Made by a program: the position numbers and the translations under genes
Notes under the pieces: generated by a model
The model's input: only the letters and a program-made list of their open reading frames with translations
Told to the model about the DNA's origin: nothing
The model's database searches: none
Shown: one piece after another, positions 1 through 38,399 of the stretch
How positions within the stretch are numbered: position 1 is the first letter of the stretch
Layout of the letters: the number at the start of each line of letters is the position of its first letter
Source: Candidatus Pacearchaeota archaeon
GTDB lineage: Archaea > Nanobdellota > Nanobdellia > Pacearchaeales > GW2011-AR1
DNA: 38,399 nucleotides
Reading direction: 5' to 3'
NCBI GenBank assembly: GCA_018304175.1
Contig: JAGVWT010000003.1
Span: 100,695-139,093, forward strand

Positions 1-250
1 TTATATCTCCTTTTCTTACATTATATCCTCCGTCGCCTAAGGTAACTTTCCCAGAGCCTGAAACAACTAATGCCAATGCGTTTGATTTTTTGTGTATATG
101 TCCCGGTATTTCAGCTCCTTTTTCAACAGGGACTAAATCAACTTCTACGGAATTCTCAATATTACTTCCATTAGCTATTTTCCAGTATCTTATTCCTTTA
201 GGAGCATTATGAATAACATAATCCCCTATATTTTTTACAAATGCTTTCAT
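1..250 (-). CDS. Cupin-domain protein (3' end runs off window)
   Basis: Not in ORF track. Manual translation from ATG at 250: MKAFVKNIGDYVIHNAPKGIRYWKIANGSNIENSVEVDLVPVEKGAEIPGHIHKKSNALALVVSGSGKVTLGDGGYNVRKGDI. Cupin motif 1 (P-G-H-x-H ... VVSGSGKV) and start of motif 2 (VRKGD). Confidence 0.8.
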   Translation of the reverse strand, partial: MKAFVKNIGDYVIHNAPKGIRYWKIANGSNIENSVEVDLVPVEKGAEIPGHIHKKSNALALVVSGSGKVTLGDGGYNVRKGDI

Positions 251-270
251 GAAGGTATTTTCATCTGTAT

Positions 271-283
271 ATTTATAAACTTT
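271..283 (-). promoter_or_regulatory. Archaeal BRE/TATA promoter (AAAGTTTATAAAT) for the cupin gene
   Basis: A-rich BRE plus TTTATAAA about 20 nt upstream of ATG 250, consistent with a leaderless mRNA. Confidence 0.5.
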
Positions 284-284
284 A

Positions 285-815
285 TCAAACCAACCCTTTT
301 ATTAGATAGCCTACAACATAAGCTAACACAGCTGCGATTCCGCCGATAGAGATTGTTTGGATTGATGTTTTTATTTTATGTTTCCCAGTGACTTCTCCCC
401 TGAAAAAACCGACGATCCCTAAAGCTATTATTGTTAACAATATAGAGTAAACAAACTGATTTTCTATGATGTAATCAGAATCCGTCATGGCTCCAAGAAC
501 GTAAGATAGCAGTGGTATAATTCCTATAATAAAAAATGAGAAAAAAGTTACAGTAGCTGTTTTTTTTGGGTTTGCCCTTATTCCACGGAATTTTTTTCCA
601 AACTCGTTTCGAGATTTTGTTGATAAATAATTTGATGTGGCCATTGAAAATCCGTCGGCAATAAGATTTGCAAAGCCTATTATGAGAATTATTGAATTAC
701 TCAGTGCCGCTCCTGTAACTCCTGCAACAACGGCAAATGTAGTTACAGCGCCGTCTGTTCCTCCATAGACAAATTCGGGGAGATATTTTTTTTCGGTGTA
801 CTCTTCGTGATTCAT
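285..815 (-). CDS. VIT1/CCC1 family metal (Fe/Mn) transporter
   Basis: N-terminal FVYGGTDGAVTTFAVVAGV and GFANLIADGFSMATSNYLS are VIT1 hallmarks; multiple TM helices. Confidence 0.9.
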   Translation of the reverse strand: MNHEEYTEKKYLPEFVYGGTDGAVTTFAVVAGVTGAALSNSIILIIGFANLIADGFSMATSNYLSTKSRNEFGKKFRGIRANPKKTATVTFFSFFIIGIIPLLSYVLGAMTDSDYIIENQFVYSILLTIIALGIVGFFRGEVTGKHKIKTSIQTISIGGIAAVLAYVVGYLIKGLV

Positions 816-855
816 TGAAAAAGAAAAATGAGAATCTATTTAAATTTATTCGAAA

Positions 856-1137
856 TTAATATTCGCAAAGAGGATTTGTGTCAAGAAGTTTTATTGGCTC
901 ACCTTTTAAAGCATTTTCAAGAGCAGAAGTATATCTTATATAACCTTGTATATTAAATTTATCTGTATCACGGATACACCTTTTCCTATATTTCTCTGAA
1001 ATAATAAATCTTAATTCATCTTCATGCAAGGTTGCTAATTCTAAAAGTTCATGGTTATGATTTTTATCCCTTAATTTTTTATAAGCACTAGCCATCATTT
1101 CAAGTTGTGATATTGTGTCGCTTCCTATATCTCCCAT
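856..1137 (-). CDS. Hypothetical protein
   Basis: 93-aa ORF filling the gap between genes; no recognisable motif. Confidence 0.6.
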   Translation of the reverse strand: MGDIGSDTISQLEMMASAYKKLRDKNHNHELLELATLHEDELRFIISEKYRKRCIRDTDKFNIQGYIRYTSALENALKGEPIKLLDTNPLCEY

Positions 1138-1197
1138 AACAAAATACCAAAGAGCTCATTTAAATAAATTTATATATAAAAATAGGCAGTTCAAAAT

Positions 1198-1869
1198 ATG
1201 AAACTTGGAGTTTTATTTTCAGGCGGAAAGGATTCAACCCTTGCTACTTGGTTAGCGAAGAAAAATGGGTATAAGATAGAATGCTTAATTTCAATCATCT
1301 CAGAAAACAAAGAAAGCTATATGTTTCATACGCCGTCAATCTCCAAGACAAAAATTCAGGCTATGGCAATGGGAATTCCACTTGTTGTTATAAAAACAAA
1401 AGGCAAAAAAGAAACAGAGTTAAAAGATTTGAAAAAAGCAATTCTTATAGCAAAAAGAAAATATAAGATTCAAGGCATTGTAACGGGAGCTGTTGAGAGT
1501 GTTTATCAGGCTTCAAGAATCCAGAAAATCTGCAACGAATTTAATTTAGAGTGTTTTAATCCGTTGTGGCAAAAAAATCAGTTTGAACTTTTGGATGATT
1601 TGCTGAAAAATAAATTTGAAGTTGTTATAATGGGAGTTTTTGCATATCCTTTTGACAAAAGTTGGCTTGGAAGAAAAATTGATAGAAAATTCATTGAGGA
1701 AATGAAGATTTTGAATGAAAAATACAAAATCAATCCTGCTGGAGAAGGCGGAGAATTTGAAAGTTTTGTTCTCTACGTTCCTGAGTTATTTAAAAGAAAA
1801 TTGAAGGTAAAAAACTGGGAAGATTTTGGAGAAAAAAACTCATGGAGAGGGGAGGTTGAAGCGGAATGA
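1198..1869 (+). CDS. dph6: Diphthine--ammonia ligase (Dph6, ATP pyrophosphatase family)
   Basis: LFSGGKDS PP-loop, SYMFH, GAVESVYQ, PLW and GEGGEFES motifs. Confidence 0.92.
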   Translation: MKLGVLFSGGKDSTLATWLAKKNGYKIECLISIISENKESYMFHTPSISKTKIQAMAMGIPLVVIKTKGKKETELKDLKKAILIAKRKYKIQGIVTGAVESVYQASRIQKICNEFNLECFNPLWQKNQFELLDDLLKNKFEVVIMGVFAYPFDKSWLGRKIDRKFIEEMKILNEKYKINPAGEGGEFESFVLYVPELFKRKLKVKNWEDFGEKNSWRGEVEAE

Positions 1870-2117
1870 AAAGTAATATCTTTGCGGAAATGGGATTTGG
1901 AAATGACAGCTTTTTTTCTACTGAATTTGAAAAAGGCAAAAACGAATATAGGATACAAAAATTAATAATACCAAAAAAAATAAATTCTTTTTATATTAGA
2001 ATATGGGTTTTTAAAAGAGTTTTTATTATTTCTACAAATCATGGACTAGAATTTAATAAGAAAAATAAAAATAAATTTAAATTTTTGTTCGGAATATCTG
2101 GAATAAACAAAAAATGA
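1866..2117 (+). CDS. Small hypothetical protein, DUF3977-like
   Basis: ATGA overlaps with both neighbours. EMGFGN ... YIRIW ... FKFLFGI pattern recalls DUF3977 (from memory). Confidence 0.5.
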   Translation: MKSNIFAEMGFGNDSFFSTEFEKGKNEYRIQKLIIPKKINSFYIRIWVFKRVFIISTNHGLEFNKKNKNKFKFLFGISGINKK

Positions 2118-2611
2118 TTCTTCTCATAAACATCTGCAAAGAGAAACTGCATTTTTACGAATTTGTGAAGCCTGTCGAGGATATCTTATCAAAAAATAAA
2201 ATAGAATTTTCCACAAGACATTACAAAGATTTAACTAATCAAAACCCAACTAAAGCAGACAAATTTATAATTTGCGGAACTTCACTGAAAGACAACGATT
2301 TTTTGGAAAATATTGAAAAATTCAGCTGGATAAAAAATTGCAAAAAACCGGTTCTTGGAATTTGCGGTGGTTCGCATGTTATTGGTTTAATTTTTGGAGG
2401 AAAAATAAGAAGAAAAAAAGAAATAGGATTAAAGGAAATAAATATTGAAAAAGAATTTTTGGGAGTTAAAGGAAAAAAACAAGTTTATCATCTAAACCAA
2501 TTTAGAGTTTTGCCAGAAGTATGGAAACACAAAACAAAACCTATTTACGCAACGCTGTTTCATCCTGAAGTCAGAAACAAGGAAATTATTGAGGATTTTT
2601 GCAGGATTTAG
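2114..2611 (+). CDS. Standalone class I glutamine amidotransferase (GMP synthase A-like)
   Basis: PVLGICGG nucleophile elbow Cys and LFHPEV His-Pro-Glu. Confidence 0.85.
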   Translation: MILLINICKEKLHFYEFVKPVEDILSKNKIEFSTRHYKDLTNQNPTKADKFIICGTSLKDNDFLENIEKFSWIKNCKKPVLGICGGSHVIGLIFGGKIRRKKEIGLKEINIEKEFLGVKGKKQVYHLNQFRVLPEVWKHKTKPIYATLFHPEVRNKEIIEDFCRI

Positions 2612-2916
2612 TTAAGTTTATTTTTTGGGATTCTTTCCATAATAATTATAGATAATCTTGATTTTCCTTTCTCAGATTCAACGTCTACATTAAAACATTC
2701 TCCATGGATTGTTCCAAGATTTTTGTATCCTACATATTTAAATCTTGCCTCAAAATTTTCTTCTACAATATCTCTTTCATTTTCTTCACAATGATTCATG
2801 TCTACAATATTAAGCATGATCATATCAACTATATTTCCCTTCAATTTGGGGTCAAAATCAGCATAACAATACTTGTATATTCTATCTTCATATTCAAATT
2901 CGTTGTAAAAAGACAT
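2608..2916 (-). CDS. Hypothetical protein
   Basis: 102-aa ORF co-oriented downstream of hisS; 4-nt convergent overlap with the GATase. Confidence 0.6.
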   Translation of the reverse strand: MSFYNEFEYEDRIYKYCYADFDPKLKGNIVDMIMLNIVDMNHCEENERDIVEENFEARFKYVGYKNLGTIHGECFNVDVESEKGKSRLSIIIMERIPKNKLN

Positions 2917-2940
2917 GAAAAAAATATCAAAGGGTTGTTT

Positions 2941-4050
2941 TTAAATCTTTAGAATAGATTCCTTACCAGTTTTCAAATCTTTGACTTTGAAAGTTTTTAA
3001 TTTAACTTCTTTTTTACCGACGAAAACTGCTTTTTGAATTTTGTACGAGTTTGCGTACTCAAGCGCTTTCGAAGGCTTACCATAATAAATAGTAACTGAA
3101 TTTTCCGAGTTCCTGAGTTCCTGCGCGAGTTTTATCGCTTCAGCGTTTTTACTTAGAGAAACAACAAGAATTTTCTCTTTTTTTGTTTTGATTTTTGCAA
3201 GCATACACAATCTTTCAACACCGAAAGAAATTCCTGTAGATTGAATATTGTTAATCAAATAACTTCCTCCTGCTATTGCTTGAGTTTCAAAAACACTTCC
3301 ATTGTAATAACTCAGTCCCCTAACCAAACTCGGTCGGAATTTAACATCAACACCATAACTTTTACATGATTTTTTCAGCTCCAATATTTCTGAATATGAT
3401 TTATATCTCTTGAAAAAAGATTCTGGTTTTTTTATTATGTCTAAAATTTTCTCAGCATTATATTTCTTCAAATTTTCCTTAATCTCTTTTTCCGGCAATT
3501 TGTCAAGCTTGTCTATTTCTCTTAATACTTCATTTACATCTTTTATGTTTTCCTTATTTAGTATTTCATTTAATAATCTTCTGTTATTTACATTAATTTT
3601 ATTTTTTATCCCTAGTTTTTTCATAATTTCAGAAGCCATGGCTAAAATTTCTCCTTCGTCTTTTATTGTTGAACCTATAATATCTGCGTCACACTGAGTA
3701 AATTCTCTGAATCTGTTTTCTGAAACAGGTTCGTCTCTGAATACAGAACCGATTTGGTATCTTCGGTAAGGGAGCTTTTTGTTTTTTGCAATTCTCTTTA
3801 ACTGAAATGTGAATTCGTATCTCAAAGCGAGTTTTCTTTTTCCCTTGTCGCTTAACTTGAAAATATCAGAAACAGCTTCATCCCTTTCATTTTCACCTTT
3901 GACAAATTCTTCGTACTCAATTATTGGTGTTTCAGCCGGTTCGAAGCCATATTTCTCAAAAGTTTCAACTAGGATTTTTTTTATTTCTGTTCTTTTTTCT
4001 GCTTCATCGCCCGTGTAATCGCTGAAGCCTTTTACTTTTTCGTTTTTCAT
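2941..4050 (-). CDS. hisS: Histidine--tRNA ligase (compact, 369 aa)
   Basis: Motif 1 ETPIIE, LRYEFT, motif 2 YQIGSVFRDEP...RFREFTQCDADIIG, RGLSYYNGSVFE, motif 3 GISFGVERL, C-terminal anticodon-binding domain. Confidence 0.93.
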   Translation of the reverse strand: MKNEKVKGFSDYTGDEAEKRTEIKKILVETFEKYGFEPAETPIIEYEEFVKGENERDEAVSDIFKLSDKGKRKLALRYEFTFQLKRIAKNKKLPYRRYQIGSVFRDEPVSENRFREFTQCDADIIGSTIKDEGEILAMASEIMKKLGIKNKINVNNRRLLNEILNKENIKDVNEVLREIDKLDKLPEKEIKENLKKYNAEKILDIIKKPESFFKRYKSYSEILELKKSCKSYGVDVKFRPSLVRGLSYYNGSVFETQAIAGGSYLINNIQSTGISFGVERLCMLAKIKTKKEKILVVSLSKNAEAIKLAQELRNSENSVTIYYGKPSKALEYANSYKIQKAVFVGKKEVKLKTFKVKDLKTGKESILKI

Positions 4051-4059
4051 TTTTTAAAA

Positions 4060-4174
4060 AGGGCGGAAACTAAAATTCTCGCGAATTTTGTAAACCACCT
4101 TTTGCCTCACAAAAGGGCGGAAGCTCCAACAAGTTGGGCAAACCTCCCTCTCCATTTCATTTCGAGGGCGGAAG
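4060..4174 (-). repeat. Three copies of the tRNA-His 3' end TTCCGCCCT (4165-4173 in the tRNA; 4114-4122; 4060-4068)
   Basis: AGGGCGGAA on + strand at 4060, 4114 and 4165; the latter two extend to AGGGCGGAAG. Confidence 0.85.
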
Positions 4175-4296
4175 GGGAGAATCGAACTCCCGTCTTACGG
4201 AATTCGCGAGCTCTCTCGGAATTGACAAATCAAATTTGCCTTTTTCGACCATCACTCACCACAACCGCATGTTCTAGCCACTGAACTACAACCGCC
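4167..4296 (-). tRNA. tRNA-His(GTG) with encoded G-1 and 57-nt intron at 37/38 (4258..4202)
   Basis: G-GCGGTTG TA GTTC AGTGGCTA GAAC A TGCGG TT GTG G [intron] T CCGTA AGAC GGGAG TTCGATT CTCCC CTTCCGC C. BHB: TTGT/GCGA central helix, GAGT/GCTC outer helix. G-1:C73. Two U-U mismatches in the acceptor stem. Confidence 0.88.
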
Positions 4297-4611
4297 ATTA
4301 TTTAATTTAGTTAAGAATACTATAAAAAAGTTCTCGTAAGAATCTGAATTGATGAAAGCACAGCTAGAAAAATTGTTTTCAGTGATGAACTAAACTCCAA
4401 GTTTTAGCTTTCATAAAATACAATAAGAAAAGTTGTTTTTAAACCTTTTTATAGACCAACTTGGTTGTTTGGAAATTGTTTCGTTTCTTCTGTTTCGCTC
4501 AAATATTATCTTAATCTTTAACATAAAAAACCAAAGAAAATCTTGAGCGATAGTGGACGATTAAGGCGAGCACTTTAAGTTGGAGCGAGCGTGAACTGTA
4601 AAAATAAAAAA

Positions 4612-5091
4612 TTAAAGAAGAGCCGAACAAAGCTGCTCATTACCGGACGCATCTAGGAAGTAAACAACAGGTTCTGCTTTATCTGCATTCTTAATTCCTG
4701 TAGCTATTGCACTTACAGTCTTTGTTTCCAAAGGAGCAATGTTTCCAGGAGCATCATGTACATATGTCTTTGTTGCAGTTTCATTTGAGAACACAACTTT
4801 TACTCCTCCAATATTGTCTCCGCCAGCATTTCTTGTCAATGAAACTGTGCATACATCACTGCTTACTCCTGTGCAAGTGAGTTGAGCTACTTCAATGTTA
4901 ACATCAAGGCATTTTGCTCCGACGTTAATATTTTCTGTTCCTTCTCCAAGTATATCTCTTACAACAAACCAAATTAGAAGCGTTGCACTCATTACAATAA
5001 CTATCAATATAAGTGTGACAACTATTCCTGATAATCCTTTTTTCTCGCTGATATTTGGTAAGAAAGAATTAACTTGTGAGCCTCTTTTCAT
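4612..5091 (-). CDS. Archaeal type IV pilin-like protein (class III signal peptide)
   Basis: KKG|LSGIVVTLILIVIV processing site then a hydrophobic helix; Cys pairs. Start moved from 5175 to 5091 (MKRGS) to remove the overlap with gltX. Confidence 0.75.
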   Translation of the reverse strand: MKRGSQVNSFLPNISEKKGLSGIVVTLILIVIVMSATLLIWFVVRDILGEGTENINVGAKCLDVNIEVAQLTCTGVSSDVCTVSLTRNAGGDNIGGVKVVFSNETATKTYVHDAPGNIAPLETKTVSAIATGIKNADKAEPVVYFLDASGNEQLCSALL

Positions 5092-5128
5092 GCTGTATGA
5101 ATGCAAAATAGGTTTAAAAATATTACTA

Positions 5129-6340
5129 TTATTTATTGAAAGAATTAAGGAGTGTGAAAAATTCTTTTTTGTCAATTACTTTGTCAACTTCAGACAACCC
5201 AATACGTTCCGCGAATTTCCAAAATGCAGAAGGCCTGTATTTTTGTTTTTTAAGCGAAATCAGCGTCGGTAATTTTGGGTCGTCCCAACCTGAATAAATT
5301 CCCGACTCTATATCTCTCCTCATTTTTGTTGTGGAAAGTTCCATGTCTTTGAATTTTAATCTACCAATAAATGCATTCCAAGGAGATTTTTTCCCGAGAA
5401 CTTTGTAAATCATCTCTTGTTTTTTCGCGTTGTCAACGTGGTCCTTTCCCCTTATTGTATGTGTAACTTTTGTTTCAATATCATCAACTATGACAGCTAA
5501 ATTCATCAAAGGCCAGACTTTGAATTTATTTTTTTGTTTTGGGTGTTTTGTTAAATTTATTCTCGCAAGGGGAAAATCCCTCATTGCAGGATTAGGATGT
5601 CGCATATCAGATTTGAATCTTAACACAGCGTCGCCTTGCTTGAATCCGTTTTTAGATTTGTCCAGCATTTTTTTCCATTTTTCAAGATTTTCCTTAACGC
5701 TTAAGTTTCTGCACGGACAGTTTTTCATTGCTTCAACATATTTTTCAAATTCTTCCGGAGAGCAAGTGCAGATGTAAGTCGCTTTCTTTTTTATCAAGTT
5801 TTCTGCATATTTGTAATAAATTTTCATTCTATCTGATTGAATCATGATTTTTGACTTTTTGTCACAGAGCCATTTGGAATCATCTGAGATCATTTTGTAT
5901 GCTTTGGGATAAATGTTGTCGGGATTCGTGTCCTCTATTCTTATGTAAAGTTTTCCGCCGTATTTTTTTACATACAAATAAGACAAGCTAACTGCTATTG
6001 CATGACCTACATGTAATGGTCCTGATGCAGACGGAGCGAATCTCATAACAATTCCACTTTTGGGAACATTTGGCAAATCACTGAGTCCTTCTCGGCCCTT
6101 TCTTTCGCTCACGATTTTTTCTGATTTTTCAAACTCTTCTTTTTGTTGTTGAATTGAGAGAGAGTTAACTTCGGATACAATCTTTGAAATTGTTTTTATG
6201 TGATTTTTTAATTCTTCTTTTTTTAATCCTTCATGAAATAAAGACGAAATTACTGAACCTTGATTCGCCTTTCCGTTGTAAGCGAGTGCATTTTTCAGTG
6301 CGTAAGCTCTTGTGAGTTTTTCGAGGTTTTTTGGGTTCAT
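5129..6340 (-). CDS. gltX: Glutamate--tRNA ligase, archaeal type, lacking C-terminal anticodon-binding barrels
   Basis: N-terminal YALKNA extension, MRFAPSASGPLHVGH, IRIEDTNP, Zn site CTC...CPCR, VIVDD...IRGKDH, LSTTK, GWDDPKLPTL. Ends at 403 aa. Confidence 0.92.
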   Translation of the reverse strand: MNPKNLEKLTRAYALKNALAYNGKANQGSVISSLFHEGLKKEELKNHIKTISKIVSEVNSLSIQQQKEEFEKSEKIVSERKGREGLSDLPNVPKSGIVMRFAPSASGPLHVGHAIAVSLSYLYVKKYGGKLYIRIEDTNPDNIYPKAYKMISDDSKWLCDKKSKIMIQSDRMKIYYKYAENLIKKKATYICTCSPEEFEKYVEAMKNCPCRNLSVKENLEKWKKMLDKSKNGFKQGDAVLRFKSDMRHPNPAMRDFPLARINLTKHPKQKNKFKVWPLMNLAVIVDDIETKVTHTIRGKDHVDNAKKQEMIYKVLGKKSPWNAFIGRLKFKDMELSTTKMRRDIESGIYSGWDDPKLPTLISLKKQKYRPSAFWKFAERIGLSEVDKVIDKKEFFTLLNSFNK

Positions 6341-6369
6341 ACCTCAAAAAAGAAACCAATATTAATAAA

Positions 6370-6645
6370 TTATTCGAATTTGGTGCCGATGTTAAGTTTT
6401 CTTTCAATCAATTCAATTCTCTGTTGTAAATGGTAAATCTGATTTGAGAGTTCCTCGAGTTTTTCAGTCATGTCTGTTATTCTCTTAGCGAATTTTTTTC
6501 TTTTATCTTCACTACCAGGGATGTCAACCATATTTTCTTCTTTTTCCGTAGAAGTGTTTTCTTCGTGTAGATTTTCTTTTTCAGGATTATATTTTTTAGA
6601 CCAGTCGACAACTTTTTCTTTTCTGCCGAAATCAAAAAACCCCAT
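6370..6645 (-). CDS. Hypothetical protein with C-terminal coiled coil
   Basis: 91 aa; heptad-like KLEELSNQIYHLQQRIELIERKL. Confidence 0.7.
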   Translation of the reverse strand: MGFFDFGRKEKVVDWSKKYNPEKENLHEENTSTEKEENMVDIPGSEDKRKKFAKRITDMTEKLEELSNQIYHLQQRIELIERKLNIGTKFE

Positions 6646-6829
6646 AATTAGTTAAGTAAAAATGTATATTTAAGAATTTCGCAATTTTGTTGCAATTGAT
6701 ATAAAACTCTCCCCAATCACTGAACTTTACCCACCCACCCTAAACGTTACTAAATAAAAATCCAAATAATAAAATTGCCAAAGTCAAAACACCCCTGCAA
6801 AATTAAAATAAATATATTCACTTAAAATT

Positions 6830-6886
6830 GTCCTCGTGAAGTTGCTTGCCCTTGCCATCGGCGTCAGGGGAGTTATCAAGCAAGAC
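6830..6886. ncRNA. Candidate structured RNA element (GC-rich intergenic hairpin)
   Basis: 32/57 GC in an AT-rich spacer. TTGCTTG(6842-6848) pairs with CAAGCAA(6877-6883), CCCT with AGGG, and TGCC with GGCG. Confidence 0.35.
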
Positions 6887-6931
6887 CTTTATTTCAATAA
6901 TATTTAAAAACTCTTTTTTATTAAATAATAC

Positions 6932-7858
6932 ATGAAAAGGTGGTTTGGAAAAGAGATGAAAATCCAATCTAATTTTAGCAATAGAGCTATGTATAGTTTT
7001 CTGTCGATTTTTATTTTAGTTTTAGTGAGTGCTATAATTTTTGCATATGGTACTTCAACGCCGAGTAGCTTTGGACATTCATTTTCAGAATTAGCTCCGC
7101 CAACTAATTGTGGCACTAACCAGGTTCCTCAATGGACAGGAAGCTCATGGGGTTGTACACCTGCAGGAGGTGGTGGAGTTATTGAAGGTGACACAATAAT
7201 TCTAGGTGATACTTACACTGTAATTAATATTTCTTCATCAAATTCAACAGGAGAAACAATTAACCTCGGAGATGAAAACACAGAAATCACTAACATTTAT
7301 GGCGATACAATTAATAATGGCGATGAAAACACAATTATCAACAATATTCTCGGGGATACTGTAAATATAGGTGGTGAAGACAGTATTGTAAATATTGATG
7401 GAGACATAATACGTCTTGGAGATGAGTTCACTATTTTAGATTTAGCAGGAGTCATAAATATTGTTAATGGAAAAGTTGGAATCAAGACGACAAACCCAAC
7501 TGAAGTTTTAGATGTTGTTGGAAATATAAAATTCTCAGGTTCGTTGATAGGAAATATTCCTGCAACTAGTATAACAGGAGAAATTCCTGCCGAAAATGTT
7601 GAATCAGGTATTGTAAGCTATGGGGAAGGAATTTATATTGCATGTTCAGGCGCGCAACAAAATAACTGTAAGAACTCTAATTACGCATACATTGCAGACC
7701 CAAATACTCCTTGCATAACTACATTAAACTATTTTAGATACCAAGGGGATGCTGCTTATGCTGACTGCAGATATGACCCAACTTATGGAGTTATGTGGAC
7801 AGAGGTATCAGAAGCAGGAGCTGTATGTGCTTATGTATGTTTTAATGGTGTTATTTGA
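6932..7858 (+). CDS. Secreted/surface protein with beta-solenoid repeats and a tail-fibre/adhesin-like motif
   Basis: Signal/TM helix (true start may be 6956 or 6989), five 16-17-aa G[DE]TI..GD repeats, KVGIKTTNPTEVLDVVGNI motif, Cys-rich C-terminus. Confidence 0.7.
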   Translation: MKRWFGKEMKIQSNFSNRAMYSFLSIFILVLVSAIIFAYGTSTPSSFGHSFSELAPPTNCGTNQVPQWTGSSWGCTPAGGGGVIEGDTIILGDTYTVINISSSNSTGETINLGDENTEITNIYGDTINNGDENTIINNILGDTVNIGGEDSIVNIDGDIIRLGDEFTILDLAGVINIVNGKVGIKTTNPTEVLDVVGNIKFSGSLIGNIPATSITGEIPAENVESGIVSYGEGIYIACSGAQQNNCKNSNYAYIADPNTPCITTLNYFRYQGDAAYADCRYDPTYGVMWTEVSEAGAVCAYVCFNGVI

Positions 7859-7913
7859 CTATAATATTTAAATATTTAAAGTAAATTAAATATTATTAAT
7901 TAATGAAGGGAAA

Positions 7914-8348
7914 ATGAAAAAATTATATATAATTATCTTAATAGGGGTATTTATTGTTGGTGCGTTTTTAATTGGAATGTTATTTTTTGATAACGGAGTA
8001 ACAACTACCCCCGGGAATTTTGACGACCGGGAAAGTGACTTCTTAATTGCAGGAACTTTGCTGGAAAAAAACACAGATAGTATTAGATTGCAAGCGACTT
8101 TAATAGCTGCTCCAAGCAATTCTGATACAAGCGTTTTTGTGCCGGGAGAAATAACTGTTTTAATCGACGAAAACACTATTTTTCAAAAACAGGAGCTTGC
8201 TTCACTTGACGAACAAACTGTCCTAACAGTCGTCTCCGCTTCATTTAGTGATTTAAATATTGGACAAGCGCTAACCATTAACACTCAAAGTGAACTGGGT
8301 GACGAAAAGGAAATCTTAGCACAGGTAATAACTATTAACATCGAATGA
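7914..8348 (+). CDS. Membrane-anchored hypothetical protein (DUF5666-like beta domain)
   Basis: N-terminal TM helix; TVLIDENTIF...SFSDLNIGQALTI pattern. Confidence 0.6.
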   Translation: MKKLYIIILIGVFIVGAFLIGMLFFDNGVTTTPGNFDDRESDFLIAGTLLEKNTDSIRLQATLIAAPSNSDTSVFVPGEITVLIDENTIFQKQELASLDEQTVLTVVSASFSDLNIGQALTINTQSELGDEKEILAQVITINIE

Positions 8349-8366
8349 TTTTTATGAATAAAACCA

Positions 8367-8381
8367 AAAGATTTTATAAAT
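8367..8381 (+). promoter_or_regulatory. BRE/TATA promoter (AAAGATTTTATAAAT)
   Basis: 20 nt upstream of ATG 8402. Confidence 0.55.
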
Positions 8382-8401
8382 AACAATTCTTTGTTTTATA
8401 G

Positions 8402-9895
8402 ATGGTAGCTACAATACAGCAGATTATCGGGAAAATCAATCTGGAGCTTTATGCTGAAAATGGAAAAGATTTATTGAAGAAATACAAAACTGCTGATAAA
8501 ATTCCAGTTGAAGAAGTAAAACCGAAAAATCTTGCAGAACACAAAATAGTTTATGATTCCACAACAGAGACGCTTGAGCCTGTTTATTTTTTTACAATTG
8601 ATATGATGTCAAACGATTTCGGACTTGAAACTGAAAAGATTGTTGACAATTTCTCTTCCACTCCTGGAAGTGCGCACTTTGCTGAGCTTGGGCAAAGGGC
8701 GACGATAATGCAGCAAAATGCAACGAAAATTTTAGGCGATGTGAATAATGTGATGAGGAGCATTTTAAATATTATTTATGATTTAAGGGAATTCAAAATC
8801 AGGCTGAAGTCTTATGATGATTTCAAATCAAAAGATAAGTCAACATCAGAAGCAGCGTTGCTTTCACTGAAACAAATTTGGATGGACCGCGTTGATATAC
8901 AAAAAGGGAATTCAAGTATTAAAGCCATGGCTCTTGGACAAGCAGGCTATCAAACACTAATCGATGCATTTCTTATTGTAAAAGATGAATCTTTAAAAGA
9001 CTCGAAAGGAAATGAAATTGATTTGAATGATAGGGTTAAGAGAATTGTAAAATCGAGAGTAATAGAATTTAATTCATGGCTGAAAGAATCTGAAGGAGAA
9101 TTAAGGAAAAGATACGAGCTTGAAAAAAACTATTTAAAAAGCCAAGTGAACAGCTTGAAGATTTATTCACGCTGGGCAAAACCTTATTTGAAAGCTGCAC
9201 AGGAGCTAGAGATGAAAGATGTAGGAAGAAAACCAGATTTTGTAAAAACTTTTAATACCATAATTCTTGAACTTACAGTAATGGGGAAATCAAAACTAAA
9301 ACCTGAAGATTTAATTTTAAGTGGAGATTTACCACGGGATTTCAAAAAATTAAAACTTGCGCGAGATTATTTTGTTTGTATTTTAGTTAATTTTTCATTT
9401 CGAGGAATCCCGCAAAAAGCTGGACAGCAATATGTTTTCGGAGGAAAAACAGAGATTATTTTCAATGCCTACGCGTTGAATAAGGATGAATTAGATGCAA
9501 TTAATAAAGAAATGGAAAAGTCGGATATCAGCGATGCTATGAAGCTTGTTGAAGGCATTACGACGGGCAGTCTTGAACAATTGCAGAAAGACATAGATTA
9601 CTTTTTAGAAGAAAAGACTGAAGAAGAAAAAAAAGATTCGTTGAGTTCAATGAAGTCGACTGATTTTTCAAATCCGTTTGTTGCTTTGATTGGAGGATAT
9701 GGCAAATCAGAATCATCAACAAGTTCGGAGAAGTCAAAGCCAGACGAAAAAAAAGAAGAAGTAAAGAAAATAAGGCCAGATGATTGGATTGAAAAAAACC
9801 ATCTCAGGAAAATTGCAACTAACAAAGCTAAAGAAACTGCATTTACAATATTTGATGTTTACAAGCAAGCGCATGGAATGGTAAGTTATACTTAA
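8402..9895 (+). CDS. Hypothetical protein (497 aa, helical), probably lineage-conserved
   Basis: Long intact ORF with its own promoter; no motif I can assign. Confidence 0.8.
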   Translation: MVATIQQIIGKINLELYAENGKDLLKKYKTADKIPVEEVKPKNLAEHKIVYDSTTETLEPVYFFTIDMMSNDFGLETEKIVDNFSSTPGSAHFAELGQRATIMQQNATKILGDVNNVMRSILNIIYDLREFKIRLKSYDDFKSKDKSTSEAALLSLKQIWMDRVDIQKGNSSIKAMALGQAGYQTLIDAFLIVKDESLKDSKGNEIDLNDRVKRIVKSRVIEFNSWLKESEGELRKRYELEKNYLKSQVNSLKIYSRWAKPYLKAAQELEMKDVGRKPDFVKTFNTIILELTVMGKSKLKPEDLILSGDLPRDFKKLKLARDYFVCILVNFSFRGIPQKAGQQYVFGGKTEIIFNAYALNKDELDAINKEMEKSDISDAMKLVEGITTGSLEQLQKDIDYFLEEKTEEEKKDSLSSMKSTDFSNPFVALIGGYGKSESSTSSEKSKPDEKKEEVKKIRPDDWIEKNHLRKIATNKAKETAFTIFDVYKQAHGMVSYT

Positions 9896-9926
9896 TATTC
9901 GAGAAATTTATATACTTCTTTAGTCT

Positions 9927-10520
9927 TTGATGATTATGGTAAAAAGAGTAAAAAAGATTTCAAAAAAAGTTAGGAAAATAATTGAAAAAGAGCTGAAGAA
10001 AAAAGTAATAAAAGAATTAAAAGAAAATGTCAAAGAAGAAAAAGGGCTTGAAGAGGAAATTTTTGAAACTGTTGATGAAAGAGATGAGCTCAAAATTGCT
10101 GAAACGCTGAAAAAAATCAAAGCACCTGTTTTGGAAAAAGTAAATGAAGCTGAAACTATTATGTTGAGTAGCAGAGGTGTTGCAAGAAGTTTAGGACGAG
10201 AACAGCGAGAAGGAAAAAGAGAAAATATAAATTATGATGATTCAAGGCGTTTGGAATACTCTCCAAATGAAAACATCCAAAGAGGTGATGAAAGGGGAGA
10301 AAGAAGGGTTGACTATATGACTCCTTCGCAAAATTACTCCGAGATGTTTCGAAATGAAGAAAAATTCAGGGAAAGTCAGAGGCTTGTTAGAGATACTGGA
10401 GAAAGAATACAAGATAATAGACATACTCACGAACCTATAGAAAGGCAGGTAGAAGTTGAGCCACGCGACGCAAAAGACAGCTCAAAAAAATATCTGACAA
10501 GAGGAGATTATAAAACGTAA
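9927..10520 (+). CDS. Hypothetical highly charged (K/E/R-rich) protein
   Basis: 197-aa low-complexity ORF between two large genes. Confidence 0.65.
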   Translation: MMIMVKRVKKISKKVRKIIEKELKKKVIKELKENVKEEKGLEEEIFETVDERDELKIAETLKKIKAPVLEKVNEAETIMLSSRGVARSLGREQREGKRENINYDDSRRLEYSPNENIQRGDERGERRVDYMTPSQNYSEMFRNEEKFRESQRLVRDTGERIQDNRHTHEPIERQVEVEPRDAKDSSKKYLTRGDYKT

Positions 10521-10557
10521 AAAGATTAATAAACATAATCAACATAATAAAAATAAA

Positions 10558-12402
10558 ATGGGTGATTATAAAATTTCAGATATTTATCAAGGTGGATATT
10601 CAAGTCTTAATCCTGAGTATAGCAGTTTGTTTACAGGTTACAGAGTTAAAGACACGTCGACGATTGGAGTTTCGTCAGACCCTAGGACAGCAAATATTTT
10701 GAAAGATGTTTCAGATAAACTTTCGACAGGACAAAAAGTAATTGAGCTTTCAATGATTGATTTGGGGACTCCTTTAGACACGATATCAAAACAGCAACTG
10801 GAAGAAGTAAATAGGTTGAGCAAATTAACAGGTGTTGATATTACTGTTCATGGACCTATTGTTGATGCTTCTGGAATAACCCAGCAAGGGGTTTTTGATG
10901 ATGCTCAAAGAGAAATTATCGAGAGAAAATTAATTAATTCAATAGAAAGGTCGCAGCAGTTGAATAAAGACGGAAATATTTCTGTGACTTTTCACACTGC
11001 GAACTCACTGCCGGGAGCGATGTGGAGCAAAACTAAAAAGGGCGAAAAAATTCTTGCAATGCCTGTTGTGAATCAGGAAACAGGGCAGTTAAGTATGGCG
11101 AGAGAAGAAGAAAAATATTATCCTCATCCTGTTCCTGTTAAAGGGGAAAGAAGTGGAGAAGTAGTTCCTGTCGGAAAACCAGTAATTTACACTCCTGGAG
11201 AAACAATTAAAATAATGAACGATACAAAATGGAGCAATGATTTGGACCAAGTTGAATTTAATAGGCAACATGCAAACAAACTTCTCGAAGAAATTCACCC
11301 AATTTTTATTGGAAGATACCTTCAATGGAAAGAGCATGAGTATAATCCGGATAAAGTCCCAAACCCGAATATTGAACCAAAGGAGTATGAAGAAATTCGA
11401 AAAATTTATACCGCAAATGCTTATTTGAATGAATCTCAAAGAAAGGTGAATGCTCTTTTTGACGACGCTGTGAAATATTCTCCTCCTGAAAAAAAAGAAG
11501 AATTGAAAAAATTGGCGAATGAATACACTAAAATATTAGTTGATGGAAAAAATAATCCAAAGGTAGAATCTGATGCCATATTTATGTTGACTCAAAGATT
11601 GAGTAGCATGGAATCACCCAAAATTTTTCTGCCTGCTGAAGAATATGCTTTGGATAAAACAACACAGACTTTTGGTAATGTTGCTTTTGATTCATGGAAG
11701 AGATTTGGAGGAAGCAAAAAAGCACCAATAGTAAATATTGAAAATCCTCCTGCTGGTTTTGGATTATCGCGAGGTGAAGATTTGAAAAATGTTGTTCAAG
11801 GCGCGAGAAAAAAATTTGTAGAAATTGCAACAAAACCAAAGAGGGAAGGTGGCGCAGGATTATCTGAGAGTGAAGCAAAATTAGAAGCTGAGAAAATGAT
11901 TGGTGTTACGTGGGATGTAGGACATATAAATCAATTAAGGAAATTCGGTTTCAGTGGGGAAGATATTATCAAGGAAGCTGAAAAAATTGCACCGCTTGTA
12001 AAACACATTCACTTGTCTGATAATTTTGGAATGGATAATATTGAACTTCCGATGGGAATGGGAAATGTTGATTTGAAAGAAGTCATGGAAAAACTTGGGG
12101 AAAAAGGTGAGAAAGCTAAGAAAATTGTTGAGGCGGCGCATTGGTGGCAGCACATGCAATCGTCGCCGTATGCAGTTACTCTTGAAGCAACTGGCTCGCC
12201 CATATACTCTATGGGGATGGCTCCTTACTGGAATCAAGCGATAGGATTGCAACAGGGTTATCTTGGAGGATTAGAAGGACAGTGGCTTCCGCAAATAAAT
12301 TATGAAACATTTGGAACGAGTTTTTCAAATCTGCCTATGGGACTTGGTGGACAACACCAAGCAACTGGACGTGGAAGATTCAGTGGCACGCCGATGGAAT
12401 AA
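10558..12402 (+). CDS. Xylose isomerase/endonuclease IV-like TIM-barrel metalloprotein with large insertion
   Basis: Metal-ligand strands ITVHGP, VTFHTAN, VNIENPP, VTWDVGH, KHIHLSDN, IVE; about 200-aa insert; G/Q/Y-rich tail. Confidence 0.8.
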   Translation: MGDYKISDIYQGGYSSLNPEYSSLFTGYRVKDTSTIGVSSDPRTANILKDVSDKLSTGQKVIELSMIDLGTPLDTISKQQLEEVNRLSKLTGVDITVHGPIVDASGITQQGVFDDAQREIIERKLINSIERSQQLNKDGNISVTFHTANSLPGAMWSKTKKGEKILAMPVVNQETGQLSMAREEEKYYPHPVPVKGERSGEVVPVGKPVIYTPGETIKIMNDTKWSNDLDQVEFNRQHANKLLEEIHPIFIGRYLQWKEHEYNPDKVPNPNIEPKEYEEIRKIYTANAYLNESQRKVNALFDDAVKYSPPEKKEELKKLANEYTKILVDGKNNPKVESDAIFMLTQRLSSMESPKIFLPAEEYALDKTTQTFGNVAFDSWKRFGGSKKAPIVNIENPPAGFGLSRGEDLKNVVQGARKKFVEIATKPKREGGAGLSESEAKLEAEKMIGVTWDVGHINQLRKFGFSGEDIIKEAEKIAPLVKHIHLSDNFGMDNIELPMGMGNVDLKEVMEKLGEKGEKAKKIVEAAHWWQHMQSSPYAVTLEATGSPIYSMGMAPYWNQAIGLQQGYLGGLEGQWLPQINYETFGTSFSNLPMGLGGQHQATGRGRFSGTPME

Positions 12403-12683
12403 AATTGCTTTGCTCTAAAGTCGCTCATACTAACCCCCTCCTTAAAAAACACTCGCTCCAAAGTCGCTCATTTATTTGATTTATATACTAATACAAAAAC
12501 TAAAATCTTTTATTGATAACTTCTAGCTCGTCACAATAATCTAATCATAACAAAAATTATATCAGCAGATTAACAATTTACATCAATAGATGAGCATAGC
12601 GAGGACAATTTGTCATGCGAAACTTTAATAATGTTTAAAAACTAAAATATATATTAGAATATATAGTTTAAAATTGGTGATTT

Positions 12684-13700
12684 ATGGCTAAGAAATTTAA
12701 GGAAGAAAATTTTATTGAGGAGTTGAAGAGAGACCTTTCGCGACTTGACAAGGACATTCCGACTGGTAATTCTAAAAAATTAAAGATAAAGAAGGACTTG
12801 ATAAAAAAAGTAAAAGGCAATTCTAAGAAAAGCCCTAAAGAAAAAGAAAAGATAAAAATCATAGAGCCAAAAAAAGTTTCCACGAAGAAAAAATTTGTCA
12901 GGAAAGGACAAAAGCCGGTTACGTTTGATTTGAAAACTGACGAAGATATCGCGATGGATTTCGCGACAAAAGTTTACCAGAATTTCAACAAACTTGTTAA
13001 ATCAATTTTGCTTTTTGGCTCTGCAACGAAGAAATCAGCAACTTCCGGCTCTGATATTGATATTATGATTTTGATAGATGATGCTTCGATAAAATGGGAT
13101 GCAGAGTTAATTGCATGGTATAGGGAAGAGCTTGAGAAAATTGTTAGGAACAATCCATACAAAAAGAATCTTCATGTTAACACAATAAAATTAACTACTT
13201 GGTGGGATGATTTGCTTAGGGGAGACCCTGTTGTGATAAATATAATTCGTGACGGAGTTCCATTGATTGATTTTGGGGGATTTTTTGAGCCGTTGAAATA
13301 TTTACTTTTTACAGGAAGAATAAAAGCAACTCCCGAGGCAATTTATTCTCTTCTTCAAAGAGCGCCGCAGCATATTTCCAGAAGCAAAATCTCTGAGTTG
13401 AATTCAATTGAAGGTTTGTTTTGGAGCATGGTTGACTCTGCTCATGCAGCTTTGATTGCTGCGAAAGTTTCTCCGCCTTCGCCGGAACACCTTCCTATAA
13501 CCTTAAAAGAAGTTTTTGTCGACGCTGGAAAACTCAATATAAAATATGTTATATGGTATAGAGATTTGTTGCTTCTTCACAAAAAAATCGCACACGGAGA
13601 AAAAAAAGATTTGAAAGGTGTTGAAATAGATGATTGGCAAGATAGAGCTGAAGAATTTTTAAGCGTGATGACAAAAATCGTCGATGATTTGATTAGTTAG
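12684..13700 (+). CDS. Minimal nucleotidyltransferase (Pol-beta fold) + HEPN fusion with Lys-rich N-terminus
   Basis: LFGS...SDIDIMILIDD MNT motif; C-terminal HEPN-like helices with RDLLLLH (R-x5-H) / HKKIAH. Confidence 0.8.
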   Translation: MAKKFKEENFIEELKRDLSRLDKDIPTGNSKKLKIKKDLIKKVKGNSKKSPKEKEKIKIIEPKKVSTKKKFVRKGQKPVTFDLKTDEDIAMDFATKVYQNFNKLVKSILLFGSATKKSATSGSDIDIMILIDDASIKWDAELIAWYREELEKIVRNNPYKKNLHVNTIKLTTWWDDLLRGDPVVINIIRDGVPLIDFGGFFEPLKYLLFTGRIKATPEAIYSLLQRAPQHISRSKISELNSIEGLFWSMVDSAHAALIAAKVSPPSPEHLPITLKEVFVDAGKLNIKYVIWYRDLLLLHKKIAHGEKKDLKGVEIDDWQDRAEEFLSVMTKIVDDLIS

Positions 13701-13840
13701 AAAAGGTAGAAAATTGCTTCACCCCATTTCGTTCTTTTCGTTATTGATGTAATCAGTTAACACATAAAACTAACTTTATACACTAAATCATTAAAAATTT
13801 TTTGCTATTTTGTTCAACTTTTTTGCCAGCGAGCTAAACC

Positions 13841-14272
13841 TTACTTTTCCTGTGCAACAGCGCGTACCCCGACGTCGAAATTCCTGAGCTGAGGACCCCC
13901 GTAGCAATTCAGACTCGCCCTGCCGTCGTCAGCGAAGAACCAGGCACCTGAACCATTTCTTGGATGCCAGAAATATAAATTTCCTTTTTTAACATCACTT
14001 CTTGGAAGTCCTTGGCTTGTATGTGCCCTGCTTAAATAATCATCTAAAGAAATTCCAGGAATTCTATCTTTCACTAATGTGTCTTCATCTAATTTTTCTT
14101 CTTTTGTCCTGTTTCCTGTCAAAATGTATAATCCGTCTTTTCTTTTTTCAAAATAAGCATCAAGATGTTCAGCTCTCCATGGGTTTCTTACTTCTGTGAT
14201 TTCTCTGTAAATTTTAGGGAAGTTATCTTTTGTATGATTAAGAAATTCAACAAACTCTATAGGTGTTAACAT
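13841..14272 (-). CDS. Putative DGR target protein (CLec-like C-terminus), probably 5'-frameshifted or truncated
   Basis: C-terminus AWFFADDGRASLNCYGGPQLRNFDVGVRA resembles archaeal DGR variable regions. The open frame extends upstream (WFDSHKLLQEQGNRM) without an ATG; the likely original ATG at 14340 is in another frame. Confidence 0.6.
   Translation of the reverse strand: MLTPIEFVEFLNHTKDNFPKIYREITEVRNPWRAEHLDAYFEKRKDGLYILTGNRTKEEKLDEDTLVKDRIPGISLDDYLSRAHTSQGLPRSDVKKGNLYFWHPRNGSGAWFFADDGRASLNCYGGPQLRNFDVGVRAVAQEK
13859..13945 (-). other. Candidate DGR variable repeat (VR) with GC-rich IMH-like 3' end
   Basis: 54/87 GC (62%). Many codons are NNC/NNT/NGG forms derivable from AAC/AAT/AGG; ends GTCGGGGTACGCGCT. 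Confidence 0.55.
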
Positions 14273-14341
14273 CCTGTTTCCTTGTTCTTGAAGAAGTTTA
14301 TGAGAATCAAACCAAAGTCTTTTTCTAAATTTTTTGTCATT

Positions 14342-14536
14342 TTAATTAAAAAAATAATCAAACAATTTATATGAAGCATAAATTGTAGTGCTTGCTGCTA
14401 ATATTACTCCTGCACCCATCATTAATTCTTTTGGCGAAGCAGGACGAGGTTCGTACATTCCAGTCAATCCAACTTCACTTTCATGACTGGATTTTTTTGA
14501 TGTTTTGACTTTATTTTCTAAGTTTTGATTTGTCAT
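14342..14536 (-). CDS. Small membrane protein (C-terminal TM helix)
   Basis: Start set to MTNQNLENK (TAA-A-ATG junction, GAGGAG upstream); hydrophobic GAGVILAASTTIYASY. Confidence 0.6.
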   Translation of the reverse strand: MTNQNLENKVKTSKKSSHESEVGLTGMYEPRPASPKELMMGAGVILAASTTIYASYKLFDYFFN

Positions 14537-14537
14537 T

Positions 14538-15155
14538 TTAGTTTTCTCCTCTGAGATGTTTAGCAAGTCCTTCAAGATTAGTTTTTGTGCTTCTTTTAAC
14601 AGTTTCAGGCCTCAATGTTTCGAGTTTGAATGATTCCAATGTTCTGAGCATCACAATTAAGTTTTGGTATTTTTCCAATGTTGCTCTTGCGCTTTCTACT
14701 TTTTTTTGTATTTCTTCTGGCGTACCATCTAACAATCCTTCTTGAGCTCCTTGCGAAACATAACCTGCCTTCTGCATTTGTTTCTCAATATTTCCATATG
14801 TTTCATTTTTGAATTTACCGAGTTCTGTGTTCAATGTTTTTTTGTCTTGATCACTTAATAAATCCATTCCTCCACTATAATGTCCTGTCAATTGGTCAAC
14901 AGTCAAAGAATCGCGTGCCTGAGAATAAGCATCTGAATAAACTTCAATTGCTTTTTTTATTCCTGCTTGATTGTTATAAACTCCTTCTCTCAATAATTTT
15001 CTAGTTGCATCATCTAATGTCAATCTTTCACCTTGTATTTCCAGGGCAGAACCAACATATGCCGGATCTGATTTTGATAATCTTGCTGCTAGAACTGCTG
15101 GCTCGTACATAGCCATTTTTTCAAGTCCGCCTTGTTTTTGATTTGCTTCAGCCAT
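14538..15155 (-). CDS. Hypothetical helical protein
   Basis: Start set to MAEANQ via a TAA-A-ATG junction. Confidence 0.7.
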   Translation of the reverse strand: MAEANQKQGGLEKMAMYEPAVLAARLSKSDPAYVGSALEIQGERLTLDDATRKLLREGVYNNQAGIKKAIEVYSDAYSQARDSLTVDQLTGHYSGGMDLLSDQDKKTLNTELGKFKNETYGNIEKQMQKAGYVSQGAQEGLLDGTPEEIQKKVESARATLEKYQNLIVMLRTLESFKLETLRPETVKRSTKTNLEGLAKHLRGEN

Positions 15156-15156
15156 T

Positions 15157-15645
15157 TTATTCAATAACTCCCAAATTTAAATTTGCATAATTTAGAATAA
15201 AACTTGCTCCTTCTTGATTTATATTAACTCCCCCGCCTTGAACTCCTGTTAAATTTTCTGCGACGTTGTTTCCTCCTAATTGGAATCCTGTTTGGCTATT
15301 TCCATTTATAGGCACATTGTAGTTGAAAGGGTCATTGCTGTAATTTGTAAATCCGATTTGTCCGCCGACTAAATTACTTGTGCTGTTATGCAAACCGACT
15401 TGTAGCCCGTAAAAATAATTTCTGTTGTTATCAACTGGTCTGTGATAAGAACTTATAGAAATTCCGTAAAATCTTGAACCTTCAGCGAATTCAGTGCCGT
15501 TTGTTGTAATATTTATTCCACCCCATGTCCCTACTTTTTCATTGAATATTGGGGGCACGCTGACATCCTTGTTATTTCCGCCAAAAGTTCCCACTAATGT
15601 TGCTACTCCTAACAATCCTAAAAGTCCTTTTTTTATTTTACCCAT
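15157..15645 (-). CDS. Exported protein with G-x-Q-x-G-x-x-N repeats (LA_2272-like)
   Basis: Signal-like N-terminus; GLQVGLHN, GGQIGFTN, GFQLGGNN, GVQGGGVN repeats. Confidence 0.6.
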   Translation of the reverse strand: MGKIKKGLLGLLGVATLVGTFGGNNKDVSVPPIFNEKVGTWGGINITTNGTEFAEGSRFYGISISSYHRPVDNNRNYFYGLQVGLHNSTSNLVGGQIGFTNYSNDPFNYNVPINGNSQTGFQLGGNNVAENLTGVQGGGVNINQEGASFILNYANLNLGVIE

Positions 15646-15646
15646 T

Positions 15647-16084
15647 TTACTCTGAAACTCCTTGAAATTTTTTAGAAATTCCTTTTGATGGTCCTAATTG
15701 ATATTTTTTCCTTTCATATAGCCCCAACTGATAATTTATTGGTAATCTCCCCATATTTGCATCCCAAATAATTCCTCTAGCAATTATTTCAATATTTTTG
15801 TCAGTTATGTCACAATCACAATTAAATTCAGGGTTAGAATATGTTATGTGATTAACTCTTTTATGGGAATATTCACTTTTTATAAAATTTGTTTCTCTTA
15901 TTGCTCCTTCTGCTGAATTTATTTCTACAGTCGGAGTTTCACTAATTGGGTAAAGTTCAGACTCGTTTCCAACAAGTCTTTTTAATTCAGGTCTTATGAC
16001 TCTTGTTTCCATGATTTCCACAGAATTTTGAGGTTTATAAATATTGTGGTTTTGTTGTTCTTTTAAAAAGGTGACAAAATCCAT
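15647..16084 (-). CDS. Hypothetical protein
   Basis: 145-aa ORF, first gene of the coupled accessory operon. Confidence 0.6.
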   Translation of the reverse strand: MDFVTFLKEQQNHNIYKPQNSVEIMETRVIRPELKRLVGNESELYPISETPTVEINSAEGAIRETNFIKSEYSHKRVNHITYSNPEFNCDCDITDKNIEIIARGIIWDANMGRLPINYQLGLYERKKYQLGPSKGISKKFQGVSE

Positions 16085-16166
16085 CCCAAAACCATTGTTT
16101 GCAAAGTAGGGATTTGAAACAACACTAATTTAGCGAGCGTTAGCAAGCGCAATCATCGTCGTAAAA

Positions 16167-16715
16167 TCAGTGTTTTAAAACAACTTCTGTTTTTGAGAGA
16201 ACCCTCATTCTGCACGGAAGCTTTGGAAAAACTCTTCTCAAAGTGTCTCTAATTAATCTTTCTGCTTTTTGGTTTGGAAGAGCGAAGAAAAAAACTCTTG
16301 TTCCAGGTTTGACAATCGCTGCTTTTCCAGATGTTTTCCCGAAGGAAAGCTGCATTCCTGTCTGCATTCTATCTGCTCCTGCTCCAGTAAGCATTTTGTT
16401 TTCACGCTGAATGTGATGGGGAACTGCGAGGACTTTAAACAAATATTGTCCTGCGAAATCTGTTTCAAGTTTTTTATTTATGTACTGTCTGCAAGCTTCA
16501 AGTGCGTTGTGTCTTATTTGGGCGTTTTCAGTTGAGATAACTGTTAATTGAATTGGCAATTTTCCATTGTTGTAAAGACTTTCATTTCCCATCGTGAACT
16601 TAACAATCTTCTGCGGCGGAACCGTCTTTATGAATGACTTCCCTTTCTTTTTACTTACACGAGTGTAGGGAACAACTTTTCTCTTTGAGTAAGACGAAGC
16701 TTTTCTAAGCCCCAT
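16167..16715 (-). CDS. rpl10e: 50S ribosomal protein uL16 (L10e/L16)
   Basis: QIRHNALEACR...INK, RENKMLTGAGADRMQTGMQLSFGK, KLPC. AGGAGG SD-like sequence 5 nt upstream. Confidence 0.95.
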   Translation of the reverse strand: MGLRKASSYSKRKVVPYTRVSKKKGKSFIKTVPPQKIVKFTMGNESLYNNGKLPIQLTVISTENAQIRHNALEACRQYINKKLETDFAGQYLFKVLAVPHHIQRENKMLTGAGADRMQTGMQLSFGKTSGKAAIVKPGTRVFFFALPNQKAERLIRDTLRRVFPKLPCRMRVLSKTEVVLKH

Positions 16716-16911
16716 TTTCTCCTCCTGAAACTGATAAATCTCTTCTTAATAAACATCTGCCGCCGATAGTGCATAATTCATTATATTGGTCTTCTAAATC
16801 TGGGTCTATAATTCCTGTGCTTCTTTTTTTAGTTAACACGTTTATATCAGGGCAATTTCTTCCTGAGGAATATTCACATTTTCCAGTAAAATATTCTATA
16901 TTGTTTGTCAT
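16705..16911 (-). CDS. Small Cys4 hypothetical protein
   Basis: C-x7-C ... C-x5-C; GGAG upstream; overlaps the uL16 start. Confidence 0.5.
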   Translation of the reverse strand: MTNNIEYFTGKCEYSSGRNCPDINVLTKKRSTGIIDPDLEDQYNELCTIGGRCLLRRDLSVSGGENGA

Positions 16912-16946
16912 TTTATCTCCATTAAAACGGCCACGCTTGGATGTTT

Positions 16947-17213
16947 TTAATCTTTTACCTCCACATTTGTTGTTATTGCCTGCCCGGGCAAGCCCTTTTC
17001 AAAAATCACACGGACTAGGCCTTTATTTCCGTGAGTTCCAGAAACTTTCCCTTTGATTATTTTTTTGTTTTTTCCCGGCGAAACCCATGAGACTTCTTTT
17101 CCAATTAGTTTTGTTGCAGATTCTTTTGAAGTAACTCCAAGGGCTTCTATAATGAAATGCCTTTCGTGAATTGTTTTTCTTCCTCTGCGGAATTGAATAA
17201 CTTTTCCTTTCAT
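16947..17213 (-). CDS. rpl35ae: 50S ribosomal protein eL33 (L35Ae)
   Basis: MKGKVIQFRRG, LIGKEVSW, GKVSGTHGNKGLVRVIFEKGLPGQA. Start moved from 17273 to 17213. Confidence 0.92.
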   Translation of the reverse strand: MKGKVIQFRRGRKTIHERHFIIEALGVTSKESATKLIGKEVSWVSPGKNKKIIKGKVSGTHGNKGLVRVIFEKGLPGQAITTNVEVKD

Positions 17214-17362
17214 TTGAAAACAACCTCTTGGTTTTTTTCGATTTTCCTCAAAACACTGAACAGCGATTTCCAATTACCTCTAACGAAATCGCGGAATTTA
17301 TTTACTTTCATTAGAATAATTGAGAAAATTAGTTTTTAAAAGTTCTGTTTGAGAGTTTAGTA

Positions 17363-19141
17363 TTACAACACAACCTCATAATCGCCGAGTTCTTTTTTCA
17401 AAAGTTCGAAAATCTTTTGATTTACTTTCACGCCTTTTTCTGCTTTTTGCTTTTCAACAGCTTCTGAAAGTTCCTTGGCGTTTGAAGGTTCGATTTTGTC
17501 AGTTATTTTTTTTATTACATTGCCGTTTATCAAAAAAGCCTTTCCTTTTGAGACAATAAGCTCGGTGAATTTTTCTTTTCCATCACTTAAATATCTCAGG
17601 CGCATTCTTGTTTTTTCGAGAGCCATTAAATCCTTTCTCTGTGAGTATTCAATCAAATCATTAATCAGAATCGCCGCGTTTTTTCTTGCTTCGTTTATAT
17701 TGTGTGCAGTTGATTTTCCTTTTTTGAATTTCTTTTTTTCACTAACTAAATAATTCAAAAATCTCAGTGATTGATGGGGAAGTTTCCCAGTTTTTATGAG
17801 TTTTTCTTCAAATTCTCTCACTGTTTTTTGCTCTGTTCCTTTTCCAATAATTATGTGAAGTATGCTGAAGATGTCGCTGTAAACTTGTTCTATTGTTTTT
17901 TCCTGGGTGCGTTTTTCTATTTGTTCCCTTAAATCTTTAAGAATTTTTAAATATTCCTCTGAAGATTTTATCATCGAATCTATTTCTTTTCCGTGTATTT
18001 TGTATTTCAAATCGTGCTCGTAGGTCTTGAATTCTTTCACAGCTTTTTCAAGGATTGCAATGTCTGTTTTCTTTAGCATTTTTTCTTTGTCAACGAAAAT
18101 TTCTTTGAATTGTTGTGCAGTTTCTTTTGGTGTTGGGGGGGGCAATCCATACAACATTATAAGAGCCTGGCTTGGAGTTAAAACGCCGTAGTAAATATCT
18201 ATCATCGCGTCGATTAATCTTCTGTCTGCAGCTTCTTTTGTTTTCTCAGCTGTTCTCATAAACATATCAATCGCTTCAGGTGAAGGCTTTAATTTTCCCA
18301 TTTTTAAAAGAACTTTCCAAGGCATGAATGTTCCTTTGTCGTAAATTGGAACACCATCACGAATGAAAGTAAACATGATTGGATGCGCATCTTTCACACT
18401 TTCCCAGAAATCTGTCAAAAGATAAACCTGCGGTGATAATTTGCTTTTTGTTCCTGCGAGTGCAGTTGCTTCTGCAACATATTGGTAGATTATTCCCCTC
18501 AATCTTTCTTTTAATTCAAGACGCGACATTCTTTTTACGTCAGTGTCGTTGATTATTATAAAAACATCAACATCAGAAGTGCTTATGTTTTCTCCTCTGA
18601 CTAAGCTTCCTCCTAAAACATAACTCACAACATACTTCTCGAATTTTTGTAAAACCAAAGATTTGTGAATCTCGGCAACTCTTAAAGCTCCGAGAATTCC
18701 CTTGTCATGCAAAGGAAAAGCCATTGCAATTGCGTTTACTAATTCAAATTTACTGTCTAAAGCCATTTCCCAAATATCAACTGGAGTTTTCACGTGAAGC
18801 CAAGCTTTCTGTTTTATTGATTCTAAACTTTTGACTAACTCTTGTTTTATTTTTGGGATTTCCTTCAGTTTTTCTTCTGGAACAATAATGTAAACATGAA
18901 CAAGCTTTTCAGTTTCTTTCGGAGCCTCTTCCTCGTCGATAAAAGTTTTTGTTAATTGAGCTGGAAGAATTCCTATTGCTTCAATGAATGGAAATTTCTT
19001 AAGTGACTGGCTTTTGAATTTATCAAATTCTTTTTTTGTTTTCGCTACTTCCTTTTGTGCAGCGCTCAAATCTTGGACCTGGGGTTTAGCAGAATATTTG
19101 TTGCCTAGACTCATCTCTGGAATTTCATCGTTTTCAGTCAT
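17363..19141 (-). CDS. Tandem MNT (degenerate + intact) - HEPN multidomain protein
   Basis: Intact LGGSLVRG...SDVDVFIIIND; degenerate N-terminal copy; IRDGVPIYD...GKLKPSPEAI linker shared with 12684..13700. Confidence 0.8.
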   Translation of the reverse strand: MTENDEIPEMSLGNKYSAKPQVQDLSAAQKEVAKTKKEFDKFKSQSLKKFPFIEAIGILPAQLTKTFIDEEEAPKETEKLVHVYIIVPEEKLKEIPKIKQELVKSLESIKQKAWLHVKTPVDIWEMALDSKFELVNAIAMAFPLHDKGILGALRVAEIHKSLVLQKFEKYVVSYVLGGSLVRGENISTSDVDVFIIINDTDVKRMSRLELKERLRGIIYQYVAEATALAGTKSKLSPQVYLLTDFWESVKDAHPIMFTFIRDGVPIYDKGTFMPWKVLLKMGKLKPSPEAIDMFMRTAEKTKEAADRRLIDAMIDIYYGVLTPSQALIMLYGLPPPTPKETAQQFKEIFVDKEKMLKKTDIAILEKAVKEFKTYEHDLKYKIHGKEIDSMIKSSEEYLKILKDLREQIEKRTQEKTIEQVYSDIFSILHIIIGKGTEQKTVREFEEKLIKTGKLPHQSLRFLNYLVSEKKKFKKGKSTAHNINEARKNAAILINDLIEYSQRKDLMALEKTRMRLRYLSDGKEKFTELIVSKGKAFLINGNVIKKITDKIEPSNAKELSEAVEKQKAEKGVKVNQKIFELLKKELGDYEVVL

Positions 19142-19162
19142 GCCAAGAAAATGAATTATTTA

Positions 19163-19196
19163 CTTATAAAGGTTTTGAAAGGGAAAACCTTTTAAT
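19163..19196. promoter_or_regulatory. Back-to-back archaeal promoters for the MNT-HEPN gene (-) and tRNA-Val (+)
   Basis: AAACCTTTATAAG (minus, 19175-19163) and AAAACCTTTTAAT (plus, 19184-19196), each about 22 nt from its start. Confidence 0.55.
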
Positions 19197-19219
19197 TAAA
19201 TATTATTTTAACTGAATAA

Positions 19220-19290
19220 GGTCCTTTAGTCTAATGGTAGAACACCTCGTTTACACCGAGGAAGCGGAGGTCCGATTCCTCCAAGGACCA
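19220..19290 (+). tRNA. tRNA-Val(TAC)
   Basis: GGTCCTT/AAGGACC acceptor, CCTCG-TTTACAC-CGAGG anticodon arm, GGAGG-TCCGATT-CCTCC T arm; CCA not encoded. Confidence 0.92.
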
Positions 19291-19304
19291 TTTTAAAATA
19301 GAAG

Positions 19305-20465
19305 ATGAAAAAATATGATTTTTGCGTTGTAGGTGCTACAGGAAAACAGGGCAAAATAGCAACTGTGGATTTAATTAAAAGTGGCCATACTGTTTTAATG
19401 TGTGGCAGAGACAGAAGCCAAGTCGAACAAATTTTAAATAAATACAGAAAAAAAACAAATTTTGAATTTATAGATCTAAGGGATATAAACAAATCTGTTA
19501 ATGTAATAAAAAAATCTGGAGCAAAAATTGTTGTGAATTGTGCAGAAGGAGATTGGAATTTAAACTGCTTGAAAGTATGCATCAAAGCGAAAGTTCATTC
19601 AATTGATCTTGGCTCTGATGTTCCTATGACAAGAGACCAGTTTGCCTTAGATAAAACATTAAAGAAAGAAAAACTGATTCATATAACTGGTTGTGGTTCT
19701 GTACCAGGAATTGGAAATGTCATGTTAAGACATGCTAACGAGAAATTTGATGCAATAAACACTATAGAGGTGGGATTTGCATGGGATTCAAATATAAAAA
19801 AATTTGTTGTGCCTTTCTCAATAAAAAGCGTGATGAAAGAATTTACTAGAGATGCACCTTACCTTAAAGATCATAAAATAAAAAAAATCAAGCCGATGGA
19901 TTCTCTTGTTCATTGTTATCATACTTCTGTTGGAGAACAAAATGAGTTTAAAGTTGGAAATCATGCTGAAACTTACACATTTCATAAATTCGCCGAGAAA
20001 AAGAAAATAAAAAATATCTCTTTTTATGCTGGTTTTCCAGAACATTCAATGAAAATAATTTTGGCAATAATTGAACTTGGACTGGCAAGCAAAAAACCGG
20101 TAAAATTTAAAGGTAAAGAGATAATACCAACAGATTTCTTGACAGAAGTTTTGAAGAGAATAGGAATACCAAAAGGATATACTGAAGTTGAAAATTTGTG
20201 GGTTTTTATAAAAGGTAAGTACAAAGGAAAAGCAAGAAGCATAATGATGGAGTGTATTGTTCCCCCATTGAAGGGTTGGGAGTGGACTGGCTCTGATATT
20301 GATACAGGAATGCCCGCAAGTATAATTGCGCAAATGATTTTTAATAACTTGATAAATGAACCAGGAAGTTATTCACCGGAATTTATTGTTTCGCCTAAAG
20401 AATTTTTTCAAGAACTTGCAAAAAGAAAAATGAGTGTATATGAAAACGGGAGAAAAATAAATTAA
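19305..20465 (+). CDS. Saccharopine dehydrogenase-family oxidoreductase
   Basis: Rossmann VVGATGKQG, IVVNCA, IDLG, GCGSVPG, C-terminal TGMPASIIAQM...PE. Substrate cannot be determined (lysine or polyamine branch). Confidence 0.8.
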   Translation: MKKYDFCVVGATGKQGKIATVDLIKSGHTVLMCGRDRSQVEQILNKYRKKTNFEFIDLRDINKSVNVIKKSGAKIVVNCAEGDWNLNCLKVCIKAKVHSIDLGSDVPMTRDQFALDKTLKKEKLIHITGCGSVPGIGNVMLRHANEKFDAINTIEVGFAWDSNIKKFVVPFSIKSVMKEFTRDAPYLKDHKIKKIKPMDSLVHCYHTSVGEQNEFKVGNHAETYTFHKFAEKKKIKNISFYAGFPEHSMKIILAIIELGLASKKPVKFKGKEIIPTDFLTEVLKRIGIPKGYTEVENLWVFIKGKYKGKARSIMMECIVPPLKGWEWTGSDIDTGMPASIIAQMIFNNLINEPGSYSPEFIVSPKEFFQELAKRKMSVYENGRKIN

Positions 20466-20466
20466 A

Positions 20467-21426
20467 ATGAAAAACAATTGCGATTTTTTGATTATTGGTG
20501 CGGGAGGAACTGGTTTGGCGGCAGCGATGTATGCTGCGAGGCTTGGAATGAAAACGCTAGTTTTAGGGTCTACACACGGCACTGAATTGCCTGTTGGAGG
20601 CGTGATAACGACGACAAACATTGTTGAAAATTATCCTGGTTTCATAAAACTCACAGGACACGAACTTGCGAAAAAACTTGAAGACCATGCACGAAGTTAT
20701 GATTTGGTTGAAATAAAAAACGAAAAAGTTTCTGAAATTAAAAAGCAGAAAAGAGGTTTTATTGTAAAGACGAATAAAAGTGAGTATGAAACAAAAACAA
20801 TTTTATTTGCGACAGGCACTAAATGGAAAGAACTCCCGGAAAGCGTGAAAGGGAGTAAGGAATTTATGAATCGTGGTGTTCATTACTGTGCTTTGTGTGA
20901 CGGGCCTTTGTACAAAAACAAAATCGTCGCTGTTGTTGGAGGAAGTGATTCTGCGGCGAAAGATGCACTTCTATTAAGCGAACATGCAAAAAAAGTCTAC
21001 ATAATTTATCGAGGCAAGGAAATACATCCGGAGCCGATAAACTTGGAAAGAATCAAAAAAAACAAAAAAATTGAGATAATAAATGAGACAAACATAAAAG
21101 AAATTCATGGAAATGAACTTGTGAACAGAGCTATTTTAGACAAGCCTTACAAAAAAAGTGATGAACTTGTTTTAGATGGGATTTTTGTTGCAATAGGGCA
21201 TATAATTCTCTCTGACTTAGCAAAACTACTTAATGTAGAACTGAATAAAAAAGGAGAAATAAAAATAAACCATATGACATCAGAAACAAATGTTCCTGGA
21301 GTTTTTGCGGCAGGTGATGTTACAGACAAGCCATTCAAACAGTTAATAACCGGAGTCGCTGACGGTTGCACCGCTGCTTATTCTGCATACGAATACATTA
21401 ATAAAGAGGAAATTATAACGAGTTGA
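20467..21426 (+). CDS. trxB: Thioredoxin reductase
   Basis: IIGAGGTGLAAA, GVHYCALCDG (CxxC), VVGGSDSA, FAAGDV. Confidence 0.92.
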   Translation: MKNNCDFLIIGAGGTGLAAAMYAARLGMKTLVLGSTHGTELPVGGVITTTNIVENYPGFIKLTGHELAKKLEDHARSYDLVEIKNEKVSEIKKQKRGFIVKTNKSEYETKTILFATGTKWKELPESVKGSKEFMNRGVHYCALCDGPLYKNKIVAVVGGSDSAAKDALLLSEHAKKVYIIYRGKEIHPEPINLERIKKNKKIEIINETNIKEIHGNELVNRAILDKPYKKSDELVLDGIFVAIGHIILSDLAKLLNVELNKKGEIKINHMTSETNVPGVFAAGDVTDKPFKQLITGVADGCTAAYSAYEYINKEEIITS

Positions 21427-21687
21427 ATGCCAAAAATAATCTCGGCGAAAACAAAAGAAAGCATTGAAGTTAAGGAGGGGGAAAAAATCAGAGATGCTTG
21501 CGAGAAACTTGGGGTACCTTTCTGCTGCACAAACGGACTTTGTGGAACGTGCATGATTGATATAATCGAAGGGGAAAAAAACCTCTCCGAGTTGACAGAA
21601 AGCGAAATTGATATGGAAAGAGACAAGAAACACAGGCTTGGATGTCAATGTAAGATAAAAAACGGCGACGTGAAAATTAGTTTTTAA
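21427..21687 (+). CDS. [2Fe-2S] ferredoxin
   Basis: FCCTNGLCGTC ... RLGCQ. Confidence 0.9.
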   Translation: MPKIISAKTKESIEVKEGEKIRDACEKLGVPFCCTNGLCGTCMIDIIEGEKNLSELTESEIDMERDKKHRLGCQCKIKNGDVKISF

Positions 21688-22029
21688 TTAGAGAATATAC
21701 TTAAATTGTTCTTCTTTATAAAATTCAAAAGGACTACTTTTAATAGAATAATTTTTAACAATTAATCCTTTATTATTTTCTCTTGACAGTAAAATTGCCT
21801 CTACCGGTTCATTTAAATCAGAGCCCCCGTTATGTGTTCTGTTTAAAATAATAGGGCTTAAAGTAATGTAACCTTCTCCAATTAAAAATTTCAAAGCATC
21901 TTCTAATTTACTAAAAGACTTCTCAGGACCCATCAAGGCAACTTCTCTTATTTTTCCCTGATAATTGTCGTGGTTGAAAAAATTCGCAGAGTCAATTGTT
22001 TTTCCTGAAGGGGATTCATATCTTGGCAT
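21688..22029 (-). CDS. Hypothetical protein
   Basis: 113-aa ORF; stop directly abuts the ferredoxin stop. Confidence 0.55.
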   Translation of the reverse strand: MPRYESPSGKTIDSANFFNHDNYQGKIREVALMGPEKSFSKLEDALKFLIGEGYITLSPIILNRTHNGGSDLNEPVEAILLSRENNKGLIVKNYSIKSSPFEFYKEEQFKYIL

Positions 22030-22086
22030 AAAGAAATTTATTTAGTGTAGTCTAAATAGATTATTGCCTTTTGTTGTAATAATCCC

Positions 22087-22099
22087 AAACCTTTTATAC
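22087..22099 (+). promoter_or_regulatory. BRE/TATA promoter (AAACCTTTTATAC) for dph2
   Basis: 20 nt upstream of ATG 22120. Confidence 0.5.
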
Positions 22100-22119
22100 T
22101 GATTTTTTATGTTATTTAC

Positions 22120-23106
22120 ATGGCGTTAGATTTTGAAATTCCAGGGCTTTTGGAGGAATTGAAGAAGAGAAAACCGAAGAGAGTTTTGGTTCAGCTTGCA
22201 GAAGGGATAAAGCAAAATTCAGAAGAAATTTCTGATGCAATTGAGTCTCTTGGAATAGAAGTTATTTTTTCAGGGGAGACTTCGTGGGGAGCGTGTAGCG
22301 TGGCTGTCCATGAAGCTAAAGAATTGAATGTGGATTTGATTGTTCATTTTGGACATGCAGAATTTATGGAAGTTGATTTCCCAATTATTTATGTTGAAGT
22401 AAAAGATATTCTTAATCTTGAACCAATACTGAAGAAATCATTGAGTGAATTAAAAGAATTCAAAGTTTTGGGATTGAGTTATTCAATTCAACACAGACAC
22501 GATATTGAGAACATAAAAAAATTTTATGAGAAAAATGGAAAGGAAGTTATTTTGTCAAAAAAATCAGGGCATGCTGCCTATGAAGGGCATATTGTCGGTT
22601 GTGAATATAGTGGTTTAAAGGCAATAGAAAAAAAAGTTGATGCTTTTGTGATAATTGGAAATAATTTTCATTCAATGGGTGCAGTGTTAAGTGTTGATAA
22701 ACCGGTAATACTTCTTGATGTTTACAATAATGAAGTAAAAAATGCAGGAAAATTAAAAGAAAAAATCCTGAAACAAAGAGCAATATCTATTGAAAAATTG
22801 CGGGAAGCCAAAACTGTTGGAATTATCGTTGAAGTAAAACCTGGACAGAAATTTGGTTCTCACAAATATCTTGTCGATAAATTAATTGAAAACGGAAAAA
22901 AGCCGATTGTTATAACAATGTCAGAAATCACAGTTGACAAAATAATGAATTTTTACAACACAGACGCCTTCATTGAGTTGGCTTGTCCGAGAATCGCTAT
23001 AGATGATTTTGCAAAATATCCAAAGCCGATTTTGACTTTCAAGGAAGCACTTGTAGCTTTAAACGTTAAGAGCTGGAAAGAAATACTAAAAATTGGAATT
23101 GTCTGA
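22120..23106 (+). CDS. dph2: 2-(3-amino-3-carboxypropyl)histidine synthase (Dph1/Dph2)
   Basis: VQLAEG, WGAC, VHFGH, IVGC, ACPRIAIDD: the three cluster-ligating Cys are present. Confidence 0.93.
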   Translation: MALDFEIPGLLEELKKRKPKRVLVQLAEGIKQNSEEISDAIESLGIEVIFSGETSWGACSVAVHEAKELNVDLIVHFGHAEFMEVDFPIIYVEVKDILNLEPILKKSLSELKEFKVLGLSYSIQHRHDIENIKKFYEKNGKEVILSKKSGHAAYEGHIVGCEYSGLKAIEKKVDAFVIIGNNFHSMGAVLSVDKPVILLDVYNNEVKNAGKLKEKILKQRAISIEKLREAKTVGIIVEVKPGQKFGSHKYLVDKLIENGKKPIVITMSEITVDKIMNFYNTDAFIELACPRIAIDDFAKYPKPILTFKEALVALNVKSWKEILKIGIV

Positions 23107-23158
23107 TTAAAATTAATCAGCATAATATTTATAATATTATAATTCCTATTAAAAAAGG

Positions 23159-23617
23159 ATGAAAAAAGGGTTTGATAAACTTAGCGTTCGTAATTCAAGA
23201 AAAATATATTTGATAGTTTATCTTATGATTCTTGCTCTAGTTATTTCTATTGCGGTGGCAAAAATTTCTGGCAGGGAAATTGATGAACTTACCCTAAAGG
23301 TTGTTGGTGTATTTTTAATACTTGCTATATTCTTTACAGAAAGCCATAGATTAAACACATATTATGAAGTAAATCCTCATTCAATTATAGCTTCAAAAGG
23401 AATCTTCTCAAGAACAACTAGGAGACTTGATTTAGTCGCAATCAGCGACGCTAATTTGAGGCAGAACTTATGGGAGAGAATGCTTAATTATGGGGATGTA
23501 GGTGTAAGAACATTTTCCGATGACAGCGCTATGGTAATAAAAAAAATAAATAACCCTTCAATGTTTGTAGATTTTTTGGAAGCTAAAACACGCAGGGCGA
23601 AATCGCAGAGGAACTAA
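23159..23617 (+). CDS. Membrane protein with bacterial PH (bPH_2) domain
   Basis: Two TM helices then Y...SKGIFSR...AISD...QNLWERMLNYGDV. Confidence 0.75.
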   Translation: MKKGFDKLSVRNSRKIYLIVYLMILALVISIAVAKISGREIDELTLKVVGVFLILAIFFTESHRLNTYYEVNPHSIIASKGIFSRTTRRLDLVAISDANLRQNLWERMLNYGDVGVRTFSDDSAMVIKKINNPSMFVDFLEAKTRRAKSQRN

Positions 23618-23618
23618 A

Positions 23619-24326
23619 ATGGAAATTGAGTACATCAAGAAAGAACATGGGAGACACAGGTCAAATCATCACTGGAAATTTTTAGTGTTTGTGATTTTTT
23701 TAGGAGTTTTTTCTTTTGTGATTTACACCTCATTTTATGGTGATTTTGATTTTACTGGGAATATAATACAAGGAAGCGATTCTTCGCAAGAAGAAAAGTC
23801 AATTCAGTTTCAGGCAGATTTAACAATTCCTCAGTTGAGCATCGAAGGAAATTTTGACAGAATTGAATTAAGAGGAAATTCAGGCTCTTTTTTGCAGGTT
23901 GGCGACCAGAGATTTTATCTTGGAAATGTGACAAATAATTACATAACTCTAAATGAATATGATGGGGAAATTGCTTTTAATGAAGAAAAAATTTCTGTAA
24001 TTGAAGGGAAGGCAACCGGAGTTATAATTAATGGTATTTTGGTTACATCACAAACAAAAGAAACAACAAAAATAACATTTGAAAATTCATTGAGTTATGA
24101 TTTGCTGGAAATGGGAAATGAGGTTTCAATAAAGAAAATTTCTTATGTAACTTCTGGTTTGATAAATGTTGAAGACGGAAAAAACGCTTTTGTTGTGAAT
24201 GAAGAACAAGTTACAATAAATGATTTTAAAGGAAGCATTCAAATATCAAACAAAAAATTCAGACTCGACGGACAAATTAGCGACTTGGAAATTCTTGGAA
24301 ATAAGAATGTGAATATAAAAGTTTGA
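23619..24326 (+). CDS. Membrane-anchored beta-rich hypothetical protein
   Basis: N-terminal TM helix; TAA-A-ATG coupling to the PH gene. Confidence 0.7.
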   Translation: MEIEYIKKEHGRHRSNHHWKFLVFVIFLGVFSFVIYTSFYGDFDFTGNIIQGSDSSQEEKSIQFQADLTIPQLSIEGNFDRIELRGNSGSFLQVGDQRFYLGNVTNNYITLNEYDGEIAFNEEKISVIEGKATGVIINGILVTSQTKETTKITFENSLSYDLLEMGNEVSIKKISYVTSGLINVEDGKNAFVVNEEQVTINDFKGSIQISNKKFRLDGQISDLEILGNKNVNIKV

Positions 24327-24501
24327 GACACTTACACTAAACACTCCTCTAAAATTCACTCACTCGTAAACTCGTTCGAAATTAGTGTAGATTGTTAACA
24401 TAAACTTTTGTTCTTCATGTTAACTAATAATATTAATATCTGAACAAAAGTGAAGTAATTTTTTCGGTGTAAAAACGACGGGCGAAGTGAAGTGAGCGAT
24501 T

Positions 24502-24801
24502 TCAATACTTAAATCCAAACTTTTTCAAATCAACTTTGTTCTTGTTGGTTTTAATTCCTTCTCTTTTCAAAAGTTTAATCTTGTTTTTTACTCCGGAAGC
24601 AAAACCACTGATATCTCCATCACTTTTTATTACACGGTGGCATTTGACTTTAGAAGATGAATTTTTATTCAGTGCGTTTCCAACAGCTCTTTGAGAATAT
24701 TTGTTTCCTAACATTTTTGCAATAGCATTATAAGTTGTAACTTTTCCTTTTGGAACTTTGCTAAGAATCCTGTAAACTCTTTCCTGAAATTCAGTCGGCA
24801 T
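24502..24801 (-). CDS. MGMT-family alkylguanine DNA alkyltransferase, C-terminal domain only
   Basis: VPKGKVTTY, RAVGNAL, KCHRVI (canonical PCHRV). Confidence 0.88.
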   Translation of the reverse strand: MPTEFQERVYRILSKVPKGKVTTYNAIAKMLGNKYSQRAVGNALNKNSSSKVKCHRVIKSDGDISGFASGVKNKIKLLKREGIKTNKNKVDLKKFGFKY

Positions 24802-24802
24802 T

Positions 24803-25075
24803 TCAGTAGTCTGGAAGTTCTTCGTTGCCTGTTTCTTTTGACACAGCGTCTTTTGGTTCTTCCTTTAAGTCTTCTTCCGTTATAGAGTTTATCATCTCTT
24901 TGAATTTCGCGAATTGAGGTGCTAAAATCCTGACTCCTTGCTTTGTGAAGCCAGTGTATCTTTCGCTTGTGACGAATTCTCTTACTGTAACTCCTTTTCT
25001 GCCTCCAAAGTCATCAACTCTTACAACAATGTCTGTCGTGTCGTTCTTGTTTATTTTTCCTATGTCTTTTTCCAT
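24803..25075 (-). CDS. PC4/YdbC-like ssDNA-binding protein
   Basis: IVVRVDDFGGRKGVTVREFV...GFTKQGVRI matches the PC4 fold pattern; acidic tail. Confidence 0.75.
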   Translation of the reverse strand: MEKDIGKINKNDTTDIVVRVDDFGGRKGVTVREFVTSERYTGFTKQGVRILAPQFAKFKEMINSITEEDLKEEPKDAVSKETGNEELPDY

Positions 25076-25107
25076 TAAATCATAAGATTTCTAACTTTTA
25101 TAAATAT

Positions 25108-25518
25108 TTAGTTATCAGAATCAATAGTTTCAGCTGCTAGAATTGAACAGCCAGTTGTTTGACTTATCTCGTTTATCTGCATTACACCTGTAACTCTAGA
25201 ACCATCGCTAAATTCCCATGTTGGGTAGCTCTGAATTCCTGCGTTGTTGCAGACCGCGTTTTGCCCAGCTGCGTTTGGAAGCGAACATTCAACATAGTTA
25301 ACATATTTCCAGCTGTCTCCGAAAAGTTTTTTTTGCTCTTCACAATGTGGGCACCAATAAGCACCATACATTTTTGCTCCTGAATCCGTAAGGCATTGAG
25401 CGAAAGAATCATACTCTCCTGGCGTGGAATTTGCTGGAATGTAAAACCAGTAAATCAATCCTGCGACAATAACTACGAAAATAACTGCGTAAATCCTGTA
25501 TTTTGTTTTTTTACTCAT
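25108..25518 (-). CDS. Exported thioredoxin/glutaredoxin-like protein (type associated with VKOR)
   Basis: TM anchor; FAQCL...MYGAYWCPHC...QKKLFG...YVEC...C...IQSYPTW. Confidence 0.85.
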   Translation of the reverse strand: MSKKTKYRIYAVIFVVIVAGLIYWFYIPANSTPGEYDSFAQCLTDSGAKMYGAYWCPHCEEQKKLFGDSWKYVNYVECSLPNAAGQNAVCNNAGIQSYPTWEFSDGSRVTGVMQINEISQTTGCSILAAETIDSDN

Positions 25519-25583
25519 TTTAGTAAATGGAAAAATTGATTTATAAATTTGTGTGAAGTTTTGTCCTCACATATTATAAAATT

Positions 25584-25600
25584 ACGCCCCGACCAGGAAT
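25584..25600 (-). repeat. 17-bp direct repeat of the tRNA-Ser 3' end (att-like)
   Basis: ACGCCCCGACCAGGAAT at 25584-25600 and 25678-25694. Confidence 0.9.
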
Positions 25601-25678
25601 GCTAAGAAACCAAGGTTTCTTTAGCGTAATCTTCCTTTGAATTTAAACTGATTTACGTGGTCGTGATTACCACATGAA

Positions 25679-25759
25679 CGCCCCGACCAGGAATCGAACC
25701 TGGATGCCTGTAAAGGCCAAGATTTCCAATCTTGTGCAATACCATTATGCGATCGGGGC
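25679..25759 (-). tRNA. tRNA-Ser(GGA)
   Basis: GCCCCGA/TCGGGGC acceptor, G73, CAAGA-TTGGAAA-TCTTG, long variable arm GCCT-TTAC-AGGC, CCAGG-TTCGATT-CCTGG. Confidence 0.95.
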
Positions 25760-25800
25760 TTATAAAGAAAAAATTTGGCGAGTTTATAAGTTTTAAGAAA

Positions 25801-26028
25801 TTATCTTTTCTGTATTTGTTTTATCAGCCAGATTATAAGCAAGGTTAATGTAACAGTGACTAGAATCCATATAAGCCACATGAATACTCCCATCCATCCA
25901 AAACCATATGTCCAGTAACTCCCCATCATCCCATAGTCCCTGTAAGGCATCATTCCACCGAAGTTCCAGAATAAGAACAGCAGTACCAAAATTAATATTG
26001 CGATAACGAAAACATTTTCATTTTTCAT
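25801..26028 (-). CDS. Small two-TM membrane protein with Gly/Met-rich loop
   Basis: GGMMPYRDYGMMGSYW between hydrophobic helices; lies between two tRNAs. Confidence 0.7.
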   Translation of the reverse strand: MKNENVFVIAILILVLLFLFWNFGGMMPYRDYGMMGSYWTYGFGWMGVFMWLIWILVTVTLTLLIIWLIKQIQKR

Positions 26029-26040
26029 TTTTTATTGAAA

Positions 26041-26177
26041 CGCCCACGCCGGGAGTCGAACCCGGGTTTCCAGCGTTCTGCGCATTTTTCTCTCCAAAAG
26101 GAGGGGTTAGTATAAGGGGAAACTTGGTTCCCCTCATGCGCGACAGGCTAGCGTCATAGCCGTTAGACCACGTAGGC
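26041..26177 (-). tRNA. tRNA-Asp(GTC) with 65-nt intron at 37/38 (26140..26076)
   Basis: GCCTACG/CGTGGGC, G73, CTAGC CT GTC G [intron] C GCTGG. Clean BHB: CTGT/GCAG central helix, GCAT/ATGC outer helix. Confidence 0.93.
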
Positions 26178-26202
26178 ATTTAGTAAAAATATCAATTTTC
26201 AA

Positions 26203-26215
26203 TATTTAAAACTTT
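26203..26215 (-). promoter_or_regulatory. BRE/TATA promoter (AAAGTTTTAAATA) for tRNA-Asp
   Basis: About 26 nt upstream of the mature 5' end. Confidence 0.55.
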
Positions 26216-26301
26216 GCTGTAAAATTGTTAACACTAAAAACATAGATTCAGATTACGTTAACAGTTTGCATAAAAATATAGGCGACTTTGGAGTGAACTT
26301 T

Positions 26302-26556
26302 TTATTCCTTGAATTTCAGCACTTTGATTTTTCCAAGAGTTTTCTTTTTTGAAGTTATTTCTTTGTGTATGTTATTCACTTCCTCAGGACTTAATTCTAT
26401 TATTCCAGAACTATTTTCACCGCGGAAACAAACTTCAAGCACAATTCCTTTCGGATTGAGAAAATCCTCTTTTGTTATTATCTCCCTGATTTCCCCAGAA
26501 GTCTCAAGCTTTCCAATTTTTCCTCCATCAAAAAGCTTTTTTGTTCTGACTCTCAT
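26302..26556 (-). CDS. Small hypothetical protein
   Basis: 84 aa; EVCFRGENSSGIIELSPEE core. Confidence 0.7.
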   Translation of the reverse strand: MRVRTKKLFDGGKIGKLETSGEIREIITKEDFLNPKGIVLEVCFRGENSSGIIELSPEEVNNIHKEITSKKKTLGKIKVLKFKE

Positions 26557-26603
26557 GAAAACCCAGAATTTTATCCTTTAAAAGAATTTATGGAATGTAA
26601 AGA

Positions 26604-26876
26604 TTATTTTACTTTAATAATCAATAGTTTGTTATATACCCAAGCGAAAAGCCAGAAAAACGCAAATCCCATAATTAATGTAGCAATTGCTGAAGCAAGC
26701 ATTATAATTGTAATCTCAAATGTTCCAATTCCTCCTACTCCGTAAACACTTTGCAACAAGGAATTGTAAAAAGGAACAAATTTAACCAACAAAAACACTT
26801 CAAATATAAGTGTAAAAATCATTGCGACAAATCCTCCTGCCGCACCGAATTTTAGTTGGTTTAGTTTTTCTGTCAT
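26604..26876 (-). CDS. Small membrane protein (2 TM helices)
   Basis: Start set to MTEKL; FGAAGG...FFWLFAWVYNKL. Confidence 0.7.
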   Translation of the reverse strand: MTEKLNQLKFGAAGGFVAMIFTLIFEVFLLVKFVPFYNSLLQSVYGVGGIGTFEITIIMLASAIATLIMGFAFFWLFAWVYNKLLIIKVK

Positions 26877-26905
26877 TTTATAATCTTTTCGACAAAAGTA
26901 ATTTA

Positions 26906-27109
26906 TCACATTTTTTGTATAAAACAAATTTTTCTGCTACATTCTTCTCTGAAAATAAAATAGTGGCAAGGACGTAAACTAAGTGGTTCTATAACTCTTT
27001 CATAAACTGCATTGGTTTGAAACCCATCCCGTATATTTAATCTTATGACAATGCCTTTTGTTAAATCTTCTATGTTTCTAATAAGGGTAACTCTAACTTG
27101 GTCATTCAT
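26906..27109 (-). CDS. Hypothetical protein
   Basis: 67 aa; 8-nt overlap with the serS stop. Confidence 0.4.
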   Translation of the reverse strand: MNDQVRVTLIRNIEDLTKGIVIRLNIRDGFQTNAVYERVIEPLSLRPCHYFIFREECSRKICFIQKM

Positions 27110-28403
27110 TCTGTTTTTTATTTCCTGACCTTTTTAAAACTTTTTTTCCGTTCATATACTTATGCAAGGCACTTGGGATTTTAACACTTCCATCTTTTTG
27201 CTGGTGATTTTCTAAAATTGCAACCATAATTCTGGAAGTTGCAATTGCCGTGTTGTTTAGTGTGTGAAGAAAATATTTTTCTCCTTTTTTTGAAATCCCT
27301 TTAATGTTTAGTCCTCTTGATTGTGAATCAACGCAATTACTCAAAGATGTTACTTCTCCGTAATCTTTTGTCGTCGGCCTGTAGACTTCAATATCTTCCC
27401 CTTTTGCTTTCCAATCCCCTAAATCTCCAGAGCAAGATTCTATAATTCTGTAAGGGAGTTTTAATTTTTTCATTATTTCTTCCGAGTTTTTTTTCAACTC
27501 ATTGTAGTATTTCCAGGAATCTCTTGGATGGCAGAAAATAAACTGCTCTACTTTGTTGAACTGATGTGTTCTCCAGAGACCTTTTTCATTAATACCGTGG
27601 CTCCCAATTTCTTTTCTGAAACACATACTATATCCCAAAAATTTTAAAGGAAGATTTTTTTCGGGAGTTATTTTTTCTGAAAGCATTCCTAAAATAGAAT
27701 GTTCTGAAGTAGGAATCAAATACAAATCTTCGTCCTGAATTTTGTAAATTTTTGTTTTGAACGCTTCAAAATCTTCAGCCGCTTCTGCAACTTTTTTATG
27801 AACCATTAACGGCGGTTCTATGTATGTGTACTTTTTTTTTGACATCAGGTCAATTATGAACCTTATTAATGCCTGATTCAAAAGTGCTAGGTCTCCTTTT
27901 AGATAATAAAACCCTGCTCCTGAAACTTTTGCCGAAGCGTCAAAATCCCCTAAGCCAAGATTTTCTATAATCTCAACATGATTTCTTACAGGAAAATTAA
28001 AAGATTTTGGTTTTCCAGATTTTTTTCTTACAATGTTATCCTTGTCACTTTTTCCATGAGGCACCTTTTTTTCCATTAACGTCGGAATTTTCGCAATTCC
28101 TTTGTTTAGCTTCTCAAAAATCTCCTTCTCTTCTTCCTCAATTTTTTTCAGTATTTCAGGGATTTCCTTGGCTTTTTTTATTAAATCAGAGGCTTTTCTG
28201 TCATCTTTAGATTTTTTTGCCTTGTTTATGTTTTCTGAAATGCTGTTTCTTTCATGCCTTAAGTTATCTACTTGGACTTTTAGACTTCTCCATTTTTTGT
28301 CCAATTCAAGAACTTCATCAATGACTTTTATATCTTTGTTTTTCTTTTTATTATTATCTTTGTAAAGCTTTGGATTTTCTCTTAGATGTTTTATGTCAAT
28401 CAT
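27102..28403 (-). CDS. serS: Serine--tRNA ligase (standard type)
   Basis: MIDIK, N-terminal coiled coil, YLIPTSE, CFRKEIG, RTHQFNKVEQF, SLSNC, HTLNNTAIATSR. Confidence 0.96.
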   Translation of the reverse strand: MIDIKHLRENPKLYKDNNKKKNKDIKVIDEVLELDKKWRSLKVQVDNLRHERNSISENINKAKKSKDDRKASDLIKKAKEIPEILKKIEEEEKEIFEKLNKGIAKIPTLMEKKVPHGKSDKDNIVRKKSGKPKSFNFPVRNHVEIIENLGLGDFDASAKVSGAGFYYLKGDLALLNQALIRFIIDLMSKKKYTYIEPPLMVHKKVAEAAEDFEAFKTKIYKIQDEDLYLIPTSEHSILGMLSEKITPEKNLPLKFLGYSMCFRKEIGSHGINEKGLWRTHQFNKVEQFIFCHPRDSWKYYNELKKNSEEIMKKLKLPYRIIESCSGDLGDWKAKGEDIEVYRPTTKDYGEVTSLSNCVDSQSRGLNIKGISKKGEKYFLHTLNNTAIATSRIMVAILENHQQKDGSVKIPSALHKYMNGKKVLKRSGNKKQNE

Positions 28404-28507
28404 ATTAAAATTTAGGAATTATATTATTTAAATTTATTGAACTAAAAAGTTTTAAAAGTAACAAAAACTGTATTTAAAAGAGGTGTATGTAGTGTTAATT
28501 TTGAAAA

Positions 28508-29170
28508 ATGGCTACTGAAGCATTAACGCAGACGACTGAAAGTCTGATAGAAGGGTATAACATATTTCTTTCGACATTTCCTACTTTTTTGCAGCAATTT
28601 ATTAACTTGTTTTTGATAGTTTTTATTGTTGTTGTTTACTTTGTTTTGGTATGGAAATTTCATAATTTCATAGCGACTAAGAATGTTATTAACCTGAATC
28701 TTAATCAATATAATCAGGTTGAACACCCCTCTCTGGCTAAATTTTTGGCGGGTAGTTTATATCTTGTTGAATACATAATTATTCTGCCGTTTGTAATTTT
28801 CTTCTGGTTTTCAGTATTTACCTTTTTTCTTGTGTTGTTTACAGAGGACTTGTCAATAGGCACAACCCTAATTGTTTCTGCTACTTTAGTATCTTCGATA
28901 AGAATGATAGCGTATTACAGAGAAGGGCTTGCAAAAGAGCTCGCGAAACTTCTTCCTTTTACAATTCTTGCAATATCCTTCCTAAATCCTAATTTCTTTC
29001 ACGTTGAAAGATTAGTCGGACAATTAATTCAAATTCCTGATTTTTTCAGCCAGATTTTAATATATTTTGTTTTCATAATTATACTTGAAACAATATTAAG
29101 ATTCTTTGATTTTTTGTTTTCATTTTTTGGGATGGAAGAGCCAGTTCAAGAAGAATATGGGGAAGAGTAG
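28508..29170 (+). CDS. Multi-pass membrane hypothetical protein
   Basis: About 5 hydrophobic segments. Confidence 0.75.
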   Translation: MATEALTQTTESLIEGYNIFLSTFPTFLQQFINLFLIVFIVVVYFVLVWKFHNFIATKNVINLNLNQYNQVEHPSLAKFLAGSLYLVEYIIILPFVIFFWFSVFTFFLVLFTEDLSIGTTLIVSATLVSSIRMIAYYREGLAKELAKLLPFTILAISFLNPNFFHVERLVGQLIQIPDFFSQILIYFVFIIILETILRFFDFLFSFFGMEEPVQEEYGEE

Positions 29171-29204
29171 AAAGTAATAAATATTTAATAATCTATAGTA
29201 ATTT

Positions 29205-29837
29205 ATGAGAAAAAATTTAAATAACAAAGTAAGAATTATCTCGGTTGATTTTCAGAAAGAATTTAGTCTTCAAAGTGGTAATCATTACAAATCAAGAAAA
29301 AGTGTTGGTTTTATTAAAAATACTCTAGTTCCATATCTTAGAAAAGAAAATATTAAAATTGCTGAGATAATTTCTGATTATAGACAACCTCGACCAGGAG
29401 ATAGGGATGATTCAACAAGACCTGGAGAATTGGGCTATGAATCCGAAATTCCTGATGATGTCAAAATCAAACCACAGTGGATTAAGTGTATGAATTCTCC
29501 AATTTGGATAAGGAACAATATTGGTAATCCAAATAAAAAACCAGGAATACCTTATCAAGATTCAGAGAGTTTTACTAAATGGTTAGATAAAGTTGTTGGT
29601 AAACCTAATAGTTTAGATGCAGTTATTCTTATAGGCTTAACAGCAGATTGTTGTGTTTTCTGCACTTCACAAGAATTAAGTTGGAGAGGTTATAATGTTA
29701 AAGTTCTTAGCGAGGGTGTTGCGACTTATTCAGGAAGTGAAAAAGAGAAAGAAATGATTCTTTCTAATCCTCCATTTACTAATTGGGCAGAAGCCATTAA
29801 TTTAAGTAATTTAAAAAAAATGTTAAAATCCAATTAA
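29205..29837 (+). CDS. Isochorismatase/cysteine hydrolase family protein
   Basis: ISVDFQKEF (Asp), WIK (Lys), IGLTADCCV (Cys) triad pattern. Confidence 0.8.
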   Translation: MRKNLNNKVRIISVDFQKEFSLQSGNHYKSRKSVGFIKNTLVPYLRKENIKIAEIISDYRQPRPGDRDDSTRPGELGYESEIPDDVKIKPQWIKCMNSPIWIRNNIGNPNKKPGIPYQDSESFTKWLDKVVGKPNSLDAVILIGLTADCCVFCTSQELSWRGYNVKVLSEGVATYSGSEKEKEMILSNPPFTNWAEAINLSNLKKMLKSN

Positions 29838-31546
29838 TTCCTAGAAACTTCGGGATGATCTTTTCCTGTTCTGCTCATTTCTTTCAACATCTCAATGTGT
29901 TTTTCTTTTTCTTTTTTGTAGTCTTCTTTGTCTACTCCTGATTTTTCAATCATTTTTGCCAAATATTCTCCACCTAAAAAATGCGGCGTTAAAACATAAG
30001 TTGCACCTTTTTTGTAAAAATCAATTGCATCTTTGATGCTATGCGCTCTTACAATGATTATTGCATTTTTGTTTTTCAGTCTTGTTTTTTCTATCAAAAG
30101 GAAATTTGTTTCTGCTTCTGGAATTGTTGAAATTATGAGTTTTGTTTTACTTAAAGGTAATTCATCAAGAAACTCAGTGTCGTCGGCATCTCCGTATAAT
30201 GAAGGAATTCCAAATCTTGAAAGTGTTGATATCGTTTCTGGATTGAAATCAATTACGAGATAATTCTTTTTTATTTTTTTCAGCACGTTTAGAATATTGA
30301 ATCCGATTCTGTTGTAGCCAAATAAAATTGCGTCGTAATTTTTATTAATTTTTTTCTTTTCTTTAATATCTTTTCTTTCAAAGATATTAAGATATTTTGA
30401 GAAAATGGGATAGATTTTGTTGGAGTAACTTATCATATATGTTGAACCTGCGATTGTGATTAATCCAATCATTGTTATAATTGATAGAATTTCCTGGTTC
30501 AAATGTCCAACTGTAATTCCTAATGCGACCATTATTATTGAAAATTCTCCTATTTGTGCGACAGTCATCCCGGCCATGAAACTGCTCCTTTTTGTGTAGC
30601 CTAAAAATCCCATGAGTGCTATGACAATCAATGGATTCCCGACGAGGATGACAAGCGAGAAAATCAATATTGAAACCGAGTTATTCATCACATCTCCGAA
30701 AACCATTTGCGAACCTATGAAGATGAAGAATAATATTAGGAAGAAATCCCTTAATGGTTTGAGTTTTGAACTTATTTCAGTGCTGTATGGGCTCATCGAC
30801 AAAGCCACACCTGCGAACAAAGCACCGATTTCGAGAGAGAAATTCATATAGCTGAACAAACTTGCGAGAGCCAAACACCATGCAATAGAGAAAAGAAAAA
30901 GCAATTCTTGTGTTCTCGCAGCAACTTTGATTATGGAAGGTAAGAAGTAAATACTAAATCCAAAAAGAAAAATTGTAGCTAGGACTCCTTTTAACAAAGT
31001 CATTACAATCAATGGCGATGCACTTACTCCAACTGAAAGTGAGGAAATTAACATTAATGCAAAAATTGCTATTAAATCCTGGACGATAAGAAAACCAATT
31101 GCTATCTTTCCGTAAACTGTTTCAAGGTCTCCTTTGTCCGAAAGAAGTTTCATGATTATAATTGTGCTGCTAAATGTCAAAGCGACTGCGATGTATACTG
31201 AAGCCGTGAATGAAAATCCAAGAGAATATGCAATCAGAAAACCTATTATTGATGTAAAAATGACTTGCCCAATTCCTGTAATCAAAGATACTTTTCCTAC
31301 TTCCTTAATAACTTTAGGATTCAAATGCAAACCGACTGTGAAAAGAAGCAATGCAACACCTATTTTCGAGAAAGTTCCGACGGCGTCGCTTGCACTTAAA
31401 AGATTGAAAAAATAAGGGCCAACAATAATTCCTGTAATTATATAACCCATAATTAACGGCTGTTTTAAAATACGCATAATTGCAGCTACAACCATTGCGA
31501 TAATTATTATCAAACTTATGTTTAAAAAAATTGAATCTAAAGCCAT
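29834..31546 (-). CDS. CPA2 cation:proton antiporter with TrkA-N domain (Kef-like)
   Basis: About 12 TM helices, LLFTVGL, FSSTIII.K.L, LIVQDL, GALFAG, AQIGEF, GYNRIG...LYGDA. Confidence 0.92.
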   Translation of the reverse strand: MALDSIFLNISLIIIIAMVVAAIMRILKQPLIMGYIITGIIVGPYFFNLLSASDAVGTFSKIGVALLLFTVGLHLNPKVIKEVGKVSLITGIGQVIFTSIIGFLIAYSLGFSFTASVYIAVALTFSSTIIIMKLLSDKGDLETVYGKIAIGFLIVQDLIAIFALMLISSLSVGVSASPLIVMTLLKGVLATIFLFGFSIYFLPSIIKVAARTQELLFLFSIAWCLALASLFSYMNFSLEIGALFAGVALSMSPYSTEISSKLKPLRDFFLILFFIFIGSQMVFGDVMNNSVSILIFSLVILVGNPLIVIALMGFLGYTKRSSFMAGMTVAQIGEFSIIMVALGITVGHLNQEILSIITMIGLITIAGSTYMISYSNKIYPIFSKYLNIFERKDIKEKKKINKNYDAILFGYNRIGFNILNVLKKIKKNYLVIDFNPETISTLSRFGIPSLYGDADDTEFLDELPLSKTKLIISTIPEAETNFLLIEKTRLKNKNAIIIVRAHSIKDAIDFYKKGATYVLTPHFLGGEYLAKMIEKSGVDKEDYKKEKEKHIEMLKEMSRTGKDHPEVSRN

Positions 31547-31697
31547 GAATGAACTTAAACCCTCTTTTTACATCAATAGAAAAACGACTATAAAAAGTTT
31601 TTACTTGGAGAAAACTTTAAATAGCAAACTTACAAAATTCAATTATGTCAAAGCCGGAAAATCAAAGATTTTCCGCTATTGTCATTTTATAAACAAA

Positions 31698-32006
31698 ATG
31701 CCAAGAGTAAGAGTTAAGCTGAATAGCACAGATATTGGAATGCTCAATGATATTTGTAATTCTATCAGTGATTTGGCTAAAAAATCTGGAATATTAATCC
31801 GTGGGCCAGTTACATTACCAACACAAAGATTGAAAATCACCACGAGAAAATCGCCATGTGGCGATGGAACTGCGACATTTGACAGGTTTGAGATGAGAAT
31901 TCACAAAAGACTCATAGACCTTCCGGCTAATGAAAAAGTTCTCCATAATATCATGCGCCTTCAAATTCCCAAGAGCGTAAACATAAAAATTGAAGTTAAA
32001 GATTAA
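31698..32006 (+). CDS. rpsJ: 30S ribosomal protein uS10
   Basis: MPRVRVKL, RGPVTLPT, TRKSPCGDGTATFDRFEMRIHKRLID. Start moved from 31518 to 31698. Confidence 0.96.
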   Translation: MPRVRVKLNSTDIGMLNDICNSISDLAKKSGILIRGPVTLPTQRLKITTRKSPCGDGTATFDRFEMRIHKRLIDLPANEKVLHNIMRLQIPKSVNIKIEVKD

Positions 32007-32936
32007 TTATATTCTTTCGAGTTTTCCTAAAAATTCAATCCTTTCTCTTTTGTTAACAAATATCTCTTCCGCAACTTTATTTTTATCTTCACCTTTCATA
32101 ATTTTGGAAAGTCCTTTTATATCCAATGAAGATAATAACATTCCATTTAAATTGTAATCCTCAAATGCTTCATATGCATTAGGTGCAATTGCCCTCGCCA
32201 TTTCTCCCATATGGTCTGCATAAACTCTAATTTCTTTTTGTGCATGAGCATCCTTTCTTAACCCTAAAAAATGAAAAAGATTATGCAAATTAGTTTTCCA
32301 GTACCATTGAGTATAGAAGTTCAAGGATAAATTCATTCTAGCTAATTCGCGTGCAAGCATTGGGTCTTCTGGGTTTTTTGGATTGCCTTTTCCGTCGTCG
32401 TTTAGAAGATTTTCATAACCTTCATATGCTCTTGAAGCACTATCTTTTAACAATTCTAAAATTTTCTGTGCTTGTTCCGGACCGACTGGTTCGTCCCTTC
32501 CTTGCCTGTTTGACTTTGCCTGAATACCTAAATCTTCTGGAGAGGGAACATAAAATTCATTGTCAAGAATAGAATATCTTGCAGAATACTCATTTATGCT
32601 TGCTGTCCTGTGTCTAACCCATTGCCTCGCGACAAAAATCGGTAACTTCGCATGAAATTTTGTTTCAACCATTTCAAAAGGAGTTGTATGTATGTGTCGC
32701 ATCAAATATCTTATTAATCCTTTATCCTCGCTAACCTTTTTTGTTCCACGACCATAAGAAACTCTTGCTGCTTGCACAATAGACTCATCACCACCCATAT
32801 AATCAACTAACCTGACAAAACCGTGGTCTAAACATTGAAAAGGTTTGTACAAAACATTTTCAGCTGAAGGAATTGTTAATCTTTTAGTTTCTGAAACTCC
32901 GTACGGATTCAAATCAATTTCCTCTTTTTCTGTCAT
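32007..32936 (-). CDS. thyX: Flavin-dependent thymidylate synthase
   Basis: AARVSY, HTTPFE, RHRTASINEYSARY, LARMNL, HAQKEIR. Confidence 0.95.
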   Translation of the reverse strand: MTEKEEIDLNPYGVSETKRLTIPSAENVLYKPFQCLDHGFVRLVDYMGGDESIVQAARVSYGRGTKKVSEDKGLIRYLMRHIHTTPFEMVETKFHAKLPIFVARQWVRHRTASINEYSARYSILDNEFYVPSPEDLGIQAKSNRQGRDEPVGPEQAQKILELLKDSASRAYEGYENLLNDDGKGNPKNPEDPMLARELARMNLSLNFYTQWYWKTNLHNLFHFLGLRKDAHAQKEIRVYADHMGEMARAIAPNAYEAFEDYNLNGMLLSSLDIKGLSKIMKGEDKNKVAEEIFVNKRERIEFLGKLERI

Positions 32937-33020
32937 AAATTAAAAAAACAGAAATAGTATTTAAACAAATCTATAATGAAAAACAATAATTAATATATAC
33001 CAACAAAAATAACAATTAAA

Positions 33021-33668
33021 ATGCCAGAAGATAAAAAAGATAGATATGGTTTGTTTATTGTTCTCGAAGGAATTGACGGCTCAGGCACGACGACTCAGAT
33101 AAATCACTTGCACAATCATATCAAAAGTTTGTCTAGATACGTAGATGTTTTAACAACACATGAGCCTTGGAGAAGCGAGGAAATAAAACGAATTTTAGAG
33201 GAAGACAAGGATGCTTATTCAAATGCAGAAGAGATGACTAAGTTATATATTGAAGACAGAAGCAGGCACGTAAATGAATTGATAAACGCCAGCAGAGAGC
33301 ATGGAGTTAATGTTTTAAGTGATAGATATATGATGTCTACTTTTGCGTATCAAGGAACTCAGGGAGTAAGTGTTGATGCAATAAGAAAAATGCATCAGAA
33401 AATGGGAATAAAAAAACCAGATTTAACATTTTTTCTTGATGTTGATTATGAAGTTGCAAGGGATAGAATTAAAAGTAGAGGAGGGGACCTTGAAAAGTTT
33501 GAAAGTAACGAAGAATTTACACGAAAACTTATAGAAAATTATAGAAACTTAGTACAAAACGAGCCATCTTTAGGAAGAATCGTGACAATTAACGGAAATA
33601 ATTCTATTGAAAGGGTTGCAGATGAAATTGCTGAAAACTTTGACCTTTTGTTTAGAGAAAGATACTAG
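33021..33668 (+). CDS. tmk: Thymidylate kinase (P-loop Lys replaced by Thr)
   Basis: FIVLEGIDGSGTTTQ, THEP, SDRY...AYQG, PDLTFFLDV. Confidence 0.88.
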   Translation: MPEDKKDRYGLFIVLEGIDGSGTTTQINHLHNHIKSLSRYVDVLTTHEPWRSEEIKRILEEDKDAYSNAEEMTKLYIEDRSRHVNELINASREHGVNVLSDRYMMSTFAYQGTQGVSVDAIRKMHQKMGIKKPDLTFFLDVDYEVARDRIKSRGGDLEKFESNEEFTRKLIENYRNLVQNEPSLGRIVTINGNNSIERVADEIAENFDLLFRERY

Positions 33669-33734
33669 TAATACAGGAAACCTTTAAAAACAAATTTCGC
33701 CAGAATTCTTTATATAAACATATTTTATTTTCAA

Positions 33735-33842
33735 ATGAAAAGAAGTTCAAGACGATGGAAAAAAAGATGGCAGATGAGATGGAAGTGGCAGAGAAAACGC
33801 CTCAAGAAAGAAAAGCGAAAGCGTAAGCAGAGACGTAGTTAA
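33735..33842 (+). CDS. rpl41e: Ribosomal protein eL41 (eS32)
   Basis: Missed by ORF track (35 aa): MKRSSRRWKKRWQMRWKWQRKRLKKEKRKRKQRRS. WKK..MRWKW is the archaeal L41e signature. Confidence 0.85.
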   Translation: MKRSSRRWKKRWQMRWKWQRKRLKKEKRKRKQRRS

Positions 33843-33911
33843 TTATTCTATATCTTTAATCACAAAAATAAATATAAACCTTTTTCCCTGGAAATAATAA
33901 AAGGTGAAAAT

Positions 33912-34160
33912 ATGCGCAGATATTATACAAGCATGCTGAGGGAAGACATCGATAATTTCTTGGGGGCTGTTAATTATTACGTAACTTATACAAGGGGAAG
34001 TGAAGATTATCAAAATAACCTCCAAAACGGTGCAAGATTCAGGAATGCTTGCGATATTCTTAGGAGTATGAAATTATCTGGGACTAATGTTGCTGATATC
34101 TTGTTAGATAATTCTACAAGAAAACTTCTCGAGAAAATATTTAATTTAGGAGAACATTAA
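33912..34160 (+). CDS. Hypothetical protein
   Basis: 82-aa ORF co-oriented between eL41 and rfcS. Confidence 0.5.
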   Translation: MRRYYTSMLREDIDNFLGAVNYYVTYTRGSEDYQNNLQNGARFRNACDILRSMKLSGTNVADILLDNSTRKLLEKIFNLGEH

Positions 34161-34218
34161 AATAATACTTCTCGTTCAACATAATAATCTTTATAAGTAT
34201 TGACAGGGATTTCTTATT

Positions 34219-35175
34219 ATGAGTGAGATTTGGACTGAAAAATACAGACCTGGAAAATTTGAGGATGTTGTCGGACAGGATGAGATTGTGAAAAGAGTGA
34301 AGGCGTTGACTAATTCTCTTAACATTCCGCATTTGCTTTTTGCAGGGCCTCCTGGAACAGGCAAATCAACTCTTGCTTTGATTACTGTGAAGGACCTTTA
34401 CGGAGACAAATGGAGGGAGAATTATCTTGAGCTGAACGCTAGTGATGAAAGGGGAATTCAAATTGTCAGAGAAAAAGTAAAGAATTTTGCGAGAACAAAA
34501 TCTCTTGGAAATGTTCCTTTCAAAGTTATATTCCTCGATGAAGCTGATGCTTTGACTCCTGAAGCTCAGCAGGCACTTAGGAGAACGATGGAAAATTATT
34601 CTGCAACTTGTAGGTTTATTCTTTCGTGCAATTATTCAAGCAAAATAATTGACCCAATCCAGTCGCGTTGTGCTATTTTTAGGTTTAAATTACTGGAAAA
34701 AAAAGATGTTGAAAAAATAATAACCAAAATAGCTGTAAGTGAAAAAATAACAATAACTTCTGAAGCAGTTAGTGTGCTTTATGAAGGAAGCGAGGGAGAC
34801 TGTCGAAAATGCATAAATCTTTTGCAGGCAACAGCTTCAATATCCCCTTCTATAGGTGCTGATTTGGTTTCGACAATTCTTTCAAGCGCAAAGCCGAAAG
34901 ATATTAGAGTTGTTTTGGATTATGCGTTAGCAGGAGAATTCCAAGAAGCACGAGAAAAACTTCTTGATTTGATGTTGAAGGAAAGCGTCTCTGGACAAGA
35001 TGTTATCAAATCGATTCAAAAAGAAATTTGGAATCTTCCTGTAGAGCCGATGATAAAAGTCAAACTTACTGAAAAAACAGGTGAAGCAGAATTCAGAATT
35101 GTTGAGGGCTCTGATCCTTTTATACAACTCCAAGCACTCATTGCGAGTTTCGTTTTGGCGGGACTTGGCAAATAA
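34219..35175 (+). CDS. rfcS: Replication factor C small subunit
   Basis: WTEKYRP, GPPGTGKS, ELNASDERG, VIFLDEAD, SRC; no intein. Confidence 0.96.
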   Translation: MSEIWTEKYRPGKFEDVVGQDEIVKRVKALTNSLNIPHLLFAGPPGTGKSTLALITVKDLYGDKWRENYLELNASDERGIQIVREKVKNFARTKSLGNVPFKVIFLDEADALTPEAQQALRRTMENYSATCRFILSCNYSSKIIDPIQSRCAIFRFKLLEKKDVEKIITKIAVSEKITITSEAVSVLYEGSEGDCRKCINLLQATASISPSIGADLVSTILSSAKPKDIRVVLDYALAGEFQEAREKLLDLMLKESVSGQDVIKSIQKEIWNLPVEPMIKVKLTEKTGEAEFRIVEGSDPFIQLQALIASFVLAGLGK

Positions 35176-35181
35176 TAAAAA

Positions 35182-35718
35182 ATGATAAAAAATATAGAGG
35201 TTGAATTAAGGAGTTTAATAAGCAAGGAGAAATATGAAGAACTTTTAAAATTTTTCAAACAAAATTCTAAATTTTTTGGAGAAGATTATCAGGAAACTTA
35301 TTATTTCGATTTTGAATCTAACTTCAGAATTCAACGAAATAATTCTGGAGCTAAAATATGGTATAAGAACGGAAAAGTTCATGACGATATAAGAGAAGAA
35401 GTTGAAATACACATAAACAAGAATGACTTTGACAGATTAGAAAGATTATTGGGTAAGATAGGTCATAGTGTGAAAATAAAATGGTTCAGGAAAAGAAATC
35501 AGTTTGATTGGAACGGAATTATTATTTCTTTAGATTATACAAAAGGTTATGGTTATATAATCGAGATGGAGTTGATGTCTAGTGAAGATGATAAAGAAAA
35601 GAATCTCCAGATATTAAAACAAAAATTCTCTGAATTGAACATACCAATAACTCCAAAAGAAGAATTCAAGAAAAAATATGAAGAATACATTGAAAATTGG
35701 GAGGAGCTGACAAGATAA
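35182..35718 (+). CDS. CYTH-domain (triphosphate tunnel metalloenzyme) protein
   Basis: IEVELR (ExExK variant), QETYYF, RIQR, K..R, LDYTKGYG..IEME. Confidence 0.85.
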   Translation: MIKNIEVELRSLISKEKYEELLKFFKQNSKFFGEDYQETYYFDFESNFRIQRNNSGAKIWYKNGKVHDDIREEVEIHINKNDFDRLERLLGKIGHSVKIKWFRKRNQFDWNGIIISLDYTKGYGYIIEMELMSSEDDKEKNLQILKQKFSELNIPITPKEEFKKKYEEYIENWEELTR

Positions 35719-35719
35719 A

Positions 35720-36919
35720 ATGTCATGGCCAGAAAAGTACAGACCACAGAGTTTTTTAGAAGTAAAAGGACAGGATGAAGCAATTAGAAATATAAAAAAT
35801 TTTATTGAGAATTTTTACCTCGGTAAATTAAGCAAGACTGGAAAAAAAGCACTGATTCTTCATGGTTCGCCCGGAGTTGGTAAAACGACTTTGGCGCACG
35901 TGATTGCAAAAGAATTTAATTCAGAGATATTTGAATTGAATGCAAGTGATTTGCGAAACAAAGCAAATTTACAGCAGACACTGAAACCTGCAATTGAGCA
36001 AAAATCTTTGGTGAGCAAAAACAAGATTATTTTGATTGATGAGGTTGACGGAATTTCTGCTTATGCTGATTGGGGGGGAATGAGCCAAATTTTATACTTA
36101 ATTGAAAATACAACTTACCCGGTGATTATTACAGCAAATGATATTTGGGATAAAAAATTCTATGACTTAAGGAAAAAATCAGAAGTAGTAAAATTAAAAG
36201 AAATTGATTACAAAACGATAAAAGGAATATTGATTGAAATACTTAGAAAGGAAGGCAAGTTTGTCAATAATGAAACCTTAACTGAAATTGCTGTGAAAGT
36301 TAAGGGAGATTTAAGGGCTGCGATAAATGATATACAAATAGAATCTGGTATTAGGCCATTTTCTTCGAAAGTTCCAATAAGCGAGAGAAATAAGGAAACA
36401 GATATTTTTAATTCTCTGAAAATGATTTTTAAGGGAAAACCTACAAAAGAAATGCTTGAAATTTATGATTCTGTGAACATGAATCTTGATGAGATAATGC
36501 TCTGGGTTGAAGAAAATATTCCGAGAGAATACAAAGGAGAAGAATTAGCAAGGGCTTATGACCTTTTGAGCAAGGCAGATATTTTCAAAGGAAGAATTTA
36601 CAAACAGCAATACTGGAGATTTCTAGTTTACGAAAATATCTTTCTTAGTTTTGGAATTTCAGCTTCTAAAAATCCGCTTAAACCAATAGGAAGCGGTTTT
36701 ACAAGTTACAAAAAACCAGATAGGATTTTAAAGATTTGGCTGAACAACAAAAAAAACGAGAAAAAGAAAACAATCGCGAAAAAATACGCACGCTACGTTC
36801 ATATTGGACAAAAGCGTGCAATGAGGGATTTTCCAGTTATAAAGAAAATTCTACAAAATAAAAATGTTCAGAATGAGCTTAAACTCAGTGATGAAGAAGT
36901 TGAGTATGTTATGAGATGA
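35720..36919 (+). CDS. rfcL: Replication factor C large subunit
   Basis: WPEKYRP, GSPGVGKT, ELNASD.R, ILIDEVD, TAND, GDLRAAIND, WVEENI. Confidence 0.93.
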   Translation: MSWPEKYRPQSFLEVKGQDEAIRNIKNFIENFYLGKLSKTGKKALILHGSPGVGKTTLAHVIAKEFNSEIFELNASDLRNKANLQQTLKPAIEQKSLVSKNKIILIDEVDGISAYADWGGMSQILYLIENTTYPVIITANDIWDKKFYDLRKKSEVVKLKEIDYKTIKGILIEILRKEGKFVNNETLTEIAVKVKGDLRAAINDIQIESGIRPFSSKVPISERNKETDIFNSLKMIFKGKPTKEMLEIYDSVNMNLDEIMLWVEENIPREYKGEELARAYDLLSKADIFKGRIYKQQYWRFLVYENIFLSFGISASKNPLKPIGSGFTSYKKPDRILKIWLNNKKNEKKKTIAKKYARYVHIGQKRAMRDFPVIKKILQNKNVQNELKLSDEEVEYVMR

Positions 36920-36921
36920 AT

Positions 36922-37221
36922 TTAAAGACTATACTCATTAACATATCTTGCAATATTTTCTAAATAATCTGGATCGATTCTGATAAAAAGTTTTTGCTTG
37001 TTTTGATTTTTAATCGCCACAACATATAAAGTATGGGTAATGTTGTCATAATGCATTATTTTACACCCCTGTCTGTGTTCATCAGGGTGTTTAACAAATT
37101 GAAATTTACCGGTTCCAATTGCTTTAACACCTAATAATCCTTCCAAATCTTCTCTTAATGGGTAAAAACATCTTAAAATACTATGTTTGCTATTCTTACG
37201 GTTAATTTTGTGTTTTGGCAT
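36922..37221 (-). CDS. Hypothetical protein
   Basis: 99-aa ORF, divergent from the ATPase gene. Confidence 0.55.
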   Translation of the reverse strand: MPKHKINRKNSKHSILRCFYPLREDLEGLLGVKAIGTGKFQFVKHPDEHRQGCKIMHYDNITHTLYVVAIKNQNKQKLFIRIDPDYLENIARYVNEYSL

Positions 37222-37296
37222 GAAAATAATTCAAAAACCATGTTTTTAAATTTAATCAATCAAAAACTATTAAAACTTTCTTTATTATTTACTTCT

Positions 37297-38399
37297 ATGC
37301 CGTATGATATTAAGATAGGTAGGAACTTAGCGGACAAAAAGGCTTTTGGTGATGAAGGATTTGTATTTCTTGGCAAGAGCTATGTTAAAATGGGGAATTA
37401 TTCTTCTTTGAGCAATAATATTTTTATGGATGTTGCAAGAAATCATGTTGTTTTGGTTGCCGGAAAACGTGGAAGCGGAAAGAGTTATACTCTAGGTGTT
37501 ATTGCTGAGGAGCTATCAGGTTTGAAAAAAGAAATAAGTCAGAACATAGCGTCGCTGATTTTTGACACAATGGGAATTTTTTGGACAATGAAATTCACGA
37601 ATGAAAAAGACAAAGAACTTTTGTATGATTGGAAGCTTTCGACAAAAAATTTACCGACAAGAATTTTTGTTCCTTTTGGACATTATGACAATTATATTGA
37701 AAAAGGAATCCCAGTTGATGAAAAATTTGCCCTGAATCCAATGGAGCTTGATGCCGAAGATTGGATAATAACTTTTGGTTTAAGTATTATAAATCCTGTT
37801 GCTGTTTTGATTGAAAGAGCAATAAACAACCTGAAAAAAGAAGAATCTTTTACAATAAAAGACGTAATTCGAGAGATAGAATCTGATGATAAATCTTCTA
37901 ATGAAATAAAAAATGCAGCAGTTAGTTTGTTCCAGGCTGCAGAAACTTGGGGAATTTTTTCTGAAAAAACGAAAAATGCGACAAAAATAGGGGATTTGAT
38001 TTCTGGTGGAACAACAAGCATTCTTGATTTAAGTGTTTACAATTCAATCGGTGCTTTCAACGTAAGGGCTTTGGTAATTGGTTTGCTTTCAAAAAAGATT
38101 TTCAATCAAAGAATGAATGCGAGAAAAAAGGAGGAAGTTAAAGCAGTTTCGAGCAGCTTTTCTATGACGGGATTTGAAGAGAAAAAAGAGACACCACTTG
38201 TCTGGATTTTCATAGACGAAGCACATGAGTTTTTGCCTTTGAATGGAAAGACAGCGGCGACAGATGCTTTGATTCAATTGCTTCGTGAAGGAAGACAGCC
38301 AGGAATTTCTCTTGTTTTGGCGACGCAGCAACCAGGACAAATTCATAGAGATGTTATGACTCAATCTGACATTGTAATTTCACACCGAGTTACATCACA
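37297..38399 (+). CDS. HerA/FtsK-superfamily (DUF87-type) ATPase, 3' end runs off window
   Basis: Not in ORF track. MPYDIKIGR..., Walker A VAGKRGSGKS, Walker B WIFIDEAH, LREGRQPGISLVLATQQP, SDIVISHR. Confidence 0.9.
   Translation, partial: MPYDIKIGRNLADKKAFGDEGFVFLGKSYVKMGNYSSLSNNIFMDVARNHVVLVAGKRGSGKSYTLGVIAEELSGLKKEISQNIASLIFDTMGIFWTMKFTNEKDKELLYDWKLSTKNLPTRIFVPFGHYDNYIEKGIPVDEKFALNPMELDAEDWIITFGLSIINPVAVLIERAINNLKKEESFTIKDVIREIESDDKSSNEIKNAAVSLFQAAETWGIFSEKTKNATKIGDLISGGTTSILDLSVYNSIGAFNVRALVIGLLSKKIFNQRMNARKKEEVKAVSSSFSMTGFEEKKETPLVWIFIDEAHEFLPLNGKTAATDALIQLLREGRQPGISLVLATQQPGQIHRDVMTQSDIVISHRVTS

Follow-up and report, generated by a model that had tools for sequence, protein, structure and literature searches.

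Probable tRNA-end cassettes between the tRNA-His and hisS genes of a Candidatus Pacearchaeota archaeon, candidate points of tRNA-like processing

Introduction

In this archaeon tRNA-His and hisS are both encoded on the minus strand, the tRNA gene 115 nt upstream of hisS, and the spacer between the two genes holds further pieces of the tRNA. What are these pieces, and do they control the synthetase gene that follows them? The initial annotation of the window (the whole stretch of DNA analysed here, 38,399 nt on contig 14 of a 0.54-Mb genome in 17 contigs) proposed that alternative folds of a tRNA-His/hisS co-transcript could link intron splicing or 3' processing of the tRNA to the translation of hisS, for example through autoregulation by the histidyl-tRNA synthetase (HisRS) similar to that at the E. 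coli thrS operator. In that operator, a mimic of the anticodon arm of tRNA-Thr is bound by ThrRS.

Results

Architecture of the spacer

The features of the locus are collected in Table 1. The encoded G-1 of tRNA-His faces C73 (4167), no CCA is encoded, and the intron bears a good hBHBh' motif, as read from the sequence. The product of hisS combines a class II core with an HGTP anticodon-binding domain. A search of positions 3950-4400 against Rfam at a permissive threshold returned the tRNA and no further family. Two adjacent U-U mismatches, at 5:68 and 6:67, interrupt the acceptor stem of the tRNA (4289-4295 with 4168-4174, minus strand); they are common to G001 and G002, two genomes of the same genus.

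Table 1. Features of the tRNA-His/hisS locus and of two further tRNA genes of the window.
Feature	Position	Strand	Description
tRNA-His(GTG), intron-bearing	4166-4296	minus	ARAGORN with introns, 4166-4295; Rfam RF00005 tRNA, 45.5 bits
tRNA-His G-1	4296	minus	
tRNA-His exon 1	4259-4295	minus	
tRNA-His exon 2	4167-4201	minus	
tRNA-His BHB intron	4202-4258	minus	57 nt, at 37/38
tRNA-His promoter, BRE/TATA-like	4320..4333	minus	GAACTTTTTTATAG; starts 38 nt before tRNA position 1; PWM score 5.0
S1, genuine tRNA-His 3' end	4165..4173	minus	TTCCGCCCT; positions 67-74 and one trailer base
Unit A	4114..4152	minus	partner GAGAGGGAGG (4152-4143), TTTGC, CCAA-CUUG-UUGG, AGC, copy S2, TTTT
S2, second copy, within unit A	4122-4114	minus	TTCCGCCCT
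Hairpin 1	4098..4116	minus	CCUUUUGU-GAG-GCAAAAGG; S2 and its T run snapping back onto CAAAAGG
Unit B minihelix	4061..4099	minus	GGTGG, TTTAC, AAAATTC-GCGA-GAATTTT, AGT, TTCCGCCC, TTTTT
Core hairpin of unit B	4089-4072	minus	AAAAUUC-GCGA-GAAUUUU
Anti-BHB segment	4078..4093	minus	complement of the intron/exon-2 junction, 4210-4195
S3, third copy	4060..4068	minus	TTCCGCCCT; 10 nt before the hisS ATG
hisS	2941-4050	minus	369 aa, ATG at 4050; Pfam PF13393 (9.4e-30), PF03129 (4.5e-07)
tRNA-Ser(GGA)	25679-25759	minus	3'-end copy at about 25585-25600
tRNA-Asp, cassette example	26040-26178	minus	

The two extra copies of the tRNA-His 3' end that had been reported between the tRNA and hisS are exact (S2 and S3), and the 38.4-kb window contains no further exact copy of TTCCGCCCT. 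The 115-nt spacer is made of two tandem units built on one scaffold, in the order antisense partner, TTTRC, small hairpin, AGY, TTCCGCCC and T run, so that each unit reads as a rod-like hairpin, held together by pairing between its 5' partner and the copied acceptor strand and followed by a U run. A covariance model built from unit B sequences alone scores unit A at 27.6 bits. The inserts between the copies measure 42-45 nt and hold no ORF, no integrase and no larger element.

In unit B, GGUGG (4099-4095) pairs with the CCGCC of S3 (CCGCC + C, 4066-4061), and AC pairs with (A)GU, while UUU and UU stand between the outer helix and the core hairpin; the resulting structure of 5 + 2 + 7 pairs contains one internal loop, closes in a tetraloop, has no T loop and ends 10 nt before the ATG. 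GGUGG mimics G-1 to G4 of tRNA-His, and the GGUGG/CCGCC helix reproduces its pairs G-1:C73, G1:C72, the wobble pair 2:71, G3:C70 and G4:C69. The U-U mismatches that follow these acceptor pairs in the tRNA are reproduced as well.

All three hairpins named in the initial annotation are present, but the first needs a different pairing register: GAGAGGG-A-GG of the unit A partner takes the copy CC-G-CCCUUUU as its pairing strand instead of CUUCC, and CCAA-CUUG-UUGG is enclosed between the two. Hairpin 1 can be extended to CCGCC/GGUGG, and it overlaps the partner of unit B.

Several other readings of the spacer were tried and set aside. The word AAATGAAA occurs at 4162-4155 and again at 4052-4045, where it includes the hisS start codon; it recurs where unit A starts, and unit A of a related locus, L047, opens with the same words. 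As a decoy of the hisS start this repeat is too short and too AT-rich, and may be due to chance. A 17-codon upstream ORF from 4159 is not conserved, its L047 version stopping after 2 codons, and the antisense pieces were rejected as C/D-box guide RNAs, no D box (CUGA) being seen by eye beside the guides.

Counterparts in related genomes

Among related genomes of the Pacearchaeota/Woesearchaeota type, unit B follows tRNA-His in G002 (loci L013/L035), H14-bin003 (L031/L038), G112 (L071) and G072 (L086), and unit A follows it in L047, where the copy has diverged and the partner co-varies with it. The same-genus genome G001 has neither the units nor the tRNA-His intron. The unit B model finds matches in 16 of the 151 genomes of the family, and a pattern scan of metagenomes gave one contig (30,262 bp), the same as L038, and no new species. 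Among the relatives with units, hisS is the next gene only in G112; another gene follows in G002, H14-bin003, L047 and G072.

Covariation, which the initial annotation had named as a check on its folds, was found in these relatives as compensatory stem changes in unit B, unit A and hairpin 1. Every difference between the unit B stems of the source genome and G002 is compensatory (two A-U to G-C pairs), and the loops remain of the GNRA type, being GCGA in the source genome, GUAA in G002 and GCAA in H14-bin003. Hairpin 1 of G002 uses the real tRNA end and has undergone a compensatory change from G-C to A-U; in H14-bin003 it is replaced by a different element, module C. The copy of L047 has drifted to CTTCCACTC and its partner has changed along with it, an A-G mismatch becoming a U-A pair. 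This change settles the pairing register of unit A in support of our revision, and it shows that the hairpin is kept, not the identity with the tRNA. The copy of G112 has drifted from the tRNA sequence too; the G-1:C73-like pair of the acceptor mimic is kept in the source genome, G002 and H14-bin003.

In an alignment of three genomes, all 14 pairs of unit B are formed in every sequence (100% of cells), 2 of them with compensatory changes. A wider alignment of 14 model matches, which was fitted to the structure of the model and includes weak matches, has 97% of its cells paired and double changes at 10 of the 14 pairs; this level was reached by none of 500 shuffles, and slid controls pair in 30-59% of cells. 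Between the source genome and G002, unit B is identical at 41 of 51 nt, the His intron at 49 of 57 (86%) and the tRNA-His exons at 63 of 73, whereas for hisS the identity is 63% in the protein, 47% over third codon positions and 40% over four-fold-type sites. Set against the 40-47% at silent sites of hisS, the conservation of unit B points to constraint or to recent spread. As a fallback, the initial annotation had offered the scar of a duplication or an integration. That view comes closer to our results than an operator does, but the units are conserved and structurally constrained, and so they are not simply decaying scars.

Module C (TTACGACGACCACGCTTGGGCGRAGTC) is a third conserved element of these trailers, and contains the antisense of the tRNA-His 3' end (GGGCGGAAG). 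It was seen behind tRNA-His in L031, L050, L054, L069, L008, L033 and L086, with or without unit B.

Evidence for a common transcript of tRNA-His and hisS

In 24 of the 30 loci examined in relatives, tRNA-His stands upstream of hisS on the same strand, and in nine of these 24 only 9-31 nt separate the real tRNA end from the ATG of hisS, a gap that leaves no room for a promoter. A promoter precedes the tRNA in the short-gap relatives, and none precedes hisS. In relatives, a small gene (...FVCKYNRFRS...) that resembles low-molecular-weight phosphatases or ArsC is often found between the two genes (L008, L011, L013, L014, L022, L023, L027, L036, L040, L041, L054, L060 and L069); the source genome has no such gene there.

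Promoters of the source genome were scored with a position weight matrix (PWM) built from the regions upstream of its tRNA genes (RAAnCTTTTAAAtA), whose motif begins 34-37 nt before most tRNA 5' ends and whose training sites score 4.8-13.9 (median 9.1). The AACTTTTTTATAGT of the tRNA-His promoter is conserved in G001 and G002. For 208 of 393 long ORFs the matrix scores 6 or more in the 90 nt before the ATG, and in 114 of these 208 (55%; 114 of all 393) the motif begins 31-35 nt before the ATG, which indicates that the mRNAs of this genome are mostly leaderless. At the leaderless position of hisS the best score is 2.9 (AGAATTTTAGTTTC), at a site that is not conserved in G002. The strongest TATA-like site, GCCCTTTTTAAAAA (4064-4051), was rejected as a hisS promoter because it would start transcription inside the ORF. 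A scan for bacterial-type terminators and promoters called no terminator. From the synteny, the short gaps and the lack of a hisS promoter, hisS is very likely transcribed together with tRNA-His, in agreement with the co-transcript first assumed, and the tRNA-His promoter probably also drives hisS. Against this, the U4/U5 runs behind the copies could terminate archaeal transcription before hisS.

The 10 nt between S3 and the ATG (TTTTTAAAAA) are an ordinary spacing for a junction of tRNA end and ATG. Counting S3 of tRNA-His, six tRNAs of the source genome are followed by a co-oriented ORF after 5-15 nt; the five others are a tRNA of the window (19220-19290, plus strand, ORF after 14 nt), tRNA-Ser(CGA), tRNA-Ala, tRNA-Leu(CAA) and tRNA-Cys, and the ORFs behind them, of 83-386 aa, have no room for a promoter. 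Transcripts that join a tRNA to an mRNA and are processed to near-leaderless mRNAs may be common in this genome.

Cassettes of the same design at other tRNA genes

At least 18 of the 37 tRNA genes of the source genome carry copies of their own ends (with at most 1 mismatch in 10), those of the 5' end 66-148 nt upstream and those of the 3' end 41-132 nt downstream; reciprocal controls in the same genome gave 0 matches. The 5' cassettes run copy, module, antisense, and the 3' cassettes mirror this order with the module reverse-complemented. Both units of the tRNA-His/hisS spacer match the design, with an end copy, an antisense partner and a module hairpin, distal to the real tRNA end. Measured from the distal decoy copy, and not from the real tRNA, the promoters of the source genome stand at their usual upstream distance, which suggests that the distal copies mark ancestral junctions and that the DNA between is an insert. 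By similarity, 18 cassettes and introns of this genome fall into one cluster, the tRNA-Asp and tRNA-Gly introns among them, and a likeness to the 3' cassette of tRNA-Lys/Glu was found for the His intron (z 4.7-5.5).

A blastn search of unit A, unit B and the intron against the whole source genome gave no paralogs above chance. The core of unit B (RAAATTC-loop-GAATTTY with TTTRC...AGY flanks) recurs in other contexts: behind tRNA-Trp in G128, where the partner is GGCAU and the copy, GUGCCCA, is tRNA-Trp's own end, behind tRNA-Cys in G072, and inside a tRNA intron in L083. Judged by this distribution, the units are not a histidine-specific control switch. Cores of the unit B type were also seen beside duplicated starts of protein genes, on the opposite strand, at L075, L078 and L080 (G076, G102 and G122), for instance where TTTTGCCATTTTT occurs twice and adjoins a gene that begins MAKEKQNMNVVFVGHVD; the cassette type may therefore extend past tRNA genes. 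Our literature searches retrieved no publication that describes these cassettes or a tRNA-His/hisS linkage in DPANN archaea.

Folding of the trailer

Locally, unit A folds with -17.3 kcal/mol and unit B with -13.2 kcal/mol, and the two rods together (-30.5 kcal/mol) are nearly equal in energy to a nested fold (-32.2 kcal/mol). Since the copies are identical, either neighbouring copy can pair with each partner; a shifted set of pairings is weaker by about 10 kcal/mol. The whole trailer folds no better than its shuffles (z -1.0) and the 261-nt stretch only weakly better (z -1.65), so that the cloverleaf-like minimum-energy fold of the trailer carries no weight.

Discussion

One part of the original proposal concerned the tRNA-His intron. 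As described there, AATTCGCGAG (4087-4078) is the exact complement of 4210-4201, the 3' strand of the intron BHB motif; in our analysis the match extends to 14 of 16 positions (4093-4078 with 4210-4195). If this segment paired with the intron/exon-2 junction, it could block or time cleavage by EndA. Of shuffled trailers, 2.6% contain a complement of at least 10 nt to some part of the pre-tRNA. This match is, however, the only one at p<=0.03 among 34 equivalent tests of flanks and introns in the source genome, about as many as chance alone would yield, as the original caveat about the palindrome TCGCGA allowed. In G002 the pairing loses two pairs through changes in the loop and the intron side is unchanged, and H14-bin003 keeps unit B although its tRNA-His has no intron. 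Control of splicing by this pairing is hardly credible to us. The bases of the segment belong to a locally conserved hairpin, as its 5' arm and loop, and we judge the complementarity to be a by-product of their palindromic content, TCGCGA and AATT.

An operator of the thrS kind was a tempting reading, with HisRS binding the acceptor-like minihelix beside its own start codon, or the TTGTG hairpin, and repressing translation. The G-1:C73 pair is the main identity element of HisRS, and unit B keeps a pair of this type together with CCGCC, 10 nt from the ATG; in G112, too, unit B lies between tRNA-His and hisS. As in thrS, a tRNA-like hairpin stands just upstream of the start codon of the cognate synthetase, but here it mimics the acceptor end and not the anticodon arm, and it is one member of a family that occurs at other tRNAs as well, not specific to hisS. 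The tie to a synthetase start breaks down in relatives, orthologous units preceding other genes in four of them, and the same core, with the ends of other tRNAs, stands behind tRNA-Trp and tRNA-Cys and also lies in an intron. Nor is the TTGTG of hairpin 1, taken at first for a mimic of the anticodon loop, conserved; G002 has ACGCAG in its place. With the copies drifting from the tRNA sequence in L047 and G112, and with neither TTGTG nor the anti-BHB pairing maintained in relatives, the operator is unsupported and, given the distribution of the family, an unnecessary hypothesis; we consider it very unlikely. What stands of the alternative folds first envisaged is that the mimics of the acceptor end can pair in more than one way; a hisS-specific operator does not follow from them. 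A folding relay or attenuator would use this freedom. In the chain formed by the tRNA 5' strand with S1, the unit A partner with S2 and the unit B partner with S3, one state would consist of three local helices, with a hairpin and U5 just before hisS, and the other of shifted pairings, S1 with the unit A partner and S2 with the unit B partner, that leave S3 open, and the folding or processing of tRNA-His would thereby govern read-through into hisS. The exchangeable partners, the near-equal energies of the rods and the nested fold, and the compensatory change of hairpin 1 (the shifted pairing) in G002 are in line with such a relay. H14-bin003 lacks hairpin 1, however, the shifted set is the weaker by about 10 kcal/mol in a reading that is built on predicted folds, and we know of no established case of hairpin-dependent termination by an archaeal RNA polymerase. 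We find a relay as improbable as the operator.

We propose instead that the spacer consists of inserted, structurally constrained tRNA-end cassettes that are candidate points of tRNA-like processing, a reading that as a whole appears to us probable, with room for doubt. That the units are conserved tRNA-end cassettes, in identity and in history, seems likely from the comparisons above, and we hold this part with good confidence; a role for them in processing or punctuation is a more tentative suggestion. Two tandem hairpin cassettes would have been inserted into a once direct junction of tRNA-His and hisS. Each insertion would have duplicated the tRNA end, the partner (GGGAGG or GGUGG) forming the base of the rod with the fresh copy CCGCCC, and this would explain why the last copy still stands 10 nt before the hisS ATG. 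A single promoter, the one before the tRNA, would serve the tRNA, both units and hisS. The antisense partner would lock the decoy copy in an inert hairpin and prevent it from mispairing with the real tRNA, and sequestration of the decoy in a stable rod would account for the compensatory evolution. As an acceptor-type minihelix with a G-1:C73-like pair, unit B would probably be cut by RNase Z as a tRNA 3' end is, leaving the hisS mRNA with a short leader of 10 nt that would suit a genome of the leaderless type and would equal the leader expected had no cassette been inserted. RNase Z (contig 14, 1802-2683; 313 bits), RNase P RNA (78 bits) and EndA are all encoded in the source genome, so unit B may be cut like a tRNA end; recognition by RNase Z is uncertain, since unit B has no T loop and only 5 acceptor-like pairs. 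The more exact claim, that RNase Z cuts behind the discriminator of the mimic, just as it would behind the real tRNA end of relatives, and thereby gives hisS the near-leaderless 5' end that it needs for translation, strikes us as doubtful. The drift of L047 with its pairing kept appears to fit any stable hairpin better than a mimic of the tRNA.

The same cassettes could also be selfish or neutral footprints and nothing else, two partial duplications left by a mini-element that targets tRNAs or by repeated integration and excision of the att type, their hairpins serving the propagation or the harmlessness of the element and doing nothing for tRNA-His or hisS. This would agree with a design that many tRNAs and some starts of protein genes have in common, that occurs in both orientations and that is mirror-symmetric between 5' and 3' cassettes, with its patchy presence (none in G001, and the few model matches in the family), and with the lack of paralogs of either unit in a genome whose relatives have related cores at other tRNAs. 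It is harder to reconcile with a unit B that is conserved to roughly the same degree as the tRNA exons when genomes with saturated silent sites are compared, with stem changes that are compensatory throughout and with copies that enclose no integrase or larger element. Recent spread instead of selection at this locus could produce the conservation of unit B. On balance we regard footprints alone as possible but rather unlikely. For the origin of the cassettes themselves we favour a small non-autonomous element that would rebuild the tRNA end upon insertion; we found no enzyme or mechanism that would generate the sense-antisense-sense pattern of the DNA.

Several known systems resemble parts of this locus. 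The E. coli thrU-tyrU-glyT-thrT-tufB operon is a mixed operon of tRNA and protein genes. As in such operons, tRNA and mRNA would here share one transcript from which processing of the tRNA releases the mRNA; unlike thrU-tyrU-glyT-thrT-tufB, the genes are a cognate pair of tRNA and synthetase, in an archaeon with mostly leaderless mRNAs. Integrative elements of archaea leave partial duplications of tRNA genes (attL/attR), and a tRNA-disruption model has been put forward (Sugahara et al. 2012, PMC3293823). There as here, a direct repeat of a tRNA end flanks the inserted DNA, the insert supplies a replacement end so that the gene stays intact, and the displaced copy keeps the old flank. Our inserts differ in their length of 42-45 nt, in the lack of a recombinase, in repeats of 9-13 nt, in the antisense partner with which each insert pairs its copy, and in covariation of the RNA type. 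Duplication by an integrase-bearing element was accordingly rejected: the repeats are there, but they enclose 42-45 nt without an ORF, and relatives have the same short units.

The t-elements (Hölzle 2008 and 2012, as described in PMC4326828) resemble tRNAs in structure and are substrates of RNase P and tRNase Z; one of them lies upstream of the 5S rRNA of Haloferax volcanii. They share with unit B an acceptor-like helix directly upstream of an RNA whose 5' end it could define, and the processing enzymes are encoded in our genome as well; they differ in that unit B has no T loop or full tRNA-like fold, its cleavage is putative, and its acceptor strand repeats the end of the neighbouring tRNA letter for letter. 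Mobile or transposed BHB introns have been described in archaeal tRNA genes (reviewed in PMC4090602). The cassette modules that cluster with two tRNA introns, the likeness of the His intron to a 3' cassette and the unit B-type core in the L083 intron recall them, but our units are not within the mature tRNA and could not be removed through a BHB. Such a motif has, at its two cut sites, 3-nt bulges with a 4-bp helix between them. A trailer unit as a BHB intron was rejected for two reasons: cutting at equal offsets in the identical repeats would need a self-complementary 4-mer in CTTCCGCCCT, and none is there, and the antisense partner stands at the wrong end of the unit.

What could these cassettes mean for the biology of this archaeon and its relatives? 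Small inserts, conserved and constrained in structure, that copy a tRNA's own end, pair with the copy and share modules with tRNA introns would be a little-known layer of archaeal tRNA gene architecture, and they bear on the origin of tRNA introns, of split tRNAs and of leader and trailer elements. At this locus a thrS-like operator is removed as a tempting false lead; a hisS gene without a promoter of its own appears to hang on its cognate tRNA, and the insert preserved the junction of tRNA end and ATG. If RNase Z does cut after the mimic, HisRS output would be physically tied to the transcription and correct folding of tRNA-His, and the interchangeable pairings of partners and copies could relay whether the acceptor stem of tRNA-His has formed. 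The locus thus offers a testable case of tRNA 3' processing that may create a translatable mRNA end in DPANN archaea.
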